A stretch of DNA of 64,000 nucleotides, from NCBI GenBank assembly GCA_964291415.2, contig OZ219917.1:192001-256000 (forward strand), read 5' to 3'. Source of the DNA: Alphaproteobacteria bacterium (GTDB lineage: Bacteria > Pseudomonadota > Alphaproteobacteria > SP197). Within the stretch, counting starts at the first letter, position 1. Each line of letters opens with the position of its first letter. Both the position numbers and the translations under genes were made by a program. The notes beneath the pieces are model-generated. The model was not told where the DNA came from, made no database searches, and saw only the letters and a program-made list of their open reading frames with translations. Below are positions 1 through 64,000 of the stretch, in pieces.

Positions 1-29
1 ACGCAAGGATCGAACTGGGCTTCTACTGA
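1..29 (+). CDS. 3' end of probable SufT/DUF59 Fe-S assembly protein (partial)
   Basis: Reads ...ARIELGFY*, resembling SufT C-termini. Lies directly upstream of an A-type carrier gene. Confidence 0.5.
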
Positions 30-59
30 GCCCTGATGAGGACTGGAGAGGAAGCAGCC

Positions 60-404
60 ATGTTCGCAACACCCGGCAAGGATCTCATGACCCTGACCGA
101 CCGCGCCGCCGAGCGCGTCAAGGCGCTGATGCGCCTCAACGAGAACGCGATCGGGCTCAAGGTCGGAATCAAGATGGCCGGATGCAGCGGCTTTTCCTAC
201 ACGATGGACTATGCCGAGGAAGAGACCGGCCGGGAGGACAAGATCGAATCGAAGGGTGTCCGGCTCTTCATCGATCCCACCGCCTCGATGTTCCTGCTCG
301 GGACCGAACTCGACTGGCATGAGGACCAGTTGGAGAGCCGCTTCGTCTTCAACAATCCGAACGTGAAGGGCATGTGCGGTTGCGGTGAATCGTTCACCGT
401 CTGA
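60..404 (+). CDS. HesB/IscA/SufA A-type Fe-S cluster carrier
   Basis: GCSGFSY, GTELDW and FNNPN...CGCGESF motifs. Start could be 36 or 60. Confidence 0.95.
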   Translation: MFATPGKDLMTLTDRAAERVKALMRLNENAIGLKVGIKMAGCSGFSYTMDYAEEETGREDKIESKGVRLFIDPTASMFLLGTELDWHEDQLESRFVFNNPNVKGMCGCGESFTV

Positions 405-430
405 AGACCCCGTTTCCGGACATTTTCGTC

Positions 431-2365
431 GTGCGCCGTTCCTGCCTTGCCGTCCTGGCGGTCGTTCTCGGCACGATCGTCCCGGCGCAGGCTGACATTC
501 CTCCCCTGGGCGAGGACGACCTCGCCCGCTACCAGTCCGCCTTCTACCACGCCAAGAAGAACCAGTGGCGCGATGCGGCGATCTGGGCCTCCAGGGCCTC
601 CGATCCCGTGCTTGTCGACGTCATCGGGTGGATGCGGATGAAGGACGACTGGCGGGCCCCCTTCCACGACATCCAGGCTTTCCTGGAAACCCATCCTGAC
701 TGGCCGTCGCAGGACATGCTGCGCCGCAACGCCGAGGGCGCCATGCCGGACGCTCTCGAGAGCGGCGACGTGATCGCCCACTTCACGCGATGGCCGCCGC
801 TCACCGACCGGGGCATCCTGCGCCATGTCGAGGCCCTCCTCGATACCGGCCGCGAGAGCGAGGCCCGTGCGGCGGTCCTCGATGCCTGGCGGCACCACAC
901 GTTCAGGACATCGGATGAACGGACCTTTCTCAGGAGGTACGGCGCCTGGCTTCAACCCGAGGACCATCGGACGCGCGTCGACCGGCTGATCTGGCAGGGC
1001 GACACCGCCGCGGCGCGGCGCATTCTCCCCCGCCTCAAGGACGACGGGCTCGCCGCTCTGGGCGAGGCGCGCATACGCCTGAAGAACCGGGAATGGGGCG
1101 TGGACGCCGCGATCGCCGCGGTCCCGGCGCATCTCGTCGATGACGAGGCACTGCTCTTCGAGCGTGCCGACTGGCGCCTGGGCAGGGGGCGCCATGACGC
1201 TGCGCTGGAACTCGTTCTGCGCCTGCCGCGCGACATCGACCAGCCGGACCGGTGGGCTTTCCAGCGGCTTCGCATTGCCGGCGACCTGATGGCCAGGGGC
1301 GACATGGCCGGGGCTTATGATGTCGTGGCCGATCATCGCCGCCTCCATGGCGCCTTTCACCATCGCGCCGAGTGGCTGGCCGGCTGGATCGCCTTGCGCC
1401 GTCTCGACGACCCCGTCACCGCGCTCGGGCATTTCTCCTGGTTCCATGACCGGGTCAGCCTGCCGATCAGCCTGGCGCGCGGGGCCTACTGGAGCGCCAG
1501 GGCCGCGGAAGCGAGCGGCGATGCGGCGCTGGCCCGCGACTGGTTCAGCCGGGCAGCGGAGCACCCGCAGACCTTCTACGGACAGCTTGCCGCCATGCGC
1601 CAGGGCATCGACGTCACCCTGCCGGCGCCGCCCGTCATCGCCCGGACGGCCTCCGGAAACGGGCTCTTCACGGTTGTCCGCCGGCTGACCGAGGTCAAGG
1701 AATGGCGCCTCGCCGAGACCTTCCTGCAGCACATGGCCAAGAGGACCGAATCGGCTGAAGACCTGGAGGCCATCGCCGCCACCGCACTCGATCTCGAACT
1801 GCCCCACGCGGCCGTCAGGGTGGCGAAGACGGCGGCCGGCAAGGGCGTGGTGATGCCGGCGGCCGGCTATCCCGTCATCGCCCTGCCGGAGACCGGGAGC
1901 ATCGATGCCGACCTGGTGCTGGCCGTCATCAACCGCGAGAGCGAGTTCAACAGGCGCGCCGTCTCGGGCAGCGCGGCCTATGGTCTCATGCAGCTCCGCC
2001 TCGCCACCGCCCGCGCGACCGCCGCGCGGCTGGGTGTCGAGACATCGCGTGAACTGCTTCTCGGGAACTCCCGGCACAACATCAGGCTGGGCACCGCCTA
2101 CCTCAACCGGCTGATCGGAAGCTACCGCGGCTCCCTCGTTCTGGCCCTTGCCGCCTACAACGGCGGATCGGGAAACGTGGGCGTGTGGGTCAGGCGGTCG
2201 GGACGTCCCGACGATGCGGACGTCGATGCCATCGACTGGATCGAGAACATTCCCTTCCGCGAGACGCGAAACTACGTCCAGCGCGTGATCGAGGCCATGC
2301 AGGTCTATCGCATGCTGCGCGGCGAGAAACCCGTCGACCTCTTCCCGGCGACGGGAAGCTCCTGA
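431..2365 (+). CDS. Soluble lytic murein transglycosylase (Slt70-like)
   Basis: Signal peptide and helical repeat region. SLT motifs RESEF, GLMQL, AAYNGG and IPFRETRNYVQRV. Confidence 0.93.
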   Translation: MRRSCLAVLAVVLGTIVPAQADIPPLGEDDLARYQSAFYHAKKNQWRDAAIWASRASDPVLVDVIGWMRMKDDWRAPFHDIQAFLETHPDWPSQDMLRRNAEGAMPDALESGDVIAHFTRWPPLTDRGILRHVEALLDTGRESEARAAVLDAWRHHTFRTSDERTFLRRYGAWLQPEDHRTRVDRLIWQGDTAAARRILPRLKDDGLAALGEARIRLKNREWGVDAAIAAVPAHLVDDEALLFERADWRLGRGRHDAALELVLRLPRDIDQPDRWAFQRLRIAGDLMARGDMAGAYDVVADHRRLHGAFHHRAEWLAGWIALRRLDDPVTALGHFSWFHDRVSLPISLARGAYWSARAAEASGDAALARDWFSRAAEHPQTFYGQLAAMRQGIDVTLPAPPVIARTASGNGLFTVVRRLTEVKEWRLAETFLQHMAKRTESAEDLEAIAATALDLELPHAAVRVAKTAAGKGVVMPAAGYPVIALPETGSIDADLVLAVINRESEFNRRAVSGSAAYGLMQLRLATARATAARLGVETSRELLLGNSRHNIRLGTAYLNRLIGSYRGSLVLALAAYNGGSGNVGVWVRRSGRPDDADVDAIDWIENIPFRETRNYVQRVIEAMQVYRMLRGEKPVDLFPATGSS

Positions 2366-2402
2366 CCATGACGTGCCATCCGGCGAGCGAAGGACCCGAC
2401 CC

Positions 2403-3009
2403 ATGACCGAAGAAGCAGCTCAACATCATCGATCGCACGCCCCTCGACATGCTGACAAGCCGCCGCTCGGTCCTCGCCGCACGGCTGGCCGAACCGGGCC
2501 CGGACGAGACGGAACTGGCACGCATGCTGGAGGTGGCGGTGCGGGTTCCCGACCACGGACGCGTCACGCCATGGCGCCTGCAGGTCCTCACGCGGCAGGC
2601 GCAGCAGGAACTGGGAGACGCCTTTGCCAAGGAGTTCACGAGGCAGAACCCGGGGGTCCCGGAGGATCGTCTGCACCTCGAGTGGATTCGCCCGCAGCGC
2701 TCTCCGGTCCTCGTCATCGTCTCCAGCCGCATCGTGCCGGACCGCGAGGGCGTCCCTCCGGTCGAGCAGCTGCTGTCGTGCGGCAACGTCTGCTTCAACC
2801 TGCTGCATGCGGCGACGGCCCTGGGCTACGGCGCCCAGTGGGTCACCAACTGGCCGGCCTACAACGAGAACATCAAGGCCGTGCTCGGCATTCCGCCCGA
2901 CGACCACCTGGTCGGCTTCGTCCACATCGGCACCCCGAAGGGTCCTCCCCAGGAACGCCAGCGCCCGGAGATCACCGACGTGGTCTCGCACCTCGACAGC
3001 CTTCCCTGA
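2403..3009 (+). CDS. Nitroreductase family protein (YdjA-like)
   Basis: SRRS, VPDHG..PWR and GYGAQWVT motifs. ORF from 2449; the ATG at 2403 joins it through an apparent 1-nt indel near 2410. Confidence 0.9.
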
Positions 3010-3021
3010 CAAGTCTCAAGG

Positions 3022-3045
3022 GCTGCCCCGCCATAGCGGGGCGGC
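3022..3045 (+). terminator. GC-rich hairpin, possible terminator
   Basis: gctgccccgc-cata-gcggggcggc, a 10-bp stem just after the nitroreductase stop. No U-tract. Confidence 0.45.
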
Positions 3046-3134
3046 TGCAAGGGTGATGCCCGCCGCAATCTCCCGCTCGGGCAGTTTGATTTCGTTGGCA
3101 AGAGATTCCTTGCCAAGAGTTCCGAACTTATGCG

Positions 3135-3326
3135 CTACTCCAGCGGGGCTGGGTTTACGCACCGGGCCCTGGGTCTTTCCTCAGGGCCAATCGGGAACCA
3201 CGCCGAGTCGTCCTCGTCGTCAGAAAACCAACTGCATGTGGCATCGCCATCCTCGTCAAGGTGGTGACAGTCATGAGGGGGCCACCCGATCCGGCGAACG
3301 GTGTCACCCAGAACAATATCACTCAT
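3135..3326 (-). pseudogene. YodC/DUF2158-like small protein, frameshifted
   Basis: Reads across frames as MSDIVLGDTVR..SGGPLMTV..DEDGDATCSWF....AWFP. Confidence 0.65.
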
Positions 3327-3852
3327 CGTCGATTCTTCCATTGCCTCGGTCACATTTCTTCTTTTCATCTCTTATTTGGGGGCCACGGTTGACGGTGGAG
3401 AAGTTCGCTCTTGCCACCTGCTCCTTGTCATGCCCGGGTGACAATGCTGGAATCAATCCTGCCAAAATGCAGGTGCCCGTCCTCTCGGGCCACCCGTCGA
3501 ATATTGCGGTCCCGGATCGGTATGGGATCGCTCTTCATGACTTGGCGAATTAGGCGAGAACTAACCGCACCGATGTATGATGCACCGCGATACGGCATCG
3601 GCTTGCTGCTGGAAATGACGGCGTCAGTTGATCCACAATCAGGGGCTCATGCCATCGCGCCAACGGATCCTCAATCCACGCCTCCGCCGCCGCGCGGGAA
3701 ATCTGGATGGACCGTCTCTCCCGGTAGGACCGCCCAAGTTCAATGCTTGGCCTCCCGCCATTGGCAAGCACTGCGCCAAATCACGGACGGTGTCGGAATC
3801 GGCGTTGCCAGTGAATGAGACACTACGCCTGCCCGAAAATGGGACCGAAGAC

Positions 3853-4433
3853 ATGTGCCAAAATGAATTGCCCCTGATCCTCCCATGAAGTCGGAACGCC
3901 TGATCCATCAGACGGGCGACTGACGGCTACATCAACGCCACGGCCATGTGCCAAGCAGTGGGGCGCCCTTGGAATCGATAGACCGGGGGTCAACTCAGGA
4001 CGTCAGGCCGATACCGGTATTCCGGCCTGCAGTTAGAGGTGGCGTCCCAGACTTATGCACATGGGTTCACCCGCATGCACTTGGTCAATGGCTTTCGCCT
4101 CAGTTCGCCGTTCACGGTCAAGTGGGTATTCGAGTGGCTCAACGGTCAGGCAGGAGGTTGCGGCTTCCCGATCAGGCGTACTTGGGACAAGATGCCTCCA
4201 TCGATCTGGACCGAAGGTCACGGCATCTCCACCGTGCCTTGGGCCAGTTCTCTCGGCTCCGAGCAGAGCGCCAGCTTCCCAACTTACCAGCACGAGTTTC
4301 TCGACCATCCCACCGTCGATGCACGCCGTATCCCAACGAAGTGATGACCGAGTTCAACGCAACAATCGCTGAGAAATGGGCGGCTGTCCGGCAGAAAGCG
4401 CGACCAAGCCTCCCTCGAACCCCATCCAGTTAA
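3853..4433 (+). pseudogene. KilA-N domain DNA-binding protein, multiply frameshifted
   Basis: Fragments MCQNELPLI, ATDGYINATAMCQAVG, TWVHP..LGQWLSPQFAV and KWVFEWLNG. Confidence 0.8.
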
Positions 4434-4552
4434 GCCTAAATCAGGTCTGCTGGAAGGCCGCATTAGTCCCAAAATATTGCCAAGGGACGACTGTCCCGAG
4501 CGGAACCTAACTGCCTCGACCGCCGAAGACGGGGACGAGGCCGCACCGTGCT

Positions 4553-6031
4553 TCATGCCGTCGAAGATCGTAGGAAGAGCCGAAGGCGGCATCTCCACCG
4601 TCGGCCAGCGATCGGCAGCGCCGCCCGGACCTCTTGATCGAGGCGCGTATCCACCGTCACGAGGTCGCCGCCGCTGACATCGATCCGCGGCGTGTGATAG
4701 GCCCCCTCCAGCGTCATGCCGTAATCGACGAGCAGCGACACGAGCTGGAAGATCGCCGGGAAGATGCGGCGGCCACCGGATGCTCCGAGCGCCACGTTGC
4801 CAGCCGGCGATCCCGTCACGATGGTGGGGCACATGTTCGAGAGCGGCTGCCGGCCGGGCGCCATGGAGTTGGGCCGGCCGGATCTCGGATCAAACCACAT
4901 CACACCGTTGTTCATGAGGAGGCCCGTGCGGGGCAGCATGACGCGGCTGCCGAAGACGGAGAGCAGGGTCTGGGTGAGGGCGACCATGTTGCCGTTCCGA
5001 TCAACCACACTGAGGTGCGTCGTGGAACCCTTGCCTTCGGCCCAGCCCATGGTGGCGAGGCGGTGACGATAGGCGGCAAAAAGCGTGTCGGCCCAGGCCT
5101 CGAAGCCGGACGCATCGGGAGCCGACCCTTGCGCACTCCACGAGGCGGCGAGACGGGAGAGCGCATCGATGAGTGTCGGTCCGGCGTTGAGTCCGGGTGG
5201 AACGTTGATCCGGGCACCGCGGTAGGTGTCACGCAACGCCGGTGCGATCGTCGCCTCGCAGCGCCGGAGATCCTCGAGGCCGACCCGTGATCCCGCCTCC
5301 TCGAGATCGGCGACGAGGAGACGGGCGAGATCGCCGTGATAGAAGTCTTGAGCCCCGGCATCGCGCAGCCGTTCCAGGGAGGCGACAAGGGCCTCGTTTT
5401 CGAGAATCGCGAGATCGTCCTGTTCAACGCTCGCCGCCGGCAGACCCCCAGGCAAGAAATGGTCGCGGCTGGTCTGGTAGGCCGCCAGGCCGCGCGCCTC
5501 GAGGGCGATCCTCAGGGTGGTGTGCCAGTCGACCTTGAGACCCCTCTTCGCAAGGTCGATGGCGGGAGCGAGGACTTCCGAAAGCGGCATGGTGCCGAAG
5601 CGCTCGAGGGCGGCGGCCATGCCGGCGGCCTGGGTCGGAACGGCGATCGAGAGCGGCCCCTGGACGTTGCGGTCGTCCTTCACCCGGGGCCAGCCGAAGA
5701 GATCGTCGTCCGCGCCACCGTCTTCCTCGACGGGATAGTCCGCAGGATCGAGGGCCAGCGGGGCACGCGTGTGAAAGTCGACCGCGTGACAGTCGCCGCC
5801 TTCGGCGTCGAGGACCATCATGTAGCCGCAACCGCCCAGCCCGCTCATCCACGGTTCGACCACGCCCAGCGCGAAGCTCGTCGCCACCGCGGCATCGACC
5901 GCGTTGCCTCCGGCCTTGAGGACTTCCGCGCCGACAGCCGACGCCTCGTAGTGCTGGCTGGCGACCACGCCCTCCCGGCTGGCAACGGCCGGCTTGGTGA
6001 TGCGCCAGGTCTCCTCAAGTGTCCACGTCAT
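4553..6031 (-). CDS. Gamma-glutamyltransferase family protein
   Basis: GGNAVDAAVA, EPWMSGLGG, TTHLSVVD (Thr nucleophile) and GASGGRRI motifs. The extreme C-terminus appears frameshifted near 4620. Confidence 0.93.
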   Translation of the reverse strand: MTWTLEETWRITKPAVASREGVVASQHYEASAVGAEVLKAGGNAVDAAVATSFALGVVEPWMSGLGGCGYMMVLDAEGGDCHAVDFHTRAPLALDPADYPVEEDGGADDDLFGWPRVKDDRNVQGPLSIAVPTQAAGMAAALERFGTMPLSEVLAPAIDLAKRGLKVDWHTTLRIALEARGLAAYQTSRDHFLPGGLPAASVEQDDLAILENEALVASLERLRDAGAQDFYHGDLARLLVADLEEAGSRVGLEDLRRCEATIAPALRDTYRGARINVPPGLNAGPTLIDALSRLAASWSAQGSAPDASGFEAWADTLFAAYRHRLATMGWAEGKGSTTHLSVVDRNGNMVALTQTLLSVFGSRVMLPRTGLLMNNGVMWFDPRSGRPNSMAPGRQPLSNMCPTIVTGSPAGNVALGASGGRRIFPAIFQLVSLLVDYGMTLEGAYHTPRIDVSGGDLVTVDTRLDQEVRAALPIAGRRWRCRLRLFLRSSTA

Positions 6032-6123
6032 GGCTGCCAGGGCTCCGGATGGAAGAATGGAGGATGAACAATAGGTCGGCTATCGTTGCGGCGTCATCCC
6101 CCGTGACGGGAGTTCCCCAGCCG

Positions 6124-7416
6124 ATGAGTCCTTTCAGCAGCACCTTCAAGACGGACCCCTACTGGTGGGACGACGCACCGCCCACCCGTCACGACGTGGA
6201 AACGCTCCCCTCCGACATCGACGTGGCGATCGTCGGCAGCGGCTACACCGGTCTCAACGCCGCCATCGTCCTGGCGCGGGCCGGGCGCAGCGTCATCATC
6301 CTCGAGGCCGAAGAGACCGCCTGGGGGTGCAGTTCACGCAACGGCGGCCAGATCAGCCCCGGCGTCAAGCCCGGCGTCGCCACGCTCGAGCGGCGCTACG
6401 GGCGCGAGGCGGCCCACGCCATCCTCCGCGAGGGGCATGCCAGCCTCGAGTTCCTGGGGGATTTCATCGAAGAGGAAGGCATCGACTGCGACTACGTGCG
6501 TTGTGGCCGCTTCATCGGCGTCCACCGGCCCAACCGCTACGACGCCCTGGCGGCTCATTTCAAGGAATCGTCCAGCGTCGTCCCCTTCGAATGGCACATG
6601 GTTCCACCAGCCGAGACGACGGACGAACTCGGCACCGAGACCTATCACGGAGGCGCCGTGCTGCCGGCCCACGCCAGCCTGCATCCCGCCCGCTACGCCG
6701 CAGGCCTCGCCGAGCGAGCGACCAGGGCGGGGGCGGTCATCGCCACGAGCACCGAGGTCAATGGCATCGCGGCCGAAGACGGTCACGTCACGGTCAGCAC
6801 CCGTCGCGGCGCCATCCGGGCCCGGGACGTCATCGTCGCCACCAACGGCTACACCGGAAGGACGACACCCGGACTGCAGCGGCGCGTCATCCCCATCGGC
6901 AGCTACGTCATCGCCACCGAGCCGCTGGAGCCTGCCGTCATGGAGCGCATCATGCCGAAGAAGCGGGTGATCTCCGACACCCGCAAGGTGGTCTACTACT
7001 ACCGGCCGTCCCCCGATCACACGAGGGTGGTGTTCGGCGGCCGCGTCGCCCTGGGCGAATCCGACCCGCGCGTCAGCGCGCCACGCCTCCACAACGTCAT
7101 GACCGGCCTCTTTCCGGAACTCGGAAACGTCGGGATCTCGCACAGCTGGATGGGATTCGTCGCCTACACCTTCGATGAAATCCCGCACATCGGTCAACGC
7201 GACGGAGTCTGGTTCTCGACCGGCTACTGCGGGTCCGGTGTCGCCTGGGCGAGCTATCTCGGACACCGCCTGGGCCACAAGGTCCTGGGGAACGCCGAGG
7301 GCCGCACGGCCTTCGACGACATGCCCTTCCCGACCCGTCCGCTCTACACCGGCAAACCCTGGTTCCTCGGCTTCGCCCTTGCCTGGCACAAGACGATGGA
7401 CCGCTGGGGTCCCTGA
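6124..7416 (+). CDS. FAD-dependent oxidoreductase (DAO/PuuB-like)
   Basis: DVAIVGSGYTG, SSRNGG, ATNGY and GYCGSGV motifs. Confidence 0.9.
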   Translation: MSPFSSTFKTDPYWWDDAPPTRHDVETLPSDIDVAIVGSGYTGLNAAIVLARAGRSVIILEAEETAWGCSSRNGGQISPGVKPGVATLERRYGREAAHAILREGHASLEFLGDFIEEEGIDCDYVRCGRFIGVHRPNRYDALAAHFKESSSVVPFEWHMVPPAETTDELGTETYHGGAVLPAHASLHPARYAAGLAERATRAGAVIATSTEVNGIAAEDGHVTVSTRRGAIRARDVIVATNGYTGRTTPGLQRRVIPIGSYVIATEPLEPAVMERIMPKKRVISDTRKVVYYYRPSPDHTRVVFGGRVALGESDPRVSAPRLHNVMTGLFPELGNVGISHSWMGFVAYTFDEIPHIGQRDGVWFSTGYCGSGVAWASYLGHRLGHKVLGNAEGRTAFDDMPFPTRPLYTGKPWFLGFALAWHKTMDRWGP

Positions 7417-7458
7417 CGCAGTGGAAAGCCGCCGGCCGACCGGATAGGGTCGCGCTCC

Positions 7459-10400
7459 ATGTACTTCGATCGTCGACTGTGGGCGTTCACCGAAGGGGTG
7501 CGCGGCCGCATGGCATTCTCCGTCATCGTCGGACTCGCCGCGGCATGCGTCGGCGTCGCCCGCCTTGCGCTCCTTGGCTGGCTGATCGCCCTGGTGTTCG
7601 AGGGCCGCCCCTTCGCGGAGCTCGTGATGCCGATGGCCATCGTCGCCGGCGTCATGGTGGCCCGCGGACTGCTGGAGTACGTCAGGGTCATGGTCGCCCA
7701 CGAAACGGCGGCCCGCGTCCAGATCGCCATCCGCAAGACAATCTACGACAAGGCCGTCATCCTGGGGCCCGCCTGGTTCGGTCAGCAGCGCACCGGGGAC
7801 GTGGTGCTCTCGGTGGTCGACGGCGTGGAACAGCTCGAGACCTACTTCGGCGAGTTCCTTCCCACCCTGCTGATCGCCATCGTCACGCCGGTCGCCATCT
7901 TCGCCTTCGTCGCCTTTCTCGACCTGCCGGTCGCCGCCGTCCTCGTCACCGGGGCCATCCTCGCTCTCGTCCTGCCGATGGCCTTCCACCGCCTCGACTA
8001 CCAGGCGAGCATCAACCGCTCGCGGGCCTACGGCGAGTTCGGCGCCGAGTTCCTCGATGCCGTGCAGGGCCTTGCCACGCTCAAGGCCTTCGGCCAGAGC
8101 ACGGCCAGGGCCGTGGCCCTGGCAGCGAAGGCGAAGGCTCTCGCCTTCGGCACGCTGTGGGTGACCGCGGTCAATTCTCTGGGCCGCGGCATCACCGATG
8201 CCTCGATCGCCGTCGCCGCAGCCGCCGCGCTGGGCTACGGCGCCTGGCGCGTCGAGGCCGGTCTCATGGAGCTTTCCACGCTTCTCATCGTGCTGATGAT
8301 GGGGGTCGAGCTCTTCCGCCCCTTGCGCGACATGAGGACCCAGCTTCACACCGGCATGCTCGGCCAGTCGGCGACCGAGGCCATTTTCCGGGTTCTCGAC
8401 GCACGCCCCCTCGTCGACGAGCCGGCCACCCCCGAACCGGCATCCAACGACGGCACCGCCGAGGGCCTTGCCTTCAGGGACGTCACCTTCACCTATCCAG
8501 GCGAAGCGGACGCCACCCACGAGGGCCTCTCGTTCTCCCTTGCGAAGGGGGAGAGCGTCGGCGTCGTCGGACCGTCAGGCGCAGGCAAGTCCTCCATCGT
8601 GCGCCTGCTGCTGCGGTTCTGGGATCCTGAAGGAGGGTCGATCACCATCGGCGGCCGCGACATCCGGACCATGGCAAGCGACGATCTCCGCCGGCAGATC
8701 GCGGTCGTCAACCAGGACACCTACCTCTTTCACGGCACCGTCGAAGACAATCTGAAGTTCGGCAAGCCCGATGCGACTGAAGCCGAGATGGAGGAAGCCT
8801 GCCGCCTCGCCAACGCCCACGACTTCATCTCCGCCCTGCCGTCCGGCTACCAGACGGTGGTCGGCGAGCGCGGCATCAGGCTCTCCGGCGGCCAGCGCCA
8901 GAGAATCGCCATCGCCCGCGCGGTGCTGCGCGACGCGCCCATCCTCGTGCTCGACGAGGCGCTCTCGGCCATCGATGCCGAGAACGAGGCGGTCATCCAG
9001 CAGGCGCTGTTCCGCCTCATGCAGGACCGCACGACGCTCATCCTCGCCCATCGCCTGTCCAGCGTCATCCGGGCCGACCGGATCCTTGTCCTGGGCGAGG
9101 GAAGGGTCGTCGAGGAGGGACCCCACGACGATCTCATGGAGCGCCGCGGCGTCTACTTCTCGCTCATGCACGAACAGGCCTCCGAGCCGCTGGCGAGGAG
9201 CGACGACTTCATCACGGCGGGCGAGGAGACGGCGTCCGCGGAAAGGGACCGGGACATGGCGGCCCGCGCTGCCGCCGAGGCCGAGCCGACCCACGGCATC
9301 CTGCGCGCCGAGGGCCTGGGCTGGGCGGGTGCGACGGAGGTCCTTCTCTCCTTCGTCTCCAGCGAGCGCCTGCGCCTGCTGGCGACCTTCATCTTTGGCG
9401 TGAGCCGCGTCGTCAGCTTCATCGGCGTCGGCGTTCTCTCCGCCCTCGTGGTGGCGCGCATCGCCAACGGGGAAGACTGGTCCGGGCTCCTGGTCTGGCT
9501 TGCCGTCGCAGCGCCGCTCGCCGGAGTGCTGCACTGGCTCGAATCGTGGTTCGCCCACGACATGGCGTTTCGCCTGCTGGCGCGCATGCGGATCAGGCTC
9601 TTCGACAAGATCGACAGCCTGGCGCCGGCCTACCTCCTGCGCAGGCGCACCGGCGATCTCTCGGCCATGGCCACCCAGGACATCGAGACCATCGAATCGT
9701 TCTACGCCCACACCGTGGCGCCGGCCTTCGTTGCGGTCCTCACCCCTGCCATCGTGATCGGTGTCCTGGTGTCGTTCGGCTGGCCCATGGCGCTGGCCCT
9801 CGTTCCCTTCCTCGCCATCGTCGCGCTCTCTCCGGTCATGCTGCGCGGCCGCCTCGATCGCCTGGGTTCGCAAGCCCGCGAGGCGCTGGGCGAACTCAAC
9901 GCCTTCACCGCCGATTCGATCCAGGGCCTGGGCGAAATTCTGGCCTTCCGCCAGATCCGCGAACGCCGTGGCAGCTTCGTCGCCATTGCCGAGGCGGTCT
10001 ACCAGGCGCGTCTCCCCTTCTTCCGCGACCTCACGGTCCAGATGGCCATCCTCGAGGTGGCGACGGGCCTGGGCGGCCTGGCGATCATCGTCACCGGCGC
10101 CGCCATGGTGACCGCAGGCCAGCTCGACGGCAGCCTGCTTCCCTTCTTCACGCTGCTCGCCATGGCGTCCTTCCTGCCGGTGAGCGAGATCGCCCACGTC
10201 GGCCGCCAGCTCGCCGATACCCTGGGCGCAGCGCGGCGCCTCCACGCGGTCGACCGCGAACCCGTGACCATCGCCGACGGACCCGGCATCCAGTCAAAAC
10301 GCACCAGCGGCGGCGCTGCGATCACCCTCGAGAACGTCTCCTACACCTATCCCGGCCGCATCGAGCCCGCCGTCGCAGACGTCGACCTCGCAATTCCAGC

Positions 10401-11055
10401 CGGTTCCACCGTGGCCCTCGTCGGCCCCAGCGGCGCCGGCAAGACGACCATGGCCCACCTCCTGATGCGGTTCTGGGACTGCGACCAAGGCCGCATCACC
10501 CTCGACGGCGACGACATCAGGGACTACCGCCTCGACGACTTGAGATCCCGCACGGCCCTGGTGGCCCAGGACACCTTCCTCTTCAACGACACCCTCAAGG
10601 CCAACATCCTGATCGCCCGCCCGGACGCCAGCGACGATGACCTCACCGAAGCCATCGCCAACGCCTCCCTCGACGATGTCGTCTCAAGCCTCAGGGACGG
10701 CCTCGACACCCGCCTCGGAGAGCGTGGCGCCCGGCTTTCCGGCGGCCAGCGCCAGCGCGTCGCCATCGCCCGCGCCTTCCTGAAAGACGCCCCGATCCTC
10801 ATTCTCGACGAGGCCACAAGCCACCTCGACGCCGTCAACGAGATGGCCGTCCGCCGCGCCCTCACCAGGCTCATGACCGACCGCACGACACTCGTCATCG
10901 CCCACCGCCTCTCCACCATCCGCAACGCCGACATCATCGTCGCCATGGAGAACGGCCGCATCGTCGAACAGGGAACCCACGACGAGCTCGCATCATCCGA
11001 CGGCCTCTACTCCCGCCTCGTCCGCCACCAGATGGCCACCGCCCGCGCCGCTTGA
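7459..11055 (+). CDS. Fused ABC exporter (TMD-NBD-TMD-NBD), CydDC-like
   Basis: Two transmembrane domains, two GPSGAGK Walker A motifs, two LSGGQRQR signatures and two LDEA Walker B motifs. Confidence 0.92.
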   Translation: MYFDRRLWAFTEGVRGRMAFSVIVGLAAACVGVARLALLGWLIALVFEGRPFAELVMPMAIVAGVMVARGLLEYVRVMVAHETAARVQIAIRKTIYDKAVILGPAWFGQQRTGDVVLSVVDGVEQLETYFGEFLPTLLIAIVTPVAIFAFVAFLDLPVAAVLVTGAILALVLPMAFHRLDYQASINRSRAYGEFGAEFLDAVQGLATLKAFGQSTARAVALAAKAKALAFGTLWVTAVNSLGRGITDASIAVAAAAALGYGAWRVEAGLMELSTLLIVLMMGVELFRPLRDMRTQLHTGMLGQSATEAIFRVLDARPLVDEPATPEPASNDGTAEGLAFRDVTFTYPGEADATHEGLSFSLAKGESVGVVGPSGAGKSSIVRLLLRFWDPEGGSITIGGRDIRTMASDDLRRQIAVVNQDTYLFHGTVEDNLKFGKPDATEAEMEEACRLANAHDFISALPSGYQTVVGERGIRLSGGQRQRIAIARAVLRDAPILVLDEALSAIDAENEAVIQQALFRLMQDRTTLILAHRLSSVIRADRILVLGEGRVVEEGPHDDLMERRGVYFSLMHEQASEPLARSDDFITAGEETASAERDRDMAARAAAEAEPTHGILRAEGLGWAGATEVLLSFVSSERLRLLATFIFGVSRVVSFIGVGVLSALVVARIANGEDWSGLLVWLAVAAPLAGVLHWLESWFAHDMAFRLLARMRIRLFDKIDSLAPAYLLRRRTGDLSAMATQDIETIESFYAHTVAPAFVAVLTPAIVIGVLVSFGWPMALALVPFLAIVALSPVMLRGRLDRLGSQAREALGELNAFTADSIQGLGEILAFRQIRERRGSFVAIAEAVYQARLPFFRDLTVQMAILEVATGLGGLAIIVTGAAMVTAGQLDGSLLPFFTLLAMASFLPVSEIAHVGRQLADTLGAARRLHAVDREPVTIADGPGIQSKRTSGGAAITLENVSYTYPGRIEPAVADVDLAIPAGSTVALVGPSGAGKTTMAHLLMRFWDCDQGRITLDGDDIRDYRLDDLRSRTALVAQDTFLFNDTLKANILIARPDASDDDLTEAIANASLDDVVSSLRDGLDTRLGERGARLSGGQRQRVAIARAFLKDAPILILDEATSHLDAVNEMAVRRALTRLMTDRTTLVIAHRLSTIRNADIIVAMENGRIVEQGTHDELASSDGLYSRLVRHQMATARAA

Positions 11056-11225
11056 CTACACTCCCGACAGCCCGTTCGGATGGCACCCGACACGAGCACT
11101 GGCGACGGGTCACGTCCATCTAACGACACGTGGAGCGTTGGCGCGAGGGGATGTAGGGGAAAACCTCTTTCGAGTGCGCGAGAATCTATTGGCAGGAGAA
11201 GTATCGGATATAGTATCTAGTTATC

Positions 11226-12488
11226 ATGAGAGACCGTAACTTGCTATTCTACGAAGAGGATTTGGACGCGCAGCTTCGAGGGCGACAGGAAACTGTTCCC
11301 GAAGCTGTTGACCGGATACCGAAAGATCAATTCCTAGTCTCAAACGATCAGGAATTGGTCGACCATGTGGTCGCTAGAATGACGGTAGAGCCACTCGTTC
11401 TACGCGAAAACGCAATGGTCATGAGTCAAAACGAAACGCAGGTGGATGTTTCTGGCGATTCTATGCGGGTGTTTATGTCCAATCGCAGTGGACCACTTTA
11501 CGTTCCGGGAACTCGCGTGGACATCGACATTCCCTTCACGGGAGAAGAGTGGATTTTCCAGTATCGGACCAACCCGTGGTCCTTGGTGCTCCCGCGCGCG
11601 GAAGTCCGACAGGGTCAATTGCGCCTCTGTATTTCGCAGCCGCACGACGCCGATCCCGCCAATTTCAGGTCGATTTACGATCGGGAGTTGAATCTGATTC
11701 GAGAGTACGTGGACCACTCACACAAGCAGGTGGTTGATTATAACGAGAGTCTGCCCAACTTGGTGCAGCGGTCGGTCAATAATCGTCGTGACCGACTTGG
11801 ACGTCATAGTAACATCGCGGGCTTGCTTGATATACCCTTAGCCACGCAACCTGGCGCACCTTCCATTGAGCCAGTGAAGGTGGAAATCCGGCGTCCTCCA
11901 GCTTTGCCCCAGGTGCCGAAGGCGGGTCTTATGCCAGAGCCGGGGATCACAGACGAGACCTACGGGCATATCCTTCAGTTCATTCGACACCAAGGACGCA
12001 CGTTTGAGCGGACGCCCAACACCTATGCCGTGCACGGTGAAGAAGACTTGCGCAACATCATATTGGCGCAGTTAAACGGGCACTTTCGTGGTGATGCCGT
12101 GGGTGAGGTGTTTCGAGGTAACGGCAAGACAGACATCTGCATCGAACAGGACAATCGCGCGGCCTTCGTGGGAGAATGCAAGATGTGGACGGGTGCAGCA
12201 GGCCTCATCGTAGCGATGGATCAGCTTCTCGGCTACCTGACTTGGCGTGATAGTAAAGCCGCCTTGATCATGTTCAACGTGAAGAACAAGGACTTCACCA
12301 AAGTCCTCAACGCAGTGCCCGAGACGCTTCGCGCTCATCCACTGTTCCTGCGTGATTTGGCTTGTTCCGAAGCCGGGGAATGGAGGGTGGAGATGCGTAG
12401 CGTCGAGAATGAGGGGCGGCGTGTCACTGTTCAGGCGTTTGTCTTCAACTTGTTCCAGGCTAGTGGTGTACGGACACGAGCGCTCTAA
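11226..12488 (+). CDS. Hypothetical protein with C-terminal PD-(D/E)XK nuclease-like domain
   Basis: EEDLR...GKTDI...FVGECKMW...DQLLGY restriction-endonuclease-fold motifs. Intact 420 aa with atypical codon usage. Confidence 0.7.
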   Translation: MRDRNLLFYEEDLDAQLRGRQETVPEAVDRIPKDQFLVSNDQELVDHVVARMTVEPLVLRENAMVMSQNETQVDVSGDSMRVFMSNRSGPLYVPGTRVDIDIPFTGEEWIFQYRTNPWSLVLPRAEVRQGQLRLCISQPHDADPANFRSIYDRELNLIREYVDHSHKQVVDYNESLPNLVQRSVNNRRDRLGRHSNIAGLLDIPLATQPGAPSIEPVKVEIRRPPALPQVPKAGLMPEPGITDETYGHILQFIRHQGRTFERTPNTYAVHGEEDLRNIILAQLNGHFRGDAVGEVFRGNGKTDICIEQDNRAAFVGECKMWTGAAGLIVAMDQLLGYLTWRDSKAALIMFNVKNKDFTKVLNAVPETLRAHPLFLRDLACSEAGEWRVEMRSVENEGRRVTVQAFVFNLFQASGVRTRAL

Positions 12489-12513
12489 GGTCTGAACATT
12501 TCAGCGACGAGCG

Positions 12514-13159
12514 CTAGGTTGTTGCTGTGTTGTTGATGCTGTCAACGGATGAGACCATTCTGAAGCTATGCGCCGTCACTAGGCCTTGCTTCACCTTCTT
12601 GAATTCGCTGAACACCCTGAGCGCGAGTGCGAGATAATCCTCTTGTGGCGGGCCAAGTTGGTCCAGAATAGCTCTGCAGACCGCAACGACGTTCGCAGTG
12701 GTGTTGGGACATTTTGCGGAAAGTGTTAGGCACGTGCTGTTGAGGTCGGCGAACAAAACTGGCGCCTGCGCCCCCGGGATCAGCGACGACCGACGCGTCA
12801 ATTGGATGGAGCGCACCCGCTGAGGCCGATGGTTTCTTCCCCAGTCCGAAGTCCTCGCCATGATCTACCTCCCGCGTGCAGAACCCGTGCATCACGAACC
12901 CCACATCTATTGGTCATGACGATAGTGTTTAGTCACCTGCAGAGACCAGGCGGATGGCGCATCTGTCACCAGTACGGTATTCAAAGAACGCATTCAACCA
13001 ATACATCGCAATTGTCTCTATGATGCTGCGAACACCCGCATCGAGCACCTGGCTCACGATCGATTTCCGGAAACCGCAACGACTCCTGCCGTGTACCTTG
13101 TGGTACAGTAGCAGCCACTCGACAAGATATTGGGGGGGGAATGAATCAAAGGACAACAA
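12514..13159 (-). pseudogene. Degraded SagB/nitroreductase-like gene
   Basis: Only the KPSASAGALHPID motif is recognisable. The region is broken into short ORFs. Confidence 0.35.
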
Positions 13160-13364
13160 GGAGCGCCCACCACTTGGTATACCGTCTCTACTCGGCTAGG
13201 ATACCTCTTGAACTTGTGGCGCTGACTGCCTAAATTTAACCATGCTCACTTTGTTTGGCCCAAATGATGCCTTGTAAGACAATGGTGCTTCCAATTCTGT
13301 GTTTGCGCAGGACGAAAACTCTAAATCAAGTTGATCTCTTACTCTCTTCTTTTGCGATACTACT

Positions 13365-14324
13365 ATGCCCAAACATCAGACTACTCGCGAGCCTCCGGAA
13401 TTCAATCACATTGAACCGGTAGAAGGAGATCTACTCTCCGATGAACCTGATGCCTTGCTCCGCACCCACCGGAAGTTGCAACTTGCAATTCTTCGACTTC
13501 GGAAGAATGTGGATAAGGGGAATGCCCTTATCGACTTCCGCAACTGCGAAGAAATAGATCCTGGCGGTTTGCTGCTAACAATGTATGCAGTCTTTCCGCT
13601 TCTCAGAGATAACCAGCTGTCTCTCTGGTATCGGAGTCGCGGCGCTGTAAGGGCGTATCTCCTAGAAAACATAGACCATTATCGTCAACGACGATCCGCC
13701 CATAGCAATAATCGCTCAGACGACTTTCTACTTCGTCGAATAAAAACAAGAGAAGCTATGGTCAATGACCTCAATCAGTATGCTTCATCCCTTAGACAAG
13801 CATCTCTTATCTCGAGTCGCGAAGTCGCAATATGGGAAACACAAGTTGGCGAACTCACAACCAACGGATTTCAACATGGAAACGCTCTCAGGGACGATCC
13901 GCAAGAACGCGATCTAGTTATGAATCTTGTAGCCGGCAAGGCATATGAAGAAAAAGGTAGAGTTGAAATGGGTGTACTAGACTTTGGCGCCGGCATTCCT
14001 CGTGTAATTGAGCGAGTGGCACCTGATACAGTGCGTGCAAAAGGAGACGGTCAATTAATAGCGTACGCGCTCAGAAAAGGAATAACTTCCCGAACGGTTA
14101 TCGAGAATCAAGGAGCGGGGCTTCATGGAATTGTGGATGCCGTCAAGGAAAATGGGGGGCGTCTCCTACTCTTCTCTGGCGGAGGCTTGGTATGCGTAAA
14201 GAATGGTCGTGTCTCAAGCAGAAAAATCAATGACAGGTGTAACCAACCGACACTAGAAGGCACCTTGGCAATTATAATTCTTAATTTACAGGGGGGAGTG
14301 GCGCAATGTCACAAACAATATTAG
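13365..14324 (+). CDS. STAS-like domain plus GHKL/HATPase (RsbW-like kinase) protein
   Basis: N-terminal IDFRNCEEIDPGGL (STAS-like). N box GELTTNGFQHG, G1 DFGAGIP, G2 GITSR..NQGAGL and C-terminal GT. Confidence 0.8.
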   Translation: MPKHQTTREPPEFNHIEPVEGDLLSDEPDALLRTHRKLQLAILRLRKNVDKGNALIDFRNCEEIDPGGLLLTMYAVFPLLRDNQLSLWYRSRGAVRAYLLENIDHYRQRRSAHSNNRSDDFLLRRIKTREAMVNDLNQYASSLRQASLISSREVAIWETQVGELTTNGFQHGNALRDDPQERDLVMNLVAGKAYEEKGRVEMGVLDFGAGIPRVIERVAPDTVRAKGDGQLIAYALRKGITSRTVIENQGAGLHGIVDAVKENGGRLLLFSGGGLVCVKNGRVSSRKINDRCNQPTLEGTLAIIILNLQGGVAQCHKQY

Positions 14325-14611
14325 CTTCTGAGATTGTGGATCACCGTTTTCCACCAGAGGAAGGAGCAGAGTTGGCAAGAACATTGCTTCAACAGGACTT
14401 AGAATGGGACGATCTCACCGTCGATCTTAAGGGTCTACCAGCCAGCCTTCTGATTTCCGCTTTCTTTAATGGCTTTCTTGCAGTCATTACTTCCGACCGA
14501 CCGGAGCTTCTGCCGAAGGCGAAGAAAATACGATGGCAGTTGGACTATGACTTCCAAAGGGAGAATGTCGCTCGGTGGATGAGAGGGTTTTCGGGCATCC
14601 AATTGGAGTGA
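14306..14611 (+). CDS. DUF4325-like STAS domain protein
   Basis: EEGAEL...LTVDLKGL...ISAFFNGFL pattern. Overlaps the upstream gene and has a GGAG RBS. Confidence 0.75.
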   Translation: MSQTILASEIVDHRFPPEEGAELARTLLQQDLEWDDLTVDLKGLPASLLISAFFNGFLAVITSDRPELLPKAKKIRWQLDYDFQRENVARWMRGFSGIQLE

Positions 14612-14617
14612 TGTCAG

Positions 14618-15472
14618 ATGACTTGTCATGTTGCGTTTTCGAGTGACGTTGGTGCAGTTTTGTTTTCGGACAGCCAGCTGTCTACGGACAAGACAGGATA
14701 TCACGGCTTTCAGAAGCAGTTCGTTGGCGACGATTTCCTGCTTGGGGGGTCCGGAAACAGTTTGGTTATCGAAGAGGTCTTTAAATCGCTGAGAGATTCT
14801 ACAACGGGGGTGTGCACTGTCGATGGCGGGACAGTGGCGAATCACATTGTAGCGTTTTTGCAAAGGAACGTTAGTAGGCCGGCTGCTGCCGGCACAAACT
14901 TTATCTTGATATGCCTAAATCAGAGCGGCAAGCCAAGAATTAGGATTCTATACCCTTCCACGTTTGACTTTTTCATCTCAAGAGATCACTTCGGCACGCT
15001 GGGATCTGGATCTGAGCTCGTGAGTTCTGCGATTGAGAGAGATAGAATGCTGGGCCTTTTTCGACAGCCCTTAGAGTTGGTAGACATGATAGTGGCGGGA
15101 GAAAATTATCTTGATGCTGCCACGAAAAGTCTCACCGTTGATTCACAGTTCACTGTGGGAGTGCTCCGATCGAAAAGAGCGTATCTAATGGGTGATGTGC
15201 GAATTACAATGCAATATGCACCACCAGCGATCGCAGCGAAGTGGAATAGCGCTTCGAAATTGTATGAAGCAATTCTGGCTCATGCTCAACAGATTCGAGG
15301 AGAAATTCGAGAAGCACAGCGAGTGTTGTCCAAAGTTCAAGTTGCTCAATTAGACAAAGCTGCAGTTTCCGCAATTGAGGCAAGCCAAGTCTCAGTGAGT
15401 CAAAATAGACAGGCGCTTCATGCAAAAATCGAAAGTTACTTAAATTGGTATGATAGGTTGCTGAACCGCTGA
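14618..15472 (+). CDS. Proteasome-beta/HslV/Anbu-like Ntn hydrolase with C-terminal helical extension
   Basis: After Met removal: T1, D17-S18, K32, S44-G45 and G128-S129-G130-S131. The last ~80 aa are amphipathic and helical. Confidence 0.8.
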   Translation: MTCHVAFSSDVGAVLFSDSQLSTDKTGYHGFQKQFVGDDFLLGGSGNSLVIEEVFKSLRDSTTGVCTVDGGTVANHIVAFLQRNVSRPAAAGTNFILICLNQSGKPRIRILYPSTFDFFISRDHFGTLGSGSELVSSAIERDRMLGLFRQPLELVDMIVAGENYLDAATKSLTVDSQFTVGVLRSKRAYLMGDVRITMQYAPPAIAAKWNSASKLYEAILAHAQQIRGEIREAQRVLSKVQVAQLDKAAVSAIEASQVSVSQNRQALHAKIESYLNWYDRLLNR

Positions 15473-15707
15473 ACCAAACTGTGTTCTGCCAATATAAAAG
15501 GAGTGTGGATTGATTGCGATTCTGGGTCAGGGCTACGGACTCGAATGGAGGCGGTCTTGAGTGGGGGCGCTACGAGCGAGGCCGAAAGGTGTTTGCCCTG
15601 CGGTCGTGCCGCAGAGGGTGGCCGCGTCGTACAATTGGAGGATCGTCAATGTCATGTTGTAACACATTCGCACCGGAAAGCTCTGCGCGACATGCTGGGA
15701 GTGCACG

Positions 15708-16405
15708 ACTATGAATGTCCCCAGTGATGCAAGCATTAGTTAGTTGGGTGTGGTGACATGCGGTCAGGTGCTGCCGTCTATCCGATGTCATGATGCGGTT
15801 GGTGCGACTCCGCAAGCCATTGTAAAGAGTCGCGGCCCTGGTTTGGATCGATTGCACGAGCTTGATCGCTCTACGGTCATTGGGTGGTTCTCCCAATCCC
15901 GTCTCTTTGACCGTTTTTCCTTACCCGTCCTCGGTCCTGCCACATCACCGATGGCTTCCTGCAGCGTGTCGTCCAGTCAGGCGACGGCAGGAGCCCGACA
16001 TCTCTGCTTCGTAGTCATCACCGCCCAGGCAATGCGCGCCATCCTGTTGGCCAGGGCTACCGTAACCGACATCTCCCTGGCCTGCTGGCTGCTCCGCCGT
16101 CTTCACGACCACGAAGGTCATGGTGGGACGCTGCGCAGCCTCGCTGATCTCCTCCGCGTCCGTCGTGTTGTTCTTCTTCCGTTTCACGAACGGCTTCGCA
16201 TAGATCGGCGCGATCAGCTTCACATCATGACCGAGCTTCGCGATCTCCCGGCCCCAGTAGTGAGCGCTCGCACACGCCTCCATCGCCACCTCGCAGCCCA
16301 GCTGCGAGGCCAGGAAGTCAAGCACGTTCCCTCGACTGAACTTCTTGCGGAAGGACACCGATCCATCCGCGCACGTGCCGTGCAGTTGAAAACCTCTTTC
16401 GCCAG
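15708..16405 (-). mobile_element. Internally deleted IS110-family (IS1111-like) remnant with 3' non-coding end
   Basis: LAKEVF/QLHG...MEACASAHYWGR...PFVKR.KN...DAE..EAA is fused to C-terminal VALANRMARIAWA* (stop 15977), followed by ~270 bp non-coding end. Confidence 0.85.
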
Positions 16406-17234
16406 ACGCCGGCGCATGCCGCATTCCTTCAGCTGCCGCCACTGTGAGTGCACCAGGACGTAGAGCTCGCCGTCCTCGACCAAGAGCTTGACGTTCATGG
16501 ACTGGCGCACCTCCTGCCAGGGCAGGTCCAGGAACTCCTTCTCGAGCCGCGTCAGCCTGCCCTTGGGCGTGCCCACCAGATAGCGCACCGGCGCGCCACC
16601 CTGGCGCATCGAGGCCAGCGTCTCCTCGGTGGGATGCCGCGGTCCATGATCCAATCAGCCGGTAGCAGACCTGGATCTTCAGGATGTCCAGCCACCTGGT
16701 GCCCTGCCGGCTCGGCGGCAGGCGCTCAGCCCAGAAGCGGTCCAGGTCCAGGCGGTCCCACAAGGACAGCGCCAGCCAGCACGCACCCCACTGGCGCGGG
16801 TCGTGAAGCGCCACCTGCGCAAGGGCGATCTTCACCACCTCGTAGCTCAGCTCCGGCGCCCCCCGTCCTCGGGAAACAGCGCCATCTGCCGTGATCGCGA
16901 GGTGCCCTCCACCACCTTGATCGAGCGGCACCACGCCGCGCGCTGACTGTCGTTGATCTCGCCGAGATAGAGGACCTGTCGCTGAACAACTCGGCCGCCG
17001 TGGACCCGGACGTTCTCCACCACGCTCCAGTAGCGGTGCTTCCTGCCGTCCTTGAAGCGTCTCTTGCAGCGCACGAACATGGGCACAACGTCCGGGGCTC
17101 TTCGTCAGCCCAATCAAGGGGGTAGGTCGGCACTACAAGCGCTTCCGGAGAGACACTGCACGGAAATCCGCCAGTTCTCGCGCCGGAAACACGTCAAAAT
17201 AGTCGAATCAGATGCCGAGTTGCGGAAGTCGGGG
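16406..17234 (-). mobile_element. IS1634-family remnant (fragmented transposase plus left end)
   Basis: Fragments MFVRCKRRFKDGRKHRYWSVVEN...VQRQVLYLGEIND, PRQWGACWL and RGIPTEETL...YLVGTPKGRL. Putative end cccgacttccgcaactc. Confidence 0.85.
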
Positions 17235-17548
17235 TTCGTGGGTGCTGGACTATCACGAGCCTGGAAGCACAGTTCCGAGTGGAGTAGTTTGCCACGAGTT
17301 GGAGTGTAGGCCCACTTTGTCAGACCGATCTCCCCGACTGTCCTCCCTGGCGCCGGTTCTCTGACTCTGGGTAGGGAGGAGCTTGATGAATCCTAGTACA
17401 TCAATTCGCCGATCACAGCTGGACATGAACCTTGGTACAATCCGGTTGAACTTAAGGTGTTACCGAAGTTGGCTTACACCACGCTCATGCAGTAAACTAC
17501 GAGTGACGGGATGCTATTTGTAGTGTGCCATTCGACAAGGGAACGCTC

Positions 17549-18282
17549 ATGGCTAAGGCGAATTCGAAGAACAACGATAAGTTCAAGCTTCCTAACTCGT
17601 CACTGGACGAAGTATTCAAGGTAGTCCAAGGGATACGCGACCATCGATAAGCCTGCTTCCTTAGCCGAAATAGCTAAGGCAACCGGTATGCATGAGACCT
17701 CGATCAGCAAGAACGTGGGCTTTTTGCTTTCCATTGGCGTGCTTGAAGGCGGTCGGTACAAAGCTCCGACCGAAACTGGCCAAAAGCTGGGGCTCGCGTT
17801 GATGCACGATGTTCCGGAAGAACTAGAGAGTATCTTAGGAAGCATTGTTGCCGATGATGAGTTCCTCAAAAGCGTGCTTGCTGCAGTTAGAATTCGTAAA
17901 GGGGATGGATGAGACATCTCTGCGCGCGCACATTGCCTACAGCGCAGGTCAGTCAAGGACCGGTTCAACGACTACAGGAACCGGGGCCGTTGTGGAACTT
18001 CTAAGGCGCTCTGGTCACCTAAATTCGGATGAGGGAAGATTGGTGGTTAGTGCACCGACCCCCACTCTCTTGCCCATGAAGCGCAAATGCCGACAAGAGT
18101 AGAACATGTCACATCGCAATTGGTCTCGGAAACCGTTGATACGACTTCAGCGTTTACGATTTCGATCAGGATTGATGTGCGCTGTGAACCTAAGGATCTT
18201 GATGGTCTGGGTACTGCGCTTCGCAAGGTCGTAGACGAGTATTCCAAGGAAATCGGGGATTGCCGACGACCGCGAGGAGTGA
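17549..18282 (+). pseudogene. Winged-helix (DUF5343-like) protein, frameshifted
   Basis: Reassembles across ~3-4 indels as MAKANSK..FKLPNSSLDEVFKVV-GYA..ASLAEIAKATGMHETSISKNVGFLLSIGVLE...TETGQKLG...TISIRIDVRC. Confidence 0.6.
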
Positions 18283-18285
18283 GCA

Positions 18286-19232
18286 TTGCCTCGCCCTTTC
18301 AATCAAGCCACAGCCGAGCAAGTTGTGACTGTGTCTGAAGCCGTTGCCGCATTGGGAGGAGGCTGATGTGCCAACAGTCGCTGCCTTCACCGATCTTCCG
18401 GACGAGATTGTAGAGAGTGCGCTTAATCTCGCCACAGATCTAATGCTGTTGAATGCGAACGCCCGACAGTTTTCCAGCAGTAGCCCGCTTTGCCAACTGC
18501 TTCGGACACCACAAGATCGCGAGAAGGCGGCGATCATGCGTGCATGATTGAGTCGTACGATCCATTCTTGGTGTTCCGAGAAGAACTAGAGGCGACCAAC
18601 GACGTGACAGCCTCAGCGCAACGTACAATAGCGCAGTGTGATCTAGACTGTCATCGCGAGCAGGTAAAGAGACTTTGTTAAGTCTTGCGACCTATAGCGG
18701 CGCGCTGATCGCGGGGCACGGAACAGCTACGAGCGAGATGTCCGGGGAATCTCTGCACTCTTGGATGAGCTCGCGGCCGGAAGTCGAGAAGTCGCTGGAG
18801 CAACGCTTACTGTACGGACAGAACTTGGCCCTGATGCCGCGGGACGGGTAGATCACGACCAAGTTGTGCTCCCACTAGTAGCCGGTCTGCGGCACGCAGC
18901 AGCCGGCTCGAGTCGCGAGGCCGTACTGCAGGCGGGCATCGCCATAGAGAACTTTCTCACCTCGGTCGCAACCGACCATGGAACAGATGTTGCTAATGCG
19001 AATGGAATCAATGCAAAGATGCATCGATTGGTGCAGGCCGGTCACTACCCCGAAAAGCTTCACATGTTTGCAAGTACCTAGGCCATGTCAGAAACGCTGC
19101 CGATCATGGGAATGATGCCGAAATTGGTGCACCTTGGTACGTTTCGGAACGACTGGACGGAACTACATCTTCGTTGCAGTCGGATTCATTCGTTCGATGA
19201 TCGCGCACGCAACGGATCGTCACGAGATCTGA
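18286..19232 (+). pseudogene. HEPN (RxxxxH) domain protein, frameshifted
   Basis: AVLQAGIAIENFL...KYLGHVRNAADHG, with the R-x4-H motif at 19090-19107. GAGGAG RBS before TTG 18286. Several indels. Confidence 0.65.
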
Positions 19233-19249
19233 CCGAAAGACTCTTCACC

Positions 19250-20110
19250 TCACAAATCTATTTTATCGTTGACGAGCCGGAATCAGAAAGCGCCATCGTC
19301 TGTACACCACGCTTGTTCGCAGAATCGCAGCAAAATTTCTGATCACCATGCGTTCCAACTGCACTCTGTGTATCCTCAGTGCATCCGGCAAAACATCGTA
19401 TCGGTAAAAGTTCCAGTCTCTGATTGAAGGATGTCCCGCTCTAAATCTTTGGATCAACTGTCTGCCTCACCAATGTAGAAGAGTTTCTTGTTTGTATCAA
19501 TCAACATGTAAATGACATTTTCTGCTCCGATCTCGGATTCGAAATCGTCGCGTGAACACCAGTCCTGTTTGTAGATACGAATGGTGTTCTTGTTGGCCAA
19601 TTCGTCATCGATCCGTTTAAGGGTTGGCGAGTATGTGAGTCGACGGAATAACTCCGGGAATGTCGGAGTTTGAGTGTAGTGGGCGGTCATGCGAACCGTC
19701 TTCGACTCTTTGTCGAATTCGATGTCGAGGAATTCCCAAAATGGTATATCCCTTTCGATGTCGGAGTCGGTATCTGGCCGCAGACGGCTTTCGATGTCGC
19801 GCATGAAAGTCATAAGGAATACTTCTTTAAGTTCATTCTTTAAATCATCACCAAACCACATGCGGTAAACCTTGTTGGCGCGATTTTTGGGCCAAGTACA
19901 CGTTACCTGACCGGCGTATCTTTTCTTGTTAAAGTTGATCGAGAATGTCGATCCTTCGTCCTCCTTTCCCATTAGACCGGGGAAGACCTCGTCAAGGTTC
20001 CAGACTTTGCATACCCACATGGGAACAGTCGTTCCCTTATGTTGAAACAAGGAGGGTCAACCTTCTTGCGCCAGAGTGGAAAATCGACATTGGGTTCGTT
20101 CTCTTGGCAT
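19250..20110 (-). pseudogene. GIY-YIG nuclease domain protein, frameshifted
   Basis: N-terminus MPRERT-NVDFPLWRKKVD-SLFQHKGT. C-terminus VIYMLIDTNKKLFYIGEA..LIQRF...LERMVI. Confidence 0.75.
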
Positions 20111-20909
20111 TTAACACCTCTCAGCGATGGGGGTCGCAGGCTAACTGCTTAACCCGACCGCACTCCGGTCAAACAAACACACTTCGAGAACGCCTTTGAC
20201 GCCGTTGATATGAACAGGGTTGGTGATGTATCGAACTGAGGCTCACTCGGCACTCTTGAAGCAACAGCTTAGGAGAGCCGCCAACCTGAGGCGACAGTGA
20301 TAAGACTGTTCCGCAGGTCATGGGACCAGCACTTGGTGCCGCCAGCCTCCTAATACGGGGCTGGAGAAGGTGCGGGTCTTGGACATGGCGGTGGGCGCCG
20401 GTGCCCAAGAGGAACATTCAATCGCGAGCATGAGTCGAGTAGTTGCTCGCCTCGACTCTGCGGCGTTCAGGATTGACCGAGAACTGCCGGGCAACCGGGA
20501 ATTCCAAGAGTACATCAGCCTTTTGTTGCTTGGTTGGATAGCACCTCGGAAACCGAGCAACTTGTCGCCTGGCTGGAATGTATCGATGGTCGGTTGGCGA
20601 CTGTCGTACGTATCCTGGCAGTTCGTATTCCGGGTTTCTCTGACATAGCACCCATATAGGGACGCCCGAAATTTGGTCAACTCAACAATCAATACCAAAA
20701 TGGAAGTGACTGTCTTCCAAAGTCGCAGTTAGTCTTCTGGAGTCAACAGCGAATAATCTTCAACACTCTGAAAACGGCGTGCATGGCAGTTAGATTGCCC
20801 GTTCAGGTAGTTGTTTGTCGCCGCTTAAGAGCGAAATCACTTTCCTGAAGGTCGCAGCCTCAGCTTGCGTTGACGCCTCGTCCAGCTGACGAATGGGAAG
20901 CAGGTGGAA

Positions 20910-22992
20910 TCAAGTGGAGAGGCCGAGGTCGCGTTTCTTGCTGGCGGCCCAGGCCTGGATGATGCGGTCGGCGATCATGGCCATGAGGGCCATGGATCCG
21001 CCGGCGATGACGCCCTGGCCGAACTTGGCGTTGGTGAGGCTGTCGTAGACCCACTGGCCGAGGCCCTTGGTGCCGACGAGGGCGGCGATGACGAGCATGG
21101 CGAGGGCGAACATCACGACCTGGTTGAGGCCGACCATGATCTCGGGGATGGCCAGCGGGAGCTTGACCTTCCAGAGGATCTGCCTCTCGGTGCAGCCCAT
21201 CATCCGGGCGGCCTCGATGGCGACCGGGTCGACGTGGCGGATGCCGTGCTCGGTGTAGCGGATGGCCGGCACGATGGCGTACATGATGATGGCGAGCAGC
21301 GCCGAGAAATCGCCCACCAGGAACACCATCACCACGGGGATGAGGAAGACGAAGAGCGGCATCGTCTGCAGGGTGTCGTTGATCGGCCGCAGGACGGCGG
21401 AGACGCGGTCGTTCTGCGCCGCCCAGATTCCTAAGGCCCCGCCGGCCACGAAGCAGATGATGACCGAGGTGGCGGTGAGATAGAACGACAGCATGGCCCT
21501 GTGGCCAGGCGCCGCTCACCAGCATGAAGATCATGCCGAGGAAGGCGAAGAGGGCAACCCTCCAGCCGCCGACCTGGAAGGCGATCAGGGTGACGGCGGC
21601 GATGAAGACGGGCCACGGCGTTCCGGACGAACCGTAGTAGAAGAGGATGCCCAGGAGCGCTGTGGCGACGGCGGCGCGCCAGCCGCCCAGCCGTGCCGCC
21701 AGGGAGCCGATGGCCACCAGGATCATCCAGTAGATGACGGACGCCAGCGCCGTCATCTCGAAGCCCCACGAGGTGGGCCGGGCAATCCTCTCGAGGCCCG
21801 CCTTCATGGGCAGCATGAAGAAATAGAGCGTATAGGTCTTGATGGCGTCCGTGGTGTCGAAGAAGTTGCGGGTGAACCAGGAGACCGCGGTGTTGAGTCT
21901 CTCGGCAGGATCGATGATCCATGCCTCGGGATAGGCGCTGAACACCGGCACCGCCCACGAGAGCAGCGTGCCGGCGGCGACCGCCGCTGCCATGGAGACA
22001 AGCATGGGATGCCGCGCGATGTAGTTGCCCGAACGACGCACGTGGATCTCTCCCGTTCGTTCGGCGAAGCCGCGGCTGATGCGGTCCATCATCATGGCGA
22101 TCAGCACGATGACCAGTCCGGCGAGGAGACTCTGGCCGGTCTGGGCCTTGCGCATCGTGGAGAGCACCTCCCAGCCGATATCGGCGAAGCCGCCGATGAT
22201 GGCGGCGATGATCACCATGGCGAGTGCCGCCATGATGGTCTGATTCACGCCGATCATGATCGTGTGCATCGCTGCCGGAACACGCACCATGAAGAGGAGC
22301 TGGAAACCGTTGCAGCCGGACATCTGACCGCTCTCGATGACATTGTCGGGAACCCTTTGGAGCCCCAGCATGAGGTTCCTCACCATGGGCGGGCTGGCGT
22401 AGATTGCCGAGGCCACCATGCCGACCACGGGCCCGATCCCGAAGAGAATGAGGATGGGAATGAGATAGGCGAACGTCGGCACCGTCTGCATCACGTCCAG
22501 CGTCGGTTCGATGACGCGCCGGGCCCAGCGGAACTGGAAACCGAGCAGTCCCATGATGAACCCGATCATGACCGAAAGCGGCACGGACATGCAGACCAGC
22601 GCCAGGGTCGACATGCTCTCGTCCCAGTATCCGACGACCACCATGTAGAGAAGCGAGGCGATGCAGAAGGCGGAGAGACGCCAGCCTTTGGCGGCGTAGG
22701 CGATGATCGCCACGATGGCGATCGTGACCGGCCACGGCGATGTCTGCAGCACGGCCTGGATTCCCCTCATCGGCCATTCGAGGGCATCGGAAATCAGGCG
22801 GAAGAGCGGCTTGAAGTTGGCCGTGAACCAGTCCATCAGAAACTCGAGGCCGGCCTCGATGGGAAGAATCCAGCCCGTGGGATACTTGACGAGCCATTTC
22901 GCGTCGTCACGCAGGACGAGGCAGAGGATCGCCAGGACGCCGAAGACCAGCCAGACCAGGAGCCTGGGCGGCAGCAGGCGCGCCGGGTTCAC
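20910..22992 (-). CDS. Glycine betaine/proline-type ABC permease (double ProW domain), one frameshift near 21495
   Basis: MQTVPTFAYLIP and LQTMPLFVFLIP motifs plus EAA loops. The two halves are in different frames. Confidence 0.88.
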
Positions 22993-24056
22993 GCGGCGTC
23001 CTCCCCGGCATGGCTGTCGGCGAGAGAGCTCAGGACCATCTGGGCGGTGATGCTGCCGACGATGGCGCCCTCCCCGTTCTTCACGGCGATGACGTCCGAG
23101 CCGCCGGCAAACCGCGGCATGATCTCTTCGAGCGTGGCATGCTCGTCGACCACGTCGTCGGTGGCGGGATGGGAGGCGTCAGCGGTGGCAATGTCGCCGG
23201 CGGTGATCACCTTCACCCGCGGCACGTCCTGGGTGAACTCGCTGACATAGTCGTCTGCCGGCTGCATCACCACCTCGGCGGGCGTGCCGATCTGCACGAT
23301 CCGTCCATCCTTCATGATGGCGATCCGGTCCGCCAGGCGCAGCGCCTCGAGGAAGTCGTGGGTGATGAAGACGATGGTCTTGTGGAGGAGTTGCTGAAGA
23401 CGCAGGAATTCGTCCTGCATCTGCCGGCGGATCAGCGGATCGAGAGCGGAGAAGGGCTCGTCGAGGAACCACAGCTCCGGTTCGACAGCCAGGCTCCTGG
23501 CGATCCCGACGCGCTGCTGCTGGCCGCCCGACAGCTGGCGCGGATAGCTCGTCTCGCGCCCTGCCAGCCCGACGAGCTCGATCATTTCCATCGCCCGGGC
23601 GCGCCTCTCTTCCTTGGAAATCCCCTGGATCTGCAGGGGAAAGGCGACGTTCTCGAGCACCGACAGGTGCGGCAGGAGACCGAAATTCTGGAACACCATG
23701 CCCATCTTGTGGCGGCGGATGTCGATCAGCTTGTCCCTGGAGACCTGCAGGAGGTCCTCGCCGTCGAGAATCACCTCTCCCGCGGTCGGCTCCACGAGCC
23801 GGGAGAGACAGCGCACGATGGTCGATTTCCCGGAACCCGACAGGCCCATGATGACGAAGATTTCGCCGATTTGGACATCGAACGTGACATCGCAGGCAGC
23901 ACCGATGTGGCCCGACTCGTTGATGGAGTCGACCAGGCTCCCGACATCGTCCACGTCGCCCTTGCGGGACGTGAAGAACCTGTCGGCCTCGGGGCCGTAC
24001 ACCTTCCAGACATGCCTGCAGGTCAGCTTGACTTCCTGGTCATCGGTTCCCGTCAT
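22989..24056 (-). CDS. Quaternary amine ABC transporter ATPase (ProV-like)
   Basis: MGLSGSGKST, LSGGQQQRVG and DEPFSALDPLIR motifs with a CBS-like tail. Confidence 0.93.
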   Translation of the reverse strand: MTGTDDQEVKLTCRHVWKVYGPEADRFFTSRKGDVDDVGSLVDSINESGHIGAACDVTFDVQIGEIFVIMGLSGSGKSTIVRCLSRLVEPTAGEVILDGEDLLQVSRDKLIDIRRHKMGMVFQNFGLLPHLSVLENVAFPLQIQGISKEERRARAMEMIELVGLAGRETSYPRQLSGGQQQRVGIARSLAVEPELWFLDEPFSALDPLIRRQMQDEFLRLQQLLHKTIVFITHDFLEALRLADRIAIMKDGRIVQIGTPAEVVMQPADDYVSEFTQDVPRVKVITAGDIATADASHPATDDVVDEHATLEEIMPRFAGGSDVIAVKNGEGAIVGSITAQMVLSSLADSHAGEDAA

Positions 24057-24226
24057 GATCTCCTCGCATCGGCCATGCCCCGCTCCCGGACCGTCCCTCG
24101 TTCCCCCAGGACAGAACAATCTATCCGGTCGGGCCACAAAACGCCATGATCCGGGCCAGCGGTCTCGACCGGCTCGGCGAAGAGGTGCAGTATGGGACGC
24201 CACATCGGGAGTCTGAATTCGAGGCC

Positions 24227-25360
24227 ATGCTCAGGACAGAGGACATCGAGGGCCTTGACAACCCGACAGCCGAGGCCCGCGGGCTGCCGGGACATGCCTA
24301 CACGAGCGAGGAGTTCGCCCGCCAGGAGCAGGCCCGGCTCTTCGCTCGGACCTGGACATTTGCCGGATATGCCCACGAGGTGCCGGATGCCGGATCCGTC
24401 ATGCCGAGGACACTGGCCGGTGTCCCTCTCCTCTTCACGCGCACCCGCGCCGGCGAAGTCAGGTGTTTCCACAACATCTGCACCCATCGGGGTACGCTGC
24501 TTGTCGACGAGGCGACGAACGGTCTTGCCACCCTGCGTTGCCGCTATCACGGCTGGACGTACGATCTCGACGGAGCGCTGCGCCTGACTCCCCACTGGGG
24601 CGGTCACAACCAGGCCCAGGCCGAAGGTTTCGAGAAGTCGTGCCACGGTCTCAAGCCCGTCCGCATGGCGCGCTGGTACGACTGGATCTTCGTCAACGTC
24701 GACGGCCTCGCCGAGCCCTTTGCCGACTACGCCGCACCTTTCATGACCCATGTCGCCGAGTACGACTTCGACGACGCCACCTGGGCGCTGACACTCCATT
24801 ACGACATCGCCGGCAACTGGAAACTGGTGGCCGAGAACTATCTCGAGACGCTCCATCTCGATTTCGTGCACACCCTGCTCGCCGAGGCGGCTCCCTTCCA
24901 GCAGCACGAGGTCATCGCCGACGGCGCCTGTCTGGGCACCATCATCAACGTCGGTTTGCCTGCCACCTGGACCAAGGCCGAGTCGCTGCCGCGCTGGCCG
25001 GGTATCGATGACGCCAACAGGACGGCCAAGAACCTGGCGCTCTTTCCCAACTTCAAGTTCGTGATCGGCCCCGACCATGCCTGCTCCATGGTGGAGTTTC
25101 CCGATGGCGCCGGCCAGTCCCACCAGCGCTGGGACTTCTATTTCCACGGCGACGGCGCCACGGCGCCTCGTTATGCCGATGCGAGGAAGGCGATCATCGA
25201 GTTCTTCGACACCACCAATGTCGAGGACTTCAATGCCGTGGAGGCGGTGCACAAGGGCCACATGTCACCGGCCATGCAGGGTGCCCGCTTCAACGGCATC
25301 TGGGAGGGAGGCGTGCATCACTTCCAGAAACTCGTTGCCCACTACATGAGCGAGCCATGA
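24227..25360 (+). CDS. Rieske non-heme iron oxygenase alpha subunit (choline monooxygenase/CntA-like)
   Basis: CTHRG...CRYHGW Rieske motif and NWKLVAENYLETLH..VH. Confidence 0.9.
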   Translation: MLRTEDIEGLDNPTAEARGLPGHAYTSEEFARQEQARLFARTWTFAGYAHEVPDAGSVMPRTLAGVPLLFTRTRAGEVRCFHNICTHRGTLLVDEATNGLATLRCRYHGWTYDLDGALRLTPHWGGHNQAQAEGFEKSCHGLKPVRMARWYDWIFVNVDGLAEPFADYAAPFMTHVAEYDFDDATWALTLHYDIAGNWKLVAENYLETLHLDFVHTLLAEAAPFQQHEVIADGACLGTIINVGLPATWTKAESLPRWPGIDDANRTAKNLALFPNFKFVIGPDHACSMVEFPDGAGQSHQRWDFYFHGDGATAPRYADARKAIIEFFDTTNVEDFNAVEAVHKGHMSPAMQGARFNGIWEGGVHHFQKLVAHYMSEP

Positions 25361-26238
25361 ACACAGACGTTTTCATCACCTGTGCCGTAACCGGCGCCGG
25401 GGACACCACGGACAAGAGTCCCCACGTGCCGGTGACGCCCGAGGCCATCGCCGATGCGGCCATCGAGGCCGCCCGCGCGGGTGCCGCCATTGCCCACATT
25501 CACGTGCGCGACGTGAAGACCGGCAAGGGCAACCGGGACAGGGACGCCTTCCGCGAGGTCGTGGCACGGGTGCGCGACAGCGAGTGCGACGTCATCCTCA
25601 ACCTGACCACGGGCATGGGTGGCGACTACGTGCCCGACACGGAAGATCCGGGGCGCGCGTCGCCGGAAAGCGACATGACGTCGCCCGAGGAGCGGGTGCT
25701 CCATGTCGAGGAACTGCTCCCGGAGATCTGCAGCCTCGATGTCGCCACCATGAACTTCACCGACGGCGCCTTCCTCAATGTCCCCGATCACCTGAGAGTC
25801 ATGGGCGAGCGCATCGCCAAGGCAGGCGTGAAGCCGGAACTCGAATGCTTCGATCTAGGTCATGTCAGGCTTGCCAACCAGCTCATCTCCGAGGGAGTCA
25901 TCGAGGAGCCGCCGCTCTTCCAGATCTGCCTCGGCGTTCCCTGGGGCGCTCCCGCGGATCCGGAATCGCTGATCGCCATGCGCAACCTCTTGCCGGCGAA
26001 TGCCCACTGGTCGGCCTTCGGGATCAGCCGCATGCAGATCCCCATGGCGGCACAGGCCGTGATCTCGGGCGGCAACGTGCGCGTCGGTCTCGAGGACAAT
26101 CTCTACCTGTCGCGAGGTGTGCTTGCGACCAACGGCCAGCTCGTGGAGCGCGCCGTCGAGGTCGTCGAACGCCTCGGCGCGCGGATCATGAGTCCAGCCG
26201 AGACGCGCCAGAAGCTGGGTTTGACGAAACAGTTCTGA
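25357..26238 (+). CDS. Beta-keto acid cleavage enzyme (BKACE/DUF849; 3-dehydrocarnitine cleavage-like)
   Basis: [15 protein letters not shown] and RVGLEDN motifs. Confidence 0.92.
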
Positions 26239-26254
26239 CACAGGGCAGCGGATC

Positions 26255-26668
26255 ATGGTGGAGAAGATCGTCAGGACCGACGAGGAGTGGCGGGCCCAGC
26301 TGACCGAGGAGCAGTTCAGGGTCACGAGGCGCGCCGGAACGGAAAGACCGTTCACCGGGGCCTATCACGGAACCGGCGAACCGGGCCTCTATCGCTGTGT
26401 GTGCTGCGGTGCGGCGCTCTTCGAATCGGCGACCAAGTTCGAATCAGGCACCGGGTGGCCGAGTTTCTGGGCCCCGGTCGACGACGAGGCGGTCGAGCTC
26501 AGGTCCGACAGGAGCATCTTCTTCATGCCCCGGACCGAGGTGGTCTGCGCCCGCTGCGACGCCCATCTCGGCCATGTCTTCCCCGACGGGCCGCCCCCGA
26601 CCCACCAGCGCTACTGCATGAATTCGGCCGCCCTCACCCACGAGAAGGCGAACGACGGCGGGACGTGA
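26255..26668 (+). CDS. msrB: Peptide-methionine (R)-S-oxide reductase
   Basis: [26 protein letters not shown] and RYCMNS motifs. Confidence 0.97.
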
Positions 26669-27675
26669 AGCCCGGGCCTCTCAATCTCATCACCGATGTC
26701 GATGGCATCCTCGTCGGTCAGGCGGAGGATCACCACGTCAGGACCGGTGTCACCGCCATCGTCCCCGCAGAACGCGTCACGGCCGCCGCCGACGTGCAGC
26801 GGCGGCGCCCCTGGCACACGCGAGACCGGCACGCTCCATGTCGCCAGCCTCGTTGACGCCGTGGACGCGGTCGTGCTCTCCGGCGGCTCGGTCTTCGGTC
26901 TCGATGCGGCGGGAGGCGCCGTGGCACGGCTGGCCGAAGAAGGGCGGGGATTTCCCACCTCCGCCGGCAGGATTCCGGTGGTGCCCGCGGCCATCCTCTT
27001 CGACCTCGCAAACGGCGGCGACAAGGCCTGGGGCCGTCAGTCTCCCTACCCTGATCTGGGTTACCGGGCGGTCCAGGCGGCGGCGCAGCGTTTCGAACTG
27101 GGCAACGCCGGCGCCGGTCTCGGCGCCAGTGCCGGAATCCTCAAAGGAGGAACGGGGAGCGCCTCGGCGGTCACCGACAGCGGTCTCCAGGTCGGAGCCC
27201 TCGTTGCGGTCAACGCTGTCGGATCGACGGTGATCCCCGGCACCTCGACGCTCTGGGCGGCACTCTTCGAACAGGCCGGCGAGATGGGGATGGCGCCACG
27301 CTCGCTGCCCGACCGGTCCGATGGACCTCGATGACAAGTTCAAGGGCTTCGCCGGCGAAAACACCACCATTGGCGTTGTTGCGACCAATGCGACTCTCGA
27401 CAAGGGAGCGCTCAATCGCATCGCCATCATGGCCCATGACGGGCTGGCCCGCGCCATCCGTCCCGTTCACACACCCTTCGACGGCGACACCTTGTTCGCG
27501 CTCGCCACGGCGAGGCACCCCGACGACCATCGATCCCGTCACGCTCGCACGCCTGGGCTCGATGGCGTCTGACTGCGTGACGAGGGCGACCGGAAGGGCC
27601 ATGGTAGCGGCCCTGACCCTTGACGGCATGACGAGCTACAGCGACTGGAGGGATGGCAGGTGCCAACAGCAGTGA
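26665..27675 (+). pseudogene. P1/DmpA family peptidase with about three frameshifts
   Basis: NLITDVDGILVG, GGAPGTRET, LSGGSVFGL, NTTIGVVATN and PFDGDTLF fall in different frames (shifts near 26797, 27310 and 27515). Confidence 0.85.
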
Positions 27676-28348
27676 TCACGGGGGCAAGCCGGGGGATCGG
27701 CCTCGAACTGGCGAGGCAGTACCTCGCCGACGGCTGGCTGGTCCATGCCGGGGCCCGCCGGCCCGATGACGCCCCGGGGCTTTCGGAACTGGCCTCTCCG
27801 CGACTTGTCGTCCACCGGCTCGACGTGACGCGCGGCGAGGATGCGGCCTCCCTTGCCACCTCGCTCGACGGGGCACCGGTCGACCTCCTCGTCAACAACG
27901 CCGGTATCTGGTTCGGTGACGACGAACTCTATGGCCGGTTCAGCGATGAGGCATGGATCGAGCAGTTCCGGGTCCACGTCTTCGGCACCATGACCATGGT
28001 GGCCGCTCTGCAGGACAACGTCGCGGCGAGCGAAGGGCGCACCATCATCAACATCTCGAGCGGCAGCGGCAGCTTTGGCTGGCAGGCCAAGTCGCCCGAC
28101 TACCCCTACAACTCCTCGAAGGCGGCGCTCAACATGCTGGCGCGGGGGCTGGCGGTGGATCTCCGGGCGAAAGGGATCATCGTCGTGAACTTCTCACCGG
28201 GGTTCGTTTCCACCGACATGACGGGCCATGACGCGGATCTCGATCCCGCCACCAGCGTTGCCGGCATGCGCCAGGTCATCGCCGGTCTCGATCAGCTGCC
28301 GCCAGCGGCTCGTTCCTGCGCTACAACGGCGAGGCCATGCCATGGTGA
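27660..28348 (+). CDS. Short-chain dehydrogenase (C-factor/CsgA-like), frameshift near C-terminus
   Basis: TGASRGIG, NNAG and YNSSK motifs. The true end SGSFLRYNGEAMPW* is in another frame. Confidence 0.85.
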
Positions 28349-28763
28349 AGACGGTCCTCATCACCGGAGCAAGCCGCGGCATCGGCCTCGAGTTCACAGG
28401 TCAGTATGCGACCGCTGGCTGGCAAGTCCACGCCTGCTGCCGCCGTCCGGGCGACGTCTCCTTCGACCATGGCGTCAACGTTCATGCGCTCGATGTCACC
28501 GACCAGGCGTCGATCGACGCCCTCGCCTCATCCCTCGACGGCACGGCCATCGATCTTCTCATCAACAACGCCGCAATCTTCGGCGGCCCTCACCAGGGCG
28601 TCGGTGACACATCCAACGACAATTGGGAGCTTGTAATGCGCACCAACGTCATCGCTCCCTTCAGGGTGACCGACGCGCTGAGGGGGCATCTTGCCCGGGC
28701 GTCCCAGCCCATTGTCGTGCACATCTCGAGTCTCGCCGGATCCATCGCCGACAACCGTTCCGG
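28342..28763 (+). pseudogene. Second SDR, truncated before the YxxxK motif
   Basis: MVKTVLITGASRGIG...[13 protein letters not shown], then runs directly into the antisense secA tail. Confidence 0.8.
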
Positions 28764-31499
28764 ATTTTGTCCGGTGTTGGCGGCAATCCTGCCGTGGCAC
28801 TGCTTGAACTTGCGTCCGGAACCGCAGGGGCAGCGTTCGTTGCGCCCTACCCGGCCCCACGTCGCCGGATCGGCGGGGTTGCGGTCGCTCTGCCTGACGC
28901 GGCGCATCGAGGCCGGCATCGGCCGCCAGCTGCTGCGTCCGGATGACGGCATCTCCGAAACACCGCGCGCTTCCTGCATGCGCCGCCGCGCCTCCTCCTG
29001 GCGCTGCGCCTCCATCTCCGCCGACGAGCGGATCTCGACCCTCATCAGGAGCTGGGTGACCGATTCGCGCACGGAATCCAGCAAATCGTCGAACAGGTTG
29101 AAGGCCTCCCGCTGGTACTCCCGCAGCGGATCCCGCTGTGCATAGCTTCTCAGCCCGACTGACTGCCTCAGGTGATCGAGAGCCAGCAGGTGGTCACGCC
29201 ATTTCTGGTCGATGACCTGAAGGAGCAGGCTCTTCTCGGCGATTCTCATCACCTCCGGCGTGAACTCCTCCTCCTTGCGGTTCATGGCCCCGTCGGCGGC
29301 GCCGAGAATGCGGTCGAGCACCTCCTCCTCGGCCATGCCTTCCTCGGCCGCCCAGTCGGTGACCGGAAGATCGAGCCCGAGAATGCGCCGGACGTCGTTC
29401 CCGAGACCCTCGATGTCCCAGTGTTCGGGGTAGGTGTCGGCGGGAATGGCGCGATTCACGCAGTCCTCGACGACTTCCCGGCGCATGTCCGTGATGGTTT
29501 CGGCGACTTCGCTCGCAGCCATCAGGTCGCGGCGCTGCTCGTAGATCACCTTGCGCTGGTCGTTCATGACGTTGTCGAAGCGCAGCAGCGTCTTGCGGAT
29601 CTCGAAGTTGCGCGCCTCGACCTTGCCCTGAGCCCTCTCGATCGCCTTGTTGACCCAGGAATGGGCAATCGCCTCGCCCTCCTCGAGACCGAGCTTCTGG
29701 AGCATGGTATCGAGCTTGTCGGACCCGAAGATGCGCATCAGGTCATCTTCCAGGGACAGCAGGAAGGTTGACGCTCCCGGATCGCCCTGACGACCCGAAC
29801 GGCCGCGCAGCTGGTTGTCGATGCGCCGGCTCTCGTGGCGTTCCGTGCCGACAATGTAGAGTCCGCCGGCCTCGAGGACCCGGTCACGCTCGCCGGCGAC
29901 CTCCGCGCGGATCTCCTCTTCCCGGCGCTGGCGTTCCGCTTCGTCGGCGATGTCGGCGAGTTCCTGGCCGATACGCGCGTCGGCATTGCCGCCAAGCTGG
30001 ATGTCGGTGCCCCTGCCCGCCATGTTCGTGGCGATGGTCACGCCGCCAAATCGTCCGGCCTGGGCGATGATGGCGGCTTCCTGCTCGTGGTAGCGGGCGT
30101 TCAGCACGTGGTGGTCGATCTTTTTCTTCTTCAGCTGGGCCGAGATCAGCTCCGACTTCTCGATCGACACGGTGCCGACGAGAACCGGTTGCCCGCGCTC
30201 GTGGCAGTCCTCGATCAGGCTGATGATCGCATCGTGCTTCTCGGCAACCGTGCGATAGACCTCGTCGTCGCCATCGGCGCGGATCATCGGCCGATGCGTC
30301 GGGATCTCGAGAACCTCGAGTCCGTAGATCTCGGCAAACTCGCCAGCCTCGGTCATCGCCGTGCCGGTCATGCCGGCCAGCTTGTCGTAGAGGCGGAAGT
30401 AGTTCTGGAAGGTGATGGAGGCCAGCGTCTGGTTCTCGGTCTGGATGGGCACCCGCTCCTTGGCCTCGAGGGCCTGGTGCAGGCCATCCGAGTAACGGCG
30501 GCCTTCCATCATGCGCCCGGTGAACTCGTCGATGATGATGACCTTGCCGTCCTTGACGATGTAATCGACGTCCCTGGTGAAGAGCTTGTGGGCGCGCAGC
30601 GCCTGGTTCAGGTGGTGCACGAGCGTGACGTTCTGGACGTCGTAGAGCGAGCCTTCCTCCATCAGGCCGGCGTCCTTCAACAGGGTCTCGACGGCATCGG
30701 AGCCCTCGTCGGTGAACGTCACGGCGCGGCGCTTCTCGTCCTTCTCGAAGGCGTCGTCGGGAAGACGGGGGATCAGCACATCCACCTTGCGGTAGACGTC
30801 CGACGTGTCCTGGGTCGGGCCGGAGATCACCAGGGGCGTCCTCGCCTCGTCCACCAGGATGCTGTCGATCTCGTCGACGATGGCGTAGTTCTGCCCGCGC
30901 TGGACCATGGTCTCCAGGGAGAACTTCATGTTGTCGCGCAGGTAATCGAAGCCGAATTCGTTGTTGGTGCCATAGGTGACGTCGCAGGCGTACTGCTCCT
31001 TGCGATCGGCATCCGACAGGCCCGAGACGATGCACCCCACACTCAGTCCCAGGAAGCGGTAGATCTCGCCCATCCAGTCGGCATCGCGGCGCGCCAGGTA
31101 GTCGTTCACCGTCACCACGTGAACACCCTTGCCATCGAGGGCATTGAGATAGACCGGGAGCGTCGCCACGAGGGTCTTTCCCTCGCCGGTCTTCATCTCG
31201 GCGATCTTGCCGTCGTGAAGCACCATGCCGCCCTGGATCTGGACGTCGAAATGGCGCTGGCCCAGGGTTCTCTTCGCCGCCTCGCGCACGGTCGCGAAGG
31301 CCTCGACGAGAAGATCGTCCCTGCGGGCGCCGTCGGCGAGACGCTGGCGGAACTCCTCGGTGCGGCCGGCGAGTTCGGCGTCGGCGAGCGCCTCCATCTC
31401 CGCTTCGAGCGCGTTGATACGGTCGACGGTCTTGCCGAGCTTCTTGATGATACGCGAATTGGCCGACCCGAAGAGCCGGTTCGCGAAGTTGCCAAGCAT
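28590..31499 (-). CDS. secA: Preprotein translocase ATPase SecA
   Basis: [40 protein letters not shown] and [18 protein letters not shown]. Has an abnormal read-through tail. Confidence 0.98.
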
Positions 31500-31647
31500 G
31501 GGAACCGTCTGCCTTCCGCCCTCAAATCTGGCGTCGTTCTTCTCTGAAACAGATAGGTCCGCGGTCAAAAACTGTCAATGTCGCCGGCATCGGCGCCGCG
31601 ACGCCTGTCGACCTTGTGCCGGTTCGCAAGATGTGGTCTCTGCGCGC

Positions 31648-32469
31648 ATGAACACTCTCTTCCGCACCCTCGCCTTCCTGCTCGTGACCGCGCCCGCGTT
31701 CGCCAGCGACCCGGTCGCCCGGATCAACGGCGACGAGATTTCCAGAGCCGATGTCGATGCCTTCGTGGCAGGTCTTCCGCCCGACGTGGCGGCCACTCCT
31801 CCCGCAGACCTGTGGATGCCGGTGATCGAGAGAATGATCAACGATCGCCTGTTCGTCGAGGAAGCGCGGCGGCTCGGCATCCAGGACACCGCCGGATTTC
31901 TCGCCGAGCGCGCACGTCTCGAAGAGGACCTGCTGCGGCGTTTCTATGCCGAATCGCTCGTCGCCCGGGCCGTCACGCAGGAGACCGTGGGCCAGGCCTA
32001 CGACGCATGGGCCGCCAGCGTGACGGCCCAAGGCCTTCCGCTCGAAGTCCATGCCAGTCACATCCTCGTTGCCACGTTCGACGAGGCGCAGGCGATCGCC
32101 CTCATGGCCCGGCAGGGCGAGGACTTTGCGGAACTGGCGCGAAGCCATTCGACCGGTCCGACAGGCCCGGCGGGCGGCGACCTCGGCTGGTTCGGGGCAG
32201 GCATGATGGTTGCCGAGTTCGAGGAGGCTGCCTGGGCTCTCGCTCCAGGCGAGGTCTCCGATCCGGTGGAGACGAGGTTCGGATGGCACGTCATCAAGGT
32301 CCACGACCGGCGAACCACGCACGTGCCCACGCGTGGCGAGGTGGAAGGAACTCTCCGCCAGGAGCTCGCCCGCCAGGCCATTGCCAACGACCTGCAGCGC
32401 CTCCGGTCGACGGCCACCATCGAGATCCTGACAGCGGTACCGCCGGACGACTTCGGAGGCGACGAATGA
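31648..32469 (+). CDS. Periplasmic PpiC-type peptidyl-prolyl isomerase
   Basis: Signal peptide. HASHILV, GGDLGWF and FGWHVIKV motifs. Confidence 0.93.
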   Translation: MNTLFRTLAFLLVTAPAFASDPVARINGDEISRADVDAFVAGLPPDVAATPPADLWMPVIERMINDRLFVEEARRLGIQDTAGFLAERARLEEDLLRRFYAESLVARAVTQETVGQAYDAWAASVTAQGLPLEVHASHILVATFDEAQAIALMARQGEDFAELARSHSTGPTGPAGGDLGWFGAGMMVAEFEEAAWALAPGEVSDPVETRFGWHVIKVHDRRTTHVPTRGEVEGTLRQELARQAIANDLQRLRSTATIEILTAVPPDDFGGDE

Positions 32470-33707
32470 GCAGCCAGACGGACATCTCCCCCTTCGCTCC
32501 GGAGCAATTCCCGGTCATGCACCGGGTGCCGGGCGTGCGCCTTGGAGCCGGCCGCTGCGGAATCAGGCACTCGGACACCAAGCTCGACCTCATGGTGGCG
32601 GCGTTCGATCGACCCGCCGCCGTTGCCGGCGTCTTCACCAAGTCGAGCACCGCCGGCGCCCCGGTCCAGTGGTGCCGCAAGCATCTCGCCCGCGGCATCG
32701 CGAGAGGGCTCGTCGTCAATTCCGGCAACGCCAATGTCTTTACCGGAAAGGCGGGACGCGACGCCGTGGAAGCGATGGCCGGGCGAACGGCGGCACTCGT
32801 CGGCGCGGAGCCTCACGAGATCTTCGTTGCCTCCACCGGCGTCATCGGCGAGACGCTGCCTGTGTCCGCCGTCGTCAAGGCCCTTCCCCGAATCACGGCC
32901 TCGCTCGACGCCGACTCCTGGCACGACGCCGCCCAGGCGATCATGACCACCGACACCTTTCCCAAGGGCGCGTCGGTCATGACCTCGATAGCCGGAACCC
33001 CGGTGACGATCACCGGGATGGCCAAGGGCTCCGGCATGATTGCGCCAAACATGGCGACGATGCTGGCCTACGTGTTCACCGATGCGACACTCCCGGCCGC
33101 CGTTCTCCAGCCCCTGCTCGCGTCGGCTGCCGACCGCTCCTTCAACGCCATCACCGTCGACAGCGACACCTCGACCAGCGACACGCTGCAGCTCTTTGCC
33201 ACGGGCCAGGCCCGGCACCCGGCCATCACCGACCGGCGGGATCCGCACCTGAAGGCCTTCCGCGAGGCGCTTGATGCCCTCTGCCTCGATCTCGCGCATC
33301 AGGTGGTCAAGGACGGCGAAGGGGCGCAGAAGTTCGTCGAGATCCGCATCACGGGCGCGAAGTCGGCCAAGGCGGCACGCACCATCGGTCTCGCCATTGC
33401 GAATTCACCGCTGGTCAAGACCGCCATTGCCGGAGGCGACGCCAACTGGGGCCGCATCGTCATGGCGGTGGGCAAGTCCGGAGAACCGATCGCCGAGACC
33501 GACCTCGACATCCACGTAGGCGGCCACGCCGTCGCCCTCGACGGCGCACCGCCACCGGGCTACGACGAGACCCCCGTCGCCCGCCACATGGCGGGCCGCG
33601 AGGTCCTTATCGAGGTCGCCGTCGGCAAGGGTCGCGGCAAGGCAACGGTCTGGACCTGCGATTTCACGCGCCGCTACATCGAGATCAACGCCGACTACCG
33701 CAGCTGA
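32466..33707 (+). CDS. argJ: Bifunctional ornithine acetyltransferase/N-acetylglutamate synthase
   Basis: NSGNAN, IMTTDT, KGSGMIAPNMATML, VKDGEGA and INADYRS motifs. Confidence 0.97.
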   Translation: MSSQTDISPFAPEQFPVMHRVPGVRLGAGRCGIRHSDTKLDLMVAAFDRPAAVAGVFTKSSTAGAPVQWCRKHLARGIARGLVVNSGNANVFTGKAGRDAVEAMAGRTAALVGAEPHEIFVASTGVIGETLPVSAVVKALPRITASLDADSWHDAAQAIMTTDTFPKGASVMTSIAGTPVTITGMAKGSGMIAPNMATMLAYVFTDATLPAAVLQPLLASAADRSFNAITVDSDTSTSDTLQLFATGQARHPAITDRRDPHLKAFREALDALCLDLAHQVVKDGEGAQKFVEIRITGAKSAKAARTIGLAIANSPLVKTAIAGGDANWGRIVMAVGKSGEPIAETDLDIHVGGHAVALDGAPPPGYDETPVARHMAGREVLIEVAVGKGRGKATVWTCDFTRRYIEINADYRS

Positions 33708-33859
33708 CGCGAACCGTTTTCCGCCACGCACGACAGGGACGGCACCGTCTTCGAATGTCTGTGTCTCTTCTGGACCTCAGGCGGCTGCGAGAAGCGATGC
33801 CAGTTCTCCCAAGGCCTGGTTCGGCCGTTGATACGTCGCCGCGCCTTCGCTCGGACGGG

Positions 33860-33950
33860 TTCAGCAGTTCGATAAACTCAGTCGCAGACAGCACCTTTGC
33901 CCCGGAACCGACCATTGGGCCGAGGTTCCGGTGCCGATCGCCCGCAGAAG
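33860..33950 (-). pseudogene. Possible C-terminal remnant of a PIN-family toxin
   Basis: GDRH....GAKVLSATEFIELL resembles PIN C-termini. Very short. Confidence 0.25.
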
Positions 33951-33981
33951 ACCACCGCCTCTATCGATCTGGTGACGGATG

Positions 33982-34815
33982 CTAACCGTCCAGTTCGCGC
34001 CAGATGTTTCGCACCAAATCCTTGATCATCAATGCCTCTTCCCACCGGTCAGACAGTTCCTCGCCATCAGGACCCGATATCGCGTACTCCTTTGGCCCCA
34101 ACTCGCACAGGAAGTTGAGAGTATCGTCAGGTCCCGACCGTTTCCGCCACGACTCGAATCCCCGTCTCCACCAGGCCAGAAACAGTTCGAACCACTCGCG
34201 ATGATGCGGGAAGGAGATCTGAATCTGCACCTGTTCGCGCGATGCGACCCGACCCTGAAAACTCTCTGAGCGGTCAAGAACCTGCTGAATCTGGCCATGA
34301 ACAATGTCATCTATTGGCCAGGAGAACTCGCGGCCGACAACGAAATGCGACAAGTCGGCGCACATTCGCATCCGGGGCACGGCATCCATCAACTGGAGCG
34401 TGTAGAGCATGTCCGTTGTGATGCAGTCCCTATGCGTCTCGATCGTGACATCGACGCCGGCTCGCTCGCAATCGTCCAGCCAGCGATTGATGTACTCCGC
34501 GCCCTCCGCGACGGTGAATGGGTAGACTTGGCCGATGATGTTGAGATGCCGGGAGTTTAGATCTTGAGCCAGTTCGATCGCCGGCCCCAGATCGTCCACC
34601 CCCTTGGGAAACGCCGTTACGGTTGACGCGAGCCCAAACTCCCGAAGCAACGGTCCGATGCCTTCGCCGCTCGGATCTCCATAGACGATGTCGATACCGT
34701 CATATCCTGCGTGAGAAATCATCCGCACCTTGGTGTCGAGCGACCACTCGTCGACCTTCGCACTGCGTCGCTCCATAGCCCAGAGTGATTGAAAGACTTC
34801 GAGTTCTTGCGCCAT
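33982..34815 (-). CDS. Sugar phosphate isomerase/xylose isomerase-like TIM barrel protein
   Basis: QSLWAM, IETHR, ADLSHF and CELGP motifs. Confidence 0.85.
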   Translation of the reverse strand: MAQELEVFQSLWAMERRSAKVDEWSLDTKVRMISHAGYDGIDIVYGDPSGEGIGPLLREFGLASTVTAFPKGVDDLGPAIELAQDLNSRHLNIIGQVYPFTVAEGAEYINRWLDDCERAGVDVTIETHRDCITTDMLYTLQLMDAVPRMRMCADLSHFVVGREFSWPIDDIVHGQIQQVLDRSESFQGRVASREQVQIQISFPHHREWFELFLAWWRRGFESWRKRSGPDDTLNFLCELGPKEYAISGPDGEELSDRWEEALMIKDLVRNIWRELDG

Positions 34816-35021
34816 CTCCACCTCAATTCTGATCCGGCAAACCTCGTTGGATCGCGCCATTGTACGTCTTGAGGTCAACCAGCGCTCCTGCCTGCGAGAT
34901 ATCAGAATGCGTTGCAATGAACCCGCATGAGGTCATGCAGGATCTAAGGTCGGATCTGGTGTGCGGATGAGTTGAACCGTGCGGCGAGCCTCTGCCAAGA
35001 TCGTTTCTCGCAAACTCGATT

Positions 35022-35333
35022 TCAGCAAGAGACTCGAGCTTGCTCCTGCCCGAGGACTGCTCTGAACATGTCAAGGACAGCGTCCGGTGCCGGATCGCCG
35101 TAACCCGGGAGATCCAGATCGCGTGTGCCGCGGGACGGCTCATCGAACCATGCTGTCAGCAACATGGCCCCCTTCAGCACGAAACGGTCGGCGTACGAGG
35201 ACTGCGTGAGCCGGTAGAGCAGGCGCTCGATCGCATAGTGCGTCAGGACCAGATCGAAGTTTTGACCCTTCTCCTTGCTGATTCTGAGGAGGCGAGCCCG
35301 GACCGAGGCCCCGATACTATTGATTCTAGGCAT
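35022..35333 (-). pseudogene. AbiEii nucleotidyltransferase toxin, truncated after ~100 aa
   Basis: ASVRARLL...YAIERLLYRL...FVLKGAML...TRDLD. The C-terminal two thirds are missing. Confidence 0.88.
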
Positions 35334-35943
35334 TGGCGGTGAGCGCCTCGAGGTACGGGCGGACCACTGTGGCGACACCGCCGCGCTCCGCGTGCCGGCC
35401 AATCTCGGCGGGGCTTGCCTTTCGTTGCCGGAGTGCCTCCTGTAGACCTTCCAGCGCCACCGCCTGTCCGATCTTCCGGCGATGCCTGAAGCAGTCGGCG
35501 ATCGTCTTGGCGACGCCGAAGACCTTCACGGGAACATTCTCGATGTGCACGGTGAGGACGTCGTCGGCGAGAAGCGCATCCGTAAACCGCACGATCCGCA
35601 TGGCCGGCCTTCCCTCCTTCGGCATCCAGTCCCTGGTGCCGATCGCCATCCAGACTGCGCGCGGGAGTTGATCGGTCAGCTCGTGGTAGGCCAGCGCCGA
35701 CACCAGGCAGACGACACCCTTGGGAACGCGTTTTGTGGCTTCCGCCAGACTGTGGTTGGCGTCGAGCGGCGCATCAGGCAGTTGGTAGAGCCCGCGCGCG
35801 AGTCGGTTCACGTCACCGGTGCGGACCATTCTGCCGATCGTGGCCGCGGTAATGCCGGCATCCGTGAACTCCGACAGGCGCGCGATTCCCTTCACCCGAA
35901 GAAGATCGATCGCCTGTTCGCGTTGCGTGCCAGTCCTCGCCAT
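35326..35943 (-). CDS. AbiEi type IV antitoxin/transcriptional regulator
   Basis: RLARGLY, CLVSALAYHELTD and KTIADCFRHRRKIG motifs. Overlaps the abiEii start. Confidence 0.9.
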   Translation of the reverse strand: MARTGTQREQAIDLLRVKGIARLSEFTDAGITAATIGRMVRTGDVNRLARGLYQLPDAPLDANHSLAEATKRVPKGVVCLVSALAYHELTDQLPRAVWMAIGTRDWMPKEGRPAMRIVRFTDALLADDVLTVHIENVPVKVFGVAKTIADCFRHRRKIGQAVALEGLQEALRQRKASPAEIGRHAERGGVATVVRPYLEALTANA

Positions 35944-36104
35944 CGATATCAAACCACGGAATAACGAATACATGTTCCGAGATTTTGTATCACTTATCTC
36001 AAGCTCGGACAAATGTCGGTCACGCAGATTAACCGAGAGAAACCGGAGCCGCAGCCGAGGGAAAGTGATCCAGCCGGACACAAACGCTTTGTAGCCGCTG
36101 ACAA

Positions 36105-36157
36105 GGGATTAACCTTGCAAATCCGGTACGCTGCGTTGGATTTGCAAGGTTAATCCC
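36105..36157. repeat. Perfect 20-bp inverted repeat
   Basis: gggattaaccttgcaaatcc-N13-ggatttgcaaggttaatccc. Confidence 0.9.
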
Positions 36158-36379
36158 GAGTTGGTAGTGCCTCGCGCATATTGTAAGGGACGCGTGGTTC
36201 AGCTTGCTGACGCTCTCCGGATCCAAGTGTCGCCGGCCTCCGCAGGAGCGGCCTTGGCATTCGGAACGTTCCTCTGTTTGGCGTACGTGAACAACCAGTT
36301 TTCGTCGCACTGGATCAAGGTCAAGAGAAATGGGGGCAACGACCACTGCCCCCTCTGTTCTCAAAAGTCACTCTCGCCG

Positions 36380-36832
36380 CTAAGCGGCCACTTGGTGCGG
36401 TTGCCAGCCTTCTTCTGTGTCTTCGAAGCTCAACTCGTCGCCAGTCATATCGTCGAGCCTGGAGAGTTGTTCGAGCATCTCCTTGACTCCCTCATTCTCC
36501 CCAACATGTTCGATGTAGATAAGCCTCAGCAGGCGTTCAGCCGCTCCGTCGATCTTGGATTGTTCTTTCTCCCAGCGAGCGATGCTCTGGCCGTTCTTGC
36601 CGAGAGTCATGCCCAGCACTGTTTGAGACAGTCCGAGCTCATGCCTCAGGAACCGAATCTCCCTCCCGTTCAGGGATTTCTTTTCAAAGACGAGATACCC
36701 GCCGATCGCGCGATGCAGATTATCGATGTTCTCAATATGCACCGCCTTGCCATGCGGTGTTTCCGAGTATCGGAAGCCGTTTAGCAGGTAGACATTGTCG
36801 AGTCCGCACTCGCGATAGTGATATCTTCCCAT
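36380..36832 (-). CDS. MqsA-like XRE HTH antitoxin
   Basis: YHYRECGLDNVYLLNGF and EIRFLRHELGLSQ...IARWEK. Confidence 0.85.
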   Translation of the reverse strand: MGRYHYRECGLDNVYLLNGFRYSETPHGKAVHIENIDNLHRAIGGYLVFEKKSLNGREIRFLRHELGLSQTVLGMTLGKNGQSIARWEKEQSKIDGAAERLLRLIYIEHVGENEGVKEMLEQLSRLDDMTGDELSFEDTEEGWQPHQVAA

Positions 36833-36860
36833 TGGTCCTCTTTCTCTAAATGTTGTGGAT

Positions 36861-37144
36861 CTAGATGACCGTGACAACGGTGAGGGTCTTGTCGCCCTCC
36901 TTTATTGCCACGACGACCCGAGTGATCCGTCCGGCGCTGCGCTTTCTCAGACTCACCTTCCAGTCCCCGTATTCATCCAGCGTTGGCTTGCTGATGATCT
37001 TGCCGTTTCGAAGCGTATCAAGCGCTTGGCGCATGGTGACGTTCCTGTCTCTCATCCTCGCGTGCGCATGACTGGACCATCCAATCCTGTCGGAGTCGGT
37101 CACCGCTTCACGAATGATGCTCTGAGCCGCCTCCTTAGACATCA
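36861..37144 (-). pseudogene. DUF4258 (RelE-like) toxin, 3' part; gene split by IS110
   Basis: WSSHAHARMRDRNVT...LTVVTVI. Its 5' part lies at 38685-38721. Confidence 0.85.
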
Positions 37145-37234
37145 TGGATTGACCTGCCCTGGCCTCGAGGATCGTGGGTTATTCTCGAGGTCAGGAACCC
37201 TTTGAGTACAGAGCCACATCGAGGAGGGCAGGTC

Positions 37235-38362
37235 ATGGTCGAGTATAACGCATTCGTTGGTCTGGACGTCCACAAGGAGACGATCGCGGTGGCGGTTGCG
37301 GTGCCGGGTCGAGAGGATCCGGTGTACCGGGGCGAGATCTCCAACAAGCGTTCATCGTTGCGTCGCCTGGTTGGCAAGCTGAGTTCGCATGGCGAAGTGT
37401 TGAGCTTCGCTTATGAGGCCGGTCCCTGCGGCTATGGGGTGTACCGGGAGCTTGTGGCGACGGGCCACGACTGCATGGTGGTGGCGCCGAGCCTGGTTCC
37501 GCGCAAGGCGGGTGACCGGGTGAAGACGGATCGTCGTGACGCGCTGAACCTGGCGCGTCTTCACCGCGCCGGGGAGTTGCGTCGGGTGTGGGTTCCCGAC
37601 GCCGATCAGGAGGCGATGCGAGACCTGACGCGGGCGCGCGAGGACATGAAGGCGATCGAGCTCAAGGCCAGGCAGCGCCTGGGAGCGTTCCTGCTACGCC
37701 ACGAGCGGATCTACGCGGGTCGCAGCCGCTGGACGCAGGCGCACTTCCGCTGGCTGGAGGAGCAGTCCTTCGAGCATCCGATGCAGCAGGTGGTGTTCCA
37801 GGAGTACGTGGATGCGGTGCTGGACGCCCAGCGCCGGGTGGCGGGCCTGGACGAACAGATCCACCAGGCTGTCGCCACGTGGTCGTTGCGTCCTTTGGTG
37901 GAGGCCTTGATCAGCCTGCGCGGCGTCAACGTTCTCACCGCGGTGACGGTGCTGGCCGAACTCGGCGACCTGACGCGCTTCGACAGCCCCCGTCAACTGA
38001 TGAGCCATCTCGGCCTGGTGCCCAGCGAGCACTCCTCAGGCGCACGGCGGCGGCGGAGTGGAATCACCAAGACCGGCAACGGCCACGTGCGCCGCGTGCT
38101 CGTCGAGGCCGCCTGGAGCTATCGCTTCGCGGCCCGCAAGACGGCCCATCTCCAGCGCAAGGCCGCCTCGGCCCCGCCCCGGGTCCAGGCCCTCGCCTGG
38201 GCTGCCCAGAAACGCCTGTGCGGCCGCTACCGGCGGCTCTCCCATGCCGGCAAGGCGCACTGCCAGGTGACCACCGCCGTGGCCCGCGAGCTGGCCGGCT
38301 TCATATGGGCCATCGCCTGCGAGATGGCTGGCCGTCCCCACGGCAGTCGTGCCCTGACCTGA
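37235..38362 (+). CDS. IS110-family DEDD recombinase/transposase
   Basis: VGLDVHK, YEAG, KTDRRDA, GLVPSEHSSG and TAVARELAG motifs. Confidence 0.96.
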   Translation: MVEYNAFVGLDVHKETIAVAVAVPGREDPVYRGEISNKRSSLRRLVGKLSSHGEVLSFAYEAGPCGYGVYRELVATGHDCMVVAPSLVPRKAGDRVKTDRRDALNLARLHRAGELRRVWVPDADQEAMRDLTRAREDMKAIELKARQRLGAFLLRHERIYAGRSRWTQAHFRWLEEQSFEHPMQQVVFQEYVDAVLDAQRRVAGLDEQIHQAVATWSLRPLVEALISLRGVNVLTAVTVLAELGDLTRFDSPRQLMSHLGLVPSEHSSGARRRRSGITKTGNGHVRRVLVEAAWSYRFAARKTAHLQRKAASAPPRVQALAWAAQKRLCGRYRRLSHAGKAHCQVTTAVARELAGFIWAIACEMAGRPHGSRALT

Positions 38363-38419
38363 ATGCCGCAGATCCTGAAACAACCCACAACTCTGCCTGG
38401 CAAGGCAACCAACAAAGGA

Positions 38420-38630
38420 CGATCAGGCATGACGGGTGCGGAACGCGGGTGGTCGGTGAGGAGAACCCTCGTTCTGCCTATGCGCGGCGAACCGGAACGT
38501 TCGTCAACCCGCGTCATTAGACAGAGGCAGCTCCGCGACGAAGTGAAGTCAGGTGGTAACCAACCCACGGATATCAGAGTGATCCACCGTCGCAGCAAGC
38601 CGCCCGCGGTCCGCTCCCGTCATGCCAAAA
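38420..38630 (+). ncRNA. Candidate IS110 bridge/seek RNA
   Basis: A 27-bp near-perfect stem (38426-38452 with 38600-38626) in the 3' non-coding end. Contains short matches to the target and donor junctions. Confidence 0.6.
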
Positions 38631-38684
38631 GGAGGTCGGGATAGAAACGGACCGAGCCGGTATAGACAGGTCAATACATATCAG

Positions 38685-38721
38685 TCAGTGTCTTCGGAAA
38701 CGGTATGATTTCAGCAGTCAT
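38685..38721 (-). pseudogene. 5' part of the split DUF4258 toxin
   Basis: MTAEIIPFPKTL, in frame with MSKEAAQ once the IS is excised. Confidence 0.75.
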
Positions 38722-38725
38722 ACAT

Positions 38726-38758
38726 CTATCAATATGATAGGTACGATCCGACTGTCAA
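38726..38758 (-). promoter_or_regulatory. Putative TA promoter with palindromic operator
   Basis: TTGACA (38758-38753) and CTATCA-N3-TGATAG palindrome (38726-38740) over the -10 region. Confidence 0.55.
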
Positions 38759-38769
38759 CCACCGAGTTA

Positions 38770-38960
38770 TCACGCTTTTCGTGACCAACGAGTCCGTGCG
38801 GCTGTCTGCGCTCTCTCTCCGCCGCTCTGGAGACATCCTTGAGGCACGCGCCTTGCCGTCGTCACCGAACTCCTCCTCGCGCTGACAGCGATTTCCATGA
38901 CGCGGACGGCGTTGCCGATCACGTCAGCGGGACGCTTCTGCCCCTTCGGGCCTCCAGGAA
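38770..38960 (-). pseudogene. Small basic IS-associated protein remnant
   Basis: GPKGQKRPADVIGNAVRVMEIA and KARASRMSPERRRESAQTAARTRW in shifted frames. Confidence 0.55.
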
Positions 38961-39181
38961 TCGGAGGGCGCTTCCTGCGGCGCGGGTGCGCCGCCGTCAC
39001 GTAGAACCTTGGCCAGCTTCTTGAACACGTTTGGATGGCCGCGCTTTCGCCTTTCATCGGCGTGCACAGTGGTGTGTAAGTCGGGTACATCGTTCGATGC
39101 GATGTGGATGCTGTCTCTGGCTTCGTCGTACCAAATGCCCACCTCAAGGTAGATGGCGTTCCCAGGCTTGCTCTTGCGCAT
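38924..39181 (-). CDS. Small hypothetical protein
   Basis: MRKSKPGNAIYLEVGIWYD...GHPNVFKKLAKVL with an upstream GAGG RBS. Confidence 0.5.
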   Translation of the reverse strand: MRKSKPGNAIYLEVGIWYDEARDSIHIASNDVPDLHTTVHADERRKRGHPNVFKKLAKVLRDGGAPAPQEAPSDSWRPEGAEASR

Positions 39182-39368
39182 GGACCCTCGCAATGCTTCC
39201 CGCCAAGCATACAGGAAGGGAGAGTTCCTTCTGAAGTTGGAGCTCCCGGGCACCACCATAGTGGCAGGCTGACGCGGCGGCCGCGGAGGGGTCCCGGGCA
39301 TTCCCGCATCTTGTGTCGTTTGTGAGCCGATGCCAGCATGATGAAGGGGTGACGTTGGGGATGGCGGC

Positions 39369-40385
39369 ATGGATTGGGTTCACGGTCGGAAGGTGCTGCC
39401 TCTGCCCGGAGCGAACTTCGGCAGGCTGATCGACGTCGATGACGCCGAGACGTTTGTAGGCGCGGTCGAGCAGACGCCTGACGTGCTGCCCGCCCTGCTC
39501 TGCGAGGCCGGCGGACTCCTTGTCCTGAAGGGCATGGGGGCGATTTCCGGCGAGCCTGAACTCCTGGTGCGGCTGAGCCACCCTTTCGGTAGCGAGGTCG
39601 AGGACTATGCGGTGACCTCGAATCGCCACAACCTCCTGCATCCGGCATCGAGCCAGATCATCCGCATCTCGAACCGGCCGCCGATGAACTTCGAGCCGCC
39701 CGAGCCCCCGGATCCGCCACGCACCGCTGACGGTGGACTTCCGGTCCGTTTTCCGCACCGGCGCGGCTGGCACACCGATCAGAGCTTCCGCCGCCCGCCA
39801 CCCGATATCTCGCTCTTCTATGCCCACGAACCGGCACCCCGGGATCAGGGCCAGACGCTCTATGCCGACGGAACGGGCGCCTGGGAACGGCTGGACGACG
39901 AGCTTGCCGCCATCGCCGAAAACCTCGTCGGCATTCACGTCGCGCCCTTCAAGGGGCACGGCGAGGACGACGCCCGCGAAGGGCGCGAACCACAGGTCCT
40001 CAACGAGCGCGACGGGCCCCAGCCCCAACCGGTGGTGCGCGTCCACCCGGTCAGCGGCCGCAAGGCGCTCTACCTGTGCGAGCGCGAACAGATGGACTGG
40101 ATCAACGGACCCTTCGCCGGCATGGAGCCCGGGGTGAAGGGCGAGGCGGCACGGCTTCTCTACCGCCTGATGCATCATTTCACGCAGCCTGCCCTCACCT
40201 ATGCCCATCACTGGGACCAGGGGGATCTCGTGGTCTACGACAACAGGTGCACGATCCACTCGGCCACCTGGTTCGATGCCACGAAACACAACCGCGACAT
40301 GTGGCGCACCACCGTGTGGGGCAACCCCGGACCGTTCTACGACGGCGAGGCGCGGAGCTGGGAGGGCGGCGCCGCTAGAGGCTGA
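39369..40385 (+). CDS. TauD/TfdA Fe(II)/2OG dioxygenase
   Basis: WHTDQSF, RVHPVSGRKALY, WDQGDLVVYDNRCTIH and MWRTT motifs. Confidence 0.92.
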   Translation: MDWVHGRKVLPLPGANFGRLIDVDDAETFVGAVEQTPDVLPALLCEAGGLLVLKGMGAISGEPELLVRLSHPFGSEVEDYAVTSNRHNLLHPASSQIIRISNRPPMNFEPPEPPDPPRTADGGLPVRFPHRRGWHTDQSFRRPPPDISLFYAHEPAPRDQGQTLYADGTGAWERLDDELAAIAENLVGIHVAPFKGHGEDDAREGREPQVLNERDGPQPQPVVRVHPVSGRKALYLCEREQMDWINGPFAGMEPGVKGEAARLLYRLMHHFTQPALTYAHHWDQGDLVVYDNRCTIHSATWFDATKHNRDMWRTTVWGNPGPFYDGEARSWEGGAARG

Positions 40386-41139
40386 TCGTCAGGCCGCCAT
40401 CGACGGTGAGAACGTGGCCGTTGACGTAAGACGCCGCATCGCAGGCAAGGTAGAGCGCCGCCCAGCCGATGTCCTCGGGCTCTCCCCAGCGTCCCGCAGG
40501 GGTCTTGTCCCTGATTGAGTTGAAGAATTCAGGGTTGTCGTGAAGGGGTTTCGTGAGGTCCGTGACGATGTAGCCCGGCGCGATGGCGTTCACGGTGATC
40601 CCGTGCGGTCCCAGTTCCGTCGCCATGACGCGAACGAGGGCGTTCATGCCCCCCTTGGCCGCTCCGTAGGCCGGCACGTGCTCCCTGCCGATCGAGGCGA
40701 TGATCGACGAGACGAAGATGATGCGCCCACGGGACTGTTCGACCATGTGCCGCGCCACCTCCTGGGAGAGGCGAAAACCGGCGGAAAGATGCACGTCCAG
40801 CGTGCGCTGCCAGTCGTCGAAACCATGCTCGAGAAACGGCACGCGCATGCTGTGACCGGCGTTGTGGACAAGGATGTCGATGGATCCCTGGCACTCGCGA
40901 AACTCCTCGATCCCCTGGAGAGCCGCGTCGGTGTCGCTGACGTCGAAGACCAGATCGTGCGCCTCGATACCGGCCTTGCCCAGTTCGCGGGCTGCCCCCT
41001 TTGTCGTGAGCGGATCGCGGCCGTTGATGCCGACGACCGCACCCGCTTCACCGAGGGTCCGGGCAATGGCGTAGCCGAGGCCACGCGTCGAGCCCGTGAT
41101 CACGGCGGTCCGTCCTGCCAGGGAGAAGGGATGGGTCAT
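40375..41139 (-). CDS. SDR oxidoreductase (gluconate 5-dehydrogenase-like)
   Basis: TGSTRGLG, YGAAK and NAIAPGY motifs. Confidence 0.9.
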   Translation of the reverse strand: MTHPFSLAGRTAVITGSTRGLGYAIARTLGEAGAVVGINGRDPLTTKGAARELGKAGIEAHDLVFDVSDTDAALQGIEEFRECQGSIDILVHNAGHSMRVPFLEHGFDDWQRTLDVHLSAGFRLSQEVARHMVEQSRGRIIFVSSIIASIGREHVPAYGAAKGGMNALVRVMATELGPHGITVNAIAPGYIVTDLTKPLHDNPEFFNSIRDKTPAGRWGEPEDIGWAALYLACDAASYVNGHVLTVDGGLTISL

Positions 41140-41183
41140 GGCCGGCGTTTCCTGATGCGTTGGTCTGACAGCGTATCGTTCCC

Positions 41184-43301
41184 TCACGGGTCCGCAATCG
41201 GCCTGCGCGGAACGATGAGGGCGTCGGCAACGGTGCACCCCTCGCCTTCGCCGTGGACGATGATGGGGTTGATGTCGATTCCCTCGAGCCATGGCTCGTG
41301 CGCTGCGGCAAACTCCGACAGGGCTCCCAGGGTGGCGATGAGGGCAGCCCGGTCCGCCGGCGGCGCGCCACGCCACCCTGCGAGCATCTGACCCAGACGG
41401 CGGCCGCCGACCAGTGCCGCGAGCTCGTCATCCGTTGCCGGGACACACGCCAGGGCGACCTCGTCCACGAGTTCGGCCAGAACGCCCCCCGGTCCCACCG
41501 CCAGCATGAGGCCGAAGGAAGGGTCGCGGGCGATCCCGGCGATGATCTCGACGCCCGGCGATGCCATCTCCTGGACCACGATGGCGGCTTCCGGCAGGCC
41601 GGAAAGCCTCTGCTCCAGGTCTTCGAAGGCCTCTTTGACGGCATCGTCGCCGGCAAGGGCGAGTTTGACGAGGCCGTGCTCGCTGCGGTGCGGCAGATGG
41701 TCGCCCACCGCCTTCATGGCAACGGGGAGACCCAGGCTTCGGGCGGCCGCGATGGCGTCGCCGGACGTGGCGACGGGGATGCTGCGGGTGACCTTCATTC
41801 CGGCGCCGTCGAGAAGGCGCTTTGCATCGAGTTCGTGAACGGAGGGCCGCGAGGTCCAGTCCGGTTGCTGTCTGGTTGGCGGGATGTGTGCGGAGCATCG
41901 TCGAGAAGATTCGCTCCACGCGGCATGGCGGGTGATGGCGCCCAGCCCCTGGGCCACACCGCTGATGGTCGCGATGCCCTCGTCGAGCAGCTCGCTCACC
42001 TGGCTCGTTCGCATGACCCCGTGCCGCGCCGACATGAGGTAGAACGGCAGGGAGGCGTTCCGGTGGGCGTAGATGAGGGCCGGGGTGATGGCCTCGTCCT
42101 GTCCCTCGTACTCCACGGCCTGGTTGTCGTTGTTGTCGAGCAGGACCACCACCGCGTCATAGGCGCCCGAGATCGAGGTCTCCCGCATCGCCACCTGGAA
42201 GTTGCCGGCAAAGTCGCCCTGCCCCCAGACGTCGACCGGGTTCCCGTCCCCGGTGATTGATCCGACCTTGGCTGCGATCACCTGCCGCGCGGCCTGAGGC
42301 AGGGGCGGAAGATTGAGGTCCGCGCCCTCGGCCAGATCGAGTGCGAGACCGGCATGACCGCCGGAACCGGTGATGACGGCGAGCCGGTCGCCCGCGGGTC
42401 GGCGCCCGGACTGGCAGACCGCCAGCACTTCCACCATCTCCTCGAGGTCATGCACCTCGATGGCGCGATGTGCCTTCAACACCGCGGAGAGAACCCGCGA
42501 TTCACCGGCGAGGCCGCCGGTGTGGGTCTCGACGGCTGCCGCCGCCCGGGCCGACTTGCCGACCTTGAGCACGACGACCGGCTTGCCGGCGTCGTGGGCG
42601 CGATCGAGCGCGGCAACAAACCTCTCCGGTTCGCGCACGGCTTCGGCAAAGAGCGCGATGACCCCGGTCCCCGGATCGTCGACGAGATACTCGATATAGC
42701 GGGCGGCCGTCGTGGCCGCCTCGTTGCCGCTCGAGATGACATGGCTGAACCCGAAACGCCTGGTGTCCGACAGGAAGCCGATGGAGACGGAGCCGCTCTG
42801 CGAGATGACACCGACATTGCCGACAAGGCGGGCCGGGTCCACCACGTCCATCATGAAGAGCGAGCTCCTGTTGTGAAGGCTCATGGTCCCCATGCAGTTG
42901 GGCCCGCAGAGCGCAACACCGGCATCAGCACACATGGCAACGAGCGCCCGCTGGTCCTCCGCACCCTTCCCGCCGGCCTCGGCGAAGGCGCCGGAATAGA
43001 TCACGATCGCTCCGGCGCCCCGTGCCACCGCCTTTTCGGCCTCGCCCATCACCCGGTCCCGCGCGAGGCAGATCGCGACGGCATCGATCTTACCTTCGAT
43101 GTCCCGGATATCGGCGTGGCAGGCGTGGCCCAGGACGGTCTCGTTGCGCGGATGGACGGGGAGAATCCTGCCCCTGAAGCCCAGGGTATCGAGCGAGCGG
43201 ATGATGGTGCGCCCCAGGGACGGGCGCTCCGTGGCTCCGACAACGGCAATCGAGGACGGCGCCAGCAGGCGATCGAGGGCCATATCGCTCATCCCCACCA
43301 T
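41184..43301 (-). CDS. NDP-forming acyl-CoA synthetase (acetate-CoA ligase family)
   Basis: SIAVVGAT, GPNCMG, SQSG and THTG (phospho-His) motifs with a C-terminal ATP-grasp domain. Confidence 0.92.
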   Translation of the reverse strand: MVGMSDMALDRLLAPSSIAVVGATERPSLGRTIIRSLDTLGFRGRILPVHPRNETVLGHACHADIRDIEGKIDAVAICLARDRVMGEAEKAVARGAGAIVIYSGAFAEAGGKGAEDQRALVAMCADAGVALCGPNCMGTMSLHNRSSLFMMDVVDPARLVGNVGVISQSGSVSIGFLSDTRRFGFSHVISSGNEAATTAARYIEYLVDDPGTGVIALFAEAVREPERFVAALDRAHDAGKPVVVLKVGKSARAAAAVETHTGGLAGESRVLSAVLKAHRAIEVHDLEEMVEVLAVCQSGRRPAGDRLAVITGSGGHAGLALDLAEGADLNLPPLPQAARQVIAAKVGSITGDGNPVDVWGQGDFAGNFQVAMRETSISGAYDAVVVLLDNNDNQAVEYEGQDEAITPALIYAHRNASLPFYLMSARHGVMRTSQVSELLDEGIATISGVAQGLGAITRHAAWSESSRRCSAHIPPTRQQPDWTSRPSVHELDAKRLLDGAGMKVTRSIPVATSGDAIAAARSLGLPVAMKAVGDHLPHRSEHGLVKLALAGDDAVKEAFEDLEQRLSGLPEAAIVVQEMASPGVEIIAGIARDPSFGLMLAVGPGGVLAELVDEVALACVPATDDELAALVGGRRLGQMLAGWRGAPPADRAALIATLGALSEFAAAHEPWLEGIDINPIIVHGEGEGCTVADALIVPRRPIADP

Positions 43302-43417
43302 CTCTCCCCAAGAAATCCGGACCGTCGTTAATTCCCTGCGTGGCCGGGGTCAACACCCGCTTGAAGACGCTTGTGCCGGCTTCTAACGTGTGCGCTCTCC
43401 AGTGGCCGGGGGTCGGC

Positions 43418-44593
43418 GTGACCGAGGACATCGAGCGATTTCGCGAAGAGGTGCGCGCGTTCATCCGCGAAGCGCTCCCCGATGACCTCAGGCGCAAGGT
43501 GAGGCGCGAACACGCCGGTCTGACACCCGCCGATACCAGTCGCTGGATGCGTATCCTCCATGGGCGCGGCTGGAGCTGTCCCTCCTGGCCTGTCGAACAC
43601 GGCGGCCCCGGATGGTCCTTCGAGCAGCAGTATGTCTTCGAAAGGGAGCTGGCCCTCAACGACGCTCCGCCCGTCAGTGTCTTTTCCGCCGGCATGGTGG
43701 GACCGGCGCTGATCGAGTTCGGAACCAGCGAACAGAAGGAGCGCTTTCTGCCCGGTCTCGCCAACGGCAACATCGTCCTCTGCCAGGGGTACTCCGAACC
43801 GGACGCGGGGTCGGACCTGGCATCGCTGAAGTGCCGGGCGGACCGTGATGGCGACGACTACGTCATCAACGGGTCCAAGATCTGGACCAGCGACGCCACC
43901 TGGGCCAACTGGATGTTCGGTCTCTTCCGGACGGACTCTTCCGGACGCAAGCAGCATGGCATCACGCTTCTCCTGGTCGACATGGCCACACCGGGCCTTT
44001 CCGTGCGGCCCATCCTCACGTTCGAGGGAGGCGACGAACTCAACCAGGTGTTCTTCGAGAATGTCCGGGTGCCGGTCACCAACCGGCTCGGGCCGGAACA
44101 TGAAGGATGGTCGATCGGCAAGTACATTCTCGGCCTCGAACGGATCGGATCGGCCGAGGTCAGCCGGACCACGGCCATGCTGGGCCGCTTGAGGGAGATC
44201 GCCGCCCAGGAACCCTTGCGGGACGGATATCTGATCGATGACGCCGACTTCTCACGCAAACTGGTGCGTGCCGAGATCGCCCTGCGCCAGGTCGAACTGA
44301 CGGAGCGGCGGTTCCTCTTCGGTCAGGACGACGCGGGCGCCGAGGCGTCCCTGCTCAAGATCAAGGGCACCGAGGTGCAGCAGCAGGTCATCTCTCTCAT
44401 GGTCGAGGCCCTTGGCCCTTATGGCCAGCTGGATCCCCAGGACATGTCCGCACGCGACAACGCGCCGTTGCCCGACGCGGCGCATCATGCGGCAAAGACG
44501 TGCTTCAACCTGCGCAAGTCGACGATCTGGGGCGGATCGAGCGAGGTCCTCAAGAACATCATCGCCAGGAGCGTTCTGGACCTCAGGTCATGA
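43418..44593 (+). CDS. Acyl-CoA dehydrogenase (PimC-like)
   Basis: CQGYSEPDAGSDLASL, NGSKIWTS and TIWGGSSEV motifs. Confidence 0.93.
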   Translation: MTEDIERFREEVRAFIREALPDDLRRKVRREHAGLTPADTSRWMRILHGRGWSCPSWPVEHGGPGWSFEQQYVFERELALNDAPPVSVFSAGMVGPALIEFGTSEQKERFLPGLANGNIVLCQGYSEPDAGSDLASLKCRADRDGDDYVINGSKIWTSDATWANWMFGLFRTDSSGRKQHGITLLLVDMATPGLSVRPILTFEGGDELNQVFFENVRVPVTNRLGPEHEGWSIGKYILGLERIGSAEVSRTTAMLGRLREIAAQEPLRDGYLIDDADFSRKLVRAEIALRQVELTERRFLFGQDDAGAEASLLKIKGTEVQQQVISLMVEALGPYGQLDPQDMSARDNAPLPDAAHHAAKTCFNLRKSTIWGGSSEVLKNIIARSVLDLRS

Positions 44594-45738
44594 CTCAGGG
44601 CCTCACCGAAGACCAGAAGACGTTCGCCGACAGCCTGGACCGGCTGCTCACCGACGCCCTCCCCTTCACCCGCCGCCAGGCAGCAACGGCGGCGCCCGGG
44701 GGCTTTGACGAGGATGTCTGGCAACAGCTTGCCGATCTCGGGTGCATGGCGGCTGCCTTCCCCGAGGAGCTTGGCGGGCTGGGCGGTGGACCGGAAGACC
44801 TCATGGTCATCGGCGAGAAACTCGGGCGCCACCTGGTGACCGGACCCTTTCTTGGCAGTGTCGTTCTGGGTGGCCATGCCGTGCTGTTCGCGGATTCGGA
44901 TGCATGGAAGGCTGAACTGTTGCCCGGTGTTGCCGGGGGAACGACGAAGCTCGCACTCGCCTGGACGGAGCGGCAGGCGCGCCACGATCTCCATGACGTC
45001 GCCACGAGCGTTGAGCCGGCGAATGGCGGCTGGGTGCTGTCGGGCCGCAAGGATGTCGTTCCGGGCGGCGCCCAGGCCGACGTCATCGTTGTCTCGGCGC
45101 GCGTTTCCGGCGACCGGCGGGACCGTGACGGCATCGTCCTCGTTGCCGTGCCGGCCGACGCCCGGGGCGTCGTCAGGCTGGACGAGCGGGCCCATGACGG
45201 CAACCGGGTCTCGACGATCCTCCTTGACGGCGTCGAGGTGGACGACACCCGGTTTCTGACGGCCCCCGACGAGGGCCTGGCGGTCCTCGAACGCACGATC
45301 GATCACGCCATCGCGTTCGTCTGCGCCGATGCCGCAGGGTCCATGTGGCAGGTCTTCGAGACCACCCTGGAGTATCTCAAGACCCGTCGGCAGTTCGACC
45401 GGACGCTGGGGTCGTTCCAGGCGCTCCAGCATCGCCTGGTGGATCTCTACATCGACTGCGAACTCGCCTGGTCGATGGTTCTCGACGCGACCGAGGCCCT
45501 CGCGACCCCCCGACGACGCCATGCCGTGTCGTCGGCCAAGGTTGCGGTCGGCGAGTCGGCGCGGCGGGTGGCCGAGGAGGGCGTCCAGCTCCATGGCGGA
45601 ATCGGCATGACCATGGACGTCCCCGTCGGACATCATCTCAAGCGTGCCGTGGTGATGAACGCCTCGTTCGGCGATGCGGACCATCACCTCGATCTTCTCG
45701 CCTCGTCACCAGGTAACCGGGAGTCAAGCCATGTCTGA
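44590..45738 (+). CDS. Acyl-CoA dehydrogenase (PimD-like partner)
   Basis: YLKTRRQF, SFQALQHRL and QLHGGIGMT motifs. Confidence 0.92.
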   Translation: MTQGLTEDQKTFADSLDRLLTDALPFTRRQAATAAPGGFDEDVWQQLADLGCMAAAFPEELGGLGGGPEDLMVIGEKLGRHLVTGPFLGSVVLGGHAVLFADSDAWKAELLPGVAGGTTKLALAWTERQARHDLHDVATSVEPANGGWVLSGRKDVVPGGAQADVIVVSARVSGDRRDRDGIVLVAVPADARGVVRLDERAHDGNRVSTILLDGVEVDDTRFLTAPDEGLAVLERTIDHAIAFVCADAAGSMWQVFETTLEYLKTRRQFDRTLGSFQALQHRLVDLYIDCELAWSMVLDATEALATPRRRHAVSSAKVAVGESARRVAEEGVQLHGGIGMTMDVPVGHHLKRAVVMNASFGDADHHLDLLASSPGNRESSHV

Positions 45739-45958
45739 TGCCGTCAGGACCGAGCGCCGCGGAAAGGTCCTCGAGGTCACCCTCGACCGGCCGCCCGTCA
45801 ATGCCATCGACGACAGGACGTCTATGGAACTCTACCAGGCCTTCCGCACCCTGCAGAACGATGACGAGCTCATGGTGGGCATCGTCACCGGTGCGGGCGA
45901 GCGCTGCTTTTCTGCCGGATGGGATCTCAAGGCCGTGGCCGCCGCCGACCGGCTCGAC

Positions 45959-46671
<713 letters not shown>

Positions 46672-46735
46672 AGGCATGCAGACATTCTGCGACGTCCCTG
46701 ACGCCGGGCGGCCCGCGTTCCTGACCAGCCGCGAT

Positions 46736-46927
46736 TCAGGCTGCCTTCAGCCCTTTCGTCGGTACGGCCTTACTGACGTCGGATGTCATCGCCGTGTCGG
46801 CGAAGCGGTCCTTCCACTGGCGTGGCGTCAGCTGGGCCACATCCCGGACGGGATGGGTCGCGATCTGCCGCAGGACGTGGACCGAACACGTGCAGGGATC
46901 GATACCGTGCAGGCGGCATGTCAACAC
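46736..46927 (-). mobile_element. IS66 TnpC C-terminal fragment
   Basis: TCRLHGIDP...VLRQIATHP....QLTPRQWK. Confidence 0.75.
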
Positions 46928-47145
46928 CAGGCTCTGCAGGATCCCGACAGCTTTCGCGCCCGCATCTCAGCCCATCACCAACATTCGGGTATGGCTCACC
47001 CAATTGCAAAACTGAATAGAGTGTTTGCCTCTGGCCAGCTGCGGTAAGAGCAGACCTCGTAGTCGAACATTCCCTAATGCCGATTCGACGATCAACCTAC
47101 TCAGTCGATCCTAACTTGACGGGCAATTTAGAGAATGAAAGGTGG

Positions 47146-47790
47146 CTAGGTTGGCGCAGGCGCTGTCGGAAAAACATCGGCCAGATATCGCAAGCATAGC
47201 CTCTCTGCAGATGTTCCGTCGAATCGTTTTGGGGTTGTCAAAAAATCGCCGCGCATCCCCTCGACCAATGCGAATACCGTGAGAGAAATGTGTTCCACAT
47301 CGATGTCGGAGCATCCCAGTTCCTCTGCGCTGGCGCCAATCAACGCATTGAGACGCTCCAGATATTGCCTGTCGAGACCCTTCAGGATTTCCTGAATGGC
47401 TTCGTTGTTCAGACCCTGCACTCGGAACATCTGCCAGACGGCGATACGCTCCTGACGCCAGATTTCTTTTCCGAAATGCAGTTTCATGACGGCAACCAGC
47501 TGATTCCATGCGCCATCGTCCTGCATGACTGCCTTGTCGACCAGCTTGAAAAAACTTGCGATCAGACTATTGAGAACCTCAATCATGAGATTCTCCCTCG
47601 TCTTGAAGTAATAGAAGATCGAACCGCGAGGGGTTCCAGCCCTTCGGCTGATCTCCTCGAAGGTCGTGCGTTCCCAGCCCAGTTCCATCAAGCAGCTCAG
47701 CGTGCTCTGGATGATCTGCTTTTCGCGCGGCTTGTATTCTTGCTGCACATGCCTCTCGGCAGCGGCGACGTTTGCCATGTTGGCTCCCAT
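47146..47790 (-). CDS. TetR-family regulator (BetI-like)
   Basis: GWERTTFEEISRRAGTPRGSIFYYFKTRENL helix-turn-helix. Confidence 0.88.
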   Translation of the reverse strand: MGANMANVAAAERHVQQEYKPREKQIIQSTLSCLMELGWERTTFEEISRRAGTPRGSIFYYFKTRENLMIEVLNSLIASFFKLVDKAVMQDDGAWNQLVAVMKLHFGKEIWRQERIAVWQMFRVQGLNNEAIQEILKGLDRQYLERLNALIGASAEELGCSDIDVEHISLTVFALVEGMRGDFLTTPKRFDGTSAERLCLRYLADVFPTAPAPT

Positions 47791-47862
47791 TGCTTCGTCA
47801 CGTATGTCGGCGACTGATACTGGCCCGGCATGCGTCAAAGGTGAACCGAAAGATGGTGACGC

Positions 47863-49455
47863 TCAACGCCCTTGGCCACGTGTCCAGGTTTCAAGTTTTC
47901 TGTCGAAAAGGCGTCCGCCCGCAAGCGCCGGCAACTCCCTTTTGACCACCCTCTGTGTCGGCGTTCGGGGAAATGATGGCAACACTGTCACAAATCTGGG
48001 GACTTTGTGCTTTGCTAGCTGATCAGCGGCGAATGCCAGGGTGTCATCGAGTCCGGCTTCCAGATCGGCGACGGAGCACCCGTCGACTGGAACCAGGATA
48101 ATCCAGACTTCTTCGCCACGGATTGGGTCAGGGCGGGGAAGGACGGCGCAGTCGAGAACGAGCGGCGCCTGGCGAAACACGCTTTCAACCTCTGTAGCCG
48201 AGATGTTCTCTCCGGACCGGCGCACGATGTCCTTCTCACGATTCAGGAAACGAAAGCGCTCGCCCTGCCTCTCCATCCTGTCGCCAGTGCGATACCAGCC
48301 ATCGTTCGACAGCACCTTCGACGTTTCCGCGGGGGCGTCGTAGTAGCCCTTCATCACGATATCGCTGCGCACCTCCAGTACGCCCTGGCCATCTGCAACG
48401 ATCTCCCGGCCCTCCGGACCGATGAGGCGCACCTCGACACCGGGAGCGGGATGTCCTACCCAGCCTTCCCCGGGTTCATGCGGGGACTCATCGCAACCAC
48501 GCTCGATGAAGACGGTTGCCGTTTCGACGGTGCCGTAGACCTCCAACCACGGGCACCTGAAGCGATGTTCGAGGTCGCCGTGAATTTCTCGCGGGATGCC
48601 GACCGCCCAGGCGGTCTCGAGGCAGAGTTCGCTTTCAACGTCGGATACGGGCGTGTTCATGATCATGGTCGGAACCACGCCGATCGTCAGAAGCTTTGTA
48701 GCCTTGGTCCTTGCCAGAAGCTCCACGAAGGTCTGGGAGCGGAAGCGATCGAGCATGATCATTGTGCTTCCACTCAACATGCTCGCGAAGAAGCAGTAGA
48801 GGGGATCGCCATAGTACAGGGGCTGTGCGGTCGCGATGCGATCGTCCGGCCTGAGGGCCATGCCTTCAGAGATGATCCGGGCAATCCGAACCCACTGCCC
48901 CTGTGTCCTCGGCACCGCTTTGGGCATACCCGTCGAGCCGGACGAAAAGCCGAAACTGACGACCTGATCGGCCTGACTGGTCAAGACTGGCGCAACTTCG
49001 CAGCGATCGGGCGAGAACCTTGCGCAACTCGGTCGCGAGTCGTCGACGAGAAAGGTTGCCTCAACACTCTTGAGAATTGTGTCACGGTGTTGGTCGAAGA
49101 ATACGTACCATGAAATCAGGATCTTCGGCTGCAACAATTCGAGGAAGTAGCTTACTTCGCTGGACTTGTAGTTGGTGTTCAGTGGAAAGGTCGCGGCACC
49201 CAGACGCGCGGCCGCAAGCAGGAGAAGCGGGATCTCGGAGCGATTGGGCAAGGCGATGGAGATCCTGTCGCCGGGACGAACGCCGACCTCAATCAACCAG
49301 TTCGCGATGTCGGCAACCCGAGATGCGAGCTCATCGTAAGTGAATGCTTCACCCGCCTCCGGCAGAGCGAGCGCAGTCGCGTCGCCATATGTATCTGCTC
49401 CGCATGTGACCAACGAACAGAGATCAGTCACGTCCTGCATGGTTCGCGACTTCAT
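47863..49455 (-). CDS. AMP-forming acyl-CoA ligase (CaiC-like)
   Basis: SSGSTGMPKA, YGTVET, WYRTGD and RRSGENIS motifs. Confidence 0.92.
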   Translation of the reverse strand: MKSRTMQDVTDLCSLVTCGADTYGDATALALPEAGEAFTYDELASRVADIANWLIEVGVRPGDRISIALPNRSEIPLLLLAAARLGAATFPLNTNYKSSEVSYFLELLQPKILISWYVFFDQHRDTILKSVEATFLVDDSRPSCARFSPDRCEVAPVLTSQADQVVSFGFSSGSTGMPKAVPRTQGQWVRIARIISEGMALRPDDRIATAQPLYYGDPLYCFFASMLSGSTMIMLDRFRSQTFVELLARTKATKLLTIGVVPTMIMNTPVSDVESELCLETAWAVGIPREIHGDLEHRFRCPWLEVYGTVETATVFIERGCDESPHEPGEGWVGHPAPGVEVRLIGPEGREIVADGQGVLEVRSDIVMKGYYDAPAETSKVLSNDGWYRTGDRMERQGERFRFLNREKDIVRRSGENISATEVESVFRQAPLVLDCAVLPRPDPIRGEEVWIILVPVDGCSVADLEAGLDDTLAFAADQLAKHKVPRFVTVLPSFPRTPTQRVVKRELPALAGGRLFDRKLETWTRGQGR

Positions 49456-49458
49456 GGG

Positions 49459-50226
49459 CTAGTTCCCGATGGCGAAGAGGCAGATCCAATCGGTCGCCGC
49501 AATCACGTCGTTTTCTGAGTCACTGACCGTCCTCACTGTTCCACTCCAGATGCCCCAGCCCTGCTTGGATCTACTCAAGCGCTCCGATGGGCTGTGAATC
49601 TCTGCATGAATGGTCTCACCGATTTCTGCGCTGCGGAAAAACCTCCAGCAGTTGGAGCGGTTGACAAGTGATGAGTGCGGTTGCTGCACCAGACCAATCC
49701 TACTGATCGCCCCGGACACTGCTGATGCGACAAGCGGCCACGGCACGATGCCGGGTTCCGCGAGTTGGAGACCGGGAAGCGACTGCGATAGCCACCAATC
49801 GAAGACTTCCCGGTCGCCGATGGTCAGGGTACGGCCCTTGCTTGTCCGGGTTGGAGCGGATGGCGTCGGCGAATTGTTGTCTTCGGATGTGAACACCATA
49901 TGAAGCGCCCGGCGTTCTCCGGTCATGACATCAACAGATGTTTCAGGCGGCATGTCTGACTGCCGTACGACGATGTCATCGTTCGCCAGAACAACGGACT
50001 CAAAAGAAAGGTCGAGCCGTGCTGGCGGCGCCCAGTTTGTAGCAGCCGAATGATGTGCTGACGCGAGGCACGTCAGTGCTAGTCCAGACAATACCCTGCC
50101 GCCAAACTCGGTTTTTCTGGCATAGATATCGTTATAGTGAAGTTCGTCTCCTGTACCTTCCCAAATCGAGTTTACGATGAAATCCCTGTCGTTGATTCTG
50201 TAGTCGAAGTGGTCGTTCATCGTCAT
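49459..50226 (-). CDS. MaoC-type double hot-dog dehydratase-like protein
   Basis: TGDELHYND.YARKTEFGGRVLSG, plus a second degenerate hot-dog domain. Confidence 0.7.
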   Translation of the reverse strand: MTMNDHFDYRINDRDFIVNSIWEGTGDELHYNDIYARKTEFGGRVLSGLALTCLASAHHSAATNWAPPARLDLSFESVVLANDDIVVRQSDMPPETSVDVMTGERRALHMVFTSEDNNSPTPSAPTRTSKGRTLTIGDREVFDWWLSQSLPGLQLAEPGIVPWPLVASAVSGAISRIGLVQQPHSSLVNRSNCWRFFRSAEIGETIHAEIHSPSERLSRSKQGWGIWSGTVRTVSDSENDVIAATDWICLFAIGN

Positions 50227-50351
50227 CCTTCGTGATGTTGTTTCGCTAATGTCCGAATCTGCCTTGACGGTTGGTTGATTCTGGACATTTCGCATTCCAA
50301 TGCCCGCTGATGTGGCCAACTGAAGAACGCGCATGGTTAGCCCGACAGCGT

Positions 50352-51383
50352 TCAGCCATGCCAGATCGTCCGGAACGCGCGTAGGAAATTTTCGCCCAGG
50401 AAGGCCCGGACATCGTTTTCTGACCAGCCCGCACCTATGAGCATGGCTGTTATGGCTGGATAGTCGGCAATCGTCTCACAGTCCGTGGGGTAACGATTGA
50501 AGTAGGTGCGCCCAAATGCCGCACTGTAGCCGGCGGCAGCCGGATTGATGTCGTCTTGCGCCGTATCGAGACCGTCGCAATAGCGAGTCCGATCGACAGA
50601 CTGGTACTGGTCTGTGCCCATGCCTACGTGCTCGATGCCCACCAGGTTGACGATGTGGTCGATGTGGCGACGGTAGTCGCCCAGTGTGGGTCGGGCCCGG
50701 GCGTCGCCGTCCCAAATGATCGGACCGTAGAGGCTGACACCGACGACGCCTCCGGTTTCGGCGACTGCCCTCATTGCATCGTCGCTGCGGTTGCGTTGCC
50801 AGCCGTTGATCGCGCTCGCGCCTGTGTGGGTTATGAGAATCGGCTGGCTCGAGACTTCGGCGGCCATGATCGTCGAGCGATCGCTCGAGTGGCTCATGTC
50901 GACCGCAATGCCAAGTTCGTTCATCCGTCGCACAGCATCTCGTCCGAGCGCTGACAACCCGCCGTCGTTGGGTTCCAGACAGCCGTCTGCGAGGAAAGTG
51001 CGGTAGTTGTAAGTCGGCTGCAGGATACGCAGGCCGAGCCGGTGCAGGAGTAGCAAGCGATCGAGGTTGTCTTCGATAGCCCTGGCGTTCTGCCAACCCA
51101 TGATCATCCCAATCCGGCCGCCCGCGCGTGCCTCCAGGATATCATCCGCGGAGAGTACCAATTGCCATCGGTCCGGGTGGGCATCAACAAAGGCCAGCCA
51201 CCTTGCGATGTCATCGCAGCAGTCCGTGAATCCGCCTTCGATGACCTTCGACTGGACGGTGAAATTGATCGCCGCGACATTCGCTGCCCTGAACTCGGAT
51301 GTATCACCGTCAAGATCCCAGATCAGTCCGTCGATAATCAGAACATCACGATGTAGGCTCTTGGCGTCGACGGTCTTGGCCAC
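50352..51383 (-). CDS. Membrane dipeptidase (M19) family protein
   Basis: TYN...DGCLEP.DGGLS, DMSH, ITHT, RNRSD and HVGMGTD motifs. Confidence 0.9.
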   Translation of the reverse strand: MAKTVDAKSLHRDVLIIDGLIWDLDGDTSEFRAANVAAINFTVQSKVIEGGFTDCCDDIARWLAFVDAHPDRWQLVLSADDILEARAGGRIGMIMGWQNARAIEDNLDRLLLLHRLGLRILQPTYNYRTFLADGCLEPNDGGLSALGRDAVRRMNELGIAVDMSHSSDRSTIMAAEVSSQPILITHTGASAINGWQRNRSDDAMRAVAETGGVVGVSLYGPIIWDGDARARPTLGDYRRHIDHIVNLVGIEHVGMGTDQYQSVDRTRYCDGLDTAQDDINPAAAGYSAAFGRTYFNRYPTDCETIADYPAITAMLIGAGWSENDVRAFLGENFLRAFRTIWHG

Positions 51384-51657
51384 CGATCTCTCCCTCTGCG
51401 TCGGCGTCGCGCGAACGGCAGGCCTCGCGATACTCCGAGAGCGTAGCCTTTGCGCAATGTGCTAAACAGTAGCCACATGTGTTTGGCTGGCCAACTCAAT
51501 CTTGCTAGTATCGGCGACATCTCAGGTCCTTGGTGTATGCGCTCGAGGGTGCGGGAGCCGAGGACGCGAATGGCACGGCCGGAATGCGGCCTATCTTTCT
51601 TGAGATATGCGACCGTCCGTGGTGGGCGGCCGAAGGGCTCTCCAACCCAAAGGAGGA

Positions 51658-52782
51658 ATGGTCATGAGGAACTCCGTAACAGGGCGTGTGCGGTTCGATG
51701 TGTCGCGGCGAGGATTTCTCGCGGCCGCATCCGGTGTTGCGTCTGCGGTGGTGATGCAGGGCCCGGGCGGGGTGGCGCTCGCGGATACAGGCGACGTCAC
51801 CTACTTCACCTGGGCTGGCTATGAGCTGCCGGAGTTTCATCAAGAGTTCATCGACAAGTACGGCGGTTCTCCTGATTCCACGTTTTTTGCCAACGAAGAC
51901 GAGGCGCTTGCCAAACTCCGGGCCGGATTCAAGGCAGACGTGCTGCATCCCTGCACCTACTCCATCCAGCGCTGGTACGACGCCGATGTGATCCGTCCAA
52001 TCGACGTGTCCAGGCTGCCTCGCTGGTCAGAGGTCATGCCCGATCTCATGGCCGTCATCCCAGTTTGGGAGGATGATGCGCCACTCTGGATCCCGTGGGA
52101 CTGGGGCCATTCGTCGCTGGTAGTGCGATCGGACCTTGTCGAGCCTGAGTTGCTCGATAACCCATCCTGGAGTCTGCTTGTGGATGAACGGCTTTCAGGC
52201 AGGATTGCCATGTGGGACGCGCTCGAGACAAACGTCGGCATTGCCGCTCGCATCGCTGGTGTTGCCGATCCCAACGACGTGACGGATGAGGAGTTCGAGC
52301 GCATCATGGATGTGCTCCGTAGACTGCACTCCCAGTCCAAGTTCTATTGGAGCTACGAGCAGGACATCCAGCCCGCAATGGCTTCGGGCGAGGTTGTAGC
52401 AACCTATCTCTGGCCATCGGTGGTGAACCGGCTGACGGCCGAGGGTGTGGCCATCGAATATGTCGAGAACCCGCAGGAAGGGAAGTTCTACTGGGGCTGT
52501 GGCCTGGCACTCGGTGCTGGAGGCGAAGGTGACGAGGCGGCTGCATACGACCTCATCAACGCGATGCTGGCACCGGAGTCGGGCAAGTATCTGATCGATG
52601 CGTACGGCTTCGGCCATTCAAACGCAAAATCGTTCGAGATTGCAGATCCCGAGGCCGTCCGAGCCTTTGGGGTGAGCGGAGATGTTGGCGGGGCCATGCA
52701 GGGGGCAAGGCTCGAGTCACTCTCTCCAAGCATGGTGGCGCGCTACACAACCGCCTACGAGGACATCAAGGCAGGAATGTAG
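51658..52782 (+). CDS. PotD/PotF-like solute-binding protein with Tat signal
   Basis: SRRGFL, FTWAGYE and IPWDWG motifs. Confidence 0.88.
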   Translation: MVMRNSVTGRVRFDVSRRGFLAAASGVASAVVMQGPGGVALADTGDVTYFTWAGYELPEFHQEFIDKYGGSPDSTFFANEDEALAKLRAGFKADVLHPCTYSIQRWYDADVIRPIDVSRLPRWSEVMPDLMAVIPVWEDDAPLWIPWDWGHSSLVVRSDLVEPELLDNPSWSLLVDERLSGRIAMWDALETNVGIAARIAGVADPNDVTDEEFERIMDVLRRLHSQSKFYWSYEQDIQPAMASGEVVATYLWPSVVNRLTAEGVAIEYVENPQEGKFYWGCGLALGAGGEGDEAAAYDLINAMLAPESGKYLIDAYGFGHSNAKSFEIADPEAVRAFGVSGDVGGAMQGARLESLSPSMVARYTTAYEDIKAGM

Positions 52783-52994
52783 AGGTGCGTGCGTCATGTG
52801 ACGAACCGCCTTTGCGCATCTCGGACGGCCTAACTCCGATACGCGGAGTCGATGGATCGATCTTTATGCGTTGACCGATCGGCCAGGTATCCGGATCAGG
52901 TGCGAAGGCATGGGTGAAGCCTCGCACCTGCGTACGGCCGGGTTGTGACATGGCGGTGCCGGCGGATGAACGAGTGTGTGGAGGAACCCGGACG

Positions 52995-55034
52995 ATGAAT
53001 CACGAGGGGCGCGTCAGCGCAAGCAGCACATCCCAAGGAGATGTCCGCGTCATTGAGCACCAGACGTTTCGCCTTGGAGACGGCTGTGCGATCGCTGCAA
53101 AGCTCTGGCTGCCGAAAGATGCCTCCGCCGGACCGGTTCCTGCAATCCTTGAGATTCTGCCGTATCGCAAGCGCGATTCGATGTCGTTCGTCGACTCGAT
53201 GGTATACCCGTATTATGCGGCCAGGGGTTATGGGTGCATTCGCGCAGACCTCCGCGGCAGTGGCGAGTCGGAGGGCACATACAGTGACTATCTTCGTCCG
53301 TTCGAGGTCGACGACGCGCTCGAACTGATCTCGCTGATCGCGCGAGAGCCCTGGTGCGACGGATCGGTTGGCGTGACCGGGTTGTCCTGGGGTGGAATGA
53401 ACGCCCTTCGGATCGCGGCGCGTTCGCCGAAGGAAGTCAAGGCGGCGATCTCGATCTGTGCTTCCGACGACCGCTACGGCACCGACATTCACTACATGGG
53501 CGGTTGCCTGCTCCACGAGAGCCTGGCTTGGAGCACGCTACTGCAGGCGGAGTTCTGCCGTCCGCCGGATCCGGTGCTTGTTGGGGATGCTTGGCGCGAA
53601 ATGTGGCTTGAACGACTAAATCACGAGCGCCCCCCCATGGCGACATGGCTCGAGCACCAGCATCGGGACACCTACTGGACGGAAGAGATCGCAAGCGAGA
53701 ACTACAGTGGTGTCGCCTGTCCGATGCTCGTTGTCGGGGGATGGTTCGACGGCTACGTCAATACCGCGCTTCGGCTCATGGAACGACTCGACTGTACCCG
53801 TAAGGCGATTATCGGTCCGTGGCAGCACTTCGTTCCTCATTTCGATTGGGCGCGACCGGGACCGGCTATCGGCTTTCTCGAGGAATCAACCAGATGGTGG
53901 GACCGCTGGCTCAAGGGGGTCGACACCGGCGTCGAGGACGATCCGATGGTGCGAGCCTGGATCTACGACACTTTGCCCACGAAACCCTTCTACAAGGAAG
54001 CGCCGGGCCGCTGGGTCGCCGAACAGGCCTGGCCCACCGATCGTATTGCGCCGTGGATCCTCAATCTGTCCCGAGATCGCACGCTGACCGAGTGCCAGGG
54101 AGCGCCGGCCACGCACACCGTGTCGTCGCCTCAGGACACCGGCCTGCTCGGAGGGCTTTGGCTGCCCGAGCACGATGGTCCTGATCTGGGACTCGAACAA
54201 AGCGCCGACGATGGCAGGTCGCTCGCTTTCGAGTCGGCGCCACTGACCGAGGCCGTCGAGATACTCGGCACGCCCAGGGTGCGGCTCCGACTGAGTGCCG
54301 ACGTACCGCAAGCCATGATCGTAGCGCGCATCTGCGACGTGTCTCCGGACCAGGCATCGCGACGCGTGAGCTACGGTATGCTCAATCTCAGCCACAGGGG
54401 CGGCAGCGACGCGCCGGAACCGCTGGTGCCGGACAAGGACTATGTGGTCGAGCTGAGAATGAAGGATGTCGGCTACCGCTTCGCCGCGGGCCACGTCATT
54501 CGCCTGGCAATTTCGACGTCCTACTGGCCGATGGCGTGGCCAACGCCGACGTGCTTCACGCTCTCAATCAAGAACGCAGACAGCTCGGTGTCGCTGCCCG
54601 TTCGTCCGGCGGCGGGAGGCGCGCCCGGTCCGGTGTTCGGCCCGCCGGAGACGCTCACGCCGGTGCCGGTCACGACCCTCCGGGACCATGACTATACGGT
54701 CAAGGTGGTACGGGATCTCGGGAACTGCTCGACCGACGTGTACATGACCAAGGACCCGGGCGCGTATCGGCGCGACGATTTGAACCTCGTTTACGATCTG
54801 GCGGGCGAGGAGATCTATTCGATCTGTGACGACGATCCACTCTCTGCCACCGCTACGAACGCCTGGATCGGAACGATGGCGCGCGGCGACTGGCGAATCC
54901 GCGTCGAGAATTCCGCGCGCCTCACGGCTGACGATCAGCAGTTTCATCTCTCGGCGGAACTGCACGCCTATGAGGGCGATCAGGAGGTCGTCTCGAAGTC
55001 CTGGTCGGTCACGATCCCGCGAGATCATCTCTAA
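52995..55034 (+). CDS. CocE/NonD family hydrolase
   Basis: PYRKRD, DLRGSGESEG, GLSWGG and IGPWQH motifs. Confidence 0.92.
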   Translation: MNHEGRVSASSTSQGDVRVIEHQTFRLGDGCAIAAKLWLPKDASAGPVPAILEILPYRKRDSMSFVDSMVYPYYAARGYGCIRADLRGSGESEGTYSDYLRPFEVDDALELISLIAREPWCDGSVGVTGLSWGGMNALRIAARSPKEVKAAISICASDDRYGTDIHYMGGCLLHESLAWSTLLQAEFCRPPDPVLVGDAWREMWLERLNHERPPMATWLEHQHRDTYWTEEIASENYSGVACPMLVVGGWFDGYVNTALRLMERLDCTRKAIIGPWQHFVPHFDWARPGPAIGFLEESTRWWDRWLKGVDTGVEDDPMVRAWIYDTLPTKPFYKEAPGRWVAEQAWPTDRIAPWILNLSRDRTLTECQGAPATHTVSSPQDTGLLGGLWLPEHDGPDLGLEQSADDGRSLAFESAPLTEAVEILGTPRVRLRLSADVPQAMIVARICDVSPDQASRRVSYGMLNLSHRGGSDAPEPLVPDKDYVVELRMKDVGYRFAAGHVIRLAISTSYWPMAWPTPTCFTLSIKNADSSVSLPVRPAAGGAPGPVFGPPETLTPVPVTTLRDHDYTVKVVRDLGNCSTDVYMTKDPGAYRRDDLNLVYDLAGEEIYSICDDDPLSATATNAWIGTMARGDWRIRVENSARLTADDQQFHLSAELHAYEGDQEVVSKSWSVTIPRDHL

Positions 55035-55145
55035 CGCGCTGCTCTCCAGCATCACCTGTTGCGATCTCCGGGCCATAGCCAGGCAGAGATGGCTGGGCAG
55101 CGATGTGGATCTTTTTCTTAAGTCAATGAGCAGCCGGGCAGTTGA

Positions 55146-55458
55146 ATGCAGTTCGACATCAACGAGGCTTACCATCAGACAGGGCTTCCGTTTCGCGCCC
55201 GTGTCCTGGAGCGCGTACGCATTCCGATGGCTGATGGGGTGGCGCTGTCAGCCCGCATCTGGCTACCCAAAGGTGCTGATGACGCAGCCATCTCCCCAGT
55301 CGTCGAGTATCGCCCGTATCGAGGACGGGAAGGCACCGCATTTGCAGATTCTCTGACGCATGGCCATCTCGCGGACCACGGTCATGCCTGTGTCAGCGTG
55401 GACATGCGCGGCGCAGGGGATTCCGACGGGGGTCCAGCGCGACTACATCGCAACCGGT
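55146..55458 (+). pseudogene. Second CocE/NonD hydrolase, N-terminal fragment
   Basis: IPMADGVALSARIWLP...DMRGAGDSDG, cut at the start of repeat copy 2. Confidence 0.85.
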
Positions 55459-56031
55459 GAGGTCGACGGCGAGGGATCGCCCGGCGGGTTTGCCGGCCTG
55501 ACGGAGTTCTGGGATCTCCACAAGCCGGTCATCGGCGCCGTCAACGGCGTGGCCATTGGCGGCGGTTTCGAACTGGCGCTCTCCACCGACATCCTGCTCG
55601 CCGCCGATCATGCCGTGTTCTGGCTGCCCGAGATGCAGCGCGGTTTCCTGGCGAGTGCCGGCGCCATCCAGCGCCTGCCCCGGCGCATCCCCTACAACGT
55701 CGCCATGGACCTCTTCCTGACCGGACGCCACATGGATGCCGCGGAAGCGAAACACTGGGGCCTGGTGAGCGAAGTCCTGCCGGCAGAGAACCTGATGACG
55801 CGGGCCCGCGAACTGGCTGATCAACTGGGCGAGTCGGCGCCCCTGGGGCTTCAGGGTCTCAAGGCGATCATGCCGGTCTTCATGCCGCTGACCCTCGAGG
55901 ATGCCATGGAGAGGACGAAGACCGGCAACTCCGGCGTCGAGGTCTACGAGAGGATGATGCTCTCTGAGGATGCCATCGAGGCCCCCCGCGCCTTCGCCGA
56001 AAAACGCAAGCCCGAATGGAAGGGACGCTGA
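55459..56031 (+). pseudogene. 5'-truncated duplicate of the CaiD-like hydratase (within direct repeat copy 2, 55459-56171)
   Basis: ~95% identical to 45959-46531 and lacks the first ~76 codons. Confidence 0.92.
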
Positions 56032-56082
56032 TCCGGCCTTATTGCCCGGTGCGGGACTGGAGTATGGTCGCCCACCCCAAAA

Positions 56083-56171
<89 letters not shown>

Positions 56172-56312
56172 CAGCATTAGCGCACTCTCAGTGCTGAAGG
56201 AAGACCGAACTATAGGAAATACCCTCATTTTCTTCTCTTTCGATTCAACGCCTGGGCGCGGAAACATGACGTTCCCGTACCCCCCGATGCAACAGGGAAG
56301 GGAGGGAAAACC

Positions 56313-56678
56313 ATGGCGACAAACCGTCTCACGCAACATCGCGTCGACACCCTCAAACCGGGTAGCAAGATCCGTGACATCCGCGACAGGGACCTCAGGG
56401 GTTTCGGTGTCAGGATCCTGCCTTCGCGGTATCTCCTCCACAGCCAGGCCAACGGTCGACGCGTCTGGTACGCTATCGGCGACGCCGAGGATATCAGCCT
56501 AGAACACGCTCGTTCGAAGGCCAGCATCTTGCTGGCGTCGTGGCTCTACGGTGATCAAGTCGGATTCGTCGATCCAATCCTCTTCGAGACCGTTGCCGAG
56601 GAGGTCTTCCGCCGCTATGGACGCCATTGGAAATCGCGCATACTCAATTTCTTAAGTCGTCCCACTAGGCTCGCATAG
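56313..56678 (+). pseudogene. Tyrosine integrase N-terminal arm-binding (DUF4102) fragment
   Basis: LTQHRVDTLKP..IRDRDLRGFGVRILPS...IGDAEDISLEHAR. No catalytic domain. Confidence 0.82.
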
Positions 56679-56728
56679 CGATCGAAACTCCTCTATGGTT
56701 TGGCGCCATTCGGGCGGGGAGAGAGTCG

Positions 56729-58396
56729 ATGGGCCGACCGGCAGCCGAGTATCTCGCCGAGGCGCTACACGTTTACGGGGTGACCCACGTTTTCTTCGTG
56801 GAGGCGATCCTTCGGCGCACCCTGATGCATCTGGAGAAGCACGGCGTGCACCGCATTCTGGCGCATAGCGAGAAGGCGGCGGCGTACATGGCGGACGGCT
56901 ACGCTCGCGCGTCCGGCAAGGCCGGAGTCTGCATGGCGCAGTCGGTGGGGGCGGCGAACCTCGCGGCGGGCTTGCAGGACGCCTATCTCAACCGTACACC
57001 GGTGGTCGCTTTCACCGGCCACAAGGCGATTCCGCAGCTCCACCAAAACGCCTATCAGGAAATCGAGCACGCGGGGTTGTTTCAGTCGGTGACTCAATTC
57101 TCGGCCAAGGTAGAGGCGGCGGACCAGCTGCCGTTGCTGCTGAGGCAGGCGTTTCGCGAGGCGACCGGGCCGACGCCGCGACCGGCGCACCTCGATCTCG
57201 CTGGTATGGCGGCGCAAATCGTCGAGGACGGCGAACTCGACTGCCCGGTGCAAGTGGATTCCCGGCACGCAAGGGCGCCGGCCTATCGGGCCGCGCCCGA
57301 CCCCGCCGATGTCGGGGCGGCAGCCGAGGCGATTAATGCTGCCGCCCGACCGGTCGCCATACTCGGGGGAGGCGCGACGCTCGCCGGTGCCGGCGCGGAG
57401 GCCCGTGCGCTCGCCGCGCGCGGCATTCCTGTTGCCTACGCGTTGGACGGCAAGGGCCTGGTCGCCGATGACGGCGATGGCACCATTGGTGTAGTTGGCA
57501 ACTACTCGGCGCCTTACGCGAACCGCATAATCCACGAGGCGGACCTGGTCATCTACGTCGGTTGCGATACCAGCGACATGAGCACCGGCTCCTGGCGCGT
57601 GCCCGAGCCGGGCACGCCCATTGTGCACATCGATGCAGACTCCGCCGAGCTGGGCCGGAGCTACCCCGGCACCCTCGGTATCTATGGCGACGCCCGCCTC
57701 GCGCTCGGTGCGTTGGTAGAGCGTCTACAGGGGCGCACCGACCGAAGCTGGACAGCTCATGGGAGTGAGTTGCGCCGGGCATGGCGCGCGGAGGTTGAGC
57801 CGCGTTCGAACGCACTCACCAAACCGATTGCGGTCGAGCGACTGTGTCGCGAGTTGACCCGAATCCTGCCCGAGAATGCGATGCTGGTGGCAGACACCGG
57901 TTACAGCGCGGTCTGGACCGGCACCCTGATCGATTTGAATCACGAGTCGCAGGGCTTCATGCGGGCCGCGGGCTCGCTCGGCTGGTCGTTTCCGGCGGCC
58001 ATTGGCGCGCAGTGCGCATTACCGGATCGGCCGGTGGTGTGCTTCTGCGGAGACGGCGGTTTCTACTACCATCTTTCCGAGCTCGAGACGGCGCGGCGCT
58101 GGCGGATCCCGGTCACTGTGATCATCAACAACAACTCGGCCTTCGGCCAGGACATCGAAGGTGTGCGCAAAGTCTACGGCGGCGACAACGGTCGCGCCCG
58201 GGACCTGACTCACTTCGAACCCGTCAGCTTTGCGGCCGTGGCAGAATCGTTCGGTTGCCGCGGCATCCGCGTCGAGGACCCGGCCGACATCGCCGATGCC
58301 ATCAGGAACGCCATCGCATCGAGCGAACCCACTGTCGTCGATGTCGTGACCGATGCGGAGCTGCGGGCGCCGGCTGCCTGGGTTCCCGATGCTTGA
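56729..58396 (+). CDS. Thiamine pyrophosphate-binding enzyme (acetolactate synthase-like)
   Basis: EKAAAYMADGYAR and GDGG...NN TPP motif. Confidence 0.92.
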   Translation: MGRPAAEYLAEALHVYGVTHVFFVEAILRRTLMHLEKHGVHRILAHSEKAAAYMADGYARASGKAGVCMAQSVGAANLAAGLQDAYLNRTPVVAFTGHKAIPQLHQNAYQEIEHAGLFQSVTQFSAKVEAADQLPLLLRQAFREATGPTPRPAHLDLAGMAAQIVEDGELDCPVQVDSRHARAPAYRAAPDPADVGAAAEAINAAARPVAILGGGATLAGAGAEARALAARGIPVAYALDGKGLVADDGDGTIGVVGNYSAPYANRIIHEADLVIYVGCDTSDMSTGSWRVPEPGTPIVHIDADSAELGRSYPGTLGIYGDARLALGALVERLQGRTDRSWTAHGSELRRAWRAEVEPRSNALTKPIAVERLCRELTRILPENAMLVADTGYSAVWTGTLIDLNHESQGFMRAAGSLGWSFPAAIGAQCALPDRPVVCFCGDGGFYYHLSELETARRWRIPVTVIINNNSAFGQDIEGVRKVYGGDNGRARDLTHFEPVSFAAVAESFGCRGIRVEDPADIADAIRNAIASSEPTVVDVVTDAELRAPAAWVPDA

Positions 58397-58631
58397 CAGG
58401 AGAGATGTTGTGGACGCGCGACGCTCAGGTACTCCCCGCCCGAGAGCGACGCCGGTTGCAGGCAATCGAGGAAGAGTTCGACCGCGCCTACGCGACGCGA
58501 ACCGCGACCGCGGCAGGCACAACCCTGACCGCATCCCCAACCCGTTCATCCAGCAAGGACCCGATTTGACCCGGTTGTTCCCGCTTTGGTAAGCTTTCTT
58601 AGAAACTGGGACGAAAAATTGGAATCCGGGC

Positions 58632-59468
58632 ATGGTGCCGGGGCCAGATGATCTGATTGATCTTGACCGCTACCCTGTCGACAACCTGGGGAAACCCGAG
58701 ACGGCGGCGCTTATGGCGGGCCTGCGTCGCGATCTCGACGATACGGCGCTTGCCCGGTTGCCGGGATTTCTCAAACCAGGGGCCGTTGCGGCTATGGCGG
58801 CGGAAGTTCAGGAATTGGTGCCCACCGCCCACCACCGTTCCCAACTCAGGACGCCCTACGGCTGGATGGACAACTCGGGCTTCTCCGAGGACCACCCCCG
58901 TCGTGCTCTCTTTACAAGACGGGCTGGTATCATCACCCGGGACATGTTCCCCGAGACCAGTCTCGTGCGCTCACTATACTTGTGGGAGCCGTTGACCGAG
59001 TTCGTCCGCCGCGTCCTCGATTTCGACGCGCTTTTCCGAAGCGACGATCCCTGGCTCTCGGTCGTGGTCGATGTCGAAGACGAGGGTGGCCAGTTCGGCT
59101 GGCACTTCGACACCACCGACGGTGTCGTCTCGCTGCTGCTGCAGGAGCCGGATGAGGGAGGAGGATTTGAACTCGTTCCCTACATCCGCAACGAAGATGA
59201 CGAGAACTACGAGGAGGTTGCCAGGGTCTTTGCCGGAAAATCGACCATGGTCCAGAAACCGGCGATCACTGCCGGCACATTTTTGCTGTTCCGTGGCCGG
59301 CGCTCGCTTCATCGCGTCGCTCCGGTCGGTCGGACAACGAAACCACGGTTGATCGCCCTTTTCTCCTATGACCACCGACCAGGCATGGTCTTCCCCGAGG
59401 CGACGGTGAGTTCGGCTCTTGGTACGACGTCCGAGCCTCACACGGGGAGCCCGAGCTTGGCCCGATGA
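58632..59468 (+). CDS. Fe(II)/2OG oxygenase (BesD/HalD-like fold, HxD hydroxylase type)
   Basis: GWHFD, GGGFE and FRGRRSLHRV...R motifs. Confidence 0.8.
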   Translation: MVPGPDDLIDLDRYPVDNLGKPETAALMAGLRRDLDDTALARLPGFLKPGAVAAMAAEVQELVPTAHHRSQLRTPYGWMDNSGFSEDHPRRALFTRRAGIITRDMFPETSLVRSLYLWEPLTEFVRRVLDFDALFRSDDPWLSVVVDVEDEGGQFGWHFDTTDGVVSLLLQEPDEGGGFELVPYIRNEDDENYEEVARVFAGKSTMVQKPAITAGTFLLFRGRRSLHRVAPVGRTTKPRLIALFSYDHRPGMVFPEATVSSALGTTSEPHTGSPSLAR

Positions 59469-59539
59469 TGGGTCATTGACGCTTCAGACAACACGGATCC
59501 GACGCACCAACATAATCAGAACCACGGGAGGAAGAATCC

Positions 59540-61111
59540 ATGTCAAGCAACGGACAGTCACGTCGCAGCTTCATGGAAACAATGGCGTTCGCCGGCGCCG
59601 CAGCGGTCACTGCTGCAGGGACGCCGCGAGTGGCCGACGCTCAGGAGAAGGTGTGCCGCATCCGCGCCAAGTCCGACATCCTCTCGCTCGACCCGGCGGT
59701 CAGCCATATCAATGACTTTAACGTCCGACTTGCGATCTTGAACAGCCTGATCGTGTACAAGCCCGGCAACGAATGGACCTGGATGCACGACGCTGCCGAG
59801 TACATCGAGCAGGTCGACCCGACCCACCTCGCGTTCCGCCTGAAGCCCGGCATCATGTGGACCAACGGCTACGGAGAGATGACGGCCGAGGACGTCCAAT
59901 ACTCGTACATGCGGATCGCCAACCCCGAGCTCAACGCCACCAACCGTCAGGAGTTCGAGAACTTCGAATCGATCGAGGTCAAGGACAAGTACTCGGGCGT
60001 CATCGTCACCAAGGTACCGGACCCCGACCTTTGGATGAACGCGCTGGCGAGATTCTCGGGCTCTATCGTCTGCAAGAAAGCCTGGGAGGAGCGCGGCGCC
60101 TGGACTAAGTCGCTCGGCAACGACATCCCCTGCTCGAGCGGCCCTTACAAGCTGAAGGAATGGCGCCTGCGGGACCGCGTTATCCTGGAGCGCAACGCGC
60201 TGTGGCCGGGCGAAAAACCCTATTTCGACCGCATCGAATACATCGTGATCGAGGACGCCAACGCCAGCGAGATCGCGTTCCTGGCGGGCGAACTCGACAT
60301 CACCGAGGCCTCGGTCGGCTCGGCTGTGCAGTTCATGCAAGAGCCGCCACCGAACACGGACGTCTATATCCGGCCGACCACCGGTTTCGTCTGGGCCGGC
60401 ATCAACATTCAGCACGAGCCGTTCGACGACGTCCGCGTGCGCCAAGCGATCCGCAAGGCGATCGACGTCAACCAAGTGATCGAGGCCTCCTATTTCGGCC
60501 TCACCGAGCCCTCGGTCGGCATCATCGCACCCGGTGTGCTGGGATATCGTAAGCGCAACCTGCAGCCACGCGACGTTGCTGGGGCCAAACAGCTGCTCGA
60601 GGAGGCCGGTCTCGGCAACGGCTTCCGGACCACGCTGACGACGCTCTCCAACACGACTGACCTGGCGACGAGCCAAGTCATCCAGGCCAACCTTGCCGAG
60701 GTCGGGATCGACGTAGAGATCATGCCCTACGAGGGCGGCGTCTACTGGAACCTGGGTCTCGAATCCGAGGGCGACGACTGGAAGGATCTTCAGCTCATCC
60801 TGCAGAGCTGGACGTCATCGCCGGACCCGCGGCGGGCCACTATGTGGTTTGTCTGCGACCAGGTCGGCGAGTGGAACTGGCAGCGCTGGTGCAACGAGGA
60901 GTACAGCGATCTTGAGTATCGGGCGAGCCTCGAGACCGATGTCGAAAAGCGCGGCGAGATGTACGCGCGGATGATGGACCTCATGTGGGACAGCGCGGCC
61001 TTCATAAACCTTACACATACCACAAGGGTCACTTTGGTGAGGGACACGATAGAGCCGAACATGATGCCGGACGGGCTAATCCACTTCCGCGCCCTGAAGG
61101 GCAAGGGTTAG
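59540..61111 (+). CDS. Family 5 (peptide/nickel) ABC solute-binding protein with Tat signal
   Basis: SRRSF, LDPA, MTAEDVQYS, SGPYKL and PFDDVRVRQAI motifs. Confidence 0.92.
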   Translation: MSSNGQSRRSFMETMAFAGAAAVTAAGTPRVADAQEKVCRIRAKSDILSLDPAVSHINDFNVRLAILNSLIVYKPGNEWTWMHDAAEYIEQVDPTHLAFRLKPGIMWTNGYGEMTAEDVQYSYMRIANPELNATNRQEFENFESIEVKDKYSGVIVTKVPDPDLWMNALARFSGSIVCKKAWEERGAWTKSLGNDIPCSSGPYKLKEWRLRDRVILERNALWPGEKPYFDRIEYIVIEDANASEIAFLAGELDITEASVGSAVQFMQEPPPNTDVYIRPTTGFVWAGINIQHEPFDDVRVRQAIRKAIDVNQVIEASYFGLTEPSVGIIAPGVLGYRKRNLQPRDVAGAKQLLEEAGLGNGFRTTLTTLSNTTDLATSQVIQANLAEVGIDVEIMPYEGGVYWNLGLESEGDDWKDLQLILQSWTSSPDPRRATMWFVCDQVGEWNWQRWCNEEYSDLEYRASLETDVEKRGEMYARMMDLMWDSAAFINLTHTTRVTLVRDTIEPNMMPDGLIHFRALKGKG

Positions 61112-61374
61112 TTCCTTTGCAGAGTGTGAACGGGCTGTGCCTCCCATTTGTCTCATCCGGGGTGGATCAAGAACGCCGACCGGTCCGGGCCGGTACTGGT
61201 GTTGGCACTATCTTCGCTGTGAGGCGAGCATAGTCAAATCTGGAAACGGCGCCCACAGCGGTCGGCAATCGGTCTTTGAGACCTTGCCATAGTAGGACGG
61301 ACTGATGAGGTTACGGCGACCCCGACGGCGTCAAATTCATCGCCGCAAGCCGATTGAATGATGGCCGGTGCCGG

Positions 61375-61590
61375 TCAGGCCGCCAACCGCTGGCACCGAT
61401 GATGCAGCCCGCCGACCTGTGGAAACGCGACGATCTTCTCGGCGCCAGCCGGCTGAACCGATCGTCGTTCAGGGGTATCCGTGCCCGTGCCTAGCGTCAG
61501 GCGTGTGCGGGATCGCTGGTAGTAGTCGATGTACGATAAGAGTATCGCCCTCGGATGCCGTTCGTTTGGAACGATCACGTGATCCAGAGG
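61375..61590 (-). mobile_element. rve integrase-core transposase C-terminal fragment
   Basis: LDHVIV.NERH...YIDYY..SR...VGGLHHR..RLAA. Confidence 0.78.
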
Positions 61591-61607
61591 CATCGACACG
61601 TTGACTA

Positions 61608-61815
61608 CGAGCTGTTGTCATAAGTTGGTGACGCAGGTTTCAGGCGGCGCGTTCGGTTAGCTTTTCTCCGTCCTTGAATTTGACGCCTTGAATGATGTCG
61701 GCGATCTGGTGCGAGCCGTCCAGGCGGCGCCACTTCTTGCTGGCCGACTGGCACAGCTTGAAGACCATGGTGAGCGCCGTCATGCGCAAGCTGGCTGCCC
61801 GACTCCGCTCCGTTC
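61608..61815 (-). mobile_element. IS256 transposase C-terminal fragment with right end
   Basis: TALTMVFKLCQSASKKWRRLDG...GVKFKDGE followed by acttatgacaacagctc. Confidence 0.8.
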
Positions 61816-61962
61816 CGCAGACCACCCAATCTGGCCAGGGAACCCGCAATGCACTAACGTTCAAAGTGGACCAGTCAGTGGGGGCTGGTCAGCCCCGCCC
61901 CGTCCTCTGTGACACCCCACGCTCGATTTCCTTCCGACGGACCAGGCAAGGAGGAGGCTTCC

Positions 61963-62298
61963 ATGAGCGCCGGCCGACGCATCCAGAACATCTACGAGAC
62001 GCCCTTCGAACCCTACGACATGGACGGACCACTGGAAAAGGACAAGACCTGGCTGCCGGTGAGCTGGACCAAGGAGTCGGGGCGCGGCTGCTACCTGATT
62101 CGCATGGATCCCGGATCCGAGACCATTCCCCATGAACACCGCTGCCGGGAGGAGTTCCTCATCCTGGAGGGCGAGCTCATCGAGAGCGACGGCACCGTGC
62201 TGAAGACCGGCGACATGGTGAGCTATGACAAGGGGACCTATCACAATTCGCGCACCAAGACCGGCTGTCTGCTGATCGGTTTCGACTGGCTGCCCTGA
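61963..62298 (+). CDS. Cupin domain protein (ChrR-like)
   Basis: PHEH...EEFLILEGEL and GTYHNS motifs with a strong GGAGG RBS. Confidence 0.85.
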   Translation: MSAGRRIQNIYETPFEPYDMDGPLEKDKTWLPVSWTKESGRGCYLIRMDPGSETIPHEHRCREEFLILEGELIESDGTVLKTGDMVSYDKGTYHNSRTKTGCLLIGFDWLP

Positions 62299-62392
62299 TC
62301 ACGGGCGAGAGAGGCAGGGTTCATGTCCGGAAGAGAACCATGATCAGGGCCTCATCACCGCTGAAAACCTGAACCTCGATGCGGCCGGCGCC

Positions 62393-63496
62393 TCAAGCGA
62401 AGGTCCGTATCGGATCACCCAGGATTGACATGTCCGGCTCGACGCCCAGGCCCGGTTTCTCGTTGGGTTCGAGAAAGCCGTCGACCACCTCGGGCGCCTC
62501 GTCGTCGTAGCGCATGTTGGAGAAGTAGGAGGAGACGTAGGTCGCGGCGAAGGTCGCGTCCGGTGTCGAGACCGCCATGTGCGCCTGCGCCGCCGCGGAG
62601 AGATCCGCCCCCCAGGCATCGTCCACGGTCATGAACTTGCCCGCCGCGGTGCACACATCGCGGATGAGGCGCATGCCCGTGATGCCGCCGACCCGGGTGA
62701 TCTTGCAACCGATGCCCTCGAAGCAGTTGTCGGCAAGCCCCTGCAGCAGCACATGGATGTCCGCCATGCACTCGTCGAGGATCATGGGCTGGCGCACCTG
62801 ATGGCGAATGGAGAGGCATTCGGCATAGGTGAGGCACGGCTGCTCGATGTAGAAGTCGACGTCCTCGGTCAGCCGGAGGACGCGCAGCGCCTCGTGGGTC
62901 TTCCAGGCCTTGTTGGCGTCCACCACCAGGGTTTCGCCTGGCTGGATGACGGCACCCGCCATGCGTATGCGCGCGATGTCCTGTTCGAAGCTGCTGCCGC
63001 GCCCCGCCTTGACCTGGAAGTGGGTGAAGCCCTCGGCGCGGTACTGCGAGATGCGCTGTTTCACGATCTCGGGCGGACCCATCTCGATCTCCGGATAGGC
63101 GCGGGCCTTCTCCTGCATGCGCCCGCCGATCAGATGGTAGAGAGGCCGGCCGTAGGCCTTGCCGACAATGTCCCAGCAGGCAATGTCGATGGCCGACTTC
63201 GCATAATCGCCGCCCATCAGCCACCGGTTCATCGTGGCATTGATGCGATCCGTCTGGGTCGGATCCTCTCCGATCAGCCCCGGCGCCATCTCCTCGATCG
63301 CCGCACGCACCCCCAGCGCATGTTCGGGCTGGTAGGTCGAGGCAATCGGGCAGACCTCGCCCCACCCGACGAGGTCTGAGTCCGTTTCCAGCCTTACGAT
63401 GGTGTCGTCCAGGGAGTCGTATGTCCTGTTGGGATAGCGCTTGGGCTTCTCGAGCGGAATGTCGAGCTGAAACACGTCAATTCGCGAGATCTTCAT
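62393..63496 (-). CDS. Mandelate racemase/enolase superfamily enzyme (proline-betaine epimerase-like)
   Basis: GWGEVCP, SAIDIACWD, FQVK, VDAN, EQPC and LDE motifs. Confidence 0.9.
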   Translation of the reverse strand: MKISRIDVFQLDIPLEKPKRYPNRTYDSLDDTIVRLETDSDLVGWGEVCPIASTYQPEHALGVRAAIEEMAPGLIGEDPTQTDRINATMNRWLMGGDYAKSAIDIACWDIVGKAYGRPLYHLIGGRMQEKARAYPEIEMGPPEIVKQRISQYRAEGFTHFQVKAGRGSSFEQDIARIRMAGAVIQPGETLVVDANKAWKTHEALRVLRLTEDVDFYIEQPCLTYAECLSIRHQVRQPMILDECMADIHVLLQGLADNCFEGIGCKITRVGGITGMRLIRDVCTAAGKFMTVDDAWGADLSAAAQAHMAVSTPDATFAATYVSSYFSNMRYDDEAPEVVDGFLEPNEKPGLGVEPDMSILGDPIRTFA

Positions 63497-63721
63497 CTGA
63501 CGCCTCCGTCATGCGGTCCGGACGAGCCCTGCGGCTGGTGCGCTTCCGGTTTCGCTGGCGCACCGCCGCAGGTTGGCACACACTCCTGACAAGAGCCATG
63601 GAAGGACCCGGCCCCGAGAGGGGTCCGTTCAACAACGGCGGGTATCTGTTCAACGCGGTCCATCCGCATTCCGACATCATCCGAGTGAGCAATCGGCGCC
63701 AGGCGAACAGAGGGACGCTCC

Positions 63722-64000
63722 ATGAAAATCAGGCGGATCAGCGTCCATCAGGTGGATGTTCCCATCAAGCCCGCGACCATCTCCCACGACCGGGTGATGT
63801 CGGTGTTCGACGAGACCATCGTGCGCATCGAGACCGATGCCGGCATCGACGGCTGGGGTGACAGCGTGCCGTGGGGTTCGAACTTCGTTGCCGCCTTTGC
63901 CCGCGGCGTGCGTGCCGGTCTCGACGAGCTTGGCCCGCTGCTCATCGGCCGCGACCCGAGAATGGTGACGGCGATCGGAGAACTGATGGACTCGGCGATG
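63722..64000 (+). CDS. Second mandelate racemase-family enzyme (partial, runs off window)
   Basis: MKIRRISVHQVDVP...IVRIETDAGIDGWGDSVPWG. Confidence 0.85.
   Translation, partial: MKIRRISVHQVDVPIKPATISHDRVMSVFDETIVRIETDAGIDGWGDSVPWGSNFVAAFARGVRAGLDELGPLLIGRDPRMVTAIGELMDSAM

What the first reader, a model, noticed from the sequence alone, without database searches (positions are those of the whole stretch)
13365..15472. Intact three-gene operon: STAS-HATPase kinase, STAS protein and proteasome-beta-like protease; candidate new defence or signalling system
Seen: three tightly coupled AT-richer ORFs (19-bp overlap, then a 6-bp gap), all intact, although many island neighbours are broken. Gene 1 has GHKL N/G1/G2 boxes behind a STAS-like domain in which the usual phospho-Ser is replaced (DPGG instead of DSSG). 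Gene 2 is a stand-alone DUF4325-like STAS protein that keeps a Ser (LISAFF). Gene 3 is an Ntn hydrolase. Established: RsbW/SpoIIAB kinases phosphorylate STAS partners (partner switching). From recall, HATPase+DUF4325 pairs recur in mobile DNA, often before a PIN gene. Inference: a phosphorylation switch gates a protease effector that occupies the slot otherwise held by a nuclease, possibly for abortive infection. I know of no described system with this architecture.
Basis: partly seen in the sequence, partly recalled or inferred. Interest (0 to 1): 0.9.

Follow-up and report, generated by a model that had tools for sequence, protein, structure and literature searches.

The report
Kinase-STAS switch with proteasome-like protease
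This is a real, horizontally acquired three-gene operon that looks like the VapKSC anti-phage toxin-antitoxin switch described in 2026, except that the nuclease toxin is replaced by a new kind of proteasome-like protease, which no search here found described.

Summary
Three coupled genes (13365-14324, 14306-14611, 14618-15472) lie in a 48% GC island within a 65-69% GC genome.

- **Gene 1:** a STAS-like domain plus a SpoIIAB/RsbW-like GHKL kinase. It is homologous to the kinases paired with DUF4325 genes, including those of kinase-STAS-PIN triads (hhalign 99.6%).
- **Gene 2:** a 101-aa protein with an invariant Ser51 in a SxFFN motif shared with VapS-like proteins. Its STAS/DUF4325 membership is probable, not proven.
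- **Gene 3:** a proteasome-beta fold (Z 19.2) with conserved Thr2, Asp18, Lys33 and Gly-Ser-Gly, plus a family-specific C-terminal helical hairpin.

The triad is rare and sporadic. It was found in 0 of 40 relatives and 0 of 400 phylum genomes. All three genes recur in the same order in all five fetched loci, down to about 31% identity; in one of them gene 3 is truncated. It usually sits beside defence genes.

A complex model places gene 2's conserved face, including Ser51, on gene 3's hairpin (0.83 against 0.01 for the best control).

The closest known system is VapKSC (Chambers et al., EMBO J 2026), so the architecture is no longer undescribed. My searches found no description of the protease effector. 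Verdict: a new variant of a known kind. Biochemistry and any phage phenotype are untested.

The parts
13365..14324 (+). g1: VapK-like protein, N-terminal STAS-like domain plus C-terminal GHKL Ser-kinase-like domain (319 aa)
   Evidence: ORF. 25 homologues. AF2 model pLDDT 76.6. hhalign against the GHKL partners of DUF4325 genes gives prob 99.6, E 7.9e-25 over 253 columns. phrog_3364 E 6.4e-20.
13395..13685 (+). g1 STAS-like domain (aa 11-107) with DPGG (aa 65-68) where anti-sigma antagonists carry the phospho-Ser
   Evidence: VIA-align: anti-sigma antagonist 1sbo_A Z 7.9, rmsd 3.0, 89 of 110 aligned, model 11-107. Foldseek: MlaB 7ch7_E E 6.5e-3. Profile against PDB: MlaB E 0.14. Motif conservation.
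13716..14297 (+). g1 GHKL ATPase/kinase domain (aa 118-311); N-box E163/N167, G1 D206-x-G208, G2 G250-x-G252
   Evidence: VIA-align wide search: SpoIIAB 1l0o_A Z 14.0, rmsd 2.5, 138 of 141 aligned; UsfX 8ih8_C Z 11.7; RsbW 3ke6_B Z 11.6 and 6m36_A Z 11.2; SiaB 6kko_B Z 10.6. All box residues 22/22.
14291..14298 (+). Shine-Dalgarno-like GGGGGGAG, 7 nt before the g2 ATG, inside the end of g1
   Evidence: Read directly from the sequence.
14306..14611 (+). g2: small VapS-like (divergent DUF4325/STAS-like) protein, 101 aa; invariant Ser51 (codon 14456-14458)
   Evidence: ORF. 23 homologues. S51 26/26. ESM features nearest DUF4325 clusters, 0.87. hhalign against VapS-like DUF4325 subgroup E 9.3e-4, prob 22.5, aligning S51 with S48 of the PIN-linked L008 protein.
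14605..14608 (+). Shine-Dalgarno-like GGAG, 9 nt before the g3 ATG
   Evidence: Read directly from the sequence.
14618..15229 (+). g3 Ntn-hydrolase domain of proteasome-beta fold (aa 1-204); Thr2 (codon 14621-14623), Asp18, Lys33, Gly129-Ser130-Gly131
   Evidence: AF2 pLDDT 91.3. Foldseek: 20S beta subunits, E 6.9e-11. VIA-align: 6bdf_1 Z 19.2, rmsd 2.7, 188 of 201 aligned, model residue 2 onto chain residue 1. Catalytic residues conserved in 90 full-length relatives. phrog_1040 'peptidase HslV family' E 5.5e-5.
15230..15472 (+). g3 C-terminal helical hairpin (aa 205-284, helices 209-242 and 247-281, ending in conserved W-Y-D) plus stop codon; predicted docking site of g2
   Evidence: Secondary structure. 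Predicted interface residues 218-270. E229 27/27 in A1 and 80/90 in the wider set.

Best explanation
The locus is a VapKSC-type, phosphorylation-gated toxin-antitoxin or abortive-infection module whose effector is a proteasome-fold threonine protease instead of a PIN nuclease. In resting cells g2, a small STAS-like protein, sits on the C-terminal helical hairpin of g3. Its invariant Ser51 is buried against g3's conserved Glu229, and this holds the protease inactive, most plausibly by blocking self-assembly or the hairpin's own function. A stress or infection signal activates the g1 kinase; by analogy with CapK and VapK this signal is single-stranded DNA. The kinase phosphorylates g2 on Ser51, and the new negative charge drives g2 off g3. 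The freed protease has its nucleophile Thr exposed by simple removal of Met1, as in HslV. It then degrades host or phage proteins and stops growth or the infection. What is shown here: the genes, their folds, the conserved catalytic residues, the conserved gene order, the sporadic distribution and the defence-island setting. What is predicted in silico: the g2-g3 interface. What is inferred by analogy only: phosphorylation, the signal, inhibition, toxicity and defence.
For: (1) Architecture. g1, g2 and g3 are coupled by a 19-bp overlap and a 6-bp gap, with SD-like sites. All three genes appear in the same order in 5 of 5 fetched loci, down to 31-37% identity. One of those loci, L003, has a truncated g3.
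(2) g1 is VapK-like. hhalign against 13 GHKL partners of stand-alone DUF4325 genes, including those of the two PIN triads L008 and L020, gives prob 99.6, E 7.9e-25 over 253 columns spanning both domains. The fold is nearest to partner-switching Ser kinases: SpoIIAB Z 14.0, then UsfX, RsbW and SiaB. The ATP-binding boxes are invariant.
(3) g2 is VapS-like. Ser51 is invariant in a SxFFN motif that aligns with S48 of the PIN-linked L008 protein. [quoted passage not shown] ESM features point to DUF4325.
(4) g3 is a catalytically equipped proteasome-beta homologue. Z is 19.2, with Thr2 laid on Thr1 of the mature Thermoplasma beta subunit. Conservation is T2 75/75, D18 88/88, K33 89/89 and S130 89/90.
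(5) Complex model of g3+g2. The score is 0.83 against 0.01 for the best of 3 controls. That mark was reached by 58 of 80 solved complexes and 2 of 110 mismatched pairs. The runs agree in at least 98% of contacts and the partner pLDDT is at least 87. Mean identity of the g2 interface residues is 0.88, against 0.54 for the rest of g2, and the interface includes S51 touching g3 E229.
(6) Setting. The triad lies in a low-GC island. It is single copy in its genome. It was found in 0 of 40 relatives and 0 of 400 phylum genomes. Defence genes lie beside it in 4 of the 5 loci with flanks: PDC-S54 in the window (E 8.7e-123), SoFic in L004 (E 1.6e-107), DndB/DpdB-like plus GIY-YIG in L001, and JAB plus an E1 (BilD-like) in L002.
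(7) Precedent. VapKSC works this way and protects E. coli against phage Bas42 (PMC13373217 sections 13-14).
Against: Nothing biochemical was tested: no kinase activity, phosphorylation, toxicity or phage phenotype.
- g2's homology to DUF4325/VapS is weak. There is no Pfam hit for the window protein. Only 1 of 26 relatives hits PF14213, at E 0.063. hhalign gives prob 7-22%. No structure of g2 alone was searched.
- g2 is predicted to bind the hairpin, far from the Thr2 active site, so how it would inhibit is unclear. VapS, by contrast, reaches the VapC active site.
- HslV-type proteases are weak without an activator, so g3 alone may not be toxic.
- The residue aligned with the aromatic position of the L008 kinase is an invariant Leu (L71) in g1 (my reading of the alignment). 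I could not place VapK F54 itself. ssDNA sensing is therefore unsupported here.
- The defence neighbourhood rests on only five loci, and L005 is inconclusive.
- One locus (L003) has a truncated g3.
Confidence: 0.6

Rival explanations
1. The operon is a regulated-proteolysis stress module rather than an immune or suicide system. The kinase-STAS switch releases a specific protease that degrades one or a few regulators, and the cell survives.
For: The authors of the VapKSC paper themselves note that the line between immune and stress pathways is blurred (PMC13373217 section 14). Proteasome-fold proteases are normally housekeeping enzymes. No phage-borne copy was found in two pattern scans of viral contigs. 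L005 has no clear defence neighbour.
Against: The distribution is extremely sporadic: 0 of 40 relatives and 0 of 400 phylum genomes. The triad lies in a low-GC island and has defence neighbours in 4 of 5 loci. These features fit mobile defence or toxin-antitoxin cargo better than a core regulatory circuit. No phosphatase is present to reset the switch.
Confidence: 0.2
2. g2 is not an inhibitor. It is instead an adaptor, activator or substrate of g3. For example, it could recruit targets to the hairpin, or be degraded by g3 once phosphorylated, so that the switch works with the opposite sign.
For: The predicted g2 site is the C-terminal hairpin, not the active site. Proteasome-type proteases usually need partner proteins to become active.
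Against: In the characterised relative, the STAS protein is the antitoxin and the phospho-mimic releases it (PMC13373217 section 13). g2's Ser51 is buried against an acidic, conserved g3 residue, E229, which suggests that phosphorylation breaks the complex rather than forming it.
Confidence: 0.12
3. g1 and g2 form a CapK/CapS-type transcriptional controller, and g3 is simply the gene they regulate.
For: CapK/CapS pairs sit upstream of diverse immune operons (PMC13373217 section 7).
Against: CapS needs a C-terminal wHTH domain. g2 is only 101 aa and is predicted to bind g3 directly. g1 lacks a recognisable N-terminal HTH domain, since the model shows the STAS domain starting at about residue 11. 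The three genes are translationally coupled, so there is no promoter between them to regulate.
Confidence: 0.03
4. g3 is a catalytically dead scaffold, a pseudo-protease, and the module acts through something else.
For: Pfam PF00227 does not recognise it.
Against: Thr2, Asp18, Lys33 and Gly-Ser-Gly are kept in essentially all of the 90 full-length relatives. That pattern is expected for an active enzyme.
Confidence: 0.03

Closest known systems
VapKSC (VapK kinase, VapS STAS antitoxin, VapC PIN toxin; Chambers, Rani, Min, Villa & Corbett, EMBO J 2026, PMC13373217; I read the abstract, sections 7 and 11-14, and a term search)
   Same: It is a three-gene operon in the same order. The first gene is STAS plus a GHKL kinase, homologous to g1. 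The second is a small single-domain protein of about 100-116 aa with an invariant Ser in the same motif. That protein is predicted to bind the third protein through the Ser-bearing face. There is no phosphatase and no sigma factor. Both systems sit in defence islands.
   Different: The third gene is a 284-aa proteasome-beta-fold Thr protease with a helical hairpin, not a VapC PIN RNase (the A1 profile hits none of the 402 ORFs around DUF4325 genes). g2 is too divergent to pass PF14213. The predicted docking site is an appended hairpin rather than the catalytic domain. The paper does not mention proteasome, Ntn or HslV. Its Datasets EV1-3 could not be seen.
SpoIIAB-SpoIIAA and RsbW-RsbV partner-switching modules
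   Same: These are the best structural matches of the g1 kinase domain: Z 14.0 to SpoIIAB and 11.2-11.7 to RsbW and UsfX. The logic of a STAS partner with a phosphorylatable Ser is the same.
   Different: There is no sigma factor target and no PP2C phosphatase. The kinase carries its own Ser-less STAS domain. The output is a protease.
Bacterial proteasome homologues: 20S beta subunit, HslV, Anbu, BPH (the family names other than those in the PDB titles are from my own knowledge)
   Same: The fold is the same: Z 19.2 to Thermoplasma beta, 19.0 to M. tuberculosis beta and 18.2 to Anbu. The Thr1/Asp17/Lys33/Gly-Ser-Gly constellation is kept. Thr follows Met1 directly, as in HslV, with no propeptide.
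   Different: g3 falls below the Pfam PF00227 threshold: 0 hits for the window protein, and 2 of 27 relatives at a best E of 0.042. It has a family-specific 80-aa C-terminal helical hairpin ending in W-Y-D. It is encoded with a kinase and a STAS protein rather than with an AAA+ unfoldase or alpha subunits. Only 79 clusters at 50% identity reach E<=1e-30, among 1.84 billion representatives.
CapK/CapS transcriptional controllers (same paper)
   Same: They share the kinase family and the STAS substrate logic.
   Different: CapK has an N-terminal HTH domain and CapS a C-terminal wHTH domain. Neither is present here.

Membership tests
VapKSC-type kinase-STAS-toxin system | Three-gene operon in the order kinase, STAS protein, effector | tested here: met
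   19-bp overlap and 6-bp gap. All three genes in the same order in 5 of 5 fetched loci, with g3 truncated in L003.
VapKSC-type kinase-STAS-toxin system | First protein is STAS plus a GHKL kinase homologous to VapK | tested here: met
   hhalign prob 99.6, E 7.9e-25 against the GHKL partners of DUF4325 genes, including those of the PIN triads L008 and L020. The Escherichia VapK sequence itself was not available to me.
VapKSC-type kinase-STAS-toxin system | Second protein is a single STAS domain with an absolutely conserved Ser/Thr on helix 2 | tested here: inconclusive
   Ser51 is 26/26 and aligns with S48 of a PIN-linked DUF4325 protein. The homology is weak, with hhalign prob 7-22%.
VapKSC-type kinase-STAS-toxin system | STAS protein binds the effector with the conserved Ser in the interface | tested here: met
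   This is a prediction only. Score 0.83 against 0.01 for the best of 3 controls; that mark was reached by 58 of 80 solved complexes and 2 of 110 mismatched pairs. The runs agree in at least 98% of contacts and the partner pLDDT is at least 87. S51 touches g3 residues 229 and 259. The model supports binding but does not show it.
VapKSC-type kinase-STAS-toxin system | Effector is a VapC-like PIN nuclease | tested here: not met
   g3 has a proteasome-beta fold. There is no PIN hit.
VapKSC-type kinase-STAS-toxin system | Kinase activated by ssDNA; toxicity neutralised by the STAS protein; phage protection | not testable with these tools
   These need bench work.
Proteasome beta / HslV-type Ntn threonine peptidase | Ntn alpha-beta-beta-alpha sandwich fold | tested here: met
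   Foldseek: 1016 matches at E<=0.001, best 6.9e-11. VIA-align: Z 19.2, rmsd 2.7, 188 of 201 aligned. Model pLDDT 91.3.
Proteasome beta / HslV-type Ntn threonine peptidase | N-terminal Thr nucleophile plus Asp17, Lys33 and Gly-Ser-Gly | tested here: met
   T2 75/75, D18 88/88, K33 89/89, G129 90/90, S130 89/90 and G131 90/90 among 90 full-length relatives. Fragments under 250 aa and the distant group were left out. Model residue 2 aligns with chain residue 1 of the mature beta subunit.
Proteasome beta / HslV-type Ntn threonine peptidase | Match to Pfam PF00227 above the gathering score | tested here: not met
   No hit for the window protein at E<=1. 2 of 27 relatives hit, best E 0.042. PHROG 'peptidase HslV family' E 5.5e-5. 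ESM nearest clusters carry PF00227 in 23-41% of members.
Proteasome beta / HslV-type Ntn threonine peptidase | Assembly into rings; peptidase activity | not tested
DUF4325 (PF14213) | Match to the Pfam model above the cut-off | tested here: not met
   0 hits for g2. 1 of 26 relatives hits, at E 0.063. No PF14213 match anywhere in the own genome. ESM features nearest DUF4325 clusters at 0.87, which is a lead only.
SpoIIAB/RsbW partner-switching module | Anti-sigma kinase fold | tested here: met
   Z 14.0 to 1l0o_A, 138 of 141 aligned.
SpoIIAB/RsbW partner-switching module | Cognate sigma factor and PP2C phosphatase in the module | tested here: not met
   The operon has only three genes. The ORFs I scanned around it give no such Pfam hit. 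I did not search the whole genome for a phosphatase.
CapK/CapS | wHTH DNA-binding domain on the STAS protein | tested here: not met
   g2 is 101 aa, all of it taken up by the conserved single domain.

The most novel reading that the evidence does not exclude
This is the first case of a proteasome-type threonine protease used as the killing or arresting effector of a toxin-antitoxin or anti-phage system. It also defines a new family of bacterial proteasome homologues that is controlled by a one-shot kinase/STAS phospho-switch docking on a dedicated helical hairpin, rather than by an AAA+ unfoldase or a gated alpha ring. The kinase-STAS pair would then be a general, portable trigger that can be bolted onto unrelated effectors: a PIN nuclease, this protease, and the third genes of no known family seen in six other triads.
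Probability: 0.5. Interest if true: 0.8.

Novelty: new variant of a known kind. Interest (0 to 1): 0.68.

Why it matters
If the model is right, three things follow.
- It extends the VapKSC principle from a single nuclease system to a modular sensor-switch that drives unrelated effectors.
- It adds threonine proteases of the proteasome fold to the list of immune or toxin effectors.
- It gives proteasome biology a minimal, unfoldase-free member regulated by phosphorylation, which could show how Ntn protease activity can be gated allosterically or by assembly.

It is also directly testable with three small genes in E. coli.

Tried and rejected
- **Sequence-only searches gave nothing usable for the three proteins.** Pfam and NCBIfam gave no family for g1 or g2, and for g3 only a chance-level Pfam hit (LPD39, E 0.089) and nothing in NCBIfam. 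PDB phmmer gave only chance-level rows. PDB profile searches gave only weak hits: MlaB STAS at E 0.14 for g1, and ParM at E 0.16 for g3, which I take as chance.
- **PADLOC 2.0.0:** no hit for g2 or g3. g1 has weak hits to DrmA (E 5.5e-6, residues 185-289) and SspF (E 0.0066). I read these as shared GHKL-like segments, not membership.
- **Foldseek of the g1 model:** no match at E<=0.001. The VIA-align wide search was needed.
- **HslV chains:** none are among the 50 rows shown for g3. That does not exclude them.
- **Pattern scans:** Genome contigs found only one locus and metagenome contigs four. Two viral-contig scans found none.
- **A1 and A3 profiles** found nothing at E<=1 among the ORFs around DUF4325 genes.
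- **The PF00227 ORF next to the triad in L002** is not a close relative of g3 (hhalign prob 1.7%).
- **Island boundaries:** no tRNA in window 1-30000 and no convincing flanking repeats. The promoter and terminator scans were near shuffle expectation.
- **Sequencing runs:** none was listed, and no RNA holder was listed.
- **Earlier scan notes:** no look-alike of g1 or g3 by sequence and nothing for this genome.
- **Literature searches for a described protease variant:**
  - 'DUF4325': 3 papers.
  - proteasome + anti-phage + STAS: 6 papers, none relevant among the 4 listed.
  - 'VapKSC': 3 papers, namely the paper and its preprint.
  - 'proteasome-like' + 'defense island': 0 papers.
  - HslV + anti-phage + toxin-antitoxin: 2 papers, unrelated by listing.
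  - 'Ntn hydrolase' + 'phage defense': 1 paper, unrelated.
  - CapK + CapS + STAS: 29 papers; among the 12 listed, only the same paper and its preprint are relevant.
Full report
**Observation**

They have a 19-bp overlap and a 6-bp gap. Purine-rich Shine-Dalgarno-like sites lie 7 and 9 nt before the g2 and g3 start codons. The stretch has 48-49% GC, whereas the flanks have 63-69%.

All three are real genes. Among 5.8 billion protein clusters there are 25, 23 and 33 homologues. Of the 24 g1 hits other than the window's own, 15 share their longest-contig length with a g3 hit, as do 12 of the 23 g2 hits. That is an indirect sign that they lie on the same contigs.

**Gene 1**

Pfam, NCBIfam and PDB sequence searches see nothing. 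An AlphaFold2 model built on 22 homologues has pLDDT 76.6.

Foldseek gave no match at E<=0.001. An all-against-representatives VIA-align search gave these matches for residues 118-311:
- SpoIIAB (1l0o_A): Z 14.0, rmsd 2.5, 138 of 141 residues aligned.
- UsfX: Z 11.7.
- RsbW: Z 11.6 and 11.2.
- SiaB: Z 10.6.

For residues 11-107 the same search gave an anti-sigma-factor antagonist (1sbo_A, Z 7.9, 89 of 110 aligned).

The N-box (E163, N167), G1 box (D206, G208) and G2 box (G250, G252) are invariant in 22 of 22 sequences. The STAS-like domain carries D-P-G-G where antagonists carry the phospho-Ser.

**Gene 3**

The model has pLDDT 91.3. Foldseek returns 1016 PDB matches at E<=0.001, all proteasome-type, with a best E of 6.9e-11. 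VIA-align gives the following:
- Thermoplasma 20S beta subunit: Z 19.2, rmsd 2.7, 188 of 201 aligned, with model residue 2 laid on residue 1 of the mature subunit.
- M. tuberculosis beta subunit: Z 19.0.
- Anbu: Z 18.2.

I examined 90 full-length relatives, leaving out fragments under 250 aa and a distant group. Thr2 is present in 75 of the 75 that cover the position. Asp18 is in 88 of 88, Lys33 in 89 of 89, and Gly129-Ser130-Gly131 in 90, 89 and 90 of 90. Thr follows Met1 directly, so removal of the methionine would expose the nucleophile, as in HslV (the HslV comparison is from my own knowledge).

Pfam PF00227 does not reach threshold. The window protein has no hit, and 2 of 27 relatives hit at a best E of 0.042. 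A PHROG family named 'peptidase HslV family' matches at E 5.5e-5. The nearest ESM Atlas clusters carry PF00227 in 23-41% of their members.

Residues 205-284 form a two-helix hairpin ending in a conserved W-Y-D. The proteasome matches barely cover this part.

An exhaustive profile search of 1.84 billion representatives found 79 proteins at E<=1e-30, most of them 260-305 aa and the rest fragments. It also found a distant group of 300-350 aa that shares only the Ntn domain.

**Gene 2**

This is the weakest assignment. The window protein has no Pfam hit, and 1 of 26 relatives touches PF14213 at E 0.063. ESM features put DUF4325 clusters first at 0.87, which is only a lead.

Profile-profile comparison with 14 stand-alone DUF4325 proteins gives prob 7%, E 0.005. 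A comparison with the five nearest to PIN-linked ones gives prob 22.5%, E 9.3e-4. With filters off, the g2 profile ranks two DUF4325 ORFs first among 402 ORFs, at E 0.008 and 0.18.

The alignments are consistent in register. They place g2's invariant Ser51, in an S-x-F-F-N motif, on Ser48 of the PIN-linked L008 protein.

**Conservation and distribution**

All five loci fetched through g1 or g3 relatives carry g1, g2 and g3 in the same order and on the same strand, down to 31-37% identity. One locus comes from a Candidatus Foliamicus genome (Gammaproteobacteria) and four from metagenomes. In L003 the g3 copy stops after about 123 codons.

Source names attached to other hits include Polyangiaceae, Sorangium and Novipirellula.

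The own genome has one copy. No copy was found in 40 relatives, 22 of them in the same genus, or in 400 genomes sampled across the phylum. This pattern and the low GC indicate horizontal acquisition.

Neighbours of the triad in each locus are:
- **Window:** PDC-S54 (E 8.7e-123).
- **L004:** SoFic (E 1.6e-107).
- **L001:** a DndB/DpdB-like gene, a GIY-YIG gene, a weak HEPN hit and a DDE transposase.
- **L002:** a JAB plus ThiF/E1 (BilD-like) operon.
- **L005:** only an AAA_25/KaiC-like gene.

**What is known**

I read its abstract and sections 7 and 11-14, and ran a term search. I could not see its datasets.

The paper describes CapK/CapS and a three-gene toxin-antitoxin system, VapKSC:
- VapK is a STAS plus GHKL kinase.
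- VapS is a STAS domain plus a short tail. [quoted passage not shown]
- VapC is a PIN toxin.

VapS neutralises VapC, and S48E abolishes both binding and neutralisation. The operon protects E. coli about 100-fold against phage Bas42. Activation by ssDNA is shown for CapK and predicted for VapK. The paper mentions no proteasome, Ntn or HslV protein.

**Test of the link to VapKSC**

PF14213 occurs in 37 of 401 genomes of the window's phylum. Many of the 30 fetched loci show a gene of about 300-340 aa, a DUF4325 gene of about 105-130 aa and a third gene.

Of the nine third-position genes I scanned, two are PIN (L008 and L020). One, in L027, is an HTH protein separated from the DUF4325 gene by a gap. 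Six match no family above its cut-off. A fourth gene downstream in L008 made up the tenth protein of that scan and also matched no family.

The g1 profile hits 12 of the upstream genes directly. Profile-profile comparison with 13 of them, including both PIN-triad kinases, gives prob 99.6%, E 7.9e-25 over 253 columns spanning both domains. So g1 belongs to the VapK-like kinase family, and the third position is variable.

**Complex model**

The score is 0.83, against 0.01 for the best of three controls. That mark was reached by 58 of 80 solved complexes and 2 of 110 mismatched pairs. The runs agree in at least 98% of contacts and the partner pLDDT is at least 87. The model supports binding but does not show it.

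The interface joins g2 residues 15-17, 45-52, 55 and 80-91 to g3 hairpin residues 218-270. Ser51 of g2 touches g3 residues 229 and 259. Glu229 is 27 of 27 in the first alignment and 80 of 90 in the wider set.

The g2 interface residues average 0.88 identity, against 0.54 for the rest of the protein. No solved complex of this kind is known to me, so a pass from memory seems unlikely.

**Mechanism**

The best reading, which I put at about 0.6, is a VapKSC-type switch. g2 holds g3 inactive by clamping its hairpin. A signal activates g1. Phosphorylation of Ser51 next to Glu229 ejects g2. The free Thr protease then acts on host or phage proteins.

The folds, residues, synteny and setting are shown. 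The interface is predicted. Everything else is analogy.

Points against this reading:
- g2's homology is weak.
- The docking site is far from Thr2, so the way g2 would inhibit is unclear.
- HslV-like enzymes are feeble without partners.
- I could not place the ssDNA-stacking residue of VapK. The aromatic residue of the L008 kinase that lies nearest aligns with an invariant Leu in g1.

The rivals are a non-lethal regulated-proteolysis module (0.2), g2 as an adaptor, activator or substrate (0.12), CapKS-like transcriptional control (0.03) and a dead protease (0.03).

**Novelty**

The architecture and logic are those of a system published in 2026, so this is not categorically new. Seven literature searches and PADLOC 2.0.0 found no description of a kinase-STAS module with a proteasome-fold effector, or of a proteasome-type protease as a defence or toxin effector. 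The paper's datasets and newer defence catalogues remain unchecked.

I rate it a new variant of a known kind, with interest 0.68.

Noticed in passing
window 11226-12488 (+): A 420-aa ORF about 0.9 kb upstream of the triad matches the PADLOC candidate single-gene defence family PDC-S54 over its full length (E 8.7e-123). It has no Pfam or NCBIfam family.
   Followed up: partly
window 15500-19400 and 20860-22992: The rest of the low-GC island holds many short ORFs in shifting frames with no Pfam match. The flanking ABC permease has its two BPD_transp_1 domains in different frames (20860-22992 and 20910-21494). This means either a frameshifted gene or an assembly error.
   Followed up: partly
window 19454-20050 (-): An intact 198-aa ORF in the AT-richer part of the island has no hit in Pfam, NCBIfam, PADLOC or PHROGs.
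   Followed up: no
L002 1689-5821: Directly upstream of the triad in this metagenome contig lies an operon with a prokaryotic JAB gene (2486-3004), a ThiF/E1 gene weakly like BilD (3004-4374) and a separate PF00227 proteasome-subunit gene (5033-5821, E 5.3e-9). It looks like a ubiquitin-like conjugation operon with its own proteasome-like protein. That protein is not close to g3 (hhalign prob 1.7%).
   Followed up: partly
proteins P0168-P0204: This is a second, distant Ntn family of 300-350 aa. Most begin M-T-N-I-M-A and have a 10-40 aa insertion after the first strand. They keep Asp18, Lys33 and Gly-Ser-Gly, lack the W-Y-D hairpin and match no Pfam family over its cut-off. Their genomic context could not be looked up.
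   Followed up: partly
L010, L012, L014, L019, L024, L036 (third genes after GHKL and DUF4325): Six kinase-DUF4325 pairs in the window's phylum are followed by a 147-180 aa third gene that matches no Pfam family above its cut-off and is not hit by the g3 profile. These may be further unknown effectors of the same switch.
   Followed up: no
L003 2257-2808: In this short metagenome contig the g3 homologue ends at a stop after about 123 codons, and the following sequence is unrelated. It is either a truncated copy or an assembly break.
   Followed up: yes
window 13365-14324: g1 matches the phage protein family phrog_3364 (unknown function) at E 6.4e-20 over residues 39-289. Relatives of the kinase are therefore carried by phages, even though the triad itself was not found in viral contigs.
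   Followed up: no

Follow-up and report, generated by a model that had tools for sequence, protein, structure and literature searches.

Closest to the protein described here are the catalytic beta subunits of 20S proteasomes (archaeal PsmB and actinobacterial PrcB; MEROPS T1, PF00227) and the homologues HslV and Anbu. HslV is a tail-less protein of about 175 amino acids, and the operon of Anbu also carries ATP-grasp and transglutaminase genes. The superfamily fold is of the alpha-beta-beta-alpha Ntn type, with a beta-sheet core (S1-S11), flanking helices H1-H4 and a Thr or Ser nucleophile at position 1. Many proteasome homologues fall outside HslV, Anbu, BPH and Connectase, and these have no known function. 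Twenty-two further families, including DPH, RPC, WPH, ACC and GPH, were described by Fuchs, Alva and Lupas (2021; PMC8665760). In the family descriptions of that survey, coiled-coil C-termini are predicted for WPH, ACC and some PHI, extra C-terminal domains are noted in some homologues, and RPC and PPH lack H2 (PMC8665760). The Discussion of the survey reports no genomic context or co-occurrence that hints at function or accessory factors (PMC8665760).

The window analysed here is a 64,000-nucleotide stretch of an alphaproteobacterial genome. It encodes a predicted proteasome-beta-like Ntn threonine hydrolase of 284 aa (gene 3, 14618..15472, forward strand), which we compare below with these families and place in its genomic setting.

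A proteasome-like fold with a helical tail

Gene 3 starts at an ATG codon, with a Shine-Dalgarno sequence (GGAG) 10-13 nt upstream. The AF2 model of the protein (pLDDT 90.7, pTM 0.89) matches 20S beta subunits in Foldseek (E 4e-11, prob 1.00), and in VIA it aligns to 20S beta subunits and Anbu with Z scores of 18-19 over 188-211 residues. Model residues 2..195 or 2..225 lie over beta-subunit residues 1..191 or 1..201, so that residue 2 falls on Thr1. With T. acidophilum beta the alignment has Z 18.9 (188 residues, rmsd 2.9), model residues 2..225 lying over chain residues 1..201; with M. tuberculosis PrcB the score is 18.8. In the wide search, no single representative matches the model better than Anbu (5loy_A, Z 18.2, 207 aligned, model 2..245); a separate comparison with Anbu gave 18.4. 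Matches to HslV (Z 13.7) and BPH (Z 13.2 and 12.2) are weaker than those to 20S beta and Anbu. Thus, the alpha-beta-beta-alpha Ntn fold anticipated by an earlier, sequence-only reading of this DNA is recovered by AF2, Foldseek and VIA alike, and the model identifies gene 3 as a genuine, highly divergent relative of the proteasome catalytic subunit.

The catalytic core (residues 1-208, 14618..15241, forward strand) has the alpha-beta-beta-alpha fold and contains T2, D18, K33, G46, G129-S130-G131 and S171-L-T-V-D175, along with helices H1 (48-57) and H2 (73-91). Behind it lies a C-terminal antiparallel two-helix hairpin (residues 209-281, 15242..15460, forward strand), with DSSP helices at 209-242 and 247-281. 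The coiled-coil-like tail of about 80 residues that had been proposed from sequence is thus modelled as two long helices of about 75 residues. The hairpin matches the designed helical hairpin DHD127 (Z 6.5, rmsd 2.0, 72 residues), and several of its positions are well kept among 89 relatives (W209 in 83, E229 in 79, Y278 in 81 and D279 in 87). As in Anbu, a long C-terminal helix (H5) follows the core, and the structural alignment to Anbu runs along the first tail helix as far as model residue 245-248. Unlike Anbu, the tail then folds back as a second helix. Group I homologues lack a long C-terminal helix, and BPH has a compact subunit with neither S12 nor H5.

Conserved catalytic residues

Conservation was assessed in 89 relatives of 255-310 aa, drawn from 99 ids of which 10 were excluded by length. 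D18 is kept in 88 of these, K33 and G46 in all 89 and, within the GSG motif, G129 and G131 in 89 and S130 in 88. Thr occupies position 2 in 75 of the 89, which are all those with a complete N-terminus; the remaining 14 begin further in (e.g., 8 at internal Met15) and resemble short start calls. With catalytic residues present in 88-89 of 89 sequences and Thr2 in all 75 full N-termini, the alignment speaks for a working enzyme that selection maintains, and chance is excluded as an explanation for the conservation of the predicted site.

The specificity of methionine aminopeptidase allows Met to be removed ahead of Thr, so that T2, D18, K33 and G129-S130-G131-S132 would become T1, D17, K32 and G128-S129-G130-S131, as the sequence-only reading had numbered them. 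Its proposal that there is no propeptide also agrees with the gene, in which the Thr codon directly follows the start codon. Thr1, Asp17, the Lys33 equivalent, the equivalent of the oxyanion Gly47 and Ser129 stand at nearly the same numbering as in 20S beta subunits. The Met-Thr start without a propeptide is shared with Anbu, and removal of Met alone to expose Thr is shared with HslV.

The site seems less than fully canonical, as the equivalent of D166 appears from the alignment to be Ala168 (80 of 89 relatives). It belongs to a motif, A168-x-x-S171-L-T-V-D175, in which S171 is kept in 87 of 89 relatives and may correspond to S169. The segment KSLTVDSQF, pointed out earlier as a replacement for the D166 region, is indeed present (K170-SLTVDSQF-178), and its S-L-T-V occupies the place of S-N-L-S-V-G in Anbu.

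Relationship to known families

No Pfam, NCBIfam (HslV models included) or PADLOC model recognises the 284-aa sequence. PF00227 did not match it even at E up to 1, and across 31 family members none scored above the cut-off and two scored below it (best E 0.042); HslV and Anbu sequences from the class to which the window's genome belongs exceed this cut-off. Searches of the PDB with the single sequence and with a 31-sequence profile returned no proteasome match (best, ParM, E 0.17). In the ESM Atlas the nearest clusters (score 0.94-0.95) carry PF00227 in 23-41% of their members.

HslV is the sole known family with detectable sequence similarity to gene 3 in these searches. An HMM built from 89 family sequences matched 30 of 30 HslV sequences (14.8-37.3 bits), and the hmmsearch alignment is end to end and takes in the GSG motif, placing T2, D18, K33, GxAG and GSG in register. 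In hhalign, the family scored 88% against HslV (E 2.8e-6) and 35% against Anbu (E 3.9e-4), values that are rough given that our own shallow, low-sensitivity alignments of HslV and Anbu reach only 0.6% probability against each other. An Anbu HMM matched 0 of 89 family members.

In a tree of the family with HslV and Anbu, a branch with SH-aLRT 94 separates the family from the other sequences (HslV 100, Anbu 97); the tree was made by a quick method, has long branches (2.4-4.9) and is limited to these three groups, so its deep order is not interpretable. Of the earlier claim of a distinct clade outside HslV, Anbu and BPH, the tree covers and bears out the part on HslV and Anbu. With respect to the 22 families of Fuchs et al., gene 3 was compared with published descriptions only and may equal one of them. 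It shares with these families, as they are described there, high divergence, the absence of a propeptide, a prokaryote-only distribution and remote homology (PMC8665760). It is unlikely to belong to RPC or PPH, because H2 is present in the model.

An archaeal sister group, consisting of MAG proteins that start M-T-N-I-M, aligns to the gene 3 family at 99.7% in hhalign (E 4e-27). The alignment spans 265 columns, up to residue 280, and thus includes the same tail. This group could correspond to ACC; its members appear to be from DPANN-like archaea. The NCBI records for 20 clusters of the gene 3 family are recent MAG or isolate entries, none of them with a WP_ accession. Two family members are labelled 'HslVU peptidase subunit' by JGI. 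A 454-aa ORF at one related locus (L001), considered by eye as a further Ntn N-terminus, was rejected, as it scored about 1% in hhalign against the family, HslV, Anbu and the archaeal group.

Further differences set gene 3 apart from 20S beta subunits, HslV and Anbu. Unlike 20S beta subunits, it has no PF00227 match, no propeptide and no alpha-subunit gene beside it, the D166 position seems to be Ala, a hairpin of about 75 residues is added, and it shares its operon with genes for a predicted GHKL kinase and a STAS-like protein rather than with AAA+ or Pup genes. It differs from HslV in length, in its tail, in the absence of an adjacent HslU gene and in its position in the tree, and the true HslV genes of the same genome sit on other contigs, as do all PF00227 matches of that genome. 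From Anbu it is set apart by its failure to reach the PF00227 cut-off, by its separate branch and by an operon without ATP-grasp or transglutaminase genes. The earlier statement that HslU, alpha-subunit and ATP-grasp genes are missing nearby holds for the ORFs scanned at 7.4-23 kb, in which these domains are absent.

A conserved three-gene cassette

Gene 3 had been regarded as an orphan. This view fails, as the gene is the third of a conserved three-gene cassette. Related loci were gathered with a 12-sequence alignment of the gene 3 family, and the order gene 1, gene 2, gene 3 was found in 6 of 6: the window, L001 (a Ca. Foliamicus MAG) and L002-L005, at identities down to 33-36%. Gene 3 is intact in four of the six, since the protease ORF of L004 departs from the family after about residue 141 and that of L005 ends at a contig edge. 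In the window, genes 1 and 2 overlap by 19 nt and genes 2 and 3 are separated by a 6-nt gap; at L001 and L002 the junctions are 4-nt overlaps or direct abutments. Sorangium sp. So ce269 has consecutive locus tags for the small gene and the protease gene. Indirect support comes from contig sizes, as the longest contig has the same size as that of a gene-3 homologue for 16 of 25 gene-1 and 12 of 23 gene-2 homologues. No fourth conserved gene was identified among the compared loci. The families of Fuchs et al., for which the survey's Discussion reports no such context, differ in this respect from the gene 3 family and its strict three-gene arrangement (PMC8665760).

Gene 1 (13365..14324, forward strand) encodes 319 aa with a STAS-like N-terminus and a SpoIIAB/RsbW-type GHKL kinase/ATPase domain. 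In the AF2 model (pLDDT 79.5), as analysed with VIA, an alpha/beta STAS-like domain covers approximately residues 15-126 and the GHKL domain approximately residues 118-311. The best match in the wide VIA search was SpoIIAB (1l0o_A, Z 14.2, 137/141 aligned, rmsd 2.6), followed by UsfX (Z 11.8), the RsbW domain of Rv1364c (11.6), RsbW (11.5) and SiaB (10.7). The top five are thus all partner-switching kinases, whereas histidine kinases score Z 10.3 or lower. The ATP-binding motifs, which make up the N, G1 and G2 boxes, do not vary among 25 sequences (E163/N167/H171 in the N box, D206xG208 and N248-Q-G250-x-G252-L). Pfam and NCBIfam gave no match for gene 1; profile comparison weakly matched the MlaB STAS domain (E 0.08, residues 44-99) and SpoIIAB (E 0.4). 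In PADLOC, DrmA was matched at residues 185-289, within the GHKL region (E 5.5e-6), and SspF at E 0.0066. On the strength of the model and these motifs, the GHKL domain belongs with those of SpoIIAB and RsbW and keeps its ATP-binding boxes, and gene 1 is a predicted kinase.

Gene 2 (14306..14611, forward strand) encodes a small, strongly conserved protein of 101 aa, for which 23 homologues were found. Invariant positions are P16, G20, L48, I50, S51, F53, F54, N55, L58, F83, Q84, N87, W91 and F95. Pfam DUF4325 was matched in 1 of 25 members of the gene 2 family (E 0.063), and the three best ESM Atlas clusters carry DUF4325 (scores 0.86-0.87, 180-188 features in common). Gene 2 thus looks DUF4325/STAS-like, which we treat as a lead.

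Together, genes 1 and 2 look like a bacterial kinase/STAS partner-switching pair. The kinases of SpoIIAB-SpoIIAA-sigmaF, RsbW-RsbV-sigmaB and SiaB-SiaC are the closest structural relatives of the gene 1 GHKL domain, and STAS-like elements appear to occur in the N-terminus of gene 1 and probably in gene 2, although both STAS assignments are weak (the Atlas scores for gene 2 are below 0.9). Unlike in these modules, kinase and STAS-like domain are joined in one protein, and the third component is a proteasome-like predicted protease rather than a sigma factor or diguanylate cyclase. Classical partner-switching modules pair the kinase with a STAS antagonist that has a phosphorylatable Ser/Thr, and also include a PP2C-type phosphatase; the cassette has no gene for such a phosphatase, which counts against the switch reading, and the ORFs scanned near the loci gave no PP2C match.

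Predicted function

We predict that gene 3 encodes a threonine protease and that a kinase/STAS switch has this enzyme as its output, probably within a conflict or defence module; we assign this reading a probability of about 0.55. The protein would be a propeptide-less threonine (Ntn) protease and the output component of the three-gene module, in which gene 1 (a GHKL kinase with a STAS-like domain) and gene 2 (STAS/DUF4325-like) may act as a partner-switching type of regulator. Removal of Met would expose Thr1, and Asp17, Lys32, the oxyanion glycine and Ser129 would complete the site. By analogy with SpoIIAB-SpoIIAA-sigmaF, the gene 1 or gene 2 protein could hold the protease protomers apart, or block them, in the resting state; a trigger would then alter the ATP-dependent kinase/STAS interaction and release the protease. 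Freed protomers may assemble via the conserved helical hairpin, for which the sequence-only reading had suggested oligomerisation or STAS binding, and so become active. Activity upon assembly is suggested by other subunits of the proteasome family, which when isolated gain activity only in the assembled complex (Fuchs et al., 2021, PMC8665760, section 3.3). Complex prediction scored gene 3 as a partner of genes 1 and 2 at 0.00 in two runs made without controls, which is uninformative either way.

A role in conflict or defence, probably of the abortive-infection type, appears likeliest given the rare and patchy occurrence of the cassette in low-GC islands beside defence genes. In the class, the gene 3 family was identified in 1 of 401 genomes, that of the window, and in none of the 400 others; two genomes of the same genus do not have it. 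Among 1.84 billion representatives, the family amounts to about 70 full-length clusters (50% identity). The island has a GC content of 0.50-0.52 vs 0.62-0.69 for its flanks, and a PADLOC candidate, PDC-S54 (E 8.7e-123), lies 0.9 kb upstream. Neighbours at L001 include DndB/DpdB-like, HEPN, GIY-YIG and type III REase-fragment genes and a transposase, and those at L002 include BilC/BilD-like genes. An ORF adjacent to the cassette at L003 looks integrase/recombinase-like by eye only.

Downstream, the stretch at 15.5-20.8 kb has no long ORF with a family match, and the island looks degraded there. IS-like fragments suspected by eye at 15.9-17.1 kb were dismissed, as they have no Pfam match at E <=0.01 and this stretch occurs only once in the genome. 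In the same-genus genomes, the ABC-transporter genes that flank the island are on separate contigs or some 150 kb from each other, and a clean insertion of the island therefore cannot be shown.

The same kinase/STAS-Thr protease module could instead serve a physiological role, controlling proteolysis when the host responds to stress or develops rather than defending it against phages or mobile elements, which we consider rather unlikely. SpoIIAB, RsbW, SiaB and UsfX, to which gene 1 is structurally most similar, belong to modules that act in stress, sporulation and biofilm signalling. In addition, PADLOC-DB 2.0 has no match for genes 2 and 3 and no system model that fits the cassette, and relatives sought in viral-contig, plasmid and phage collections were not found. 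However, the very patchy distribution, including the absence from both same-genus genomes, the low GC content and the defence or mobile genes next to the cassette, both in the window and at L001 and L002 (with the integrase-like ORF of L003), form an unusual pattern for a housekeeping regulator. For the defence reading, in turn, the neighbouring genes are circumstantial and the absence from the phage, plasmid and viral-contig collections counts against it. A literature search found nothing that joins a proteasome-like protein with an anti-phage defence system.

Improbable, in our view, is that gene 3 encodes a sequence-specific transpeptidase or ligase like Connectase, as the sequence-only reading had also suggested, or a self-contained processing enzyme that cuts or ligates the gene 1 or gene 2 product, in place of a degradative protease. 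Connectase provides a precedent for a proteasome fold that can serve as a ligase (PMC7980362; PMC8665760). The protein could be a monomer, as Connectase is, or a dimer through the hairpin instead of forming rings, and the conserved, specific partners could be substrates. However, the Connectase scores (Z 10.5 and 9.9, 138 aligned) are far below the Z of 17-19 for 20S beta and Anbu. As described in section 3.3 of the survey, Connectase lacks helices H1 and H2 and carries two extra helices inserted between S3 and S4 (PMC8665760); the gene 3 model has H1 and H2 and shows no such insertion, which disfavours a Connectase-like enzyme. Least probable is a catalytically dead scaffold or a decayed ORF without present function: the degraded appearance of the island, the disrupted copy at L004 and the Ala at the apparent D166 equivalent would fit, but the ORF is uninterrupted, follows a Shine-Dalgarno sequence and is closely linked to the genes beside it. 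The complete catalytic set also persists in 88-89 of 89 relatives, and none of the three cassette genes is disrupted in the window.

Implications

The cassette sets a divergent proteasome homologue beside a SpoIIAB-like predicted kinase and STAS-like elements, in a fixed arrangement with translational coupling. It gives a first clue to how such an 'orphan' protease may be controlled, possibly by partner switching over assembly or access. If so, a protease would be added to the known outputs of partner-switching modules. Because the family is rare, its general importance would be limited unless the principle recurs. We propose, tentatively and with less confidence than the reading above, that the cassette is a conflict or defence system of a new type. 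In it, a partner-switching pair would have a self-compartmentalising proteasome-like protease as output where other such pairs have a sigma factor, and assembly of the protease through the helical hairpin would be restrained until infection or stress. If the island context reflects function, a proteasome-type effector would join the bacterial conflict systems. If true, gene 3 would be the first case of a proteasome homologue under a dedicated regulator other than an AAA+ protein, and bacterial immunity would gain its first proteasome-type effector.

A proteasome-like protein with an intact catalytic set

Gene 3 (window 14618-15472, forward strand) is an intact ORF of 284 aa with an ATG start, which lies 6 nt past the stop codon of gene 2 and is preceded by a GGAG at 10-13 nt. 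The protein has no match in Pfam, NCBIfam or PADLOC, and PDB searches with the single sequence and then with a 31-sequence profile returned none. Two of 31 family members (relatives of this protein) match the Pfam Proteasome family, PF00227, both under the cut-off (best E 0.042). The predicted structure is decisive for a proteasome-like identity. The AlphaFold2 model, built from 31 of 33 homologues (alignment A1; two 200-aa fragments were excluded), has a pLDDT of 90.7 and a pTM of 0.89, and Foldseek matches it to 20S beta subunits at E 4e-11 with probability 1.00. Alignment of the Foldseek matches with VIA-align gave Z scores of 18.9 for the Thermoplasma (T. acidophilum) beta subunit (188 residues aligned, rmsd 2.9, model 2..225 on chain 1..201), 18.8 for M. 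tuberculosis PrcB and 18.4 for Anbu. At Z 18-19 to 20S beta subunits and Anbu, the model has the Ntn fold that the sequence-only reading presumed. A second, independent scan of 48,161 PDB representatives placed Anbu (5loy_A) at Z 18.2 (207 residues aligned, model 2..245), 20S beta subunits at 17.3-14.9, alpha subunits at about 14, HslV at 13.7, BPH at 13.2 and 12.2, Connectase at 10.5 and 9.9, and other Ntn hydrolases at 10.7 and lower. Thus, judged by predicted structure alone, the protein is nearer to 20S beta subunits and Anbu than to BPH or Connectase. In the ESM Atlas, PF00227 occurs in 23-41% of the members of the nearest clusters (score 0.94-0.95).

Residue 1 of the mature beta subunit aligns structurally with residue 2 of the model. 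The catalytic residues named from the sequence are all found (T2, D18, K33 and G129-S130-G131-S132, numbered with the Met), as is the KSLTVDSQF segment, which starts at K170. Together with the fold, a Thr directly after the start Met bears out the description of a beta-like protein in catalytic register that lacks a propeptide. Searching 1.84 billion representatives with a profile identified 130 proteins with E <= 0.001, and conservation was assessed in 89 of 255-310 aa among ids P0001-P0099 (10 were removed on length). Thr occupies position 2 in 75 of the 89; the remaining 14 begin later (e.g., 8 at an internal Met15), most simply because their starts were called too short. Strongly conserved are K33, G46, G129 and G131 (89 of 89 each), D18 and S130 (88 each) and S171 (87). 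These include the positions of the proteasome catalytic triad and oxyanion hole given by Fuchs et al. (Thr1, Asp17, Lys33 and Gly47; PMC8665760, section 3.3), and one would not anticipate their retention in a pseudo-enzyme. Ala168, present in 80 of the 89, is probably the counterpart of proteasome Asp166, in line with the earlier suspicion that this region is altered. We predict with high confidence that gene 3 encodes an active hydrolase of the proteasome family.

The added C-terminal tail is also recovered, modeled as an antiparallel two-helix hairpin (helices 209-242 and 247-281) that resembles a designed helical hairpin (Z 6.5, rmsd 2.0, 72 residues). The alignment to Anbu continues along the first tail helix, as with the long H5 of Anbu. 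Tail residues W209, E229, Y278 and D279 are each kept in 79-87 of the 89 proteins. As these are polar and aromatic positions, their conservation hints at a specific interface, as opposed to a generic coiled coil.

Relationship to known proteasome homologues

The comparison sets were 10 Anbu and 30 HslV sequences, the latter from genomes of the Alphaproteobacteria (minus the locus of one unpublished genome). The family HMM (89 members) matched all 30 HslV (14.8-37.3 bits), with alignments that span end to end through the GSG motif and have T2, D18, K33, GxAG and GSG in register, and 2 of 10 Anbu (best 15 bits). In the reverse direction, the HslV HMM matched 3 of the 89 (best 14.5 bits) and the Anbu HMM none of them. 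With shallow and thus insensitive alignments, hhalign relates the family to HslV at 88.4% (E 2.8e-6, 132 columns) and to Anbu at 35.5% (E 3.9e-4), on a scale where HslV versus Anbu scores 0.6%. A tree made with a quick method, of 57 rows (22 random family members with the tail cut off, 12 archaeal relatives, 12 HslV, 10 Anbu and one other homologue), places the family on one side of a branch with SH-aLRT support of 94 (HslV 100, Anbu 97) and the gene 3 protein deep within it, so the protein is nested in neither HslV nor Anbu; long branches make the deeper splits unreliable. Of the proposed separation from HslV, Anbu and BPH, the tree supports the first two parts; BPH is a more distant structural match (Z 13.2 and 12.2) than 20S beta or Anbu. 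Two family members from JGI/IMG (P0040 and P0043) carry the source name 'ATP-dependent protease HslVU (ClpYQ) peptidase subunit', which would mislead, as both end in the 100-aa tail and are cassette-family proteins, not HslV.

The 2021 survey of Fuchs, Alva and Lupas describes 22 further proteasome-homolog families (PMC8665760). Its text mentions coiled-coil or extra C-terminal parts in some (WPH, ACC, some PHI; RPC, DAH and 'DGH') and RPC and PPH as being without helix H2, which is present in the gene 3 model. The gene 3 protein, divergent and separate from HslV and Anbu, may belong to one of these families or to a further one. Twenty-five archaeal proteins (P0119-P0153, 281-387 aa, from MAGs such as 'Nanoarchaeota archaeon' and 'archaeon') make up a sister group, of which 20 start M-T-N. 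In the hhalign comparison (99.7%, E 4e-27) its alignment to the family extends through the tail, for 265 columns in all. Past the first strand its members carry a variable insertion; they read S-S-G-V-N-D where the family has S-L-T-V-D, and they share the helical tail. The group may be the survey's ACC family (PMC8665760). No WP_ accession was found among 20 clusters looked up (12 family, 8 archaeal); the NCBI accessions seen there are recent MAG or isolate entries only.

A conserved three-gene cassette

The observations of the sequence-only reading (ORF, residues, fold and tail) stand, but its "orphan" label does not: the same three genes occur in the same order in all six readable loci, which are the window, L001 (a Candidatus Foliamicus MAG, Gammaproteobacteria) and the metagenome loci L002-L005. 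Identity across them ranges from 58% down to 33%. Genes 1 and 2 overlap by 19 nt in the window, with a 6-nt gap before gene 3; the corresponding junctions are a 4-nt overlap then direct abutment in L001, and a 2-nt gap then a 4-nt overlap in L002. The gene 3 ORF departs from the family after about residue 141 in L004 and ends at the contig edge in L005. Genes 2 and 3 have consecutive locus tags in Sorangium sp. So ce269. Indirectly, the longest contig is equal in size to that of a gene-3 homologue for 16 of 25 gene-1 and 12 of 23 gene-2 homologues. This strict genomic context differs from the 22 surveyed families, for which the authors state that no genomic context or co-occurrence pattern was found (PMC8665760).

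Gene 1 (13365..14324, forward strand, 319 aa) has no Pfam match. Its model (pLDDT 79.5) has a GHKL domain at the C-terminus, and partner-switching kinases take all five top places among the 48,161 chains: SpoIIAB (Z 14.2, 137 of 141 residues, rmsd 2.6), UsfX (11.8), the RsbW domain of Rv1364c (11.6), RsbW (11.5) and SiaB (10.7), with histidine kinases at 10.3 or lower. The ATP-binding boxes N, G1 and G2 are invariant in 25 sequences, and the N-terminal beta-alpha-beta domain weakly resembles STAS (MlaB, E 0.08). Gene 2 (14306..14611, forward strand, 101 aa) is strongly conserved. By its ESM Atlas features (scores 0.86-0.87, 180-188 shared features) it appears to be a small DUF4325/STAS-like protein; Pfam DUF4325 matched only one of 25 members (E 0.063).

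Genomic setting

The cassette lies in a low-GC island (window ~11.2-20.8 kb, GC 0.50-0.52 versus 0.62-0.69 either side) flanked by ABC-transporter genes. In same-genus genomes these flanking genes sit on separate contigs or some 150 kb from each other, so the island is not demonstrably a clean insertion. Among 401 genomes of the class, the cassette family was found only in the window's own; it was not found in two same-genus genomes, or in phage, plasmid or viral-contig collections. In the same island, 0.9 kb upstream, a 420-aa protein (11226-12488, forward strand) aligns along its whole length with PDC-S54, a candidate single-gene system in PADLOC (E 8.7e-123), and has no Pfam or NCBIfam family. 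L001 has DndB/DpdB-like, HEPN, GIY-YIG, type III restriction-fragment and Tle1-like domain genes and a DDE transposase nearby, and L003 an integrase/recombinase-like ORF, read by eye. L002 encodes a BilC-like JAB protein (443-961), a BilD-like E1/ThiF protein (961-2331) and, 0.7 kb on, a second proteasome homologue of PF00227 type (2990-3778, 262 aa, E 5e-9), an order that brings ubiquitin-like conjugation genes and a proteasome homologue together in a defence-type setting in bacteria. These surroundings are circumstantial evidence for a mobile conflict or defence island.

Beside the cassette in L001 is a 454-aa ORF (11826-13190, reverse strand) with a Met-Thr N-terminus that looks Ntn-like by eye. 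It has no Pfam match, and its proposed kinship was rejected (hhalign ~1% to the gene 3 family, HslV, Anbu and the archaeal group). The island's downstream half (15500-20800) lacks long ORFs with a family match and looks like degraded or unknown cargo; Pfam, PADLOC and NCBIfam gave nothing for a 198-aa ORF within it (19454-20050, reverse strand). IS fragments read by eye at 15.9-17.1 kb were not supported, and that stretch is single-copy. Further on, a 710-aa ORF (20860-22992, reverse strand) combines a BPD_transp_1 permease domain in its first half with an Arg/Pro-rich second half without a family, and is overlapped by an ORF with a second BPD_transp_1 domain (20910-21494, reverse strand), an arrangement that suggests a fused ABC permease gene with a frameshift or misassembly. 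The window's genome assembly (4.44 Mb, 9% contamination; same-genus genomes 2.8 Mb) has two HslV-type PF00227 matches with identical scores (contig C3 71332-71847 and C4 26457-26972), and may hold duplicated or foreign sequence.

Proposed function

Methionine aminopeptidase, whose specificity underlies Met removal ahead of Thr, would expose Thr1 of the gene 3 protein. The enzyme would be active only once assembled, as described for proteasome subunits (PMC8665760, section 3.3). The kinase/STAS pair may control assembly or access through partner switching, and the freed protease could then break down cellular or invader proteins. This model draws on the observed Thr-protease fold and catalytic set, hairpin tail, ATP-binding protein of SpoIIAB type with a weakly STAS-like domain, small and probably STAS-like protein, and strict operon linkage. 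As a whole, gene 3 as the regulated output of a kinase/STAS switch has a probability of about 0.55; a role specifically in defence is tentative. A physiological stress module is a less likely alternative, and a Connectase-like ligase or processing enzyme is improbable. A dead or decaying gene is most improbable of all, given that catalytic positions are kept in 88-89 of 89 relatives.

Our literature search, of limited coverage, found no account of a proteasome homologue that takes part in anti-phage defence or is accompanied by a kinase/STAS pair. New here is that a proteasome homologue comes obligately paired with a kinase of partner-switching type and with STAS-like proteins.
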